A stretch of 64,000 nt of DNA from Sarea resinae (taxonomy: Eukaryota): positions 248,001 to 312,000 of the forward strand of contig JAPEUD010000020.1 of the NCBI GenBank assembly GCA_026026165.1, read 5' to 3'. Below the pieces are notes generated by a model, which was given only the letters and a program-made list of their open reading frames with translations, did not search any database and was not told the origin of the DNA. Within the stretch, counting starts at the first letter, position 1; each line of letters opens with the position of its first letter. Shown here piece by piece: positions 1 through 64,000 of the stretch. A program made the position numbers and the translations under genes.

Positions 1-1
1 C

Positions 2-499
2 GGCAAAGACCTCGAGTGCCGCCTGCAAGACATCGTGCACACAAGCGGCTGGTACGAAGGCGTGGCAAAGCGCATTCTAGCCGGTCTGGAGCTCGCCCTG
101 AACGAGGGCGCGGCCATGGGAGGAGCGATGAAAGAGGCGTTTGACAAAGCCACCGCGGTGGCGGATGGGTTTGTGCGCGAGCATCCCATCCTCGTCGGGG
201 CCGTGGTCACGCTTGTCGCCATTGGGATCCTGGTGAATCTCGTGCCATGGGCGGTGGAGGCATTGGGGTTTGCGGAGCTGGGGCCTGTTGAGGGTGAGCT
301 GTTTTCCTGTTCTCTGCGGTTTACTGTTTAATCTAGGATATGATGCGTGATCCATGCCATCAGAGGCGCGCGCGAATGCGAGGCTGACACGTCGTAAGGC
401 TCGTTTGCGGCGCTGTGGCAGTCAACGTTCCCGGACGTGGAGGCTGCGTCGTGGTTCGCGTGGTTTCAGAGACTCGGCATGAAATGGGCCGCAAAGTGA
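2..499 (+). CDS. 3' part of a small membrane protein with an IFI6/IFI27-like glycine/alanine motif (5' end outside window); exons <2-293 and 399-499
   Basis: Frame is open from the window start. Hydrophobic segment LVGAVVTLVAIGILVNLVPW, then LGFAELGPVEG|SFAALWQSTFPDVEAASWFAWFQRLGM across intron 294-398 (GTGAGC...GCTGAC...TAAG); TGA at 497-499. Confidence 0.65.
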
Positions 500-1411
500 G
501 AGGGCGAGAACCAACATTGGTGGTGAGGGGATCTGACGGGCTACTACGCTGAAATCGACAATCTCTTCTTGCCTTCCATCGCCTTCCTTTCTCCAACGTG
601 GACGAAGAGCGCGCGTTGCGGATTCGAATGTCGTGGGATCTGGCTGCCCCGTTCCCCATGTTGATTTAAGCGCCCAGGGCTTCCGAGCTACCCCACCAAC
701 ATGACCCTCTTACGCTAGCTAGCCTCGCGCTACTGTTGATGTCCATAGATATTAAGATAGTGGTTTTGCTTTTCTTGGCTCTGAAATTATATACATTGCA
801 AATCTTCCATGTTAAGCTACTACAGATTGTTGCTTGCATCAGATATAAGTTGCTCTACCAGACTCCTCTAGACGATTTCTTTTAGTGCCACCATGGTTGT
901 CATATCAGCGATAATATAGAAGGCGATAGGCTATAAGGCAATTGAAGCTCGTCATAGAGCAAATTATGTTTCGTCATCACCGTCTGCGAAATCCTCGATG
1001 AGTGATCACAGTAATCTCATCATATATGCCACCACGCTTCCACACAGGCACACTGGACCTGCGAGCAGCTAGCCGTCTGTATTCATCTCACTACACTGCC
1101 TAAAGCTAGCTCTACAGAGATGCTGGGAGGAGGAATGAAACAGATGAGGTACTTCTTTCGCTTCATAAGAAAGATAAACTGGAGAAGATGAGAGTCGTGT
1201 AATTTGTGAAATGTGATTATTGTGATTGGAAGGGTGGCGACGGGCGAGATCGTAAGGGGGTTTATAAACGGCAGCAAAACGCGCTCTAGAAGACCTCGTG
1301 TGCTCGTACGTAGGACGGCGCGGCTTGAACGAGGGAAACCATGTCCGAAGGCATCAGCAGAGAGCGCCGTATGTGTGTGAGGTGAACAGGACTAGAGTGA
1401 CACGGCCCAGT

Positions 1412-2461
1412 TTACAGGTCCGCATCTTCCTCATCGGGCAAGGGCAAAGCAGCGGCGTCTTGCATCTCCTTCTGGTACTGAGCGAGAACAGCTTGGTCGA
1501 CTTGAACCTCTGGGGGAGCGAGAGCTGGGGCCGCGACAAATTCCTGTTGTAGAGAACGCATGGTTAGCTTACATGGCAGGTGTACGCAAGGAACTTGGAC
1601 AAGAATGGAGACTGAAAAGTCATACCAAAGTTTGGTTGCCAACGAGCTTCCTTGCCAACCACAAGAACGGCTTCTCAAAGTTGTAGTTGGACTTGGCAGA
1701 GATGTCGTAATATTGGAGATTCTTCTTTCGATGGAAGGTGATCGTCTTGGCCTTAACCTTACGCTCCTTCACATCGACTTTGTTTCCGCAAAGCACGATC
1801 GGAATGTTCTCGCAGACACGGACCAGATCACCTGCAGGAGCGATGACAATTCAGTGATGGACCTAAGGAAGTAACAGGCAAGTCAAGACCTACGGTGCCA
1901 GTTGGGGACGTTCTTGTAGGTGATACGAGAGGTCACATCAAACATGATGATACCGCATTGGCCGTTGATGTAGTATCCATCTCTCAGTCCACCAAACTTC
2001 TCTTGTCCAGCGGTATCCCAGACATCAAATTGGATGGGTCCGAGGTTCTACGTCCCATTAGTTGGAAACTGATTGAGCGCGAAGTGCATAGGCGATCTGG
2101 GGCCCACCTACTGTAGTGAAACCAAGAGGGTGAACTTCGACGCCGAGCGTTGCAATGTATTTCTTTTCAAACTCGCCGGTCAAATGGCGCTTGACGAAGG
2201 TGGTCTGCATACATTCCCCATTGTTAGTCTTCGGATCTGCAACCGCTCAGGTCGAGGCAACATGAGGCGGCCTCCGATGATGGCTTTCGCCATCGTCAAG
2301 TATGGAAAATACAACGTAGAGATTCTCTACGTCATCAAAACGAGGCTCAGAGGAGACAGCTATGATCGACGGAGTTCGGTCCTGGCACTGACCTTTCCGG
2401 TACCGCCATCACCAACAAGCACCAGCTTGAAGGATGGGGGCTGCGCAGCGGCTTCAGCCAT
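1412..2461 (-). CDS. GSP1: Ran GTPase (GSP1/Spi1), multi-exon
   Basis: Spliced translation [49 protein letters not shown]...[17 protein letters not shown]..., with acidic C-terminus LPDEEDADL. Confidence 0.97.
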
Positions 2462-3041
2462 GTTGTTGGAGGAAAGCAGATGTATGTATCGGAAGAAGAT
2501 CGGTGACTAGAACGAGGGAAGGTTCTGGAGTTAGTCCTGGATAAGAAGATGATGCAAATCGACGTGTTGTTAGGGAGTGCAATGTATGAGGATGGACATA
2601 CTATGCAGCAGTTCGTTGGTTGATATTGAAAAGTCGCTCGACAATAATGTGTGTCTCTCTCCAGGGATTGCTGTCAAGCGGTCGATGGATGAGAATGGAT
2701 GTGGTGGGGCAGGTGAAAGAAGTTACGTGACAACGAATTTGCATGTTGTGGTCAATGAGGACCAATCGTAAGCGAGGGGCATCGTCAACTCAGTATCACG
2801 TGACCGCAGGTGCTCTCTCCATCCAGGCGTCATTCCCCGGCCACAGAGATATTATTTCGAAAGATACGACAGACTAATACCTCTGATTCAATGAGATTGG
2901 CTCCATGCGAGTGTTCATCCCATTCTAACATCATTAATCTATTGAACTTTTACTTCTTCACTTTGAGGGACCGTGTGCGAGGAGAACACCGTGCATGATC
3001 GATCCCGCAGAAAACCTTCGAAATATGAGAACCGACACTAT

Positions 3042-3952
3042 CTAGGTCGTAAGAAGATGACAACCAAGCATTCCTCGTCCTCCCCAATCTCGCCTGGGAA
3101 CGAGCTGCACTTGAAGCTCTTCCTGCGCTTGCAATTGCTCCGCAGAACCTCTTCGTAAGACTTTGACCATTATGGGTCGCTGTTAGAAGACAACGTTAGA
3201 TTTGGGGTAGGAATCGTGCAATGGTTGGACTGAAGTAACCTCACCCCTTCATTTCGTTGGACCTCTTGTGCGACCTTTGTGAGCTTCTCATGATTGATCC
3301 AATTTATAGACCCAAATCTCCTTATCTCATCGCCCACCTTGAGTCCAGCTTCGGCTGCCGGACTACCAGGTTCCACACTGTTGACCTTCGCAAAAGGAGT
3401 CTCGATCAAGCTCGGCGAGGGATCGGATCTGGCTGGGAGATGCGGATCTCTAGCAGCAACGGCATCGTCCCGTTCCAAGTGTGTCTCTGTTGCAGGTAAA
3501 GAGGCAAAGTGGTCGTGCAGGCCGACCTCAATCCGGGACATGAGAGTTTTGTAATCATTTCGTAAGCGTATGATTCGAGCTCTTGTGGTTCGGACTCAAG
3601 AGAAGTGTCAGCGCATTGCTCTCCTGCTCCAGAAAGGATGATGATACTTGGTGCAATATCCAAATCGGCCCGGGGATAGCCATCAAATGTCGTCAGACTG
3701 GTGTTCATATTTACCCCATGCTAAATGTCCGTCAGGCCAGACGTCCGTCGATTCACAACAAGCCATGATGCTCTTAGAACTCACAGAATCGAGGACGCCA
3801 CTCAAAGCAATTAACTCGCCCTCTACGCGCTCCTTCTGCGCCATAAGCTCATTCAAGCTGAGCTTATCGACATAGCCTCCGTTTGACGCCGTTTCTGACG
3901 TCGGACCAGAGTCTATGGTAGCAGCATGTAAGTCATCCATTGGTAGTCCCAT
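3042..3952 (-). CDS. NAS2: 26S proteasome assembly chaperone Nas2/PSMD9 (N-terminal coiled coil + PDZ-like domain), multi-exon
   Basis: MGLPMDDLHA...; TFDGYPRADLDIA-IRTTRARIIRLRNDYK; PFAKVNSVEPGSPAAEAGLKVGDEI; C-terminal LVPRRDWGGRGMLGCHLLTT*. Confidence 0.93.
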
Positions 3953-5118
3953 CTGCTGTAATGACTTGGATCAGATTTCTGAGCGGCGGAATCGATCTTT
4001 TGGTCTCACGAAGCAATATTTATTGACGCGGGGCAAATCGATGCCTACCTATCCCGCTTAAGCTACAGCCCAGAGATGTGTGGCACCAGCATTCATCTCA
4101 GGTACGAAATGATTCACGAATCACCTGCGTGTTGTTAGGTACCTAGGTACCTTATCTTACTTGGGTACCTGTCTCAAGGTATCTCCTTACCGGCTTGAAG
4201 GTTTATCCGGGCCCGATGTTGATGGCCCCTGGTCCCCCTATATCAGGAGGTAGGTGGCAGTAGCTCACGGCTCATTATTCAGGTCAACATGGGCTGAACT
4301 CGATTATAGTGGATTAAATACCGAACGATCCCTTATATTTTAGACTATAAAGCTGCGAACGTCTAATCATGATATTACTACTCATGCCGATTAGAAAATA
4401 TCGCAGACTTCTCGTTAGCATTCCTAGATATGGCACGACCGGTCACTGCTTTTGTTCAAAAGCATCAATATCAGCTCAGGGTGACAGTATATACAGCAAA
4501 GGGCTTTCGCAATATCTTCTGAGCCACTCGAGCACCATATTGCAAAGAACAATTTGTATCATCAGACGTACCAACGGACAGTCTAGATAAAGTCCCGGTC
4601 GGGTGCCCCTATTAGGGTGCTTTTCCATCATGCGTCGCTCCTTCCTTGGATGTTTATCATTTTCTTAGTTTATGATTCAATATGACGATATCATCACAAA
4701 CACCCTTTCCGCATACGGCTTTTTGGCGCGTACACGCACACTTTCTCCTTCCATATGTCCTGTCTATTTTGTCAACACGACTCTTAGTATCACCCTCCAC
4801 TCCACGAATCCCCATCTCTTCGCGTCATCCCTTATCGCGTATGTTTCCATCAACACCACCTTCTCACAAAACATCTTCATTTCTTCATTTCCCCATCTCT
4901 TCGTACCGTTCCATCCCAAGCTTTCCACGAAGACAGATCTTGCACAACAATTGTCTAAGTCAGAAAGCTTCACGTACTCTCTCGCATCGCTTTCGATCAA
5001 CACCAGCTCTCAAAATCCTTCTTTGTTTCTTTGTTTTCCAATCCCATTTTAGTACACCATCCCCATCTTTCACGGAAGGCAAATTTGGCACAATAAGTGT
5101 CAGAGTCCGAAAGACAGG

Positions 5119-8100
5119 ATGTTACCCCCGAGATCGCCGTTCGAGTCTCCTTTACCATCGTATCATCTTCCTGAGAACCTGTTCACACCAACGCCTAGCC
5201 CACCAGTTAGCCGCACAGTATCCGGCGGAACTGTAAAGTCTCAGCTCGAGAATGAGAACGTGAATACGAGACGCGGTAACCCAGACGGCTCTTTTGGTGA
5301 CGAGGCCGAGTTCCCACATTTGAGGACGACCTTGGGCAACCAGCCAAACTACGCGGATCGTGTTGAGATGATCCAGAGCGAGAATTTGCATGTCAGAAGT
5401 GGCAATCCAGATAAAGTTGACTTCCCGCATTTAAGGACTATCCTAGACGACCAGCCAAACGATGCGGGTCTTGCTGAGGAGGTCCAGAATGAGAATTTGT
5501 ATATCGAAAGGGCTAATCCAGACGGCTCTTTCGGCGACGAAGTTGACTTCCCGCATCTGAGGACCATCCTAGACGACCAGCCAAACGACGCGGGTCGTGC
5601 TGAGGAGGTCCTGAATGAGAGTTTGTATTTCAAAAGGGCCAATCCAGACGGCTCTTTCGGGGATGAAATTGACTTTCCGCATTTGAGGACTATCCTAGAC
5701 GATCAGCCAAACGACGCGGGTCGTGCTGAGGAAATTCAGAGTGAGAATTCGCATGTTAGAAAGGGCAATCCAAACGGCTCTTTTAGTGATGAAGTCGACT
5801 TCCCACACCTACGCGCGATTTTTGACGATAAGCCGAACGAGGTGCATATCAAGAGGGGAGACCCAGAATGCTCGTTTGATCTGACACACCTGCGAGCGAT
5901 CTTGGACGACCAGCCGAACGACGCGGATCGTGTTGAGAAGCTTCGGGATGATGACTCGCATGTCGAAAGCGAGGACTCAGTCTGCTCCTTTGACATGACG
6001 CTCCTACGAGACATCTTGGAGGATGATCAGCCGAATGACGCGGATCGTATTGAGAAGCTCCAGATTGACAACTCCCATATCAAAAGGGAGAAGCCAGACA
6101 GCTCTTTTGATGTGGCACACGTACGAGCAATTTTTCAGAGCCAGCCGAACGTGTTATGTGTTGAGAAGCCCCAGAGTGAGGACTCATATATCAAAAGGGC
6201 AATCCGAGACGGCCCTTTTGATTATGCTCAACTGCTAGCAATCTTTGGCGTTCAGCTGAACACAGATCGTGTTGAGAAGCTCCAGGCCGAGGAGCCGAAC
6301 GACGCGGAGCGTGCTGAGATAGATCACAGTATCTACAACTTGCCTAGCCCGCCGAAGGACTCCCCATGCACGATGAGCTTTCTCGAACAGAACATGCCAT
6401 CGGTCCCAGAACGTTCTCCATTAACTCTGGAAGATCGATTCATGAACCTTGGCCGAATGACACCAAGCTCTTGCCCATCAACACCAACTCCTTCTCTGGC
6501 TCATCTACTCCGCACATGGGCATCATTATATGATATGCCAGCGGTCCCGAAACACTCCCCAGGAGGTCTTGAAGAAAGATTCATGAACCTCGGCAGAGTT
6601 TCCGTCATGACACCAAGCTCTTGCCCATCGACACCAACTCCTTCTTCTCCGACTCCTCTAGAAGGCACAGTTGCATCATCATATGATATGCCAGCGGCCC
6701 CGAAACACTCCCCAGGAGGTCTAGAAGATAGGTTTCGAAGACTTCGTCAAGCATCTAAGCTGACACCAACCTTCTCGTCATTGTCACGCACACCTTCTTC
6801 TCCGACTCCTCCAGCCCGCACAGCTGCATCATCATACGATATGCCAGCAGGCCTGAAACACCGCGCAGGAAGTCTAGAAGAAAGATTTCGAAGACTTCGT
6901 CAAGCATCCAAGCTGACACCAACATTCTCGTCGTCAAAGACACCAATAACTTCATCACCGACTCTGTCATCCCCCGCATTTACACCTTCACCCTCTTTAT
7001 CTACACCTTCACCTTCATCAACCCACTCAAATTCCGCTTCTCCACACGTACTACCAGCAGCCGTAAACAATTTGAACAATATGACAAACCAAGAGATTGT
7101 CGACACGCTTTTGCAAATGCACACTCAAAGCTTGCAAAGAAAGAGCGGCGATCAGGTTGTCAACAAAGCGACGGCTTCGACTGTGGGTACCAAGAGTGCA
7201 AGCAATGAGGAAGTTTTTGATAATCAATCGGTCGAGAAAACCACACCGCCGTTTAGGAAATGGCTGCATAAGATGGCATTCGGTCGTATGAAAGAGTCGA
7301 AGATACAAGCTGATTTGATTGCTATGGCTGTCGAGAAGCACAAGAAGTATCGTGTCTCTCACAAATTTGGCGTGACTGTCCAAGACCAAAAGCAGTCTTG
7401 TGTCTCTTGTGGATATGGTGGCGCTTTCGGACATGAAATGCAGTCTCATGTTGCTCAGAAGTCTAGTTTGGCTGCCAAAGATCAACAACAGTCTTGTGTT
7501 TCTCACGAACCGGGTCTATCGTTTACGGTTTCTCACAGCTCCTCTTTTTGGAAATCACCTGGAGCAGGCGCAGCGATGACTGGTACCTTGAATTTGGTCG
7601 GGCTCGGTAAGCATCGTAATCCGAATTGGAGCACTGATCGTTCTGACACGTGTCTCGATCACCACACGCAGTCAGGCCCAGTCCTCACACACACCACTAT
7701 TAAGGATGATATCGTGGATGGACCACGACGTGAGCGCTACCACGAACGTAGCCGGATCATATGGGAAATTATTACCTCGGAAGAATCTTATGTGGCCGAT
7801 CTAAAAGTTTTAACGAACGTAAGTCACTGTGGTCCGGCTCAGCTTGGATGATATGCTAACATGTGCTCCTAGGTCTATAACACTATCTTTTCTTCAAGCG
7901 ATTGTTTTTCACCTTTGATCCGTTTGGCGGTGCAGCAAAGCACCGAGGAGATCCTGGATACCCATGAGGCTCTCCTTCGGGAAATCGCCTTGGTCGTGCC
8001 GGACATCGACTTGGATCCGGCGTCAATGGGCGAACCCCAGCTGGCCGCAAGGCTGGCTGGGGTATTCGCCAAATACGTATGTCCTTGATGTCCACAAGAC

Positions 8101-8619
8101 ATTCAACGTCTCTTTTTCAGTTCTGATGTGCTGACAAGACATAGACCAAGCGGTTCCGGGCCTACGAGGAGTATGGGGCTCGATACGAGCTTGCCATGGG
8201 CGATGCAATTGCTACTAACGTAGCAAAAGCATCGCCCATGGTGAGCTATGATCGGGGGCTAGAGGCACTTGCGGTGTCTCTGGCCTCCGTGGATCTTCGG
8301 GCCCTGGTGGGGGGCAAATCAGTGGGTCTTTACGACCTATTGATCAAAGTACGTATCCCTCGGGAGTTGAGGATTTGATAAAGCTAATGCCATCCAGCCG
8401 GTGCAACGTTTGTGCCGGTACCCTTTGTTGTTCGCCGAGCTTAAAGCAAAGGTACCGGCCAGCGAGGCACCTGCCGCCCACCACGAGATCGAGATATTCC
8501 TAGGCCGAATGAGGGAAGTCGTCGAAGACGTCAACATGGCGTCAAGTGATCCTATGGTCAAGCGACGAATCCAGAGAACGTGGCTTGCGACCGGTGCCGC
8601 CAAAGCAATCATTGGATAA
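5119..8619 (+). CDS. ~1109-aa protein: two tandem peptide-repeat arrays + C-terminal RhoGEF (Dbl-homology) domain, no PH domain; exons 5119-7818, 7873-8076, 8145-8348, 8398-8619
   Basis: DH hallmarks RSRIIWEIITSEESYVADLKVL and LYDLLIK|PVQRLCRYPLLFAEL. Three phase-0 GT-AG introns, each with a branch site (GCTAAC, GCTGAC, GCTAAT), keep the frame open. Confidence 0.8.
5251..6315 (+). repeat. Coding tandem array A: ~9 units of 37-42 aa (126-bp period in the best copies)
   Basis: Consensus NENLHIKRGNPDGSF(GDEV)DFPHLRTILDDQPNDAxRxExxQ; AATCCA(G/A)ACGGC recurs at 5515, 5641 and 5767. Confidence 0.95.
6391..6935 (+). repeat. Coding tandem array B: ~4 units of 51 aa (153-bp period)
   Basis: GATATGCCA at 6532, 6685 and 6838; unit DMPAxPKHSPGGLE(D/E)RFxxLxxxSxxTPxxxxxxxTPSSPTP. 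Confidence 0.95.
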
Positions 8620-8639
8620 GCAAGATCTTTTGAGAGCAA

Positions 8640-9300
8640 GATTGGCATGGGCTCGGAAAGCCAAGAGCTCTACTAGAGAGGAGCGAATGACAGGATCGGA
8701 ACAGTTCTTATTTGTCTTCATTGGGCCAAAAGCATTGATAAACGGGCTCAAGCAAGAAATAGTCTTTATAGCAGAGAAACGACGACAGGATGGGAACAGT
8801 GCTTGTTGGATGAGTCGGAAGTTTTGACCAGCTTGCTTATGGAAGAAGCAACTGTTGTTGGACAGCGGCGATTGGAACAATTCTTACTCGTTGGAAGAGT
8901 TGGAAGTTTTGATCAACGGGCTCGGGAAAGAAACAGCTATTATGGGACAGGAGTGACAGCATTGGAACGCTTGTTTTTTATTGACGAGTTGAGAGTTCCG
9001 ATAAACAGACAGGCGGGACGGCATTGGAATGATTGTTTCTTGTTGATGAGTCGAAAGGTCTGATGGACAGAAAGACTCAGAAGAGAGACAGCTGTCATGG
9101 GACAAAGCGATAGCATTGGAGCATTTCTTACTTGTTGGATGAGTCAGAGCTTGTGATGAATGAGTTCAGGAAAGAAGCAGCTTTTACTGGACAGAAGCGA
9201 CAGCATTGGAACGGTTGTTACTTGTTAGATGAGTCGGAAGGTTTGATCAGCAGACAGACTCAGAAGAGAGACACTGTCAGAAGATTAGAAGCGACTGCAA
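8640..9300. repeat. Degenerate non-coding tandem array, ~86-92-bp unit, ~7 copies
   Basis: Recurring core GACAGxxGCGACAGCATTGGAAC...TTGTTGGATGAGTCGGAAG; GA(T/C)GAGT(C/T)(G/A)-type words at ~8809, 8895, 8983, 9046, 9138 and 9228. Confidence 0.8.
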
Positions 9301-9788
9301 AACAGGAGCGGCAGTTCGTGAAGCATCATTAGATAGATTCGCTCCTCTTGAAAGGCAATGAAAGACAACTGATTGCGGTTACCATTATGCCTTACCTCGA
9401 GAATAGTGCCTTATCACTGAGCTCTCTCAGCATAGTGTCTCAATCAAGCCCTTCTCCACCCTACTCCGATCCTCACTGCCGAGAATCGTTGACAAGATCA
9501 TCATCAAGGCAAGCCAGAAACGTCGGCAACCCGGATCTCCGCCCGATGGCTGTTGACAGCCTTGAAGAAGCACAATGGCACCTTTGGAGTTTGGCAGATA
9601 TCGTCTTTCGACACGCGGCCTACAAAGAATCTCGAGAGGATGGAAGTAATGAAACTGAGTAGCAGTGGTAGACACTGCTGATGATAGCACTGACTCTGAG
9701 CTGATATCGTCGTGAAGAAAGAAAAAATAGGGCGACGTCTCTCAAAGGATATCGTGGGACAGAGGGGGACCATCACCTCAGGCTTCGG

Positions 9789-10463
9789 ATGCAGAGCGAG
9801 CTCAGGGAGCCCGATGTCGCAAATCTGGCCGATGGTGGGCTATGGGAGGCATTGAGTGCGGCGAGGATAGCCAAGGCAGAGCATTCCTCCGCCCAAAATC
9901 CTCTTTCCCAGACACGATATCTACAGATACTAATAAGTTACCTTATGGCCACAGCATCATTAGGGAACGAGATGGAGAGAGGAGAAAGAGCTTGAATCAG
10001 GCTGGGGTTAATTGCTATCAAAGATCGTATTTCAATTGAGGTCTTTCAGTGGGATTTCAGTTGGGATTTTAGCTCTTGAGCTTTCTGTAATCTACGATAT
10101 CTTCCCGGTTGTACTTCTACCGTAGCTACCTAAGGCCAAACAGGAAGATCTTCTTTACAGGACCATCGACTTCGATATCGGAACCATGGGGCGATTTTGC
10201 ATCATGCAAGGTACCCATCAATAGCGCGACTCCTAGTGAGGGGTGGTGCTGAAGTCAGAGAATACCGTAAGGAGAGTACTCCTATAGAGTCGCATCATCA
10301 TGTGGAGACGGCGGATGAGATGGCGGACGAGATCATGGAAGAGCCTGCAGATCAAGATGACGATGAACCAGCCCCCTGCAAGAATGACGTATGGACAGAT
10401 GTCGCATGTCCAGCGTCCAACGTCGACAGGAGTACTACCACGCAGTACTATGATGGCACCTAG
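9789..10463 (+). pseudogene. Possible decayed ankyrin-repeat gene fragment
   Basis: Ankyrin-like pieces in different frames: GILALELSVIYDIFPVVLLP* (from 10063) and YPSIARLLVRGGAEV (~10212-10256), with stops and frameshifts between them. Confidence 0.25.
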
Positions 10464-10658
10464 GTACGCAGTAAGCTACTAGGTAGACAGCCCCTCCTAC
10501 TGTTTAAAACTGACCCCACCACCTCACAACCCCATCATTTCACTCTTCATCATCCAACACATCACCTCAGTACATTCTACTACCTTACAATCAATCAACT
10601 GAAGCTCATATTCTCTCATCTACTTACGTCTCAATACCTTCTCACCAAAACCGCCATC

Positions 10659-11272
10659 ATGCCTCGTGGAAACGCTTCTCAGACTAAGGTCCACTACAAG
10701 GGCACCGAAGAAGACTTTGTCATCTTCGTCGACGATGTTCAAGCAGTGCAGGAGTGGAAGAAGGACAAGAGTGTTCCATTGGCCCAGGTGGTCAGTGGCT
10801 GGAAGGTCTTTGTTACCCACAAGTAAGTTCCTCTTCGTTTCCTCATCCTTGTCATTCAAGGCAGTCACCATCACCAGAGATTGGGCACCGAATTGAACGC
10901 CTTGCTTTACCGTGTTTTGTTCGCCTTACCTTTCTGGTTCACTGCTGATTGATATTCGATGTATCATAGACATGGTGCACAAGGTATCATGGACAGTGCC
11001 TCGAATTCCGCACTGGATAACGAATTCGGCACCCACAAGGAGGAGGACGTCGTGATTCAGATCCTGGAGAAGGGCACTGTTCAAGAGAGCGAGGTTTGTT
11101 CAGATCATACCCTGCCTCTCAATCCCTAATACAGCAGCAATGAGACTATTGGATCTCGTACCTGCCGGTCTTTTCTCAATTTGACTGACTTCTGGCCTCA
11201 CAGGAAGCTGGACGCTCGGGTTCAACGAACGACTCAATGGGTGCCGGTGTTGCGCATGGGCCAAGGGGTTAG
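10659..11272 (+). CDS. RTC3: Small SBDS/SDO1 N-terminal-domain protein (Rtc3-like), 3 exons
   Basis: MPRGNASQTKVHYKGTEEDFVIFVDD...WKKDKSVPLAQVVSGWKVFVTHK|HGAQGIMDSAS...LDNEFGT...QILEKG; TAG at 11270-11272. Confidence 0.88.
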
Positions 11273-11611
11273 GTGCTTCGGTTTTGAGTCTTTTCTTTTC
11301 GCGAGGGTTAAATGAGCTAGCTTTACAGATTGGCACCTGCCAACACCGCTACCGCTCCACCCCGATGGCATAGGAAGCGTGTGGGCATCGGTTTTGTTTG
11401 CTAAGGTGTCAGCAAGTCATGATGGAATTGCTGGCTGGAGAACGAAAACATTTACTACCTTTACTTCTTATACTGTACTTGCACGTGATATGCATCATAT
11501 GGCTACGTGCGTGACAATGGAAATTACTTTGGCTACCTAATGTAGATGACATTTGATGGATCGAGGAAACGCCGGAGGCAGCTGGAGAGCAGTCCTCGTA
11601 TATCTGCCCGA

Positions 11612-12714
11612 TTACATCTTACTCCTGCCCTCGTGAGGCACCTTGACCACAACCTTTCCCCAAGTCTCTCTGCCCCCCAACGCCTTCAAGGCATCAGGCA
11701 CACTCTCCAGCCCAACAAACTCCCGATCCGTGAAACATGTGCCTCTGAATTTGCCACTTTCCATCAAGCCAAATAAGCCCTTCCACACCGCTTCCACAGC
11801 GGCGCTCTCCATTTTCGCATACATGCCCCAGTGCAAGCCCACAACACTGATATTCTTCAACAAGATCCGATTCATAGCCACCTTCTCTATCTCCCCCGCC
11901 GCGAAGCCAATCACTAGAATCCGCCCATTCCATGCCACGCATTTCATCGACGACGTCACCATGCCAACAGGGTCATATACGATATCGACGCCGCGTCCTC
12001 CAGGCGTCAGCCTCTTGACATCGTCCGTCCACTTATCGCCATCCCGGTAATTCACAACATGATCCGCTCCAAATGCCCTTGCGACCTCCATCTTGCGCGC
12101 GGACCCGGCCGTCGCTATCACCGTCGCCCCAAACGCCTTGGCAATCTGCACAGCCGCTAAGCCCACACCACCAGCTGCCGCATGCACCAGCACCCAGTCG
12201 CCTGCTTTGATGCCCGCGCGAACCACGAGACCCGCGTAGCTCGTCGGAGCTGTGACGAACAGGCCAGCTGCGGAGAAAGCATCCCAACCGCGAGGTACGG
12301 GTCGCAGGGACTCTTCTGGGGCGGCAATGAGGGTGGAGTAAGCGCCTTGCGCGGCGCCGAAGACAAGGTCCCCTGTAGAGTACTTGGGGGGCGAGGATGA
12401 AGATGAAGAGGGCGTTCGGATGACTTCGCCGGCGAATTCGAAGCCCGAGATCCAGGGGAGTGGAGGCTGGTTTTGGTATTTTCCCCGTATTTGAAGCAGG
12501 TCAAAGAAATTGGCGGCGGTGGCGTGGATAGCGATTAGATACTGTGTAGGAGATGGGGTGGGGTCGGGAAGCTCTGTCACTCGGAGGTCGGCGGGGCCCT
12601 ATTGTGATCATCAGTTGGTGTTGGTCTAGACCTAGGCATGCCTCATGCTGTTAGAGTAAAAGAACGATTTGGGGGCCATACTTTGACATATTGAGCGATC
12701 TGGATGCCACGCAT
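11612..12714 (-). CDS. NADPH:quinone oxidoreductase (zeta-crystallin-like MDR family); exons 12714-12682 and 12598-11612
   Basis: MRGIQIAQYVK|GPADLRVTELPDP; ANFFDLLQIRGKYQ; VLVHAAAGGVGLAAVQ nucleotide-binding motif; ends -SKM. Confidence 0.92.
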
Positions 12715-13610
12715 AGTTGCTGGCTACTGGTTGGGTGTGTGTTGCAAGTCCACGGTCTCTCTTCTCTTCAACTGTCTTCTCACCAACTATTGAGTCGTGG
12801 GACAAGCTGGGCAATTACGAATGCGCCTTACAGACACGGCCCTCAGGACGATGATTGAAGAAGAGAAGGCCGGGAATCGATCAGGATCATTAAGAGTCCC
12901 AGCTCCTCCCTACCCTCTACGTAGTAGATGCTATCAGATTGCGGGGGAGCTTCCTCGTGAGGTGCCTCGGCTTGTCTCATCGCCTAATCGCCTAATCGGC
13001 CACTCAAGATAGTTGTTCAGACACTCAAATGTTCAGATGTTCGTCTCGCTTCCATGGCCATCGATGTCATCTTTCTTCCCTCTCCCCTCTACTCTACTCA
13101 TAGTACTACTGAGACAGACAGCCCAGCGTAACCATAGCCGTACTCATCCTGGATCGTGGTGTGCAAGAACAGCGTAAGAAGATCGTATGCGGCGCATAGT
13201 GTCTAGAGATGATATAGAATACCGGCTTCTTGTTATTGTTTTTGTTCTTATCAGTCTTGTTTCAATTGCCGTCTGATCTGTCTCTGCACAGCAATATTAG
13301 TGGCATCCATGTACTCTACCTACGCTTCTCTGCCCGCCCTCCTTATGTGGTAGCCGAACGGCGCATACGCAGCGTCATTCGACCAGAACGTGCGCTGCTT
13401 GCTTGCTCCGTAAAATACATCATCATCAATCTCGCTGCACCATCCAACATCCGACATCACCTATTCAAGCCGTACGCCGCTGTCGACATCTCACTCAACT
13501 CCGCTTCCAGGCCATCCTTTATCGTCCTCCTCAGACGCATCGTCTCATCTGAGCCCTCACTCATATCGGATTGGAGACGGCCATCATCTCATCCCCACCC
13601 CTCTGTCAAT

Positions 13611-15126
13611 ATGGAGAACGAGCCTGTTTCGACCGAGGAGGCTCCCGTTACTTTCAACGTCAAGTCATCCAGTGATGCGAAATACGTCCTGACCCTACCC
13701 CTCACCACAACCGTTGGGGACCTCAAAAGCAAGCTTTCCACGTCAGAATACGCTGATATACCCGCCGAGCGTCAACGCCTAATCTACTCGGGCCGCGTGC
13801 TGAAAGATAATGACACTTTGGGCAACTGTAAGATCAAAGATGGGAACACTGTGCACCTAGTCAAGGGGGCAGCGAGCAATCAACGGCAGAATCCCGCAAA
13901 TCAAGGTGGCGCTGCCAGCACGGCAGCCCCCGGGACCCCGAGCTCGGGGGCCGCTGGTGTACCAACCAACCTGGCCGCCGGAACGGGAAACAACCCATTG
14001 GCAGGCCTGACCGGCGCACGATATGCCGGGCATGTCCAGCTACCTGGGGCCGGAATGTTTGGGCCGGATGGAGGGGTCAGTCCAATGAAAACCTCTTCCT
14101 AGTCATGTCTTCGCATAGCTAACCTTTCTCTAGATGGGACCGCCGCCGGCTCCTGAAGATATGCTCCGTGCCTTGGAGAATCCAATGTTCGCCAGTACGA
14201 TGAATGAAGCCCTCCAAAATCCTGAGCTCATCGATATGATGATCCAGCAAAATCCCATGTTGCGCAGCATTCCAGGCGTTCGTCAGATGATGAGCTCCCC
14301 TGAGTTTCGCCGCATGATGACCGACCCAGACACCATCCGCCAAATGAGTCAGATGAGGCAATCCATGGGCGGTATGGGCGGTTCGGGCGGCCAAGACTCT
14401 TTTCCGATGCCCGGCGTTACAGACACCACGCCCGGCCAGACTCGTGAAGGCGGTGGTAGTACCGGCACACCGAATCAGGCCAACCCCTTTGCCATGGGCA
14501 TGGGCCCCAACCCCTTCGCCGCTCTTTTTCCTCACGGCCAAGCCGGGACCCCTCGCGCATCTCCTCCCGCCACCTCAACGGGCCAAGCAACGCCCGCGCA
14601 GGCTGGCACGCCAGGCGCGCCAGAAGGCACAAACCCGCCGCCCAACCCGTTCGCTTCGTTTCTGCCGCCGCAGAGCCAAGACCCAAATAACGCCCAAGCG
14701 CCGCCCCAAAATCCCTTTTCCAACCCTCTTGTCTCCAGCATGCTCCAAAATCCCGAAGCCATGCGAAATATGATGCAAATGCTAGGTGGCGGCCCCGGCA
14801 ATCCAGATCCAAACAACCCTCAACAGGGACAGCAGCAATCTCCCCTCGGCAATCCCTTCTCCAGCCTACTCTCGAATCCCGAAGCTATGCAAAACATGAT
14901 GCAGATGATGGGTGGCGGTGGCGTGGGTGGCAATCCCTTCGGCTTCCCCGCTGCTGGATCCCCCCCTCCCGCCCCAGCAGACACGCGACCGCCAGAGGAG
15001 CGCTACGAGAGCCAGCTGAGACAATTGAATGATATGGGATTCTACGAATTTGAGAGGAACGTCGAAGCGCTGAGACGTAGTGGAGGGAGTGTGCAGGGTG
15101 CGGTTGAGTATCTGCTTACGCATTAA
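13611..15126 (+). CDS. DSK2: Ubiquilin/Dsk2 (UBL-STI1-UBA); intron 14076-14133
   Basis: UBL ERQRLIYSGRVLKD...TVHLVK; M/P/N-rich STI1 repeats; UBA PPEERYESQLRQLNDMGFYEFERNVEALRRSGGSVQGAVEYLL. Confidence 0.95.
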
Positions 15127-16016
15127 TGGCATGATCGGGCATGGTTGTGCTCTTGCTCAAGGCACCTGTCAGATGGGAAGTAGACGATAGTGAAATAACG
15201 GGGCCGCATGAGGAGTTGCTCATGTCCGGCTATGGTTTATGTCTGATGACCCATGGCTCTTGGCTAAAGACTCGAAGTCGGGCATTTCTGATTCTGAGGC
15301 TTGGCCGAGGCTGATGATAATGCTTGCGGAATTCGAGCAGACTAATGGCGCACTTCGTTTCGCAATTCACATGAAACCGAATGCACACCTTTTCGCTGTA
15401 TTGAAGTTTTGGCCACCGCGTTGTAAGATATCACTGGTGACTGGTGTTCAAATGAAATCATTATGCTGTGCATGTCTTTCGATTCTTGCACTTGATTGTC
15501 TTGATTGTCCGAGAAAAGTACTTTGTAGGCTACCACCTGATTGCATGGTGAGAAATGTACCGACCAGTACGGCGATTTCCTTCAAGGCTTACTCGTACTA
15601 CGACATACGGAGTAGTAGGAGCTGGACATGCCATCTGGGGAGGGCAATTTCGTGCATGAGCGGCACAGAGTCGAAGGCCAAAGTTGCAATCATCACCGGT
15701 CCCCTCTATAAAAACCCTCCAGCCCGGTGTCTTGCGAAGGCGGAGATGCTCGTGATACCTCCCTTCCCACGGACATGCTCACAATGGATAGTTCCAGGTT
15801 CACCAATGGCGTCACATCTCCAATCCAACTCACCGACGAGTACCCATGCCGTCATTTACGCGTCTTCGCATTCACGCCCTTCCCCGATCTGAGACCCCCG
15901 ACGGCTTCAATGCATTGTCAGACTTATCGTCGTAGCTAACGCAGCAACATCCATTGTTACCGCCTGTCTGAATATTCTCAAACACCCTCGAACGCATCCT
16001 TTCACGCCAAGGCATC

Positions 16017-17270
16017 ATGACCATGGTCCGTCGGAGCTCACGAGTGGCCGCTGTTGTTGCCTCACCGATCGCTTCCCCTGTCAAGACGGAGCCACGGTCT
16101 ACGAACGTCAAGAGGGAAGCCCCTTCAGGTGATGAAGACGAGGCAGAAGGCGGGTCGCGCTTAGATGTCGACGACGACGACGCCTCTGCCGCCGCGCCCC
16201 TGCCGATGCCCAGCTTCAACGGCCAGCTTCAACGTTACGCCTACGCCGATGCGAACACGAACTGTTCTCCGCCGAAAAGATCACGATCCGGGACCAGAGC
16301 GTCTGAGACAAGATCACAGTCGTCTCCTTCCAAGCGCCGCAAGCTCGAGAACCCTTCCACCTCACCCACTGGTGCCACTCCCGAGCCACCCCCCTCGAAC
16401 CCTCCCGCCACGCCCAAGTCGGAGATGAAGAAGAAAAAGCGCGCGTCAAGCCGGTACGCGCCCCCGAGCACGTACGCACACCTCCCGCCCCTCGTCGACG
16501 TCCTGGCGCCGAACCTCATCTGCGTCTTCATCGGCGTCAACCCGGGGATCCGCACCGCCGTCACGGGCCACGCGTACTCGCACCCGTCGAACCTCTTCTG
16601 GAAACTGCTGCACTCGTCGGGCATCACGCCGCGCCGCTTCCTGGCCACCGAGGACCGCTCGCTCCCGCGCCTCTGCGGCCTGGGGAATACCAACATCGTC
16701 AGTCGGCCCACCAAGGACCAGGCCGAGCTGTCGCGGGCCGAGATGGTCGCTTCGGTCGGCGTGCTCGAGGCCAAGATCAAGGCGTGCAGGCCCGAGGCCG
16801 TTTGCATTGTGGGCAAGGCCATCTGGGAGAGCGTCTGGAGGGCGCGTTTTGGGCGGGCCATGAAGAAAGACGAATTCCGCTGGGGCTGGCAGGATGAGGA
16901 GCTGAACATGGGTGCGAAGTGGGCGCCCCAAGGGGAAGAAGAGGCCGCTGCTGTTGGTGCTCTCGGGGACGACGAGAACGTCGCTGTCGAAGGTAACGGT
17001 AGTGGTGCTGATGATGGGCCGGAAGCGAAAAGCCAAGTAGTGCATGACAGCAAGGAGAAGACCGGTCACGAGCTCTCTAACATCTCGACTTCCTTGATCC
17101 CGGGGGTCGCAAACTCCCCGTACCCTGGTGCCCGCATCTTTGTGGCAACCAGTACGAGCGGCTTAGCCGCGCACCTGCGTCCCAAGGAAAAAGAGGAAAT
17201 TTGGGCCCCCTTGGGCGAATGGGTACGACGGCGGCGGAGGGAGCGAGGGGAATGGCTGGGTGAAGTTTAA
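16017..17270 (+). CDS. G/U(T) mismatch-specific DNA glycosylase (TDG/Mug family, Thp1-like)
   Basis: Catalytic motif VFIGVNPG...GHAYSHPSNLFWKLLH; GLGNTNIVSRPT; FVATSTSGLAA; basic NLS-like N-terminus. Confidence 0.92.
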   Translation: MTMVRRSSRVAAVVASPIASPVKTEPRSTNVKREAPSGDEDEAEGGSRLDVDDDDASAAAPLPMPSFNGQLQRYAYADANTNCSPPKRSRSGTRASETRSQSSPSKRRKLENPSTSPTGATPEPPPSNPPATPKSEMKKKKRASSRYAPPSTYAHLPPLVDVLAPNLICVFIGVNPGIRTAVTGHAYSHPSNLFWKLLHSSGITPRRFLATEDRSLPRLCGLGNTNIVSRPTKDQAELSRAEMVASVGVLEAKIKACRPEAVCIVGKAIWESVWRARFGRAMKKDEFRWGWQDEELNMGAKWAPQGEEEAAAVGALGDDENVAVEGNGSGADDGPEAKSQVVHDSKEKTGHELSNISTSLIPGVANSPYPGARIFVATSTSGLAAHLRPKEKEEIWAPLGEWVRRRRRERGEWLGEV

Positions 17271-17779
17271 GAAGCGCCACGCTTTCAAAGTGGGGATGAT
17301 GCCATTGCAGGGCGATCGGGCGTGAATGAAGGAAGCATAGGATAGCATAGCTGCAGAAGATCGATAGAGATGAATATGAACGACATGGACGACAGGCACT
17401 GAGAGCATGGGTAATGTGATGGATGGGTTACGATTCGAACGAGCTGCTATTCTTCATCTGGGACTCTTAAGCTTGGGTGTATCATGTTCATGCATGGCAC
17501 TATGAATACCGGGATCTGACTTCAGAGACATAACAGTCCAGACGAAACGCCGCCCCCAAATGAAGCAGATAAAAAAGAGGGGATTTTCCTCTTTTTGCCC
17601 CACGTCCCAAGATATCTCACAGTAAACAAAACCGAGGAAAACCCCCAAACACCTCCCGCCTGCTAAAATTCAGACCCAAATAATAAGAAATTTCCCACAA
17701 AGCCTGCCATCAAATGTCATAAAGATCCTCGTCGAAATGAATCAAGACGCAAGAGAAAGGAGTCGGGAGAGTACATCTC

Positions 17780-19681
17780 TCAGAAATGCTCCTTCCAGAA
17801 CTTGAAGCGGATCCTCTCGGTCGTCGCGCCGCGGCACGCCTTGCGGACCTCGCGAGCCACGACGTTGGGCCCGCAGAAGTAGACTCCGATCCGGGTGCGC
17901 CGGCTGGCGTCGGAGTCGGCGACCAAGCCGCCGATGTAGCTCTGATCGACGATGCCGTTGCGCAGCGCGACGAACAGCTTGGCGAAGTCGGGCCGGCCGA
18001 AGTTGGTGCGGCTGCGCAGCTCGGTCAGCGGGTCCTTGGCCGTGCCGACCGAGTTCAGCACGATGTTCTGCGTCGTGTCGATGTCGAGCTTGGCCGTCAG
18101 GTAGGTGTGGATGCGGAGGAAGTCGCCGTGGTCTTGGGCCTCGAGCGAGGCCAGCAGCGCTTGGAACCATTCGAACGAGGTAATGTCCCGACAGATCCAG
18201 TAGAGTTCGACGCGGCGCAGACGAGCGGGCCGGTGGGGCGAATTATGCAGGTGCCAGATGTCTTTGAGGATGCTGGCCCACGGCGTGATGCCGATGCCTG
18301 TTCCTATTAGGATGGCGATTTCGTTGTTGAATACCTGCCATGTTGTTAGGAGGTCCACGATAGAGAGAAGCAGGGACAAAGGGAGGAGGGAAAATTCAAA
18401 GACACATAGAGGGCACTTACGCCTTCAGCGGGAGCACCATAAGGGCCGTCGATACGGATGCTCGGCATTTCTTGGCGGTTTTGCAGAGCGATCTCGTACA
18501 TGCCCATGGGGTCCATCTCGTCGTAGAGTTTGGACTGAGCGATGCCTGCACCGACAGCGTCGCATACCGCGCTTGTCCAGTCGCCGACCGAGCGGATGTG
18601 GATAGAGATTGCTGGGTCGTGCGGACACGACGTGATGGTGTAGGGATGCCATTGTGTCAGTGATATAGATGGTACGTTGATGTAAAGCCATTGCCCAGGT
18701 TTGTATCTCATCGATGGCTTGCGGAACTGTATCTCCGCGACGTCTGTTCATGGCGAGTGTTAGGGAATTCAATCCATGGTCATATCGAAGGGGATAGTCT
18801 CACTGAAGGGATGTCGGATAACCTTTACGATCTCGGCCTCTCGTACTCGATTGATCTCGCGGTACAGCCTGTCACCCAGATACAACGCAGCGCCTACCAG
18901 CTCCCACCTCCAGCCTTCGTATCCAAGACAATGATTCCAGAAGTCTTTTCCTGCAAACGGCGAATAAGGCTGAGCAGTGTCACGGACAAAACAGCCGGTG
19001 GCATGCGTGTACAAGGCAAGCATGAACGGAACGAAGAGATGGTGCGTATACCAGAATGCCTCATAACATTGCACGCGGATCTTTGCGTGAGCTGTGGTGT
19101 ACATGAGCAGCATGCAGAGGAGCATGATATGGCCGGTAATGCCAGCAGCTTCGGTGTAATGTATCTGGACCGCTGCCACCGGCCGGATCTGGGTTCTTTC
19201 AACATTGAAGAAGCTATTGGGACTGGTCAGCTTGGAGAATCCTAGAACTGAGGGAAACATACTTAACGTAGTGACCGCACGTATGCACAATCGTCCAGAA
19301 CAGCATCGAGTAAGCGATATGTCGATGGAACCAGGCAAATTCGTCCAGCGGTAGCCATCTGAGGCGCGGCTGTATCATCCTCAAGATGTTTCTGCACATT
19401 GGGAGCAGGATCAAGGTTCCATCGACTGTCAGCACGAGGCCAGCCCCTCTCGAGATCCAGACCGAGAAGGTCAATTCGTTGAGACCGGCCAGCTTCTTAT
19501 TACTAGCTTGCTTCCACCTGTGACGCCGTTAGCCTTCGCACATCGTACGCATTGAACCCAATGCCTACCATCCGATCACGAAGAACATGACGTGAATCCC
19601 ATGGAACCAGCTGTAGAACAGCAACTTCGACGACCTCAGCTCCCTGCGCCATGACGAACTTTTCCGTGGCTGTATGGCCAT
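17780..19681 (-). CDS. noxA: NADPH oxidase catalytic subunit NoxA/Nox1 (gp91phox homologue), multi-exon
   Basis: No N-terminal extension (unlike NoxB). Heme histidines in WFHRHIAYSMLFWTIVH and FWYTHHLFVPFMLALYTH; FAD motif QWHPYTITS; NADPH motifs GTGIGITP and YFCGP; ends FWKEHF. Confidence 0.95.
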
Positions 19682-22600
19682 GATGGACTATGGATGATGA
19701 TGAGGAGGTCGACAGAAGTCGCGGGGAACACGGCTAGAGAGCGGAAGTAACGTCTTCAATGCCCCTCTCACTGAAGTTTCAAGACCAAGAGGTCGCCAAA
19801 AGGATCGCCCCAGTAGGATGACAGAGGAGCTTCCTGGAATGCGCCGCGACAACAGACTGGCATCGAATGGCGCAGCCCGACCGTATTGCCTGAGCTAGCT
19901 GAAAGGTTGCCGCACTGCTTTCTGGGTTGATAAATGCACGGTCGATCGTCCTTGGCCGCCTCAACGGTGTAATGAAATGCCTCCTGCAGCTAGAGAGATT
20001 CGACGACCATGCAGTAAGCAGCAAGCAGCACGCGACCGAAGCTCAACCGGGAAATAGGCACGATTGCAGGGCGCCAAATTCAGCACATGGCGCTGGACAA
20101 TCCAAGGGCGGGCTTGATCAGATTATGCTGCGATGGTGATTCACGGCTAAGGGCGGTCCACGCATGCAGTATCAAATAGGACCTCTGTGCAGCAGTATCC
20201 GGGGAAGATGTTCCGACCCGAACGGGATCTAAGGTAGGCAACTGGACCACTGCTTGGGCTCAAATCGTAGTTGCGAGACAGTAGTGATGCAACTTGTTCA
20301 CGGAAATGAGGACGAAGGGCTATGCTCGTACGACGAGATTGAAGCCGCGTCTACTGGCGCCGAGCTTGAGAACTGAGAGCCAGTGTGGGCTAAGCGCCTG
20401 AAGATATCGGTGTAGGTAGGTAGGTACCTTGCGAATCGTGGCAAGGCTGATGATTAGTGTATCATTCATTCAGCAAGCAAGATGCCACTAAGCTATGATG
20501 CAGCGGTAGACAGAGGGGGGCCGGCGTCAATGGGGTAGAGCGGGGAGCTAGACAGGCTTTGCACGCGAGAGAGATGCGCGGCGATGGTCCACGGAGCAGG
20601 TAGCGATGGCATGAGAAAAGGAAGAGGAAGAAGAAGGAGATGAAACATTCGACAACATCATATCAACGTGAGAGGTGTCGGGGTCGTCACTGACATCGCA
20701 TCCAATGTACTCCAGAGTATGATGGATGACCCGGCCATTGAGAGATCAGAAGCAGCGGGTGCTAATGCGAGTACTGTGAACCATCACGACCAAGGTGGAG
20801 GGAGCATATCCGAGCGCCGTCGAGGGCCTACGAGGGCCTACGAGGCCTAAGAGAGCTCTAGCCGTTGATACTCGACGTAGTATGTAGTAGTCTCGAGTCC
20901 AAGCCAAGGGCCAGACCGCGTTGAGGTCGAGCTTTGTCGTGCATCGGACCCTGACAGCGACCGGCGTGGGCGTGGGCGGGAGGGCGGCAGCCAATTGCAG
21001 GCGCGCTCGAAGCGCTCAAGTAACGGAGGTCGGGGCCAAGGTGTGCGCCAAGCTGGAGGTGTCCACGGGTGTGCCAACGTCGGTTCGAACAAGCGAGGCG
21101 AGGCTCCTCGACGTCGACCACATCCCGTCCAGCTCTCTCAAGCGAACTTGACCTCGATCCATCGATGCCCTTTCAGCCACTGATTCTCCCTTCTCTCTTG
21201 CTTTCCGACACGTACGGAGTAGTACGAAGGAGAGGGGCGACCCCTCGACTTGGCGTGGCCAACTCGAAGTACCATAAGGTGGTCTGCTCGAGAGGAGAGG
21301 TACCATGTAGGCCGACGACGAGTACCTCGTTGGAACGTGGAACGTGGAGCGGCTATGAAGTACTACGTAGTACTGCATACTCACTGGTCCGGACACGGGC
21401 AGTCTGCTCTGTTGCTCGTCCTGTGCTTCGGACTCCATCTATATATGATCTGGACGAGCACGTTTTGCCTATGGCACGTCTCCCAACGACCATCTCGCCC
21501 AGACGTCCCACACATCTGGTGTGCCTCCGATACAGAAGATACCTTCGATCGATCCATCCGTCCCGCTGCGCCTCTGCGGCGTTGCAGTCCCCAAGAAGTT
21601 AAAGAGCCTGGCGACGACGGGACGGGGTACATGGTACACGGTTTCCCTCGACCATGGCACGACGAATGGCACCCCGTCCAGGATCGCCATGCAGGATGGG
21701 AGATATTCTGCAGGGCCCCTGACTCGTCGTGTTTACTTTGTACGGGACGTGCTCAATCCGGTATTGAGTACTGAGTCTTCTGGCCCCTGTCCCCAGCCCC
21801 TTGCCCCTGTTGCCGTGTTGTAGCCACACCAAGCCAAAAGTCCTGCAAGTGCCTGCAAGTGCCTGCCAGTTGCTCCAAGTCGCTGCCAGTTGCTGCATGC
21901 CCTCGCCGAATCAGACGTGCTCACGGGCCACATCGCCATCGTCTCTGATGCAGCTTCGCACCCGCTAGTCACGAACCCTCCACCGACCGCCCGAGTGGCC
22001 CTCACCATGGCCGTGTCTTCCAATGACAAGCACGGTCGATGCGCGGGGCGGTGGTGTCGAGCATTGCGGTTCAATTCTGCATCCCTTCGACTCTTCATCT
22101 GCCACCGGGGGGCCTGCACGACCGTGATGGGCGCCTTGATTGGGCCCTTGTCCGGGATACATAGCTGTGTCTCTGTCTGCTCGGCGCCCGCGATGCCCTG
22201 CACTGTACTGTCTGTAATCACTTGATTCGAATGAGACTAACAATACGACGCCCAGAGCATCTGAGTTTCCCCATGGAAGCCCAGCCCTTGGCACGAAGCA
22301 TCGCGCATCCGGAAGTATTCCGGCGTAGACCCTTGATGCGCCCGTGGCTTTGGCTTTGGACTTCTCGCTCTCGACATCTATTCATAACCCATCCGAGGCT
22401 GGCTGGACGCAGCTCTCTCAACCATCGTGATTTCGCCGAGTCTGACGCCCTCTTCTCTGGCTGGTCGGTTCGAGCTCTCACATTCTGGAATTCTGTGCCG
22501 TGCCGAGATTGATCTTCGATCCATTTGTCTCTGGGATCTCGCTCGCAATACCCTCATTCATTTCTGACCTCTTCTTCCCGTGCCGTGCGGTATCGCCAGA

Positions 22601-22884
22601 CTGCGTAGTTTTGTCATCTGCGGTCAGCGACTGCAATTTCATCGCCGAGCACCAGACATCCTCTCTCCCCCGTTTCGCTGTTAGCTACGATACCAGATGC
22701 TCGCGGCGCATCTGAAATGCCGTGGCATCCGAATCATCACGACCACTACAAATAAAAACATCACCTCACGTCGTTTCTCGAGATTGATATCCGCTTGCTG
22801 GGTCGCAGACCACAGCGGGGGGAGAGAGAGAGAACACCTATCTGCTCCGCCTCCTGGCGAGGCAGCACATAGCAATCTTCATCC

Positions 22885-23414
22885 ATGGGCAAACTCATCA
22901 AAAACCACCTGGCAAGACTCGTCGTCCTGACCGCTGCAGCCTGTAGGCTCTCCCGCCCCGTTCACTCCGATATCATACTCCCGGTCTCGCTCTCATCTCC
23001 CTGGCATTCGACTAACGAAGACCAACAGATCAATTCCTTGCCGGCCTCCACGGCATCTTTTGGCCCAAAATCCTCTTCGACTGGCTAACTACTACTCTGA
23101 ACGGGGCCGTCAAACCTGTCCCGATCCTCCAAATCATCAACATCATACTCGCCCTCTTCACTCTCGCTCTCGAATGGCCCGTGAGACCCATCGCCGGCAC
23201 CAAGCTCCACTCCTCGACCGAGTTCAGATTGCTGGTCGTACTACCTGTGGATGCCATAGCGGCGGTATTGCTGTATCAGGGAACTAACGCGGCGCTGTAT
23301 TATGTGATTGGCATGACGGTCTACTTCTGGGGCTTCTGCGAGGGCGAGAGCATATGTGCCGTACCATGGACGTTACCAAGGCGAGGAAAACCGAAGATCA
23401 AGAATGGAGTTTGA
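22885..23414 (+). CDS. noxD: NoxD/Pro41/HAM-6 (fungal p22phox homologue); intron 22943-23028
   Basis: MGKLIKNHLARLVVLTAAAY|QFLAGLHGIFWPKILFDWLT...VKPVPILQIIN...ALEWP...YQGTNAALYY...EGESICAVPWTLP matches the Pro41/NoxD family pattern. Confidence 0.9.
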
Positions 23415-23457
23415 AAGGGGAAGGTTTCCGAGATTTCATTTGCATCATTAGCGCCCG

Positions 23458-25000
23458 CATCATCATCATCATCATCATCATCGTCGTCGACATCTGTTCC
23501 TATTCCCCGATCCTATCCGCTCAATATACCCTACCCTACGTCTATAACGAAAACTCCGACACTTCCTCCTGGGTCCTTCACCTAATCGTCAGCATGGTTA
23601 TGACTGCAGCAAGGGTTCACGAACCCATTTCGCGGTCACGATCAGAATGCCGATCCAAAAGGCCTGGACATCCTATTTTACGGCTGTACGATTCGCAATC
23701 TTGGTACCATTGTCTCTATTCTTTTCCGTCTCTTTTTTTGGTTTTTGGTTTATCACGGCCGCAGCTTAGATGGTTCTTTTAACGGCCGCTTTTCTTTCGG
23801 GGCGTGCATACCTCTCTACTTACTCATACCGGTCTATGGGACGGATCTCACACACACTCTCCAGGAGCCCGGCGAGGCCAGGTCCTAATAGGCGTCGCAT
23901 CATTTACGCATCAGTCAACGGGTCACCTTGACCGAAGGGAACGTTCGGCGCCAAGGGGATGCAGACGACTGGGCTACATCCACACATCCACACATCCACA
24001 CATCCACACATAGATATTCACATATTCACATACAGACAACCGGGGAAACGCGGCGTCTACGCTGCGCCACCTCAGTCCCAGCACACGATCTCGCACGACC
24101 CAGCACAAGCACTGGCCCATCCCGCTCGATCAATTACGCACTGCATCACATCGCATCGCATCGCATCCGACTCTCCATTCTGCATTTCTATATTTCTATT
24201 ATCTCGCTCTTCTATCCGCATGTCTTCTTTCTTTTTTCTCTTTTTTTTTCCTCTTTCTTGTTTTTTTTTTCTTTCTATCAACTAGCTCAGCTCTTCCAGC
24301 GCCGACAACCACCACCACCACTGACGATAACGACGCTGACGCCTGGCTCCCCATGTGCGAACATATCTCCCTATTAAGGGACGCATGGGAAGTCGAGGTT
24401 CCATAGATAAAACAATTGAATAACATCAAAACTCTACTTTGTGGCCGTGGCTTTGGCTTTGGCTTTGCCTTTGCGGTTATAGGTATATGTATGTATGTGT
24501 GAGTGAGTCAGTGCGATGTTGATGCTAGTAACTTGGCAATTGGCAATAGCGACGACGACGACGACGCAGGGAGAATATACCTACCGTGCACGTGTGGCGC
24601 GCCAGCCGAATCGAACGAACGAACTGAACGAACGAACGAACGAATGGATTGGATTGGATGGAGCAGAGGAGAAGACTTCTGGGACATGCGGGAGAGATGG
24701 ACGGGACTAAGCAAGTAAGCAAGTCAAAGACAGACCACACACATATATCTGGCTTGAGGGTGCTAGATGTTGCTCTACGCTGGCTTCTGTTCCATCGAGT
24801 TGGTTGGTAGGTAGGGGACTGAGTCGTACACACATTTCTTCCTTTCTTCCTCTCCCCCTTTCTACGGAGCACGTGCGGTCATACTCTGAATTTTAATTGT
24901 TTCATTTTCATTTTGAAATGTTTCTTCATTTTAGGGGTTTCATCTCTCTCAAAGCCTTGGTTTTCTGTCTGTCTCAGTCTCAGTCTCTCTCTCTCTCTCT
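23458..25000. repeat. Microsatellite-rich convergent intergenic zone: (CAT)8 at 23458-23481, CACATCCA repeats ~23977-24010, T-tracts ~24225-24277, (GAAC)n ~24612-24644, (CT)n ~24984-24999
   Basis: Directly visible simple repeats between the noxD and MFS 3' ends. Confidence 0.85.
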
Positions 25001-25223
25001 GTGGTCATTGACTTTTGACGATGACAAGGAGACCAGCATGCAAAAATATAAACAGCAGGTTTCAAAGCGAGGTATATTCATGCATGTCGTTAACAGACAC
25101 TTCCCTTCCATCTTCGAGCTTTCCAAAAAGATGGGAAAGGGGTTGCTAAGTAGGTAGGTATCACCATAGATATGTATATATATATGTATATCGACTTCCC
25201 CTCATTCTCTGAGAGCGGCCACT

Positions 25224-27381
25224 TTACAGACTCTGCTTGCCTCTCGTCTCGATCGGCAGAAGCAACATGGCGAATCCAGCCGCCAAGAACAAACCGCCCG
25301 ATGCGTAGATAGGAGCCGACGGGTTCGAAGACGCGTTGACGGCGATGATGGGCGCGCAGAGACCGGCGATCCGGTTGAGGAATGATCCAATGCCCGTGCC
25401 AGTGCCGCGGTTCGGGGCGGGGAAGACTTCGGGAGTGCTGGAAGCGAATGATGTCAGACACGCCAGGAAGATGATAAAAGGGGAAGAGGAAATGAGGGAG
25501 ACATACTATGCGTATAAGACACCGTACATGATGTTCTGGAAGAAGGCCTCGACGGATGAAAAGCCAACCTGGTAGTTTGGAGCCGAGGAGATGGTGAAGA
25601 GGTAGACTAGAACGCCTGTGATGATGGTCGAGATGGCCATCGTGCCTTTACGGCCGATATATTTGATGTTGACTGTGTATGCCGCGATGATGGAGCCCGG
25701 CACCCCGACGACGGAGGTGATGACGTAGTTCCTGTAGGCGGTGTAGGTCGAGGTGGGCGCTTGGCCCTTCTTGGAGCTTTCTAGATATTGCGGAAGGAAG
25801 GCGTTGAAGAGCGGATAGCCCATGCCGATTGTGCACCAGCAGAACCAGATGATGGCGGCTGGAAGATATCAGTGGGGAGAGTAGGAGAAGAACATATGAC
25901 GAGGACTCACTGGTGAAACCAAGTCTCTTGTTGTGGAAGAGTGGTCCAACACGTTCGGCAGAAAATTTCTCGAAGAATCTTAAGACAATCTCCTTGGTGC
26001 TGAGTTTCGCGTCATCCTTCTCTTCTGGATGTCCGCCAATCTCGTTGAGGATCTCCTCAGTCAACCACGTCTTCCGTCCATTCTTGTACGCGATACCGTG
26101 CACAACGGCCACGGCTTCGGGTTGGCGTCCTTGCGAGAGAAGGAACTTTGGCGACTCGAACAGGTGGAAAAAGAAGAACCGGCAGACAAACATGGCAAAC
26201 GTCAGGGCTCCTAGAGTGATGACAAAGTATCTCCAGCCCATGTTGTCGCTCTTGTGGCAGCATGCTTCACCCGGCGCCGTGACGTTGCAGGACTTCAGAT
26301 CCGTAGCGCATGAGTAATTAGGAATGAAACCCCAGGCGACTAAGATATCATTAGCAACATGTGAACATATTGACGATTACAGTGGCTTACTGAGGGAAGC
26401 AATGAGTTGTCCCACAGGCCACCAGACAGACAACATGGTCAAAAGACCACCCGACTCGAAGGGAAGAAACTCGAGGAAGAGGGCTCCGTCCACGGGTAGG
26501 TTTCCACCCACACCTACACCCAAGGCCGAGAATAGACCACAGGTTCCCACCCAGTTGGGTCCACCGCCGGCAGCAAGTCCAAAGACGCCTGCGAGAAAGA
26601 GCGTGCAATTGAACGCTAGCCGTCTGCCGATCACATCTGAAAGGACGCCCCAGATACTGGCTCCTAAGCAAAGACCGACAAACAGAGCGCATGTCGTGTA
26701 TCGGACTTTCGTGCTACTCGGGCCGAACTCTTGCGTCAATGCAGGCAGTGTCAAAGCAACTCCCTAGTCTTTGATTAGTGTTTAGCACGTCTGGAGATGT
26801 TCGAAAATTACCTGAAGCCACAGGCTATTTGAAGTCAGTAAATCTCCATAGTCTAGTGCATGAGCTAGGAGTCGAAACTCACTTGTCAGCCAGCCAACCA
26901 AAACCGCAAAGCACAAAGAGCTGCCATTGGTATGAGCCCATGCCAATGTCTTGTATTGCTCGATTAATAACTTTTGATTTGCCTAGAGAAAGTCAGAGCC
27001 GTGATGAAAAGCGGGCAGCGCGGGGACAGTCGCGGTCACGGAAGATTAGGCCTCTCAAGACACTTCCAAACATGGAAAAACAACATGGATTTCACTTCAC
27101 GTACGATCATAAGCCGTGTCATGGCCAGAAGCCGCAACATCCTCGTCAATCTCTGCTCGAAGAGCTTCAATGGTAAGAGGACTGTAGTCGAGGGGTGCAA
27201 CGGGATCGCTCTCGTGATCGCTGTTGGACGTCGCCTTCTTCTCAACCTCGCTGGTATCTTTGAGATTGATCTCGGTCTCGGCTGTAACAGAGTGATGGCG
27301 ATGTTGGTCCGAGAGTGGGATCCAGACACCAGGAAACTCGCTCACGTCATGCTTCTTAAACGGATTCATGACGAACGCCAT
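25224..27381 (-). CDS. Major facilitator superfamily transporter (SV2-like / sugar-porter related), multi-exon
   Basis: IGMGSYQWQLFVLCGFGWLAD; WGVLSDVIGRRLAFN (motif A); GGNLPVDGALFLEFLP; ESPKFLL; TPEVFPAPNRGTG; ends LPIETRGKQSL*. Confidence 0.92.
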
Positions 27382-28295
27382 GGCGACGAAAATGCACAGA
27401 GGCACAGGCAAGCTCGTAAACGTAAACGCAGGCAATCGCAAGATTCAACACGATTCTGTCACAAGCCTTGAACTGTTGAGATTTAAGGGCAGTCCGGATT
27501 CGAGGTCGTGGAATCGCTGCTGCTTAGGGCTAAGACAGGATGGCCGCGTTGGGGTCTCGGGGGGGCGAGGGCGCTTTTGGGCTGTTCAGGACGGGTGCTC
27601 TGGGTCGAATGAACAGGTTATCGGTCGCGTCGGGGCTGCTGAACGATCACCGAGGCAATCACTGCAGGTCACTTGTCGTCTTGGATATGACTTTTGGGAT
27701 GTCGAGATTGGTGATCAATTGCGAAGACAGCACTGCTGACTGCTTGCTATAGCGGACAGATGGCTCCACGATGCCTGAGAGGGGAAAATGGCACTTGGGA
27801 GACTGTGAGACGGAAAAACACAGGTGGGACTCAAAGCATCAAGAATCTGCATCTTAGCCGTTCTTATATTGGGGACGGGCTCGAGCAGCGAGAGAGCGAG
27901 AGAGACAGCGTCGGCCGCCATCAGGATGCGTAAAATCATGGATGTTACCTAGTGCTTGATGGACTCGCAGGGCCGGGCTCCAGATTGCGCTAAGGCTTGG
28001 TGGGGTTGCAATTGTTGCATACGGCGACAGGAGGAAAAGAAGAAAGGCGGGTCTCTCTCAGTCTCTATCGCTACCGCTGTGGTACTCGAGATACCACGAC
28101 GGGACTCGCTCGGGACTACTCCTCGAGGGGACCACGACGGTAGTGCTCCGGTACTCGAGGGTTCCGTCGTCGTGCGACGAGTACTTGGCAGGTAGTCTAG
28201 AAAAGCTAGAGGAGGTGCTCTGAGTAGAGAGCAAATCGAAGGATCCCCGGGGCCAATGAGAGCCCCAGCGACTCGGCGGATTTACGTTTGAAATG

Positions 28296-28366
28296 ACCAG
28301 AACGACCAGAACGACTACGGAGTCAAAGACTAGAAAGACTAGAACGACTAGAACGACTAGAAACGC
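28296..28366. repeat. 9-bp minisatellite AC(C/T)AGAA(C/A)G, ~6 copies
   Basis: accagaacg accagaacg ... actagaaag actagaacg actagaacg actagaaacg. Confidence 0.8.
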
Positions 28367-30301
28367 TCTAGAGCCCCTTCAGGCTTCGAGGTATCTCGCC
28401 ACGTCGATTGGTACAGAGGGTACATGTAGGGTAAGAGACTCCTGGGCTGCTAGAGTCGTACTCTGTACGCTACGGGAGACCCTTAAGAGTACTTCGCAGT
28501 ACCTTACGTACGGCGCAGTAGGACGAAGACTGAGGCCTCGAGTTCCCGCTGTACCTGGAGTCAGGGCGATCCGTCCTGGCCCCCTCGGTCCGTCCAGTCA
28601 AACCACCGTCGTCCCTTGGGAGTTTAGTCATTCAGCGGCCGGCCACGGCTGACCATGACCATGACTTACTATGAGTACGGCGCAGTAGTACGACTTGGGA
28701 GATACGGTACGGTGCAGGACGGCATCCGACCACACGGACGCCTTCTGGATCCTGAGCAACTCCGCCCTCACCGTTTTGCCCGTTTCGGTAAAGTTGCCCA
28801 AGTCGGGCTTGCAGTACGACTGCACAGGTACATGGTAGTACTCGGAGTACTGCGGTCAGTCATAATTGCTTTTCGAATGGATCCTATCGCCAACCGATAT
28901 TATTATCGAGGCACAGCCGCCGTACTATTCCTCCTGTCCCCGCTCGACCATCGTAGGCTGTATCGCCTCGGCTGACACAGCATGTCATGACTTCCTTCTG
29001 CCTCTGCTCTGTCGCTGTGTGGCGATCTGACGTCGTTCATACATAGTACAGGGGCTCGGTCCTATCGGGCGGACCTGTCCCCGACCATTCATCCCTACGG
29101 GGTGCCATGGCGTATCCATCTGTGCCTCGCCAGATAGGTACCTCCCTACCCGTACCCCGGTAGCCAGACAGCCCTACCCTTAGCTTTCCGGAGTGGGAGA
29201 GCGATAAGCGCGTGCGTGCCTTGATGCTGAGCGCGGATTGCCCTCCATGGATGGTCCGATCCGATGAATCGATGGAAAGGGCAGGGTGCATGAGAGCGCC
29301 TGGAGCCTCTCTGATGAGACTTCTGAGCGCTGGGCCTGTGTGAAAAGTCCATCGAGGGAAAGGGTCTCGTGAGGAACGGTTGCAGTGGGCCGTGGGCAGT
29401 GGCCCCTACATAGTAGGGCCCTACGACCGAGGACCCCTACCATGCACCTCATTCGTACAAAGTCCTCCGGACTATGGATGCTAGATCTCGAGCTTATCGA
29501 ACTTCACGCATTGGCTAATGGACTTTGTGGTGCTGGACGTGGGGAAATTGCGGTCGGCCATACCTGTACCTTGGATGTAGTGCACTTTGTACGTAACGCC
29601 GCAGAGATGGCTTTCGTACGTGCCTTCGTACGATGGAGTACGTCGTAGTCGTACTGCGCAGTACATCGTACTTCAGCACTTCAGTAGTCCAAGTGGATGA
29701 TTTTCACCCTCACGTGCGACTCGGCCATCAAATGATGGAGGGAATCATGATGGAAATTACAAAGGAATGGGGGGTGGAGAAGAAGATGACGATATCGAAG
29801 GCTCCATTAGAAGGACTGTCTTCGCCAGGCGCGGGATCCAGCTTCAGGTCTTCGTCAAAGCTCAATCTGTCAAAAAGGTATTGGCGTGATGAGCTATCAG
29901 GGGCCGGCCCCCAAGGTGTCAACCTCCCCAGCAGAGAATGGATTTCAAGCTCGGCGCTCTATGACTGATGCGACACAGCCTCATCGTTGGCGATGGTGCA
30001 GTTGATATTCACAAAACTACAATACTAGTCCTCTACCTTGGTGATAGGCAGCTTGCTGATGATCCTCTTCGCCCGCGGCTGAATAGGCCGATGCGTGCTT
30101 ACTCTGCCAGCACCTACATTCAAATGATGACCTTGATCTTGTTGTCCCCGCTAAACAACCACAAGCCACGTCGTATTAGAGAAGCTTATATACCCCGGCC
30201 CTAGATGCGCACTGCGCGAACAACGGAAAAGACACAAAAGAGATTGATTCTCTCCCAATGTTCAATTTCTCTTTGAATTGTCCTTCACTGTAGTCTCGAC
30301 C

Positions 30302-31293
30302 ATGAGGTTTCTCTCCTGGACAGCCTTATGGCTCGCTAGCACACTACTCACTCAATCCCTGTCACTGCCCCAGACGGGGCTCTCTCTCGCGAGAAGAGAT
30401 GGCGAACGCGATGCAATTCTTATCGATGCGCCAGACTTTGGCGAACTTCAAAAACGTCGTGGTGGAGGTGGCGGTGGTCGTGGAGGCAGCGGAGGTTTGT
30501 CATCCCATTGCATTGCCTGTTTGAAATTTATGATTCACTCGAATCGTTCCAATTGCAAGAACTCACCTCTGCAACCCAACAAGTCACTGACCTAGCCATC
30601 ACATCTTCAGGCAAATCCGGCAGTTCAGCCCCCAAGAGCTCAAGCCCCAAGAGTTCAAGTCCCAAGAGTTCAAATCCAAAGAGTGGCTCCAGCTCCAGCA
30701 AATCCTATAGCACGAAGTCCGACTCAGGCGGCAAAACCGTGCACGGATCCGGCGTACGCCCCTCGTACGGCGGAGGTCACTATTACGCCGGCGGCGCCGC
30801 AGTCCCCTACACCTCCGGCCGGCGCTCCCCCCTGGGCCTCGCGCCCTTCCTCATCCCCATCGCCGGCTTAGCATACTTCGCCGGCCCCTGGCACTACCCC
30901 GTCTACGCCTACCACTACTCCCACCCATCCACGTACCACAACGCCTCGGCCGCGCCAGCACACACCACGGCCACCAATATCACAAACGCAAATTCGACGA
31001 TGCCCGTCCTCTGTCTATGCCAGCAATACTGCGAGTGCGGCTGCGACGACAACGCGAATTCCACGTACATCGAGAGCATCATCGGAAACGGCAACCCCAG
31101 CCAATTCAACCAGAGCCTCGTGCGTCTTTCCGTTGTCAACGGCACCGAGACGCTCATCGTCAATGGCACGCTGGCCAACGGCACCACGGCGGCAGGAGGC
31201 ACCGCTAGCTCGGCTGGTGTCAAGGGGGCCGTGTTGAGATATGCAGGATTCGTGGCTGTGGCAGTCACCGTGATCTGCATGGTATGGGCATGA
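30302..31293 (+). CDS. Secreted / GPI-type glycine-serine-rich surface protein with a Cys cluster; intron 30495-30610
   Basis: Signal peptide MRFLSWTALWLASTLL; LQKRRGGGGGGRGG; PKSSS repeats; VLCLCQQYCECGCDDN; many N-x-T/S sites; small-residue omega region plus hydrophobic C-tail. Confidence 0.85.
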
Positions 31294-32617
31294 TAATGTT
31301 TTCTGTTGGGTTCAAATTCGGGTGGTTCTAGTCCTTTTATCTTTGGTGCCTACATAAATTGCAGGCAACCAACGGCCGAAAACGAAAAGACAACAAGTAA
31401 TCCTATGAATTGAAGTCTAGAAGAGGAACTGGCTGGGTTGGGTGGGAATAGTCTTCTTTTGTCTGGTTCATCAACACGGACCTCTACGAGTCTTCTTATT
31501 AATCTATACCACTGACTGCTGCGGCCTATTCAATACTAATTCAGTTATACCCTGAGTGCCCAACCTTGACTTTTCCCTCGTTCTCATCCTTCCCCTTCCT
31601 CCCCTCTCCAAATTTGGCTACGAATTCACAGAACCTTAGAGAGAGAGAAGAAACCCATCTTATACTTCAATTCAGCTACTCAAACCAGCAGTCTAGGCAC
31701 GGCGTACACGCTCAACAGCCATCATGCCGCACTCAACATATCACGTGCAACCAACGAGCCGATAAGAACAAGTAGATTGAAAATAAGATTCCCCTTGTGT
31801 CCGTCCGTCCTTACAAGAGTTTTCTAAATTCTTGTTACCTAAAAAGCGACCGATCGGGCCCCATGATGACGGGCCCCTCTCTTCCAAATCCGAAGCCTTG
31901 ATCTCAAGGGGAAAAAGAGCTCTATATTACATTAGAAACATGATTCGGGGACGTCGAGGACGCATATATCTGGAGAAATGTTTCCGAAAGATGAAGAACA
32001 GAACAAGTGCTTTAAAACTGGTGTTTGGATATAAGCAAGCACGTGTCTCGTTCGTTGTGTCTTCGTGCGAAAATGGAGAAGAGAAGGAAAGGGAATGGAA
32101 GAGAAGAGATAGAGAGAAAAATAAACAAAGAAGTGGAGCCGATGGGATGGGATAGGATGGGATAGGATAATAGAGCGTGATGAGAAACTAGCAATTTTGC
32201 CTTTGGTGAAGGGCAGGTAATCAAATCCCTCTTTCCCATAGCTTTGGTTCCCCCTCCGTCACCTTATACCCATACCTACTTATCCAGGAATTAACTTTGT
32301 ATGTCAAAAGAAAAGGAAAATCATTTGGAGTCGTGAGAAAGGCGTGCATCTGTTTGTAGGTAATGTATGTGTGATTGGGAATGTGATCCGATCATGTAAT
32401 CATCATCGTCATCGTCGTCGGTCGTCGTGGATGCGTTGCGCGCGCGTGTGTGTGGGGATAATCGCAACCTTCGAGTAGAAAAGGGGAGAGGGTAATAGAA
32501 ATAGAGGTATAAGGGAAGCAATATATCGGGTGGAAATAATGGAAAGGAGTAGAAGAAAGGGGAATAAAAATGACTCCATTGAATGACACGCTAAGGTGGA
32601 GATGTGTTTCATGCTTC

Positions 32618-35600
32618 TCATGAGGCCTTCTCTTCTTTGGTGTCGGCAGAGTTAGTCGGAGATACAACAGGCGTGGTGATGGCATGAGAGGATGAGCCCG
32701 TTATGGGAGAAAGAATGGGAGCGGGGGGAGCGAGAGAAAGGACATCCCCACCACCACTTTCGAGACTAGCTTCAAAACTAGCTGCTCTCGCAGTTGGCGT
32801 AGTTACATTCCCATCACCGTCGTCTTGGCCCGTCAAATCCACGCCTTCGATCCTCAACCCAACATCAACGCCACCACCCCGACCACCACCATTAGCCTTC
32901 TCAACATCCCTAGTCGTCGATGCAACAGTCTTGCCATTCAGGCCCAACAGCTCGGGCTGTTGCTCGCGCATAGCTTTGGCACGGGCTAGACTTATCGTCT
33001 TCTGCTGATATGACGTGATGACTTGCTTCGACTCGTCGCGCTCGATGGTAGCCTTCATAAGCGCGGCCATCCACAGCCGGCCTTGCTTGACGTTGTCAAC
33101 CGCGAAGTAGTGGACCGTGGGCTTTGTGAAAGTAACGGCCCGCGAGAGACCTGGGCGCGGGGGCACGAGCTTGAAGATGAACATGGCGTCGCCGCTGCCA
33201 GACTTGACAGCATTGAGGGATTCCGGTTCGAGTGCGGCTTCTGTAGAGGCGAGTGTAGGAGTCAAGGAGTTTTGCGGAGAGACGGAAGAGGCAGTGGCGC
33301 CGGTGAGAGTGGCGTGGAGACCGGTGATGCGGTCACTGTCGGCGGGGAGGACACGGTGGAAGGAGATGTCGATAAGACCTTTCTCTTGCTCGTCGTCTTC
33401 GGAGTAGTAATACGAAAGTCGGCGGCCGCGAAGAATGAAGAGACGTGGTTTCCACGTCGTCATTAAGTTTGAGGATTTCTTCTTCATCCAGCCGCAATAG
33501 TCGCAGTCAATCATCTGCTCCTGTGGCGTCTTCTTCTCGAGTCCGCGCACGTACGCACTGGTCTCCTTCTTCGACTTTCGGCGCTTCGTGGATGAGCTGG
33601 GTGTTATCTGGCCATTTGCGACCTTCGAGGCGTCCGCGTCTAGGTCAAGGCTCTTCGAAGCAGCTGAAGGGGTACTGGAGCCAGTCCGTGTTGGGGACTG
33701 TATGGGAGACCCCTTTATGGGAGAGCGGTTGGACTCGGAGGAAGTGAATGGTCCTCTTTCGATCCGGGTAACAGCGTCGGATATAGCTCGGATACCAAGA
33801 CCTCGGCTTCTGAACTTCATCTTCGAAGTAGGTAATGGTGGTACGGGCGATCCTGGCCCGCTAGAGGATATGTCGCTTCCAATATTCACTGAAGGGCTGA
33901 CTGATCCAGGTCCAGATTTATGATCGTAGTCCAGTTTTGTAACTGTAGGGGCTAAGTGATCTTTTGAGGACACTGGAACACCCGCTTCCCCAGCGCTTGC
34001 AGCTCGAAAACGGTCTTTATAGCTGGTGCCATAATAATTTTTCGACGCTGGCGAAGTCACAGAGGAAACCATATCTCGTGCCGAATCAGCACTTCCAAAC
34101 CTTGAATGTCTTCTTAGTCCAGCATTGCTCCTTCGTTTGTGATCGTCGTTGTAACTCGAATTCCTTGAATGGCTAATGTTGTCTTTCTTTCTCAACACAT
34201 TTCGACCCTTGCGACTATCCACCTCGCCACCAGAAAAGTATCCTCGGTCAAGATCCCCAGGAGTAGTAGTGGAGACCGATGTATATCCAACTGCGTTGAA
34301 TGACATGCGATCAGAGCTTTTCGAATGACTGTGGCCGCCTGCGCCTGCCGAGGAGGCTGGACGGGTAGAAGCTGGAGAAACAGGAACTCCTAGGGTCCAA
34401 GTATTATCAAAAGATGCTTGCTTCTTATGTGCTGGTGGGGTAGATTGTAATGTGATCAGACCAGCGTCGGCTGGCCCGTCCATTTGTGCGCTAAAGTCAA
34501 TGGATGAGTGTCGCCGAGATTGGTTCAATTCACGGATGGAGGCAGCCGATGGTCTTCTGGGGCTTTCCTGGCCGGAGAAGAACGTATATGTCGTTGGTGG
34601 GGTGTCTGGATCGGGTTTTGGATTTGGTTGTCGTGAGCTCTGTTGATTGGAGCGACGGTTACCGTTTCTTGCCATGTTCGGTTTCTCCATTAAGCTTGGT
34701 ATTCGAGGAAGGACAGTAGCATTTCCGTTACCCCTAAGCTTACTCACGTCCTCAGAAGACCGATGGCTTTCGCCATATTCATCAGCGCTCTGATGTGATC
34801 GCGTTCGTCCAAAGCCCTTCACCTCCTGCTGCAACCCTTTGATCTTGTGCCAAGTCCTGAGCCTTCGTCCCACAGGGCCCAGATCAAATTCTTTAATAAA
34901 CAGAGATGCCTGATCTAGTCCAAGGAGGACTTCGCCAGAAATCTCTTGCTCTTCAAATACTTCACAATGCCTGGCCTCTACACCACATTCTCTCAAATAC
35001 CTAGCCACCTGAGCGGGCGTCCAGTTGAGGATCTCAGCTTGCGACGGCGTATCTTGCTCCTCCTCATCGGTCTCGTGGCCAGTGATGTATGAGAGGCGAT
35101 GGTCAATATGGCTACTGTATTCACTGCCAGAATCATTAGTACCTCCTCTCCTTTCGCCCGTAGCTACACTATGCCGAGGTGTGCTCATGTCGGTGATGTG
35201 TTCGTCGATAACGCTCAGAGTCTCATTCATAACAGGGCTATCTTGTCCGTGATTATTCTCATTGCGCAGAGCCATGCTGATACTTCTCGGTCCAGAGGAG
35301 GAGTTGGCTGCAGAAGAGGTGTTGCCATTTGGAGTAACCGTAGTACCTGTCTGGAAGTGCTGTGAGGGAGTATTGAGAGGAGGTGGGGTTGCGGCATCTG
35401 GATCGAAATACTCTGTCGCATTTGAATGACCGGAGGGCTGCGGGGTTTCGGTCCTTGGAGGCGCTGGCGAAACAGGCCGATCGTCTGTCCCATTTTGTAC
35501 CCCTTTTTCAGATGCCCCGTCATTATTCATCCCGTCTGTAGGGTGTGGAAATGGCCTTGTGATAGTTGCTAGGGATGCGACGCCCCGGGGCGCTGGAGTG

Positions 35601-36046
35601 GTGTACACTATTAAAGAGGCTGTCAGGCTCGATGCTTCTTCTACAACCCGTATCTAGAAGGCAAGTCGTACCTTCAGGAAAAAGACCCGTGTTGCCATTA
35701 TGCATATGCTTTCCAAGGTACCATCCATCGCCGAAATCATCATCGCGCTCAATTAATTCGATTCTGTCCCCTTTGGCAAGACTCAATTCGTCGGGACTTC
35801 GGGCAACGAAATCATCTGTTTCGAGGCGCAAGATCGTCAGTCTGAACCGGTACGAGAACTTGCCAGTATGCTTTGAGCAAACGCTATGCGCGCCAAAGCC
35901 AGGTTGTCTTTCGGCAACGTTTGCCTTTTGCTTGTGAACGGTCGGGGAGCTTGTGTGGTAAGGGATCGCGGAAACTCACGGACGACCAGCAGGATCTGCC
36001 CTGGAAGCGCTCGCTTTGGAGAACCGGCAGGATATCGGAACGCCAT
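32618..36046 (-). CDS. BOI1: Polarity protein Boi1/Boi2/Pob1 (SH3-SAM-PH), 3 exons
   Basis: SH3 HDFVARSPDELSLAKGDRIELIERDDDFGDGWYLG...GLFPE|VYT; SAM WTPAQVARYL...EQEISGEVLL; PH GWMKKKSSNLMTTWKPRLFILRGRRLSYY. Confidence 0.93.
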
Positions 36047-37676
36047 CGTAGGCCGCGTCTGATTTGCGCCGCGAAAAGTTCGTTTCGTCAACAGTCGCAC
36101 CTAATATGTTGATCACCAAGAATCAACAGTATCATCGCAATCTATTCTGAAATCGAATGAATCATCAGCCCGCTGTCGAATGTATGTATCTGGCTCAGGA
36201 TCTAGGGTAGGTGATCGCGACGTCGAGAGTGATCTTGTCGTACCTCAATAGGTTGGTCTCGCGCATGCGCATACAGTGGTAGTCCACTTTCGACTGGAGG
36301 GAGAAGACGGGTGGCTGTGGGATTCCGCCTAAGCACGCCGAGCGCTTAACAAGAAGGCATTTGGGCATTTGGCTCAGACAGATATCGCGAGAATGTGCGG
36401 AGCTTTCAATTCCTGAGACGAAAAGCCCAGGTGTGCTCTGTTGTCTGTGAGCTGTGAGCTGAGAGTAAAGGAAGGTCGGTCGTAGGTGGCTGTCGGAGTG
36501 TCGATGTGTCGAAGTGTCGAAGTGTCGATGATGGGATCTTCTTACTACTAGGTACCGTTAGTATCGAGGTACCTCCTCAAGGTACCTGCTCACTCTCTCG
36601 TGGCGGCACTGAGTGGCAGGTTGGTGGTGTGGAGTACAAAGTATGAGATACCCAAGGTAGCAGGGCAAGGCCAGTCCAGTCTACAGGCGGTGGTGGGCGT
36701 GGACTTGCGCAATCAACCCGTCGTCGATAGTCGTCGATACCCGGGCCACCAGGTACTCTGTACTTCCAAGGGTCGAGAGAAGGGCCGCTGCACGACGCAC
36801 GCAGCCACCGCATCCATCAATTATTGATCCACTGTGATTACTGTGATTGACAGGATGCCGCATGCGTCGAGACCGAGAGCGACTTCAGGACCAGAGCTGG
36901 AGCCGCGAAGTAGCGATACATTAGGTCTGTTGGTCTGTAGGTACCAAATATGAGGATTGGGTCTTGATCGTAATAGAGTGTTCGTATCGATACAACAAAG
37001 GGGACAAAGGTCTTACTCTAATGTCTCAAGATCCAATAACGATAATATGATGAGAGGTCCAAGGTATTCGTCAAGTAAACCTTGATCAGGTACATGATGG
37101 TCGCTCTGGCATCAGGAACCCTATCGGCCGAGCTACATCAGTTGATGAGTTTCGCCGCCGGCGCCCTCGACTCGACGCAGGTATCTTTCGAGTTTCGGTA
37201 CCTCTCTGGCAAGCACACGATGAGTCGCGTCGAGGCCATGGCCGACCGCATCACCTTACCACATCTGATACTTGCGAGATGAAGTGATCCCGATCCACCT
37301 CCATGATATCCATCGACTTACTCCAGAGTACAGCAACGATGATGATGATCAGATTGACTTCTTGTAGCCGCCTTGCCGATCTCCAGATGCCCTCACCACC
37401 ATAAGCCCACGAATTGCCTGGCCATTCGATCTTCTCGTCTTCCTCGTCCTCTTCCCCCTCTTCCTCAACGTTTCCGTACTCTAGTCTCCGACGTTGGTGT
37501 TGGCCACTCTCTCACGGCCAAGGGCATTGTCCAAACTTGACATTCACAGAGCGTGGTCGACACAAGTAACCTATCGCACACATGGTAATTGCCTACTTCT
37601 CCCGTCCACTTTCGCTGTCATCAGTATCGTACTTTGCACGCGCGATACAACGTTGGCTGTGGTAGCTGATCCAATA

Positions 37677-40600
37677 ATGTCTGTTGATAGACTCGCTCAG
37701 CTAGTCACCCGATCCGACCGCGAGACATCGATTCCTGCCATAATGCCCCGCCAAGCCCGACAACGCGGCGGAAAAGTCGCCTCAGTATCGGGCCCAGCGC
37801 ATCAATTGGGCATACTGAATGAGACCGTCAATAGGTTCTTAGGTGGGAAACGGAAGGCATGGATGGAGCAACAAGAGCCACAGACCTCGGGGGAAACGGA
37901 CCGTGAGAGGGTCAGCAAGAGGCCGCGTCTCTCAAGCTCAACGGCACAGTCGAATTCGCCGCCCTCGAATTCTTCCAATTCTCGAATAGGCACGTCGCAA
38001 GCGGCGACGCAGGACCAAGCATTGCAGACCTCGGATATTACCCCAGAAGGCCAGAGGGCGTCGGCAACCTCTCTTCCTCCCTCCAATCCCGACTCACCGC
38101 AATTGGCTAATGTGCTTGCGCCGTCCAAATCGCCGGCCGTCGAAGCCTCGACTCGGTCGACAGCCGTGCTCCCCTCGCCAGCACCCAGTGAAGAAGGCGC
38201 CCGTACAGCAGTCTTATCGAGCTCTAGCAATCGAGAGGATGGAGAGTTGTCGAATTTGCGATTGAGTGAGACTGCTCTGGATGAAGCTCTGGGCTCTTCC
38301 AGCGCCCACATAATTGGTGACACGCGGCAAAGGACCGGCTCTGGGAAACGTCCGAATATTGAAAATATAGCATCTCTCCAAGCCCCTTCTCACAACGCTT
38401 ATCCAACTCTCTCGGAACCTCCCAAGATGCAGTCTGCTCAGGCATTTGGCAGAGTATTAACATACCAAATTGCCGAAATTGGCCTCCAGCGAACCATAGA
38501 GCAGCAGTCAATTGAATCTCCACGCTTTAGCCTTCTACAGGATGCATGTGCAAGCGAGGATTGGTTCTATCTTGCGCTACATCAAGTGTACTGCATCCAG
38601 TCAGGTGCTCCAGAGGCAAATCGAACACTACCGTGGTTTGGTCCTGATAGCTTGAAAGGTCTCCAAATACTCGAAGCTCTGCTTCTTCCCAATAACCTTC
38701 TTCGACCTTCAGTGCTCGACGTGTTTAGATCGTTCCCGGTGCCTCTCCAGGGTTTCGATGCTGTTCTCTCGCACTACAAACATTGCATTCAATCCGTGGT
38801 GCAATTTTTAGAACTACTGGGGCAAAAATGGGAGACGCTTCAAGCAGCTTGCAGACAAAGAGCATACCCGCCGTTTGCGAATGAGATTGTCGCGAAATTG
38901 GGCTTGCACTCGCATATTTTTCAGCGTGTGGTCTTCACTGCCATCCATCGAAATCTATGGGGAGCGTCCGCCAACGGTTGGTGTCCGCGTGTAGAAGAGC
39001 TATTCCGGAAAAGCCAAGCAGTCCGTGCTATGAGGCTGGCCCGGACTACGAACAGTGAAGCATCTCTTTCTTCTGAAGAAGTTTATCAAGAAAATAGGAG
39101 AGCGGCACAAGAGTACCAGCGGATTCATGAACAGTATCGCCGAAGCTTGTCTTTGCAGTCGCAGAATGTGGCTTCATCTCTGCAGTCTCCAGCAAGCTCC
39201 CAGCAACAAAGTCATTTTGCACAACCCGGGCCGCCTCTTTCACAGCCTTCTCGACTCGGCTGGCATCCAGTGCAAGCGCGAGCTCCGCAACTCCCCGTAG
39301 CGGAATCTCAGCAGGTCACAAGTTCGTGCCCTGGTCCTTCTAGGTTTTCAACGCCAAGAGCACCAAACCAATATACCCCACAGCGATCGATTCAAGTATA
39401 TGTCCCACCTAACGCAATTCAATACGTGAATTCACGTGGCGTGGTTACTCCTGAAATGTTTCAAGCGCCGCAATCCGGGCATCTTGTACAAGTGGTCCCG
39501 ATGGGACATCAGAACGGAGCAGCTGGGAGGAATTTGAATCAACTCCACCCGCTACCGAGCACCCTATTACCATCAAACGGATCACTACAGCCAAACCAAA
39601 ACTCAGTCAACAACGGAAATAGCCGCCAGAGAACACAACTCAACCCTGGGGTTTGGGCTCCGCGGATAGGCAGTCAGAGCACTGCAGGCCAAAAGGGTCT
39701 CTTATTCCCACCTAACAGCAAACAAGTGCGTGCAGTTCCCCATCCCAACTCGACAATTTCAGCTCTCCATCAGGCGCGTCTCAGGAGTCCCATTCTCAGC
39801 CCGGTCGATAAACCGAACGGTTCAAAAATATCATCTAAGCTATATCAGTTCATGAAGGGATTTATGCTTGTTCCAAAGGTGATTGGTCCAAACTCCGTTG
39901 CTTGTGAATGGCGTTTTGCTATACCAGCAGACGACTTTGCATTAAAGGCTGAGGATGCGTACTCGTCTTGCGGTGGTCGCCCTACGAGAAATATCCAGGA
40001 GGGCTCACGCATCTTTCGCATTCGTTGTGTCAAAACATTTTCCGCTGAGAATCCCTCCGCTGAGAATCGTTGGGCCGTCAGCGAAAATACTTGGCCCGAA
40101 CACGTATATCTCACTATCAATGACACGATGTTAGAAACTCGACGAAAGCTTCAGCATGGCAAGGATCTTCCAGTGGACGTGACGCCCTATGTTAAGGAGG
40201 GTGATCGTAACATTCTAAGGGTCTCTATATTGTGGACCGAAAAGGAGAAACTGTCCGTCTACTACGCCTTCGCCGTTGAATCTATAGAAATTATCGGGCA
40301 CGAATCGATCAAAGACTTGTGTCTGACAAAAGGGCTGATTCTTCCACAACGCACGCTGGAAGGTATCAAGGCTCATTTGAACCCCAAGAACGATGACGAT
40401 GAAATATGCGTTGTGGATAACAATATTACCATCGAGCTCATCGATCCCTTTACTGCTCGCATCTTCGACGTACCAGTACGCTCCCAGTCCTGCATCCATC
40501 GCGAATGTTTTGACCTGGAGACGTTCCTCCAGACCCGCAAATCCCAGAAGCAGAGCCAGCCTTGCTTGGTTGACGAATGGAAATGCCCCATATGTGGTGC

Positions 40601-40856
40601 GGATGCGCGGCCACCGAGTCTGGTCATCGACGGCTTTCTGGTTGAGGTCAGGTCCCTATTGGCCCAACAAAATTTGCTAGAGACTAGGGCTATACTGGTC
40701 TCCCAAGATGGATCGTGGAAGCCCAAATCAGAGAAATCCGGTGAAGATAGATCGGCAAGCAAGCCAAGAGACGGCAAATCTTTGGCCGCTTGCCATCGAT
40801 CTAGCGCTGAAAGAGCAGTGAGCAGTGAGAGGGTCATCATCGAAATTGATGATTGA
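37677..40856 (+). CDS. MIZ/SP-RING zinc-finger protein (putative SUMO ligase / transcriptional co-regulator); start could also be 37743
   Basis: SP-RING IELIDPFTARIFDVPVRSQSCIHRECFDLETFL...WKCPICG...LVIDGFL, preceded by RRKLQHGKDLPVDVT. Confidence 0.9.
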   Translation: MSVDRLAQLVTRSDRETSIPAIMPRQARQRGGKVASVSGPAHQLGILNETVNRFLGGKRKAWMEQQEPQTSGETDRERVSKRPRLSSSTAQSNSPPSNSSNSRIGTSQAATQDQALQTSDITPEGQRASATSLPPSNPDSPQLANVLAPSKSPAVEASTRSTAVLPSPAPSEEGARTAVLSSSSNREDGELSNLRLSETALDEALGSSSAHIIGDTRQRTGSGKRPNIENIASLQAPSHNAYPTLSEPPKMQSAQAFGRVLTYQIAEIGLQRTIEQQSIESPRFSLLQDACASEDWFYLALHQVYCIQSGAPEANRTLPWFGPDSLKGLQILEALLLPNNLLRPSVLDVFRSFPVPLQGFDAVLSHYKHCIQSVVQFLELLGQKWETLQAACRQRAYPPFANEIVAKLGLHSHIFQRVVFTAIHRNLWGASANGWCPRVEELFRKSQAVRAMRLARTTNSEASLSSEEVYQENRRAAQEYQRIHEQYRRSLSLQSQNVASSLQSPASSQQQSHFAQPGPPLSQPSRLGWHPVQARAPQLPVAESQQVTSSCPGPSRFSTPRAPNQYTPQRSIQVYVPPNAIQYVNSRGVVTPEMFQAPQSGHLVQVVPMGHQNGAAGRNLNQLHPLPSTLLPSNGSLQPNQNSVNNGNSRQRTQLNPGVWAPRIGSQSTAGQKGLLFPPNSKQVRAVPHPNSTISALHQARLRSPILSPVDKPNGSKISSKLYQFMKGFMLVPKVIGPNSVACEWRFAIPADDFALKAEDAYSSCGGRPTRNIQEGSRIFRIRCVKTFSAENPSAENRWAVSENTWPEHVYLTINDTMLETRRKLQHGKDLPVDVTPYVKEGDRNILRVSILWTEKEKLSVYYAFAVESIEIIGHESIKDLCLTKGLILPQRTLEGIKAHLNPKNDDDEICVVDNNITIELIDPFTARIFDVPVRSQSCIHRECFDLETFLQTRKSQKQSQPCLVDEWKCPICGADARPPSLVIDGFLVEVRSLLAQQNLLETRAILVSQDGSWKPKSEKSGEDRSASKPRDGKSLAACHRSSAERAVSSERVIIEIDD

Positions 40857-43686
40857 TTACACCACACCTTCTCAGAGTTGTTCATTACTACATCGATCAC
40901 ACTCGAAAGTCATTACGCCGAACAGGTTCAATTCTCTGATGTCTGCTCAATTGGTCGACACCTCAGACATTTTGCTAATTGCTAGAGCAAAAGTCCCACC
41001 TTCCTTATTATCTTTACGGCACGCAAGCGAGCACTTTTGTTATTTCGTTTGTTGACTTGAGAATCGCTGGAAGGAGTTGATCAGGAATCCGACAAGGTTC
41101 TGCTCTAGGGGCGTCATCTTTTCCTGTGGAAGGCATCGGTGTTCTAAGCAAGCTTTTGTGATTATGGGCAGCTTGTCGAACATCGGATTAGGGGTTAGGT
41201 TTCGTATCGAGTTTTGAATTTTGAATTCAATGGCGAAAATATCCAGGACGGAAAGTATGAGGGGTGTATTGGTAGAGGACGGGGTCTTAACTCGATGGTA
41301 TTCACTTATACCCGAACATCGTATTTCGGTAGACTTCTCTATATAAAAATATCCAACCGCGAACTTCCCCCTTACTCTCTGACGAGCTCGACTCTGAATG
41401 TAAACCAACTTGATGCCAATAACCAAATGGGGTCGTATCACGTGCCCTATCTCTCATGCGAGTCATTTCTGGACGAGAGATATCATCAGCGCCGCCGCGA
41501 TATATCTGACGCTAAAGTGGAAGGAAGTTTTCAACGCTAGTCAGTCGTATTTCGATCTGGCCTTGAAAGACCCGACCGGTATTAGGGCTAGAAAGCAATG
41601 GTCTCTGCGCGAGGAATTGGCACGGCAAGCGGACGATGAAGAGGGAGAGCTTCACATCGTCGTCCGTGTAGCTCCACGTAAACCCATGAATATTGTCGTG
41701 ATTGGCTGGCGACGCGGACAAGAAATGGTCTCTAGGGCAAATCGAATTGTCTCTCTGGTGGGCCCAGGCTGTTGGAGACGAGTAGTTCTGGAGCCGATTC
41801 TCGACTGATATCGACTTGTTCCTCCTAGACACACATACCTTGCCTCTCTGGCCTTCCTTTTGCTTCACGCCTGGGGACCTACATAGTATGTACCTGAGCG
41901 CGGATGCGCTGCCGCGCTGGCTCTTGAGTCTCGAAGATTGTGGTACGCATGTGGACTTACGCGAGGACTGCACATCTGCGAAAGCGAGTTTTGATATGTC
42001 AATGCAATATTCATTCTACTGCGGTACATTATCCACAGCGTCGATTGACTCGGATCACAGATCCGACTAGATCCGACTTATACAATTCAGAAGCATGAGG
42101 GGACGATTACCGCAGTGATTTCTCACACGCGTCGAGACTGAGGAAGCAGCCTCTATCTGGAGAGCATCGGCATTTCGAACAAGGTCCTTGATGCAAGGGA
42201 GCAGTCACAACGATTGTGACCTGCCTTACCTGCCTTGGCCTACTAAAAGTCAATCGTAGCAGCACTCTGCACTCGAGTACTTCTCGTTTCTGCCCTTTCC
42301 TTGGGCCATTTTGGGCTCGAGCCTTGCAGGGCTCAATTCATGCAGGTGATCCGTCGCGCAATGGGCGATCCAATGAGATCGGAGCAATCGGTCCCGAGGA
42401 CCAGCGGCTTTCCTTGATCTGAGTTTGGTGCCGAACTCAAGGCCATCGTATGGCATCCCGCAGGCAGCATCGGAATGTTGAATTGCCCTCTAACACTGCT
42501 CGGTGTGCGTCTACTCCGGAGTAGGACGTCCTTTAGTACTGCACTAAGTACGAGGTACCCAGCTCCTCTCTCAGGACTTCTGCAGACGGGACCGAACCAG
42601 CTACGAGCGCGTCTCACTCGGAGAGCCGGTGATGACCGCCCCGGTGTCCGGCAGGCCAGCTTCATAAACAGCACCCGGGAACCTGAAGTACGAAGTACCT
42701 TACTGACCGTTGGTAGGCCCTGCGGCAAAGTACTGCAAATTCAACCTCAGGTAACGTGCCCCTGGTGTCTGAGATAGATCATGTAGGTACTCCGAACACC
42801 TCGATTGCGTCGGTCCTAGATGTGATCTCTGAATCCGTTGATTGTTCGTAGCCATCTTCACGAGTATTGTTGTAAGGCAGCTAGACTGCTCGGCAGTCAT
42901 GTTCAGCGACAACAGACAAATTACCATCGTCCCCTCCGGCTGCCTGGATGCCCAAGAGGAACCTGGAATTTTGTCGAGAGAACCGAAGACAGCACTCGGG
43001 GTATTTCGTACCTCTACTTCAGATACTTGGACCGATCGAAAAGCCCTACGAAAGTACTTCACTCGTCGAAATGTTCACACGCATCGGTCTGTCACCATAG
43101 GGGCCGGAAAGACGGCCTTCGTCCGCAATCGACGTTCGAGGTTGATAGATTGTGGTGGCAGAGTAGAATAGAGCGGTCGTATTGTTGGTGTTCGTTCGAC
43201 TGGAGACGGCAGAGGAGAAGGGATCGCGAGCCTGGCCCAGTGCCGGTCGGATTGAATCCCTTCCATTGGTACTGAGGTGAGGGCGAGAAGGTTTAAAGTA
43301 GGTACCATAGGCAGGTAGTTAGTAGTATCGAGGTACTGTGGTAGTATTGATCTTCGCTTCAAGAGAAGAGAGAGCGGCGTCGTACTGTGCTGACGATGGG
43401 GAAGCAGAGAGGTGGTCAAAGAGGTTGAATGAATAATAGCCCAATGTGGTGTAGTTGGAGGTATCCATAGTAGGTGCCTAGGTAGTAGGTAAGGTAGGTA
43501 ATACCTTGCCGTAAGATTTGAACTTAGGTTCCATTTGTGGGTTGTCTGGCTTCCAGTGGAGGTTCTTTCTACGTCTCTCACCTCGTCTCCTCTCTCTCCT
43601 CTCGTCGTTATTATTACCTTTTCCCTACCTGACTCCACTACTAATTTCTCGTCGGTCGTTCTTTCCGTTCGGATCGGACAGGTGTG

Positions 43687-43688
<2 letters not shown>

Positions 43689-43722
<34 letters not shown>
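43689..43722. repeat. (GT)17 microsatellite upstream of the RRM gene
   Basis: Perfect dinucleotide run. Confidence 0.97.
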
Positions 43723-43724
<2 letters not shown>

Positions 43725-45063
43725 AGCACAGCTAAGCCCCCAATTGTCGTCGCCTCGCCTCGCCCGACTGCCTACCTACTCCGGAGTATACCTACCGTAC
43801 CTCAGGGCTACCTTACTCTACGAATACATCGACTCTACATCGACTCTGCGCCTTACCTTACCTTAATCTTCGCCTCTACGAGTACAGAATATACTTGCGC
43901 TAAACGCTATTATTACTTCAGCGGCACCCTCCACTCCCCTCCTCTCTTCTGCTCTTTCTTCACCCTTCCGCTACCAACCTACATCTTCTACAAAAGCCAT
44001 CCGTTTGTGTGGATATCTCGTCCCTTCGTGTCCTTTTGTGTCGCGGGTGTTCTTGATTTCCTGCTTCTTCCGGGCCCGCAGTCGGTACGTTCCTGGGTCA
44101 ATCTGGCTGTGTTGTGAAAGTGGTGAGTGAGACAATTACTTTTTTTTCCATTCCGCTCTGCCAGCCCGTCCGCTCTGTGCGCCGTAAATAAGCAGCCGCC
44201 ATCTTTCGAGTCTCGGCCATCCGGCCAGGTCCTGTTTGTTGATCGTCGCTCGCACTACGACTGGGATCAGTGAGGCCATCAAAGCAGTTGGTACACCCTG
44301 ATCGTGTCTCTGGACGTCGTCAGATCTCGTTGAATGTCGCTTGCGAAGTTGTCCTCGACCGCGGCCATTCACAGAGCGCTCTCCTCCTTTTGCGCATCAC
44401 CTGGTACAGCGAAGCCGGCCTGAGGCCCTCCGTTTCCCATGTCACTTTCGCACTTATTGTCGAACGATGATCCATTGGGCATTCAATCGCGCGGCTGTGA
44501 GAGAAAGCTGAGATTGCTTGACTGACGTGTATCCAGATTCACCAGTGATCTCATTCTGCCTGCATCGAAAGTCCTTTCGTAACCGCAACTCAGACCGTCA
44601 TTCCTTAACGACCGCACGCCAGTATTGGAATTCGTCATACGCGGCGTTTTGGGAGATTTTGCTTCCTCGATCCACTTCACCAGTACTTGCCGTCTCCCGC
44701 CTGTCTCGCTCGACCTGACGTCTTTCGATACTCTCACCCGAGGACCATCTCCTGGAATCAATTCGGTATTGGTCGTCTCTTTGTGCCAAACGCGCATACG
44801 TTTTACGCCTGACGGAACTTGACGAATTCCTCTCCTCAAGGACTTGATTGATCAGCATTGTATGTCGCCCTCGTTGCAAGATCCATTGATCTCCGACGTG
44901 GATTGCAGTGAATATTGTGGCTAATTCTTTTATATGGTTCCAGATTCTGCTTGACTAACTCTTGCCTCTTATCTTTTACTTTCAATTTGATTTCAACACT
45001 TTGTCAGCCAAGTTCAAATTCACAGATACGACTCAGAGCTCCAAGTCTTTGCGATTATCAAAA

Positions 45064-47344
45064 ATGAGTTTTCCAAATTACGATTCCTTCCAGGGCCAGC
45101 AAGGTACCGAAGAAGGCGGTGCGGTCCCTACCGGTGCGGCTCCTCAGCAGCATACCCCGCTCGGTCAGCCTTCCGACAATTCTCCAGCTCCTTTCCAACA
45201 AGGCAATCCCGGCGAGCCAGGGTCTGCTTCCACCCCACAGCAAGGTGGAGATGCCAAGACAACTCTTTGGTAAGTTTGCTGTAAATGCAAATGCACTCTG
45301 TCCATGTTTCATTTTGCGCGCTCAGGCGTGCAGTGAACAAAGCTATGTCTGTCCTAGACGCAATAACCTTCAAGCCGTGATATGCGGTGGAAGAAAAGCT
45401 TCTATGGGAAACGACTGGCTTACATTTCATCATATAGGATGGGCGAATTGGAGCCATGGATCGATGAAAATTTCGTCCGCAGCGTCTGGTTTGGTATGGG
45501 AGAGCAGGTCAACGTGAAGATGATTCGTGACAAGTTCTCTGGGTAAGCTTTTCTCTTCGACATGTGAGATCAGACTTTAATGCGTACTGATTTGCAGCAG
45601 CAACGCCGGATACTGTTTCGTCGACTTCTCTTCTCCAGCTGCGGCTGCCAAGGCTCTGACTTTGAATGGGACAATTATTCCCAACTCCAACCGTCCGTTT
45701 AAGCTTAATTGGGCATCTGGTGGTGGCCTCGCTGACAGAAGGTGAGTAGCTCTGTTAACACTCATTTTGCTGCGGAAATGCTAACGATACATAGCCGTGA
45801 TGACCGTGGCCCCGAATACTCAATCTTCGTCGGCGATCTTGGTCCGGAAGTCAACGAATATGTTCTAGTTTCTCTCTTCCAGAGCCGCTTCCCGTCTTGC
45901 AAGTCTGCCAAAATCATGACCGATCCTATCAGCGGAATGTCTCGTGGCTATGGCTTTGTCCGCTTCTCGGACGAGGGTGATCAGCAACGTGCTTTGACCG
46001 AAATGCAAGGAGTCTATTGCGGCAACCGCCCGATGCGCATCTCAACCGCGACGCCAAAGAATAAGAGCGGTGGCGGTGGGCCCGGCGGCATGGGCATGCC
46101 TGGTGCTGCTGGTCCTGTTGGGATGTACTCAATGGGTGCTCCACCGATGGGCTACTATGGCGCTCCTCAACCCATGAACCAGTTCACTGATCCCAACAAC
46201 ACCACGGTCTTTGTTGGCGGTCTCTCTGGGTACGTGACCGAGGATGAGCTTCGTTCCTTCTTCCAGGGCTTTGGGGAAATTACATACGTCAAAATCCCTC
46301 CGGGCAAGGGTTGCGGTTTCGTGCAGTTCGTCCAGCGCCACGCAGCTGAGATGGCCATCAACCAGATGCAAGGATATCCGATCGGCAACTCCCGTGTTCG
46401 ATTGAGCTGGGGCCGCAGCCAGAACAACTCAGGCCCTGCCGGTACTCCTTACCGCCCGGCCCCACCACCACCGGTCTATCCATCTATGGGAATGCCTCCT
46501 TCGCATCCTTACGGCAATTTCGCTCCAATGAAGGTTCGTTAATAAGCCCTGATATTATGAGACACTCCTAACTAGATTTCATAGTAAGAACATTTCATCT
46601 TTCTGAGTCTCGCAGCAGGAGTTCGTGCGTCAAGCATTGAGGGTTTCGCTTCTCAGTCGGCAATCTTTTTCCTTGAAATGCCTGCTTCTTGATCGGCTGT
46701 TCTCCTCTTAGCGTTTCTCCAAAAGTGAACCGGTGGAAATTTGCAAAAGTTTAGAGGCTGTAATACTTCCGTTTTTGTCCTTCTATAAGCCTTTAAACGG
46801 GGTGTACACCAGTGCTTCTTTCTTTCTGGACGTTTTCTTCAACGGCATATGGTTCGCCATCCCTGTAACTACTTGGCCAATGTCGCATTTGAAGATGAAC
46901 TTATACGTGCAAGTTGTGACACCATTCCTTCTAGAAATTTCATGATTATTTCCTGTGGAGAGCCGATGACTTCGTTTTCTTTGACAGAACAAGCGACATC
47001 TCGTACTTTCAAGGATTTTTACGTTGACTTCTCTGGTTCAAATCAGTCGAGCGTTCTGAGTGTAATCTTCTTTCGGGTGGAGCGTCTTTGAGACTGAACA
47101 AAGTCAAGATCCAAATAGTGCTAACCAAGCTTTCTCTAGTCCTCACGCTGCCCATATGCACCCTCCACCGATGCCTGGGTCAATGCCGCAAGGTCCTCCT
47201 GGGTCTTATCCACCCGACGCGCCGGGTCCTGCTGACCCTATGGCCGTTCAGAACATCAACGAGATGTACATGGCACAGAATCAAGGGGTCAATGACAGAC
47301 TCGAAGCTGACAGCAAAGGATACGACAGTGTGTTTGCGCAGTAA
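45064..47344 (+). CDS. Three-RRM protein of the Nam8/Ngr1/Csx1 family; short form ends at TAA 46585-46587, long form at TAA 47342-47344
   Basis: KTTLW|MGELEPWIDENFVR; YSIFVGDLGPEVNE...SRGYGFVRF; DPNNTTVFVGGLS...GKGCGFVQF...RLSWGRSQ. Confidence 0.93.
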
Positions 47345-48132
47345 GCACGTTTCTGCTGTCAAAGACCGGCACGTACGAAAGCTTTCAGCTCTGCGGATAC
47401 GATCCTACAAAAGCTGCATTTTTCATTCCCTTCCGAACACTTTTTGCATCCTCAGTCTGCTGCGACCTTAAACTCTACCTTGTCCTTTCTATCGGTTCCT
47501 GGCGGCCTTCCTTACCATGTCCGATCTGTTTTCTTCTGGCGCCAAGTCTCAGAAGGCAACGAATGATCTTACTTCGGTCTTTCCAGTCATCTGATGCTGT
47601 TGGCAATGATTGCATTGAAAAGCTGGAGCCTGTCGTATGTGTGAAGCATTTGGTGTTCTAAGGCTCGTGCTTTGAGTGGATGCATCCAGGAGTCTAGATT
47701 GGTAGTAATACATCGAGGGGGGCGTCTTGACCCCCTTTCCTCCTTTGTTTTTGAATCTCGTTCATTCTCATCAAAATCTACCGAGAAGCTCCAGAATGGG
47801 ATTCAAGTAGTAGCTCTCAGACAAAATAATATATTTTCTATGTGTTAGAATTTAACTCCCAGCTAAGGTTGTTATGCTTACTATACCCCATAACGTCGCG
47901 ACTGCCCAAATGGAAGGCTCCTGCCAGAATCTTGTTCGCCTCAAGACCCAAACAAAAGGTCACCACTACACCGTGGTGCTCGAGCATGTTTCCTTTGATA
48001 AACAACTTCACTCCATCATCCATCGCTCCCCGCGGTTAAGAAAAATCTTATGTCGCTTTGTTTGCTTTAACTTAATATCTTTCGACAGATCACTCTCGCA
48101 GGATCGGCACGTACGATCCCTTTACACTCATC

Positions 48133-50083
48133 ATGAGGTATCTTGACTGGGACGTGATTATCTTTCCTGAAAATTCTAGAGTTCCGATCCAAGAGTTCAA
48201 GACCGGATGTTTCGTGGTTCAAGATCCAGGTAGTTACCCATCACTTCAATCGTGTCTCTACATTGATAATAATGAGGGTAGAAACGACGTTGCAACAGAG
48301 TCATGGCCTGCCTTATACGAATTTTTCGGCCCTTGGACAAATCCCTGCCGTGAACGCGTTCATTCCGAATCTTCCTCAGAACTTTCCATTCAGAGTCTCA
48401 ATACATTGTTGGGAGAAGCCCCCTCCAGTCCGCCGGGCGGATTCAGCCAATCATAACGGCGGGATTGTCATATATGATGCTCGTGTTTTTGTTGACGGAC
48501 ACTGCGTAGGGTGCGCATAATTCCTTTCTTGGCTTATCACGCGGGAAATTTACTGAGTGTTTCACAGGATGATTCTCTTTCAAGAGAGCGGGCCCTGGCC
48601 GCAAGTTATCGGTAAGTTTCAGTCCTGATCGAGACTTAAGCTAAGCTGACTGCGATATAAGATCATTCTTTAGGTATGAAAATGCTTTTGTGCTTCCCTC
48701 GCAGTCGTTAACGAGAGGTGAACTCCCAGAATTCGACAAGAATGGCAATCGCGAAAGCCTCAAATTCCCTCCCTTTCACCAAGAGCTCTTATCACAAAGC
48801 TGGTGGAACCCCGCTGAAGACCTCGGTCGCATCAAAGTTTTGATTTCGGAAGGCTTTCCGAGGGAGAGACACCGTCCTCCCTTCGAGCGCGTCAAGAACA
48901 TTGTGATGTTCACCTTTCAACATGCTCCGCTCAGTATGGTATCTTATTCTATTAACGTCTCAAAACATCCCGCTAATCTTCCGATGTAGAAACATTGGAA
49001 TCGGCTGGCATCGCCTGGCCTAATCCGTCAATGTGGTACCAAATGCCGCAAGCACTTTACCAGTCACCTCGTAAAGACCAAAGTTTTGATTCTACTGCTC
49101 ATTCGCATTCTCCCCGCCGCCGCAATAGCAGCGGTGGACAAACTCAAACCTTACCTTCGCTCCCCGGGCCATACCACCACTTCAACTCCATGGGTCCTCC
49201 CAGTCTCCCTCTCCAGGGATCAGCTCTACCAAACAATCAGTGGGTACCACTTCTCCCCACACCAGATCCCTTTCTGAGCGGGTCCAATCGTTTCACACAT
49301 CGAGGCTGGGCTGGACGGTTGAGTTCGGGGGACCAATCAATGCCCGATTATTCGCATTCTATCACTCCAGTAAGTAGTCGCAGTATCACGGCGAGCGACG
49401 TAGTCATGCACAGCAAACCTTCAAGCGTAACCGATCCACTTCACGATGAGCAATATGACGAACTTGTCAAAGCATTGACCCCCAACAAGGATGGCCTAAG
49501 CGGCACGTTCGCTCCTGCCAACACGCGTTCAAGCAGCACCGCGACGAATCCAATACAACTCCTGAAGCCCTCTGCTGCTGCTGACGCCAGAGCTGCTACA
49601 TACGTACAAGTACACAGACGCAAGTCATCAGCTGCGGATTCTCAGTCGCGCGGATTTCGAGAGGTTTCGGATATCGGCATGAAATCGAAGGTTTCCGAAG
49701 ATGTGCCAGAGTCGACAATGGGCACAGAAGGAAAGATTCAGCATAAGCCGTCTAACAGCATCAGAGGCAAAAAGGAAGGAAAGAAGGGAGGCCGGGACTC
49801 ATCTCCTTCGACCGCAGTCATGTCTAATTCGGCAGAGTATAGACGCCTTCGTCGTATGAGTGGAGTCAATAATACTGCGGACAATGTCAGTGGACCGAAG
49901 AGAAAGAGATCTACCTCTTCAAAACTCGCCACGACCGAAGAGGGGGAGGATCCTAGCCAGAGTTCGCCCATTAGGAAGGCATCCAGGCCAGGGCTCCGCA
50001 GTGGCCATAGCGAGTCGGCAGCTGGTGACAAGTCTGAGGGTCTTTCCAACAGTCCCCTAGCCACAATACAAAACGCTCAGTGA
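48133..50083 (+). CDS. Conserved fungal protein of unknown function, multi-exon, with a 12-nt microexon (48662-48673)
   Basis: MRYLDWDVIIFPENSRVPIQEFKTGCFV...PFRVSIHCW...WPQVI|DHSL|EFDKNGNRESLKFPPFHQELL...FQHAPL|KTLESAGIAWPN, then a long S/P-rich disordered tail; consistent GT-AG introns. Confidence 0.8.
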
Positions 50084-50743
50084 CGGTATCTCCTAATTTC
50101 ATTGGCGTGTGGGGTACTGGACTCGGAATTCTGGGGCAAATCAGCGTGGCATAAACAGTTTCTGCATCCGGTGCCTAGGCGTCTTGCCGTTTTTTTTTTC
50201 ATTGAAATTTCCTCAGTATCGTTATGAATCCGACGGGAGTCTGGAAAGAGCGATTAACTGTTCTGGAGCGCATGTTACTAGGTCTCAAGTATGTTCTTAG
50301 CTGCATCGTTCGCCGTTAGTGTCAAGGTGTCAAAGTGTCATAATGCTCAGTGTTTGTGGTGAGATGAAGTTTAGCCTTGCATGAAGTTAGATAAGGATTG
50401 CCAGCGAAGACATGATGAGGCACGGTAGTCTGCCGTGCCACCCTTCTTCAATACCTCATCGGCCAGATCACCCGGATGAAGACTAGAACACTTCTCAATC
50501 GCCCACCTGTGACTAGATATCATATTCACCTTGCTTCAATGCATGTGATCCTTCGGCTTCATTGGTAAAGTAGGCTGATCTGCACTAACCGTGCTTCGTT
50601 GATATTCTCGCAATTCTTTTCTTGATTGAAACACTTCTATCGATATAGGTATCCATCAAAGTTTCTATACTTGCATTAATAAAGTGAGTACCCGGTTCTG
50701 CAGAGACAAGACCAGCTGAGCTTTAGCAAATTCACCAGCAAAC

Positions 50744-52322
50744 ATGGCGGATCTACTGCGATGTCTGCGATTTCCCAACCTTCCGTACGCCTCAAGCACG
50801 GATGGTATAACCAAAGAAGGCCAGGCGGCGAGCGGTGAGGGCTCAATGATCGTTTCTGGCTCGGACGCTGAGCCGACCATGGGCCAGCGCTCAAGTACCG
50901 TGGCACCCGCCAATGTTTACAACAACGTTGAAGACTACCTCGCGCACAACGAAGACCTACTACATACTCGCAAGAGGCAGCAAGCGACCAGCAAAACAGC
51001 CAAAGGCCAAGATGTCAGTTCGTCAAAGGAGGCTGGGCTGGGTCTCTTTTCTGGGAAGATCAGCGGGCCGGAGACATCTGGGGCTATAGCTCGGCTCTAC
51101 ATGATGGCCCAGAAACTTCGTGTCAAGGTGGAATTTGATGTGCACGAGGCTTCTCCACAGATACCTCCCCTATTTCAGGCTTCATTGAGATTGGACGGCA
51201 AGGAGATCGAGCATGATGGCACTGCTTATTTCAACAAGAAAGAGGCGAAAGCCGCGGTGAGCCTCAGGGGCATCGAGCTCCTGGAGAGGATGGACGAAAA
51301 GCGTGAGGCTGAAAGCAAAATGGATAAGAACGAGAATTGGATCGGCTTGCTAGCCGGTAAGTGGTCCTACTTCCCCATTTCGCGTTCTCCGGTACGGATA
51401 AGACCGCGAGGATGGCAGAGAAAACGTATTTCTTTCTTTGGATCTTCATTTGTGACCCTCTCGTGGCAGAATACTGTGTAGCAGAAGGTATCGCGCCTCC
51501 CGCATATGATTTCCACCAAGTCGAGGACCAATTGAAGTTTGTTTGCTCGGTGCGTATAGAGAAGCGTCTTGAAGCCTTTGGAAGCAGCTCAAAGCTGTTT
51601 CCAACCAAGAAGGCCGCCAAAGCAAATGCCGCATCCGAGGCTGTGGAGTGGTTGAGAGAAACCAGTCTCTTGGAGAAGGATTGCCAGCACCCAAAGAAGA
51701 AGAAGCGGCTTGGGAGCTCCCATAACACAGCTCCGATCGTCAGTGGCGGATCGATGTCCGTCGGAGAAGAGAAGCTCATCAACGAACAAGAGGATGCCGT
51801 CGAAGTGCAGAAGGTCACTAAAGGACAGAAGACTCTCGGCGAACAAGAGGCCCTTCGATCAGTCAAGGAAATCTCGTTCGCAAAGAAGGTCAACGGTAAA
51901 TCTTCACCCCACTTCTCCAACCCTCATTGAAGTAACCCCTGCTTCCGCCAACCCCACCCAAAAAGAAAAGAAGCCTTCCTTACGTGTCGACTCCGCTAAC
52001 CCTTGATGCTGCTCCCCCCCTCTCTTTCGCTTCCATAGATCTTTGTCCTCTCCTGAACTTCTCAGCCCCGGAATACCGTCTTGCTTCCACCGAACAGGCG
52101 CCGACTATCTACTCCGGCGCCGCCTATTTCACAAATGATCCACTAGTAAAGGGCCCCATCGGCGCAATACGCCACGTCCGGGGCCGGAAAGTAGCCAAGG
52201 AGCAGTGTGCGAAGAAGGTGCTGGAGTTTCTAGTTGCTGAGGCAAAGATGAGGGATGCGCTACCGTATCTGAGGGAGGAGGCTTTGAGGATGGGATTTTC
52301 CGTCAACAACCTGGCAGATTGA
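50744..52322 (+). CDS. Protein with three dsRNA-binding-domain-like modules; introns 51357-51469 and 51896-52038; start uncertain (50744, 50846 or 50879)
   Basis: Three alpha-beta-beta-beta-alpha-like units ending FNKKEAKAAVS, FPTKKAAKANAA and GRKVAKEQCA (KKxAK motif); ENWIGLLA|EYC. Confidence 0.75.
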
Positions 52323-53342
52323 ATAGGGAATCCATCGATATGGTGTGGAGAGGAGATCCGCCGCAAGTGGCAACCCAAACAGAGCGCTGATTTCGGGCAT
52401 TCGGGTGCGCATGAGGTGCTCGGCTGGTCACGGCCTGCCTTGCATGCTACGACTTACGAATGTTATGATCCTTACTTCAAATTATAATGACCACAGAGAA
52501 AGCGAGAAACAGAGATCCAACCCCATTCATAGATGCTGATCCTGAATCTACTTAGACCTTGACTGAAAATAAGATTCGAAGAATACCCAAATAAGAAAAA
52601 AGAACGAAAAACACCTGCGGTAATTTTGAAGCATCCACATGAAATCGAGGACAAAATAGAGAACACAGCAAATAGACAGCAAAACTCCTCCCCTTTCTCA
52701 AGATCTCACACGCGTAATCGTAAATACAGACACATAGCTTAGCTTTGTCCAGGATGAAGGAATGAATGGATAGAGAGAATAAGAGGTTATGAAAAAAAAT
52801 ATGAAGCAGCATTCACCTTTACTCCCCAAAATCGCACGCCCCGCGTAGTGAGAGTTGTAGGCATTGATCAGACCCCCTATCCTCGTGCCCCCTGAAACAT
52901 TCGAAATAGAACTGTAAATATTGAAAGTGATGCATATCGAGCGTGGAAAAGGTGGAATCGGATTGAGATGGAAATTTTCACTTCAAGCCCCATCCCAGCT
53001 GATTAAAGAAAATGTCAAAACCAGCGATCGCCGTGCGTGCACGACGCAAGCGAATGAATATCAAATAGTGACTGGTGAAGTCCAGCATAAAGAAAGAAGC
53101 GCGAAAGCAGTGCTGATCCTATACGAACCCTAATCCACCCAAAAAGGATCATATCTCGAAGCGTTATTTAACGCCAATACTGCAAGTTAACCTCCTTCTT
53201 TCGCCAAATTCTAACCAAATTTGCATCTGAGAATATCAAATAGACCGAGTGCAAGTAATGGTGGATCAAGCAGCTAATCCAATCAAACTGCCGAACGCAG
53301 CCTCGTCAAACTTTATAAAGCATTCCACCAAACGCCGAATGA

Positions 53343-56029
53343 TTAAGCATCAGTTCCTGCCTCTACTCCGTCAGGGTTGCCGTAACCAAGTCCTGGATCA
53401 AAGTTAAAGGCCCCAGTCCCACCATTCTCATCTGTATTGAGGAAGGAGTCGAAATCGAAGCTCTCCAATACATCGTTACTGTCGAGTGATCCAAAATCGA
53501 GATTGAAAGCCGCAGCCTGATAAGAGTATATGATGTCAGTGACTATCTCTGCAAACTTGACTTTTCCCATGCTTATTTGATGGATGGGGGCCTCTTACAT
53601 CCGAGCCATCCATAGATGCAAAGGGTGCTGCTTGCGCGGGATCCGGTTGGGGAGGAGCAATAGGAGGCGCCTGTGCTGGTGCGGATGTTGCAGGCTGGGA
53701 AGTCCCAGATTGAGCGGGGCCTGCTTGCCCTTTCTGATTGTTGAAGGAGTTCGGATGGACTGGAGTTATGGGGGTCGAAGGCGTTGGCGTTGGTGGGGGT
53801 TCTGCTTCAGAGTTCGGCGTAGCTGCTGCGGCAGTTGGCCCTTTCTTCGTGGCTCGCTTGTGGAATGTTAGCCTCGCTTTCACGATGTTCTTTGTTCCAT
53901 TTGACAAACCTTGCGCGGCTCCTTGCCCTCTTTCTTCCCCTTAGGATTTGCCTTGTTTGATTGCTGTGGAGTCGGCGGTGCCGCATTCTGCTGAGGAGAT
54001 GAAGGTTGGGTCCTACCGCTGGCCGCTCCCGCAGCTGGAGCTTGTGGTGGTGGCATAGCATTCCGTTGCTGAGGTGTACCCAGAGGCTGAGCTGGCTGAC
54101 CCGATGGCTGTTGCATCATCGAAGCGCCCTGCGGACCTTGTTGCCAATTGCCGCTTGAAACCCGATTCCCGGCTTGTGATCGCGTCATGGCGTCGAATTG
54201 TTGCTGGTTGATAGGTTGTCCGTTACTGAATCCTTGGGGGTGTGAGCTTGGCGGCCGCATTACATTGCCGTTGGCCGAACCGCCAATCATATTCTCGCCC
54301 ATGCCTTTCATCTGATGGTAGAACTGTGGAGGGACGTCTTGCGGTATCTGTCCAGGGTTGAAGTTCATCGCTGCAGGAGAGCCTCGAGTTTGGGGGATGC
54401 TACCGTCCGGTAATGGTGATCCAGGTGGTCCAGCTTGACCCATCTTTGGAGTTCCTCTCTTCATCTGATCATTAGGGTTTGGTGACGGCCCGGCTCTACT
54501 GTTCTGAGGCGACATCCCTGGTGGAAAACCAGGCTGGGCACCAGGCCCGGGTTGTCCGTCAACACGGGTCATGCTGTCTTGCTCTTGCCTAGCCATCAAG
54601 AGCCGCTTCTTGTTTTGTTGCTCAAGGAGCATCAGCTGCATTTGATAGTCCTGTAATGCGTGATTGCCGCCTTGGCCGTTGGGGCCCATACGAGGGACGC
54701 CGCCAGCATAAAACTCATTCATGAGATTTTGGCTATCTGCGCCGGCCTGCATCATAGGGGAGCCTTGGTTCGAGAGTGCAGGATTGGGCATCCCCTTTAA
54801 GGCCTGGTTGTGAGCTGACCGTTGGTGTGAAGCTAGGTTTTGAGCGTATACTTGAATGGACTTTGCTTGCACAGCTGGATTTTGCTGCTGAAAAGAGTTG
54901 AACTGCGAGTTGGTGAGTGCGCCGGGATTTATTCCATTCTGCATCAAAAGATGATTTGCTTGAAGGGCGGACGCGTTGTGCGAGTTGCCCACCTGCTGGC
55001 CTTGCATTCCCTGCAGCTGTCTACCATTGGGTCCCAACTGCTGTCCATTGATTGCTGCACCTTCAAGCCGCGGACGTTTTGATGGGGAGGGAGCGTTCTC
55101 CGCTGATGATGGGGATTGGGGGCGGGGATGCCCATTTATGTCAACGTCCGAATTATCTCTCTGCATTTGTTGCTGCATCATTTGCTGGTTCTTTGCCATT
55201 TGCGACAATTGTTGTGGGGTCCTATCGTTCATGTCAACATATTTGCAATCTTCGAAAGAGGCCAAAGTTCGAATGGATGAAGAAGTGCGACAAGGTCTGC
55301 TTACGGTTGAACATACGCGTTGCGGTTGTTATTTTGAACAGCTCTGCGCTGAAGCTCGTTTGGGGCCATCATTCCATTGGCATGCATTCCGCGCATCATG
55401 CTCTGGTTAAAGATTTGGTTCGGGATCATCTGCGGATTCATCTGCCGTAGCATTTGCTGTTGTTGCTCTTGTCTCAAACGCGATTGTTGCTGCAAGCCGA
55501 TTAGTTGACAAGCTCATCGAGTTACTAGAGGTAGCTATACCTGGGTATGCTGGATGTACTGCAGGGCCGGGCCACCCTCCCCGGGTTTCGGTTTCCTCCG
55601 TTGAGCAAGAAAAATATCCCAAAACAAGCACCACCAATCGAACAAGAATGAGCTGTCTGGGCAGTCCGAGGGTACGCTGGGGATAGGAAGATCATCTGGA
55701 CGTTTCGAGAGAATATCGTCTTTCGAATCCGTATCCATCGTGTTCTCGTCAGTGCCGTTGACATCACCGTCGCGACGATGTCCAGGGCTTGTTTTTGCCT
55801 GCGGCGAGTTGCTGATATTGAGGCTTACGTCGCTATGAACCAAAGCCCGAGCACAGTCGTAGAGCTCATTCTTCAGAAAGTAGTCGTAGATGTAGGTGTT
55901 CAGCTGTGTCCTACTCTTATCGGACACTGCTGTATTTCCTCGGGGTCCATTGGTACCATTGTTCATCATTGGTATACCACCAACTGGACCTCCAGTTGGG
56001 TTGATCCCGGCCATGTTCATATGATTCAT
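53343..56029 (-). CDS. som1: LisH/LUFS transcriptional regulator Som1/SomA (Flo8/Mfg1-like), multi-exon
   Basis: QLNTYIYDYFLKNELYDCARAL; SFLFDWWCLFWDIF; NHALQDYQMQLMLLEQQNKKRLLMARQEQD; C-terminal DVLESFDFDSFLN. Confidence 0.93.
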
Positions 56030-58087
56030 ATCAGCGAGTGGATGTGACGCTTAGAACCGAAATTAGTATTGCGCCGAACGATATCCGAAATTTTGCAGCT
56101 GGTGTTTCTCGCTCCGTTGTTGGAACACCTCGTTGCCAATGCGGCGAATTCCCACGTCGCCAAAGACAACCGTTGGCGCGAGACGAGACGAGCGAGGATC
56201 AAAGGTACTTCCGAATTTGGAGGAGCAAAGATAAAGAGCGGGTATCAATCGATGCAGGAGAATGCCAAGGTATTCACGATGTGGCAGGGAGGCATGAACG
56301 AGCTGTGTTCGTCGGATGGTGGTGGTGGTCGTCTGCTTCTCGAAAGGAGATGTCCGAGAAAGCTAATTGCGACCGCAGCCGCTGAGTAAGGACTAATTTG
56401 TTCGGGTCGCACGCAGGTCCGCGTGATGTGAGAAGCGAGCCGGGAGGAGATGGTAATATCAAGATGCTGAATTACCACAGAAACTATGGCGCTTGAGCGA
56501 TTTGATAGCAGTTTGGTGACTGTTCGAAAGGAAGGGATGATGGTATTTGATGGAGGCGATGAGAGGTGATGGCCGATGGGGGAGGATTGATAGGGAAGGC
56601 GGTTACTGTAAGGGTGCTGGTGGAGATGATGCGCTTTCGCTTGTGGCGGGTTTTGGCAAGGTGTGAGTGCGAGGAGCGAGGTGGGAGAGTTCGGGCGGCA
56701 GATCAGCACAACCACGCCAATTGTGGGCAGAGCGCGGCTCCAACGGGCTGGCGGGTACTGGAGTAGCCCGTAGTACCGCAGTAGAGTGTAGGTAGGTACT
56801 TCGTATCTGGAAACCCGAGCTGGAGGCTGGAGAGTGTCTCCACGGGGACCGGTTTGGACCAATCTAGCAACCCAGGGTGGCTTGCTGATGTTTCGGTGCT
56901 TCCCGTCGCCGGACGATGAGGTGCGTTCAAGTAGAGTCGGGCCGTAAGTTCAGTGGTAGGGGCGTTGCAATATTGCTTCGACGCTGATGTGCAATGCCTC
57001 TTTCTCTCTCTGTACTGTAAGGTAGGTAGTGTACGGAGAAGATATCATGGATGGAAGTTAAGCTGGAGTTCCAATTCGCTCGTCTCGTTATTTCGTCTCT
57101 GGTGCCAATGGTTCCCCGATCAGACTGGAACCGAACTCCACGGAGCGATCCGGTCCTCGGGCTCAGCAAGCCAAATTCAACGTCGTCTTCGACCTAGCCA
57201 GAACTTGCAATGGAAGGCATCGACAAGAGGCGGGCGGCGAGACAGGTGAAGGCAATCAGCAGTGTAGACTCTAGGCTGATCAGAAGAGAACGCAAGAGAA
57301 CGTCTGGGGTTTTCGACCTCTGTTCTTTTCCGATTTCTAGTCCACCGACTTGGCCTGCTACTCCGGTACATCGTCACTGGGTTAGGGTTCCCAACGTGGC
57401 TTGCTGCTCCATGATTGGCCTAGAGGTAAAATCCAGGATGGAAGGTACTCGTACCGTACGGTAGTAGATTTCTGTAAAGTGGTGTAGACCGAGGATGTGA
57501 TATTGTGATATGAGTACTTCAGTAGTATCGCCATTCGTTCTGGAATGGAGCAGGCTGGCCCAAATGGTATCTTGCCTTCTACTTCACAGCGTTCGCTGTT
57601 CTACCTGGAATATTCTTCATTGGCACTACAAATGCGGAAAACCAATGAGAAGGAGTCTGAAGTTATATTAGAAGAGGCAATCCGCAATCTTATCTACAGC
57701 AAGATTCGCCAACTTCCAACTTTCTGCAGGCGACCCGAGAAGACTGGCGCGTTCGTTGCTTATCGATTGATAAAGTATAGCTCGAATACGCCTCATACCT
57801 ATTGAGCCGTGAGGCATCAATAGTAGAGCTTCAATGCATCTAGCTTCCTCGCCTTTCATATCTTAAGTCCAGACGTTGATCGAAGGTAAATAAAAAATAT
57901 AGAATACATCTAGCTCCTCATGAGAGAGGAAGTCAATTCATTCAATGCCTCGCTGGCTATTCTTGACAAGATATATCAACAGACAAAGACTCCTTGAAAC
58001 GCCAGTATGCGTGAACCCCGTATACCTATGGGGGCAACAAACCCTTGAGCGCCAAACACACCTTTCCATCTCAGTGGCCCGTCTAAC

Positions 58088-59007
58088 CTATTCGTCATCT
58101 GGTGGCATCTCATCGTCTATATACCTTATGAGAGATACCCTCATTTCCGTATTATCGTTTCCCCGCAAGACGTCGCTTATGAAATGCGCTTCAACCTGCA
58201 TTTGTACCTGCACCACTTGTCAGCCCAAGATCCCTTCCTTCTGAAGTAGGGGGAGGGGTAGAATTGAGGTGACGTGAAGGAATTAGAAAATAGCAAAAGG
58301 AGAAGGCCTCTGATCAGGCTAGATGCAGTTAGTAGAGACAAAGCTCACCATTTCCAAAGCTCCCCTCAAAATGCCACAAAGAATGTTGGAATACCACAGC
58401 TCGTCCTGTGCTTGGCCATCGTCCGGGAGTTCCACAAAGTCCGCTAAAGGATTCTCATCAAATACCAAAGAAAACTGTTTGTTGTCGCTTGTCCAATTGG
58501 TAATCGTTGGTGTAATGTTGAGGAAGATCTTGAAGCCAATCTAGAGCCATGATTACCATCCATTGATCCAAGTTTGTTAGATGGGCCCTTAAATTACCTT
58601 AGAAATCGTCTCTGCTGTCTCCTTGAAGTTTGCGCATCTACCAGTGTTGGACTTGGCCAAGAAATCCTCAATGAGCCGAAGTCCGATATTGTAGCCCATT
58701 TTATCCAGCTGTTTATTAACCTCCATGTAGTCGCTCTCATAATCTTTGCAGAGTTGTGCGACGACCGTTCCGTAAGTGAGCGTAACGAGCTCAGCATTGA
58801 CTTTATCGACTCGGGTTCTAAAAACAAGGTCAGATTCCCGATATGCAAGCAGCTAACGGCAAAGACGGTATATTCGAGTCACTGCCACTCGATCGCTAGG
58901 GAAACTAACTTCCATATTCTGCGGCTATGTCAGCAATAGCATTAGATGACGGTGGTAATATCATGTCCTTACTCTTCACCTATCCTAGCGGCCTTAGTCG
59001 AGGCCAT
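58088..59007 (-). CDS. BET3: TRAPP complex subunit Bet3, multi-exon, with a 9-nt microexon (58910-58918)
   Basis: [31 protein letters not shown]...[16 protein letters not shown]...[13 protein letters not shown]...[17 protein letters not shown]; ends EMPPDDE*. Confidence 0.96.
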
Positions 59008-59556
59008 TGTCGATCTTGCGGTTCAATAACAAGCTTTCGCAAAAGACGAAAGAAGCCCACACTGTTGTGATTTTAGACAACGAAGATATCACAAGATATC
59101 ACACAATGTCAACCTGACAGATCTCCGAAACATGAGAGAAACAGAGCAAGAGAGCAGGTTTGTCGTTCCTGGGGGAAGTTTCGCTGTCTTAACATCTTGG
59201 TATTCACACTGCTAAGCGGGATACTGGGAGGACAGTCATAGCAGTGCGGGTCAAGCGGTAGCTGTGACCTTCTAGGTTCGGCTCGGCGATGCCACTGGGA
59301 AGGTACTGAGTACTCCACAGGCACCCTCGGCCCAGGTGTCTTAGGTTCCCTTCACAATACTGTACGGGGTGCCATTAAAGCCTTAATGTAATAACCTTAC
59401 CTTGAGGTACGCATAAATTAACCATTCGAAAAACATGCTGGCTTGACGACTTGTTGCTTCCCTGATCTGGCATCATCGATTGTCGCAGACTCGTTGAGTA
59501 TTGATTCATTTCTCAGCCAGCATATTACCCGAATTTTTCTTCTATCTTCTCCCAGA

Positions 59557-60939
59557 ATGTCCGCTGAAAAACGACCGGCGTCCGACGCCTTTGACTCTTC
59601 TCAGATGATCGTCAAGAGGCAGAAATCAGGTTCCAACCTTCGCAATGGCGATGCCGTCGCAGTGGTCAACAATTCGACGCAGAATGGCGCGATCATACAA
59701 AGTGTGCGTCTCAGATGCTGTCACATACCAATGAGCAATTTAAATATCTGGGCTAAGCTCATGAGTCTAGGTTCCACGGACCAGTGGTTTACAAGCTCCG
59801 ATAATGGAATTAACGGGTATGGCAAATACTGTCGTTCTTCCCAGACATACAGGCCCTAAACATGCTTTCGATTTTCTAGGTCATTCCGGAGAAGCATTTG
59901 CAGCACGATTCGACCCCACGGGTCAGCATATAGCGTCAGGGTCCATGGATCGTTCCATCAGTACGTTAAGCTCGCAATCTTTTCCTTCAGCAATGACTTG
60001 CTAATCCAGTTCTCAACAGTGTTATGGCGGACTTACGATGAATGCGAGAACTACGGGGTCCTTACCGGACACAAAGGAGCAATTTTGGACCTTCAATGGT
60101 CTCGCGATTCAAAAATTATCTTTTCAGCTTCCGCCGATACCATGTTAGCCAGCTGGGACTTAGAGACAGGACTGAGAATCAGACGGCATGTAGGTCATGA
60201 AGAAGTGATCAACAGTCTGGACGTAGGCAAACGCGGCGAGGAACTCCTTGTCAGTGGCTGCGACGATGGATACATTGGGGTAAGAAGCGCTTTCACATAC
60301 TCAGTCATCCGAGCAGACGATTGCTGATAATGTATGCGCAGATTTGGGATCCGCGACAAAAAGACGCGGTTGATTTTATAGAAACCGAGTTTCCTATCAC
60401 AGCCGTGGCACTGTCTGAAGCCGGCAACGAGCTCTACTCTGGCGGCATTGATAATGATATCAAAGTTTGGGACATGCGCAAGAAAGCTGTGGCTTATAGC
60501 ATGCTTGGGCATACTGATACTATCACATCTTTACAGGTATCTCCAGATTCGCAAACCCTACTTTCAAATTCGCATGACTCAACGGTACGGACTTGGGACA
60601 TTCGCCCATTCGCTCCAGTGGAAAGGCATATCAAAACTTATGACGGTGCCCCTACTGGTTTGGAGAAAAATCTGATAAGGGCCAGCTGGGATGCGAAAGG
60701 CCAAAAAATTGCGGCAGGCAGTGGGGATCGGAGCGTCGTTGTCTGGGACGCAGCTTCGGCAAAGCTTCTTTATAAGCTGCCGGGCCATAAAGGGACCGTT
60801 AACGATGCTAGATTCTCGCCTGGAGATGAGCCAATAGGTATGCTCCTCAATGTAATATGCGGTGACTCCTAGCTGACTCGTTCAAGTTGTTTCTTGTTCT
60901 TCGGATCGTACTTTGATGTTGGGCGAGCTAGGGAGATAA
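59557..60939 (+). CDS. U5 snRNP 40-kDa WD40 protein (SNRNP40/Spf38-like), multi-exon
   Basis: VPRTSGLQAPIMELTG|HSGE; WD repeats; EKNLIRASW; LLYKLPGHKGTVND; ends SSDRTLMLGELGR*. Confidence 0.92.
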
Positions 60940-61654
60940 TGAAATCCTCCAGAAAAGGGAAAGCAATGTCGTGCAACTCTTTCGCAACTCGAACTTTCAG
61001 CTCAAGCTTCAGCAAGCGTATCGATCTTCTGTTCGGGCCTCAAACCGGTTCATATCAAGCGACTGTTCAGACGGTGGTCACGAACATAGATGACGACAGC
61101 CAGCCCCCGGACTCTTGAAATAGATATCCGAGCTCCGAGACACCGTGGCAACCAAAGAGCTGAGACACGTCCGCAAGAGAAACATAGGACTAGCATCATC
61201 TGAACATGATGTTCGAACTAATGTAGTAAAGACTTGCCGCGAAGCTCCGTAAACTTCTGCGTAGAATGATGTACGATACTTGCAATAGCTAGCTTATGGC
61301 TTCGGCAATTCTGATTGTTCTCGAGATGGTACCGAACATTATCGCTGTCTTTTCTAGCCGATTGAAATGGTCAAGATTGCTCTATCAAATAAAGGCATGC
61401 CTTGGCCAGGTGCAGCGCAGGGGGAGATACAAGGAAACTTTTATTCCGTCCTTGAGGTATAATCTCGTGTCCATGTTACATGTATAGCTATACTTGAGAA
61501 ATCACCACGATCAACCTGGACCGAATTTCTTCCCCTTATCAAATTAAAGATCCAGTAAAATCACCGATATCGTCGTTTGGGGCATTTCGTGTGTATTGCA
61601 TGTTGTATTTGGAGATACACAGTACGCTCGCCTTCCACCAAGTGCAAGCCGCTG

Positions 61655-64000
61655 CTAATTCTTCGTCGAGAGCTTTTCTCCAGACTTTCCTGGGTCCTCA
61701 ATTTCCTCAGATTCGCCATCGCTTCCCTGTATAGGACCCCGCATCTTTCCACTAACTTCGAGGATGATACTCTTGAAGGTGTGCACCATGCTCTTTCTAC
61801 CTTCCCAGAGCGGGTAAAGTCCAACGGCGAAAGAGCTACCAAATAACCAGATTATACCTACGACGACCCAGCCGGTGAAGAATTGTTTGCTAAATATATA
61901 CCCTGTCCCGTACATTGGCATTGGCCAGAGTACTAGAAAAGATATTGTCATGATGGCAGTGATTATTTTTGCAATTCGTGAAGCTCTGAAGAGTTTAGCT
62001 TCCTCCATGCGTGTCTCATCATCATCCGTGCCACTGGAACCCGGGACGAGCTCAAGCTCAACATGGTTGGCCGCAGCTACGTCGCTATCATCGCCGCGTT
62101 GGATCTCTTTCATGCTGACATAATCGTAATTCTGCCGTCCGAAAGCATATGTAAAGATAGGGATGTAAACAAGTGGCGAAAGCAGTGCAGCAACATTGCC
62201 TGCCAGCATCGGATTGCTAATCATCTGTGTTAGCTGTGAAAGTACTTCCTGGGTGTTGAGCTCACTTTGCTCCGGTACTCTCGACAGTAAGCGTACCATA
62301 CTGCTTCTTGGCCGTTACGAGCCAGGCAATTAGCGAGGTTGCCAGTCCAAGGATAGGACTGACAGCTGCGGCGATCATATTTTGGTCCTTCCACAGAAGA
62401 GTGAGACTAGCTGGAAGAACGGCAGATGAGATGATAACACCCATAAGGAGATAGAGATAGCCCATCGAGACACCAGCCTGGGAGGAAGTCAGCAAGCATA
62501 CCTATGCATTGATGAAACGCGTAGCCGGACATAGTAGAGACCAGTAGAAAATCCTGCCATTATAATAGCGAATACAACGACACATGAGTGTGCCATGTAG
62601 ATGAGCCTTTTGCCGCTTGCTTTAGGATTGAAATATGCCTTATAGATGTCGTAAGTAAAGATGGAAGACACGGCGATCAATTCCTAGATTGACTAATTAG
62701 TCGAATTCTTTTCCGACTCCGAGAATCCAAACCAACAGCAGAAGTTGCAGAGGTCACTGCCATAAATATTAACAATAGTGTACATGCTGCTCCGCCTTTA
62801 CCGAGTAAAGCGACTGCAGCATCAGGAAGTACGAGGCCAGCCGTAACCTGACTCAGGTCAGCATAAGCAGGTAGCTGGAACCAGGGACATACATCAGAGG
62901 GAGACATCCTATTCGGATATGTGGGAAAAGCAGGATTTGTTTCCAAGGCGAGTGCAGCAAGTCCCATAGTAGTAGCAGCGAGCCAAGGAATGGCAAACCA
63001 GCTGAGACCACCCATCACGTAGCCTGGGAGCGCAGAAACGGGGTGCGCAGCTATAGCTTTGTTGTAATATCCACAGTCTAAGAAGACGGTGCCGAAGTTG
63101 CCCACAATGTTGATCACGAAGAAGATAGCACCCTCCTTCGACCTCATGGTGAGGTAACTCCCTTGTGCGTTTCCGGACACAGGGTGAGCTTTTCCTGCTT
63201 CCACAAGGAGGTCATAAACTCTGGCGGGGCTCCCTAGGACATTACTTGTCGCATAGGCTGTGAAGGCAAATATGAATATGATGACGAGAATTATCACAGT
63301 GTGGATATAGTCCGTTATAAATGTGCTTTTGATGCCTATTCAGTATAAGCTGGGTTCATGCGAGAAAATCATCCTACTTACCTCCAAAGATGGTATACGC
63401 AACAACACCAATGCTGATAATTAAAGTCGTTCCGTCAATAGACTGCAAGATATTCCGATAATATTACTTAGATAGAAGAGACTTACGGAAGCAAGAAACA
63501 AGCGGCTGCTGTCGGCATACCAGTCAAGGTATTTACTACAGCGGAGCCCCCAGTGAGAAGCATTGCGGTGACGAGAATGTTCGTCATCAACCCAAAAACA
63601 ATGAAGACAATATGGGTGCATGCTCCGTATCGTGCTCGAATAACCTCCAAGAATGTATGGGCGTTTGGAGCTCTGCGCTTTAGCTCGATTGCAAGGGTAG
63701 CAAAGAGCAGAATCTGAACTGTCGCCCCGGAAGCGTACTTTGGACGTTTAGAATCTTGCTTGATCGAGAAGAATTGCTAGTTCAGCCTACCCAAAATGGC
63801 CCAGATACCCCGTAACGGTAGGCCACTCCCGAAGATTGCAGGAGAGTGGCTGCCCAGGTCCAAGACGACACAACTGCAGAAGCTACCAAGCCGGATTTGA
63901 CGGTTCTCCCCGCTGTGCTGAACATCTCACTTGTTTGGACCTCGTTTCGGTACCTAGGTCGGCTCGTCAGTGTATGCTCACTGGTCTTTTCTTTCGTGGA
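61655..64000 (-). CDS. DUR3: Urea active transporter Dur3/UreA (SSS family), 5' end outside window
   Basis: [68 protein letters not shown]. Confidence 0.95.

Follow-up and report, generated by a model that had tools for sequence, protein, structure and literature searches.

The last intervening sequence of a gene for a triple-RRM protein in Sarea resinae raises a specific question: is it an ordinary intron lying just ahead of a stop codon, or is it a pair of nested introns whose ordered removal gives the gene two alternative C-termini? The gene lies within a 64,000-nucleotide stretch of DNA (positions 248,001 to 312,000 of contig JAPEUD010000020.1; termed here the window, with coordinates counted from its first nucleotide). 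We assign a probability of roughly 0.55 to the reading in which this sequence constitutes a spliceosomal twin intron (stwintron) of the donor-split [D1,2] type and in which a short product of one splicing step and a long product of two steps are both real.

The gene product has the triple-RRM arrangement of TIA-1 and Nam8, with the RRM_1 domain occurring once in exon 3 and twice in exon 4 (Table 1), and its orthologue P0009 matches yeast Nam8 (PDB 5zwn chain V) in two stretches with an E-value of 6.7e-74. Short relatives carry the public-record name 'mRNA binding post-transcriptional regulator'. Judging from the public labels of such relatives and from PMC4282371, the gene appears to be of the Nam8/Ngr1/Csx1/RrmA type.

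Splice sites, reading frames and RNA

Re-reading of the window sequence places the closing ATG AAG of exon 4 at 46528-46533 and TAAGAA from 46585 onward, and agrees to the nucleotide with the donor, branch sites, acceptors and stop given by an earlier, sequence-only reading of this DNA. The base G46533 has a double role, being both the final base of exon 4 and base 1 of the outer intron. The outcomes that had been claimed for the alternative paths were reproduced by computation: retention of the internal intron, which contains an in-frame TAA at 46540-42, ends the protein in K-V-R-stop; direct splicing from 46534 to 47139 shifts the frame and meets a stop after 31 codons; and the two-step path enters the distal ORF in frame, which from 47141 is open up to the stop at 47342-47344. 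The short form, as counted from the coordinates, comprises 398 codons and ends in APMK; the long form comprises 465 codons in total.

Table 1. Features of the gene and of its last intervening sequence, in window coordinates
Feature	Position	Strand	Remarks
Coding exon 1	45064..45269	+	ATG at 45064; N-terminus aligns to orthologues P0004/P0009
Intron 1	45270-45437	+	GTAAGT..ATAG; inferred from sequence and orthologue proteins, outside RNA contig cover
Coding exon 2, beginning of RRM1	45438..45542	+	RNA contig joint 45542 to 45598 (skip of 55, GT..AG ends)
Coding exon 3, remainder of RRM1	45598..45741	+	RRM_1, E 1e-05 (Pfam); RNA contig joint 45741 to 45795 (skip of 53, GT..AG ends)
Coding exon 4: RRM2, RRM3, Pro-rich end ..APMK	45795..46533	+	RRM_1, E 2.4e-33, two stretches
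Internal intron, 51 nt	46534..46584	+	GTTCGT, CTAAC 46568-46572, ATAG; excised in RNA contig
TAA stop of one-step (short) mRNA	46585..46587	+	With G46533 forms donor GTAAGA (46533 + 46585-46589)
Outer (external) intron body	46585..47139	+	556 nt including G46533; branch GCTAAC 47120-25, CTAG ending 47139
GGAGTT motif, 33 nt past stop	46618..46623	+	Conservation among related loci
Conserved linear element in outer intron	46698..46765	+	TTCTCC 46700-05, TTAGCGT 46708-14, AAAAGT 46721-26, ..TTTGCAAAAG..
Distal terminal exon	47140..47344	+	T47140 completes AA|T (N); 67 codons; stop TAA 47342-44

In a [D1,2] stwintron, as defined in the accessible part of PMC9024468, an internal canonical U2 intron separates the first nucleotide of the external donor from the second (G1|U2RWGY). 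Here the internal intron has canonical U2 signals and is gone from the RNA contig, and its removal rebuilds a donor from G46533 and TAAGA, in which position 6 is A as against the consensus pyrimidine (Y); relatives have either GTAAGA or GTAAGC. The sequence directly 3' of the rebuilt donor is pyrimidine-rich. The external branch site and acceptor lead to a real exon, and these signals (CTRAY and YAG|T) are kept in 7/7 related stwintron loci. Splicing in one step from the outermost donor to the outermost acceptor leaves G1 behind and causes a +1 frameshift with an early stop in all eight loci (the window included), in every one of which the two-step path is open. Together with an RNA from which the internal intron is absent and in which the external intron is present (contig record 3, below), these observations support the view that, in its sequence, the locus has every feature of a [D1,2] stwintron.

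The arrangement of motifs is not by itself rare: the pattern G|GTNNGY..CTRAY..YAG|TRWG has three matches in the window, versus 0.83 expected in shuffles, one of them at the stwintron site and the other two, near 37886/37902, on the strand opposite an ORF. Bare geometry, which arises by chance about once per window, was therefore rejected as evidence; its significance stems from exon context and conservation rather than from the motif pattern. Similarly, a stop at the joint is nearly automatic for a GTAAG or GTAG donor in this phase, and so says little for selection of the short form wherever the distal exon persists. The latter point favors an obligatory stwintron without any switch, in which the gene is meant to yield the 465-residue protein alone, the one-step RNA being a normal, transient intermediate or a substrate of NMD that was assembled by chance--a reading that we consider unlikely, yet far from negligible.

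The RNA comes from one run, in the form of assembled contigs whose depths are unable to rank isoforms. Contig record 3 (542 nt, 0 mismatches) joins 46319-46533 to 46585-46909 with a skip of 51 and GT..AG ends. The predicted junction 46533^46585 is present, and the one-step product, with TAA at the joint, exists as an RNA that extends 325 nt or more beyond the stop (46585-46909). The contigs cover none of 46924-47205, a span that includes the joint 46532^47140, and are thus uninformative on the long form. A separate contig, record 5, spans 47274-47742 with 5 mismatches and could come from a variant strain, a 3'UTR or the transcript of a neighbor. Hence, of the earlier proposal that the intermediate is itself a complete mRNA, one part stands, namely that the one-step RNA is found in a contig and is coding-complete, while its translation and its regulation as a 'switch' are hypothetical.

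How this RNA is to be weighed depends on the reading adopted. In the available portions of PMC6616335 and PMC5587772, the intermediates of described stwintrons are by-products found by special RT-PCR, which fits an obligatory stwintron; against this, the one-step form was here assembled, and the spliced joint lies outside the cover of contigs that cannot rank the forms. That the one-step RNA is the sole form observed also fits an ordinary last intron ahead of the stop of a gene that makes the short protein only, in which the distal ORF, along with its splice signals, is an unused relic in the course of loss, a loss that most relatives have undergone. We consider such a relic improbable, chiefly in view of the distal exon itself.

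The distal exon and the ancestral C-terminus

The distal exon matches the C-terminus of RRM proteins at 60-68% identity. The junction AP[LMI]-N-[PST] followed by this tail occurs in 33 of the 124 proteins collected, among them named sequences from Tuber, Morchella, Orbilia, Lipomyces, Saitoella, Pneumocystis and Neolecta, and in two transcript-sized records, P0001 (450 aa, 1,994-nt contig) and P0009 (466 aa, 2,409 nt). By these alignments, the distal exon is the ancestral C-terminus of the Nam8/Csx1/RrmA-type protein across Ascomycota, attached in every case through AP[LMI]-N-P, and the N predicted at the junction in the window is the ancestral residue.

In the window, this exon retains 67 open codons, the ancestral stop position and the motifs conserved elsewhere (..LNEMY..DRLEAD..GY.SVF.Q), and it is preceded by a CTAAC branch site and, 15 nt away, a YAG|T acceptor, all of which argues against a relic. 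Between distant related loci pS for this exon is 0.64-0.93 versus a pN of 0.21-0.53, and for two close pairs dN/dS is 0.04 (L014/L015) and 0.02 (L004/L008). These values point to strong purifying selection on the distal exon in relatives with the window's layout, as would also be expected for an obligatory stwintron. Moreover, because synonymous sites are saturated between relatives, an unselected ORF of such age would be broken, which again speaks against a relic. The function of the tail is not indicated by database comparison: it matches no Pfam family, its best E-values against solved structures are 0.74 (single sequence) and 0.83 (16-sequence profile), neither of them significant, and the same structure search gives no match to the C-terminus of Nam8.

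The initial M of the distal ORF is not conserved, the internal ATG being missing in L001, L014 and L015, which implies that only splicing can give access to the exon. One could suppose that the long form arises in one step, either via the contiguous GTAAGA at 46584-46589 (TAAGA preceded by the final G of the small intron) or from the distal ORF's own ATG, to which the missing ATG codons are an objection. Public gene models of lichen fungi do use such paths; in P0004 the K and the tail are set apart by 17 additional residues, an insertion that, judging from the protein, fits a 51-nt read-through plus a CA|G-TAAG donor; and the contiguous-donor path is open in L010. In the window, however, that path reaches TAA after K-V-R; it is closed in 7/8 loci; and it never yields the ancestral N junction, so that we give a one-step long form scarcely any credence. 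As to the named lichen-fungus models that include the tail, the junction is wrong in 10/10, all but one of which come from metagenome-assembled genomes; these errors stem from the inability of gene finders to represent a donor that is split.

Related loci and the outer intron

The comparison set consists of 80 related loci and 124 proteins, in which the relatives having both the window's layout and the exon are metagenomic loci. An intron lies at the same place, directly ahead of a stop, in 40 of the 80 loci, and the window's layout is combined with the distal exon in 7. The junction is encoded without any intron in another 10, 9 of which have a recognizable tail, and in six truffle-like loci the intron is plain, with its donor (AA|GTAGTT) overlapping a TAG stop. 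Two plain-intron loci can be set against transcript-like or Tuber proteins--L068 against P0016 and L071 against P0011/12--and in both cases identity is 98.5%, with 1/68 aligned residues differing; the single mismatch is taken to be the junction residue.

The layout AAG|GT..AG|TAAG, whose conservation in orthologues the sequence-only reading had proposed as a test, is kept in 7/7 loci having both the internal intron and the distal exon. The rebuilt GTAAG is present in 7/7 non-redundant loci with the exon versus 14/29 without it (Fisher p 0.027, uncorrected for relatedness). GTAAG after the stop also occurs in 17/33 internal-intron loci in which no distal exon was detected, and, being this common without the exon, it is not specific to donor use; the TAAG stop context or inheritance could keep it. 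That such signals can outlast the exon is a point in favor of the relic reading, as is the frequency of exon loss: the distal exon is undetected in 33 of the 40 internal-intron loci, and a broader HMM gave no further match below E 1, with some of these absences being weak inasmuch as the downstream DNA ranges from 92 to 2,451 nt. The same 33 loci imply that the short protein is viable alone, which weighs against an obligatory stwintron. A search of the internal-intron loci for a match to a long-form transcript found none; the best identities of P0001 and P0009 are 64-69%, so that these transcripts may derive from plain or fused genes. Among the collected proteins, no short and long records from one species form a pair.

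The region past the stop contains conserved sequence. GGAGTT occurs in 32/52 non-redundant loci (shuffle mean 2.8), mostly at +28 to +54, and TTAGCG in 37/52 (shuffle mean 3.7); the core of the linear element is invariant in 17/17 aligned loci, whether the distal exon is present or not, and internal-intron loci without the exon share the element found in the window's outer intron. Conservation in loci where this region can only be 3'UTR argues against an obligatory stwintron. A structured RNA was considered and rejected (RNAalifold, 0 pairs; Rfam, 0 matches at E<=1), and the element is read as a probable linear site.

The preferred reading, a [D1,2] stwintron with two real products, can then be described as follows. 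Excision of the 51-nt intron (the step seen in RNA) places TAA right behind the K codon and brings G46533 against TAAGA; the resulting RNA is a coding-complete message for the 398-residue protein ending in APMK, with the conserved linear element in its 3' region. In a second, predicted step the rebuilt GTAAGA would be spliced to the acceptor at 47139, which would convert AAG to AA|T (N) and add the ancestral 67-residue tail, yielding 465 residues. Because the outer intron, at 556 nt, is unusually long for such fungi, it is probably removed slowly or partially; many relatives retain the short form alone. Candidate sites for setting the isoform ratio are the pyrimidine-rich stretch past the rebuilt donor and, deeper in the intron, the conserved element, and, more speculatively, the protein itself might set this ratio.

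A broader and rather doubtful extension is that the C-terminus is an ancient two-state device: in Ascomycota as a whole, the last intron would have a 5' splice site that overlaps the stop; a nested intron would later have split the donor in one large branch of filamentous ascomycetes; and TTCTCC..TTAGCGTTA together with the pyrimidine tract would let the protein, which we take to be a relative of a 5'-splice-site helper, set its own isoform ratio. If this were true, unspliced RNA would specify a complete short protein and spliced RNA the same protein plus the conserved 67-residue tail, and the nested intron would make the long form depend upon ordered, two-step splicing.

Comparison with described nested introns

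In animal recursive splicing, or 'intrasplicing', a first splice regenerates at the new junction a 5' splice site for a second reaction, as here; to our knowledge, however, the intermediate in that case is not a stop-terminated, coding-complete mRNA, nor is the upstream exon shortened by one base.

Further parallels exist among fungal stwintrons, though in each case the comparison is confined to the accessible parts of the sources. The lipS stwintron of Aspergillus nidulans, A. niger and other Leotiomyceta is likewise of the [D1,2] type, its internal intron splitting the donor between G1 and U2; this stwintron has been lost repeatedly in some lineages, and early-diverging Pezizomycetes and Orbiliomycetes carry a standard intron at its position (PMC5639578). 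The locus described here shows a similar series, with a plain intron in truffle-like loci, a nested one in others and none in some. Unlike the lipS stwintron, which lies in the interior of an enzyme gene and passes through an incomplete message as its intermediate, the present one is the last intervening sequence, and its first splice gives rise to an in-frame stop at the joint; moreover, the outer intron is 556 nt in length and harbors a conserved element. The rtnA [D5,6] stwintron resembles the present case in being tied to alternative splicing and evolutionary exon loss and in being kept over many classes of Pezizomycotina, but its donor is split between nucleotides 5 and 6, and the outcome is exon skipping near the 5' end rather than a choice of C-terminus (PMC6616335). 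The sister and unique [D1,2] stwintrons of Hypoxylaceae share with this one that direct splicing from the outermost donor to the outermost acceptor leaves G1 and causes a +1 frameshift, yet they are mostly young, species-specific insertions, whereas this one is old and lies at an ancestral intron position (PMC9024468, PMC12403724). One supplementary file on Hypoxylaceae stwintrons, as far as its accessible content extends, yielded no RRM gene.

With respect to the gene, the product is a triple-RRM protein like RrmA of A. nidulans, Csx1 of S. pombe and Nam8 of S. cerevisiae, and the available text of the RrmA paper contains no occurrence of 'intron', 'splic' or 'isoform' (PMC4282371). The earlier impression that such a stwintron had not been described in Nam8/Ngr1-family genes is borne out by a literature search, which found none; what appears to be new, therefore, is a [D1,2] stwintron in a Nam8/Csx1/RrmA-type gene with a stop-terminated, coding-complete intermediate. 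Stwintrons have so far been regarded chiefly as oddities of intron evolution with by-product intermediates; here the intermediate is a coding-complete message, ending in a stop, for a conserved post-transcriptional regulator, and the related loci present every stage of a series--an intron that is plain, one that is nested, loss of the exon and loss of all introns at the site--that offers natural material on the origin of nested introns, on the loss of terminal exons and on a possible role of ordered splicing in choosing isoforms.

Splice paths and RNA at the last intron

[quoted passage not shown] Removal of the internal intron yields a short form, ending APMK, and rebuilds a donor (G46533 plus TAAGA, giving GTAAGA); use of that donor would join 46532 to 47140 and yield a long form with a 67-residue tail. 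Inspection of the sequence bore out the coordinates and splice signals of the sequence-only reading. Its account of the alternatives held when the pieces were joined by coordinates in a script: the direct path from 46534 to 47139 loses the frame and soon runs into a stop, the two-step path from an exon ending at 46532 stays open up to the stop at 47342, and read-through of the internal intron gives K-V-R-stop. Counted from coordinates, the two forms have 398 (short) and 465 (long) codons. Taken alone, the motif geometry is unremarkable (three regular-expression matches in the window versus 0.83 expected from shuffles), which is why the argument depends on context and conservation.

Features of the exon 4 end, the two introns and the distal exon
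Feature	Position	Strand	Sequence features	Basis or remark
Exon 4 end	last base 46533	+	..CCA ATG AAG	sequence
Internal intron, 51 nt	46534-46584	+	GTTCGT from 46534; CTAAC 46568-72; ATAG ends 46584; then TAAGAA	sequence
GGAGTT	46618-46623		overlaps GTTCGT, identical hexamer to internal intron's donor	~30 nt after stop
Conserved linear element	~46698-46765		TTCTCC-NN-TTAGCGTTA .. AAAAGT .. GG.TGG .. TGCA .. AAAAG	within outer intron and RNA contig
Outer intron 3' signals	47120-47139	+	GCTAAC 47120-25; CTAG ends 47139	sequence
Distal frame	47141-47344	+	open from 47141; stop 47342-44	sequence

RNA came from one wood-decay metatranscriptome, as contigs compared with positions 44950-47750, whose depths are unusable for ranking splice forms. 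The introns at 45543-45597 and 45742-45794 are both confirmed by an RNA contig. A 542-nt contig with no mismatches lacks exactly the 51-nt intron (GT..AG), contains the junction 46533^46585 that had been proposed, and runs on through 46585-46909; the one-step product therefore exists as RNA, with TAA at the joint followed by at least 325 nt of outer intron. Because the contigs leave 46924-47205 uncovered, this run is silent on the joint 46532^47140. A further contig (47274-47742, depth 10) takes in the end of the distal exon plus over 400 nt of what follows; it has five mismatches, versus none in the exon 4/outer-intron contig, and may represent a second strain or a different transcript.

Pfam places one RRM_1 match in exon 3 and two in exon 4, and yeast Nam8, as present in U1 snRNP structures, is matched by an orthologue (P0009) at E 6.7e-74. 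Short relatives carry the public label 'mRNA binding post-transcriptional regulator', the one in use for Csx1-like proteins. RrmA is the A. nidulans homologue of Csx1 (PMC4282371). A fast-evolving neighbour, the long ORF at 37485-40856 (+), has a MIZ/SP-RING zinc-finger domain (PF02891); its closest named relative is from Pycnora praestabilis (only 51% identity over 31% of the query), a weak hint at affinity that points no further than to a filamentous ascomycete from a poorly sampled group. Two chance stwintron-motif matches (37886, 37902) lie antisense to this ORF. Upstream of the RRM gene, a (TG)n-type simple repeat at ~43700-43760 (+) shows as ..CVCVCVCVCV.. in the ORF listing.

The distal exon and the routes that reach it

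Judging from protein comparisons, the distal exon is an ancestral C-terminal tail. Queried by itself, it matched the C-terminal ends of RRM proteins with 60-68% identity (8 of 14 candidates). Of 726 candidates for the tail region of a related protein, P0001, 412 reached E<=1e-5; with the best 120 of the 412 listed, 124 proteins were available for comparison. In 33 of these 124 the junction AP[LMI]-N-[PST] leads into a tail longer than 50 residues, and the tailed N-junction proteins include those of Tuber, Morchella, Orbilia/Arthrobotrys, Lipomyces, Limtongia, Saitoella, Pneumocystis, Neolecta and Savitreella; the junction AA|T of the sequence-only reading predicts this same N. P0001, P0009, P0013-16 and P0022 are read as transcripts because they are full ORFs on ~2 kb contigs, too short for introns. 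Ten named lichen-fungus gene models with the tail (P0004, P0007, P0008, P0017-21, P0023 and P0024, all from metagenome-assembled genomes except P0023, which is from a genome assembly) have ten different aberrant junctions, each an insert or deletion, probably due to gene finders being unable to model a split donor; P0004's 17-residue insert would fit read-through of a 51-nt intron whose last G serves as the G of GTAAG.

Eighty loci were kept from a metagenome scan queried with the last part of exon 4. In 40 ('nested' loci) an intron of 48-80 nt lies directly between the last sense codon and the stop, as in the window; in 22 ('plain' loci) the stop follows immediately; ten ('fused' loci: L042-44, L046-51, L079) are intronless and continue through ..M-N-P..; and eight are uninformative (three contig ends, five other tails). 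A tail HMM detected the distal exon in 22 loci, that is, in 9/10 fused, 6/22 plain (L061, L068-72) and 7/40 nested loci (L001, L004, L008, L010, L014, L015, L018); an AG|T precedes all the distal exons. A broader HMM found no further distal exons. In the nested loci placed in the class without exon, the downstream DNA ranges from 92 to 2,451 nt, some of these assignments thus resting on little sequence.

In the six plain loci with the exon, AAG|TAGTT provides a donor, GTAGTT, that overlaps the TAG stop. L071 matches the Tuber proteins P0011/12, and L068 the transcript-like P0016, at 98.5% each, and the one differing residue of 68 is probably that of the junction; in that lineage, therefore, a donor overlapping the stop is used in vivo. 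The fused loci, of which L079 has a diverged tail, encode ..A-M-N-P-N-A-H-H-M-H.. directly; such loci are the footprint expected of loss of the whole intervening sequence via a fully spliced long-form mRNA. Seven loci (L037, L038, L053, L054, L066, L020, L025) end this exon in A or T rather than G (AAA, CAA, AAT), so that no GT donor can be rebuilt; the distal exon was detected in none of these.

Splice paths were compared in the window and the seven loci with the same layout and a distal exon (n=8), seven being the relatives found to share what the sequence-only reading had proposed to look for. The two-step path is open in all eight, the direct path is frameshifted in all eight, and a contiguous G-TAAG path is open in L010 alone (1/8). 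All eight rebuild a donor reading GTAAGA or GTAAGC, and CTRAY branch sites lie 13-29 nt ahead of each distal-exon acceptor (counted from printed flanks). The ATG starting what had been called an 'orphan ORF' is not conserved in relatives; the distal exon must therefore be reached by splicing. Only the nested path is generally in frame, and it alone restores the ancestral N. For distant loci the exon's pS is 0.64-0.93 (near saturation) versus a pN of 0.21-0.53, and two close pairs have dN/dS of 0.04 and 0.02; the exon is under purifying selection, and that it is a relic, with the short form alone being made, is quite improbable.

These comparisons argue strongly, if indirectly, for [D1,2] two-step splicing in this group of loci; the window organism would then probably use it too. 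When long-form transcripts were compared with the loci, none could be tied to one whose internal intron is proven. A rebuilt GTAAG also occurs in 17 of the 33 nested loci with no detectable exon; among non-redundant loci it is present in 7/7 with versus 14/29 without the exon (Fisher p 0.027, uncorrected for relatedness), and its persistence can have other causes.

The short message and the region after its stop

The distal exon was not detected in 33/40 nested and 16/22 plain loci, so that in many lineages a protein ending in K or Q suffices. Conservation is unusually high over the 300 nt following the stop: TTAGCG, GGAGTT and AAAAGT occur in 37, 32 and 30, respectively, of 52 non-redundant loci (shuffle means 3.7, 2.8 and 1.9), and in most loci the spacing of each motif from the stop is constant. 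TTAGCG and GGAGTT are missing from the truffle-like and related plain-intron loci of this set (L061, L068-71; n=5). A core, TTCTCC-NN-TTAGCGT, does not vary across 17/17 aligned loci, some of which have the distal exon and some not. The linear element lies at +110 to +134 after the stop in L023, L027, L040, L053, L056, L059, L062-66, L001, L010, L014 and L015; it has no consensus structure in the aligned loci and no Rfam match. Pyrimidines make up 69% of the first 25 nt past the rebuilt donor versus 53-62% further on.

This region is read as a 3'UTR that functions in the short message and is retained even in loci where it also serves as intron, and its conservation inside the outer intron favours two real products. 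It speaks against the long form alone being genuine, which, though a donor GTAAG or GTAG in this phase brings a stop at the joint almost automatically, is rather unlikely; that both forms are genuine products here is given slightly better than even odds. With two products, the element and pyrimidine-rich sites would, speculatively, set the isoform ratio, perhaps via the protein itself. Its relatives Nam8 and TIA-1 assist weak 5' splice sites beside U-rich tracts.

Comparison with known stwintrons

The sequence-only reading knew of no stwintron in Nam8/Ngr1-family genes, and the literature on stwintrons and RrmA yielded no description of one in this gene; the 2013/2015 Fungal Genetics and Biology papers or PDF supplements may list it. 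Within the accessible full text on stwintrons 'RNA-binding' occurs solely in another sense; RNA-binding, csx1, Nam8 and Ngr1 go unmentioned in the accessible parts of PMC5639578 and in the one text file of the PMC9024468 supplement, as do introns, splicing and isoforms in those of the RrmA paper (PMC4282371). What is probably new here is that a [D1,2] stwintron occupies the final intron position of a conserved gene for an RNA-binding protein, the intermediate being a stop-terminated complete message. Intermediates of earlier described cases needed special RT-PCR. A known stwintron, that of rtnA, is tied to alternative splicing and exon loss (PMC6616335). The nested intron would have arisen inside a standard intron still present in early-diverging classes, with losses later, a proposed history that parallels those of lipS and bioDA (PMC5639578).
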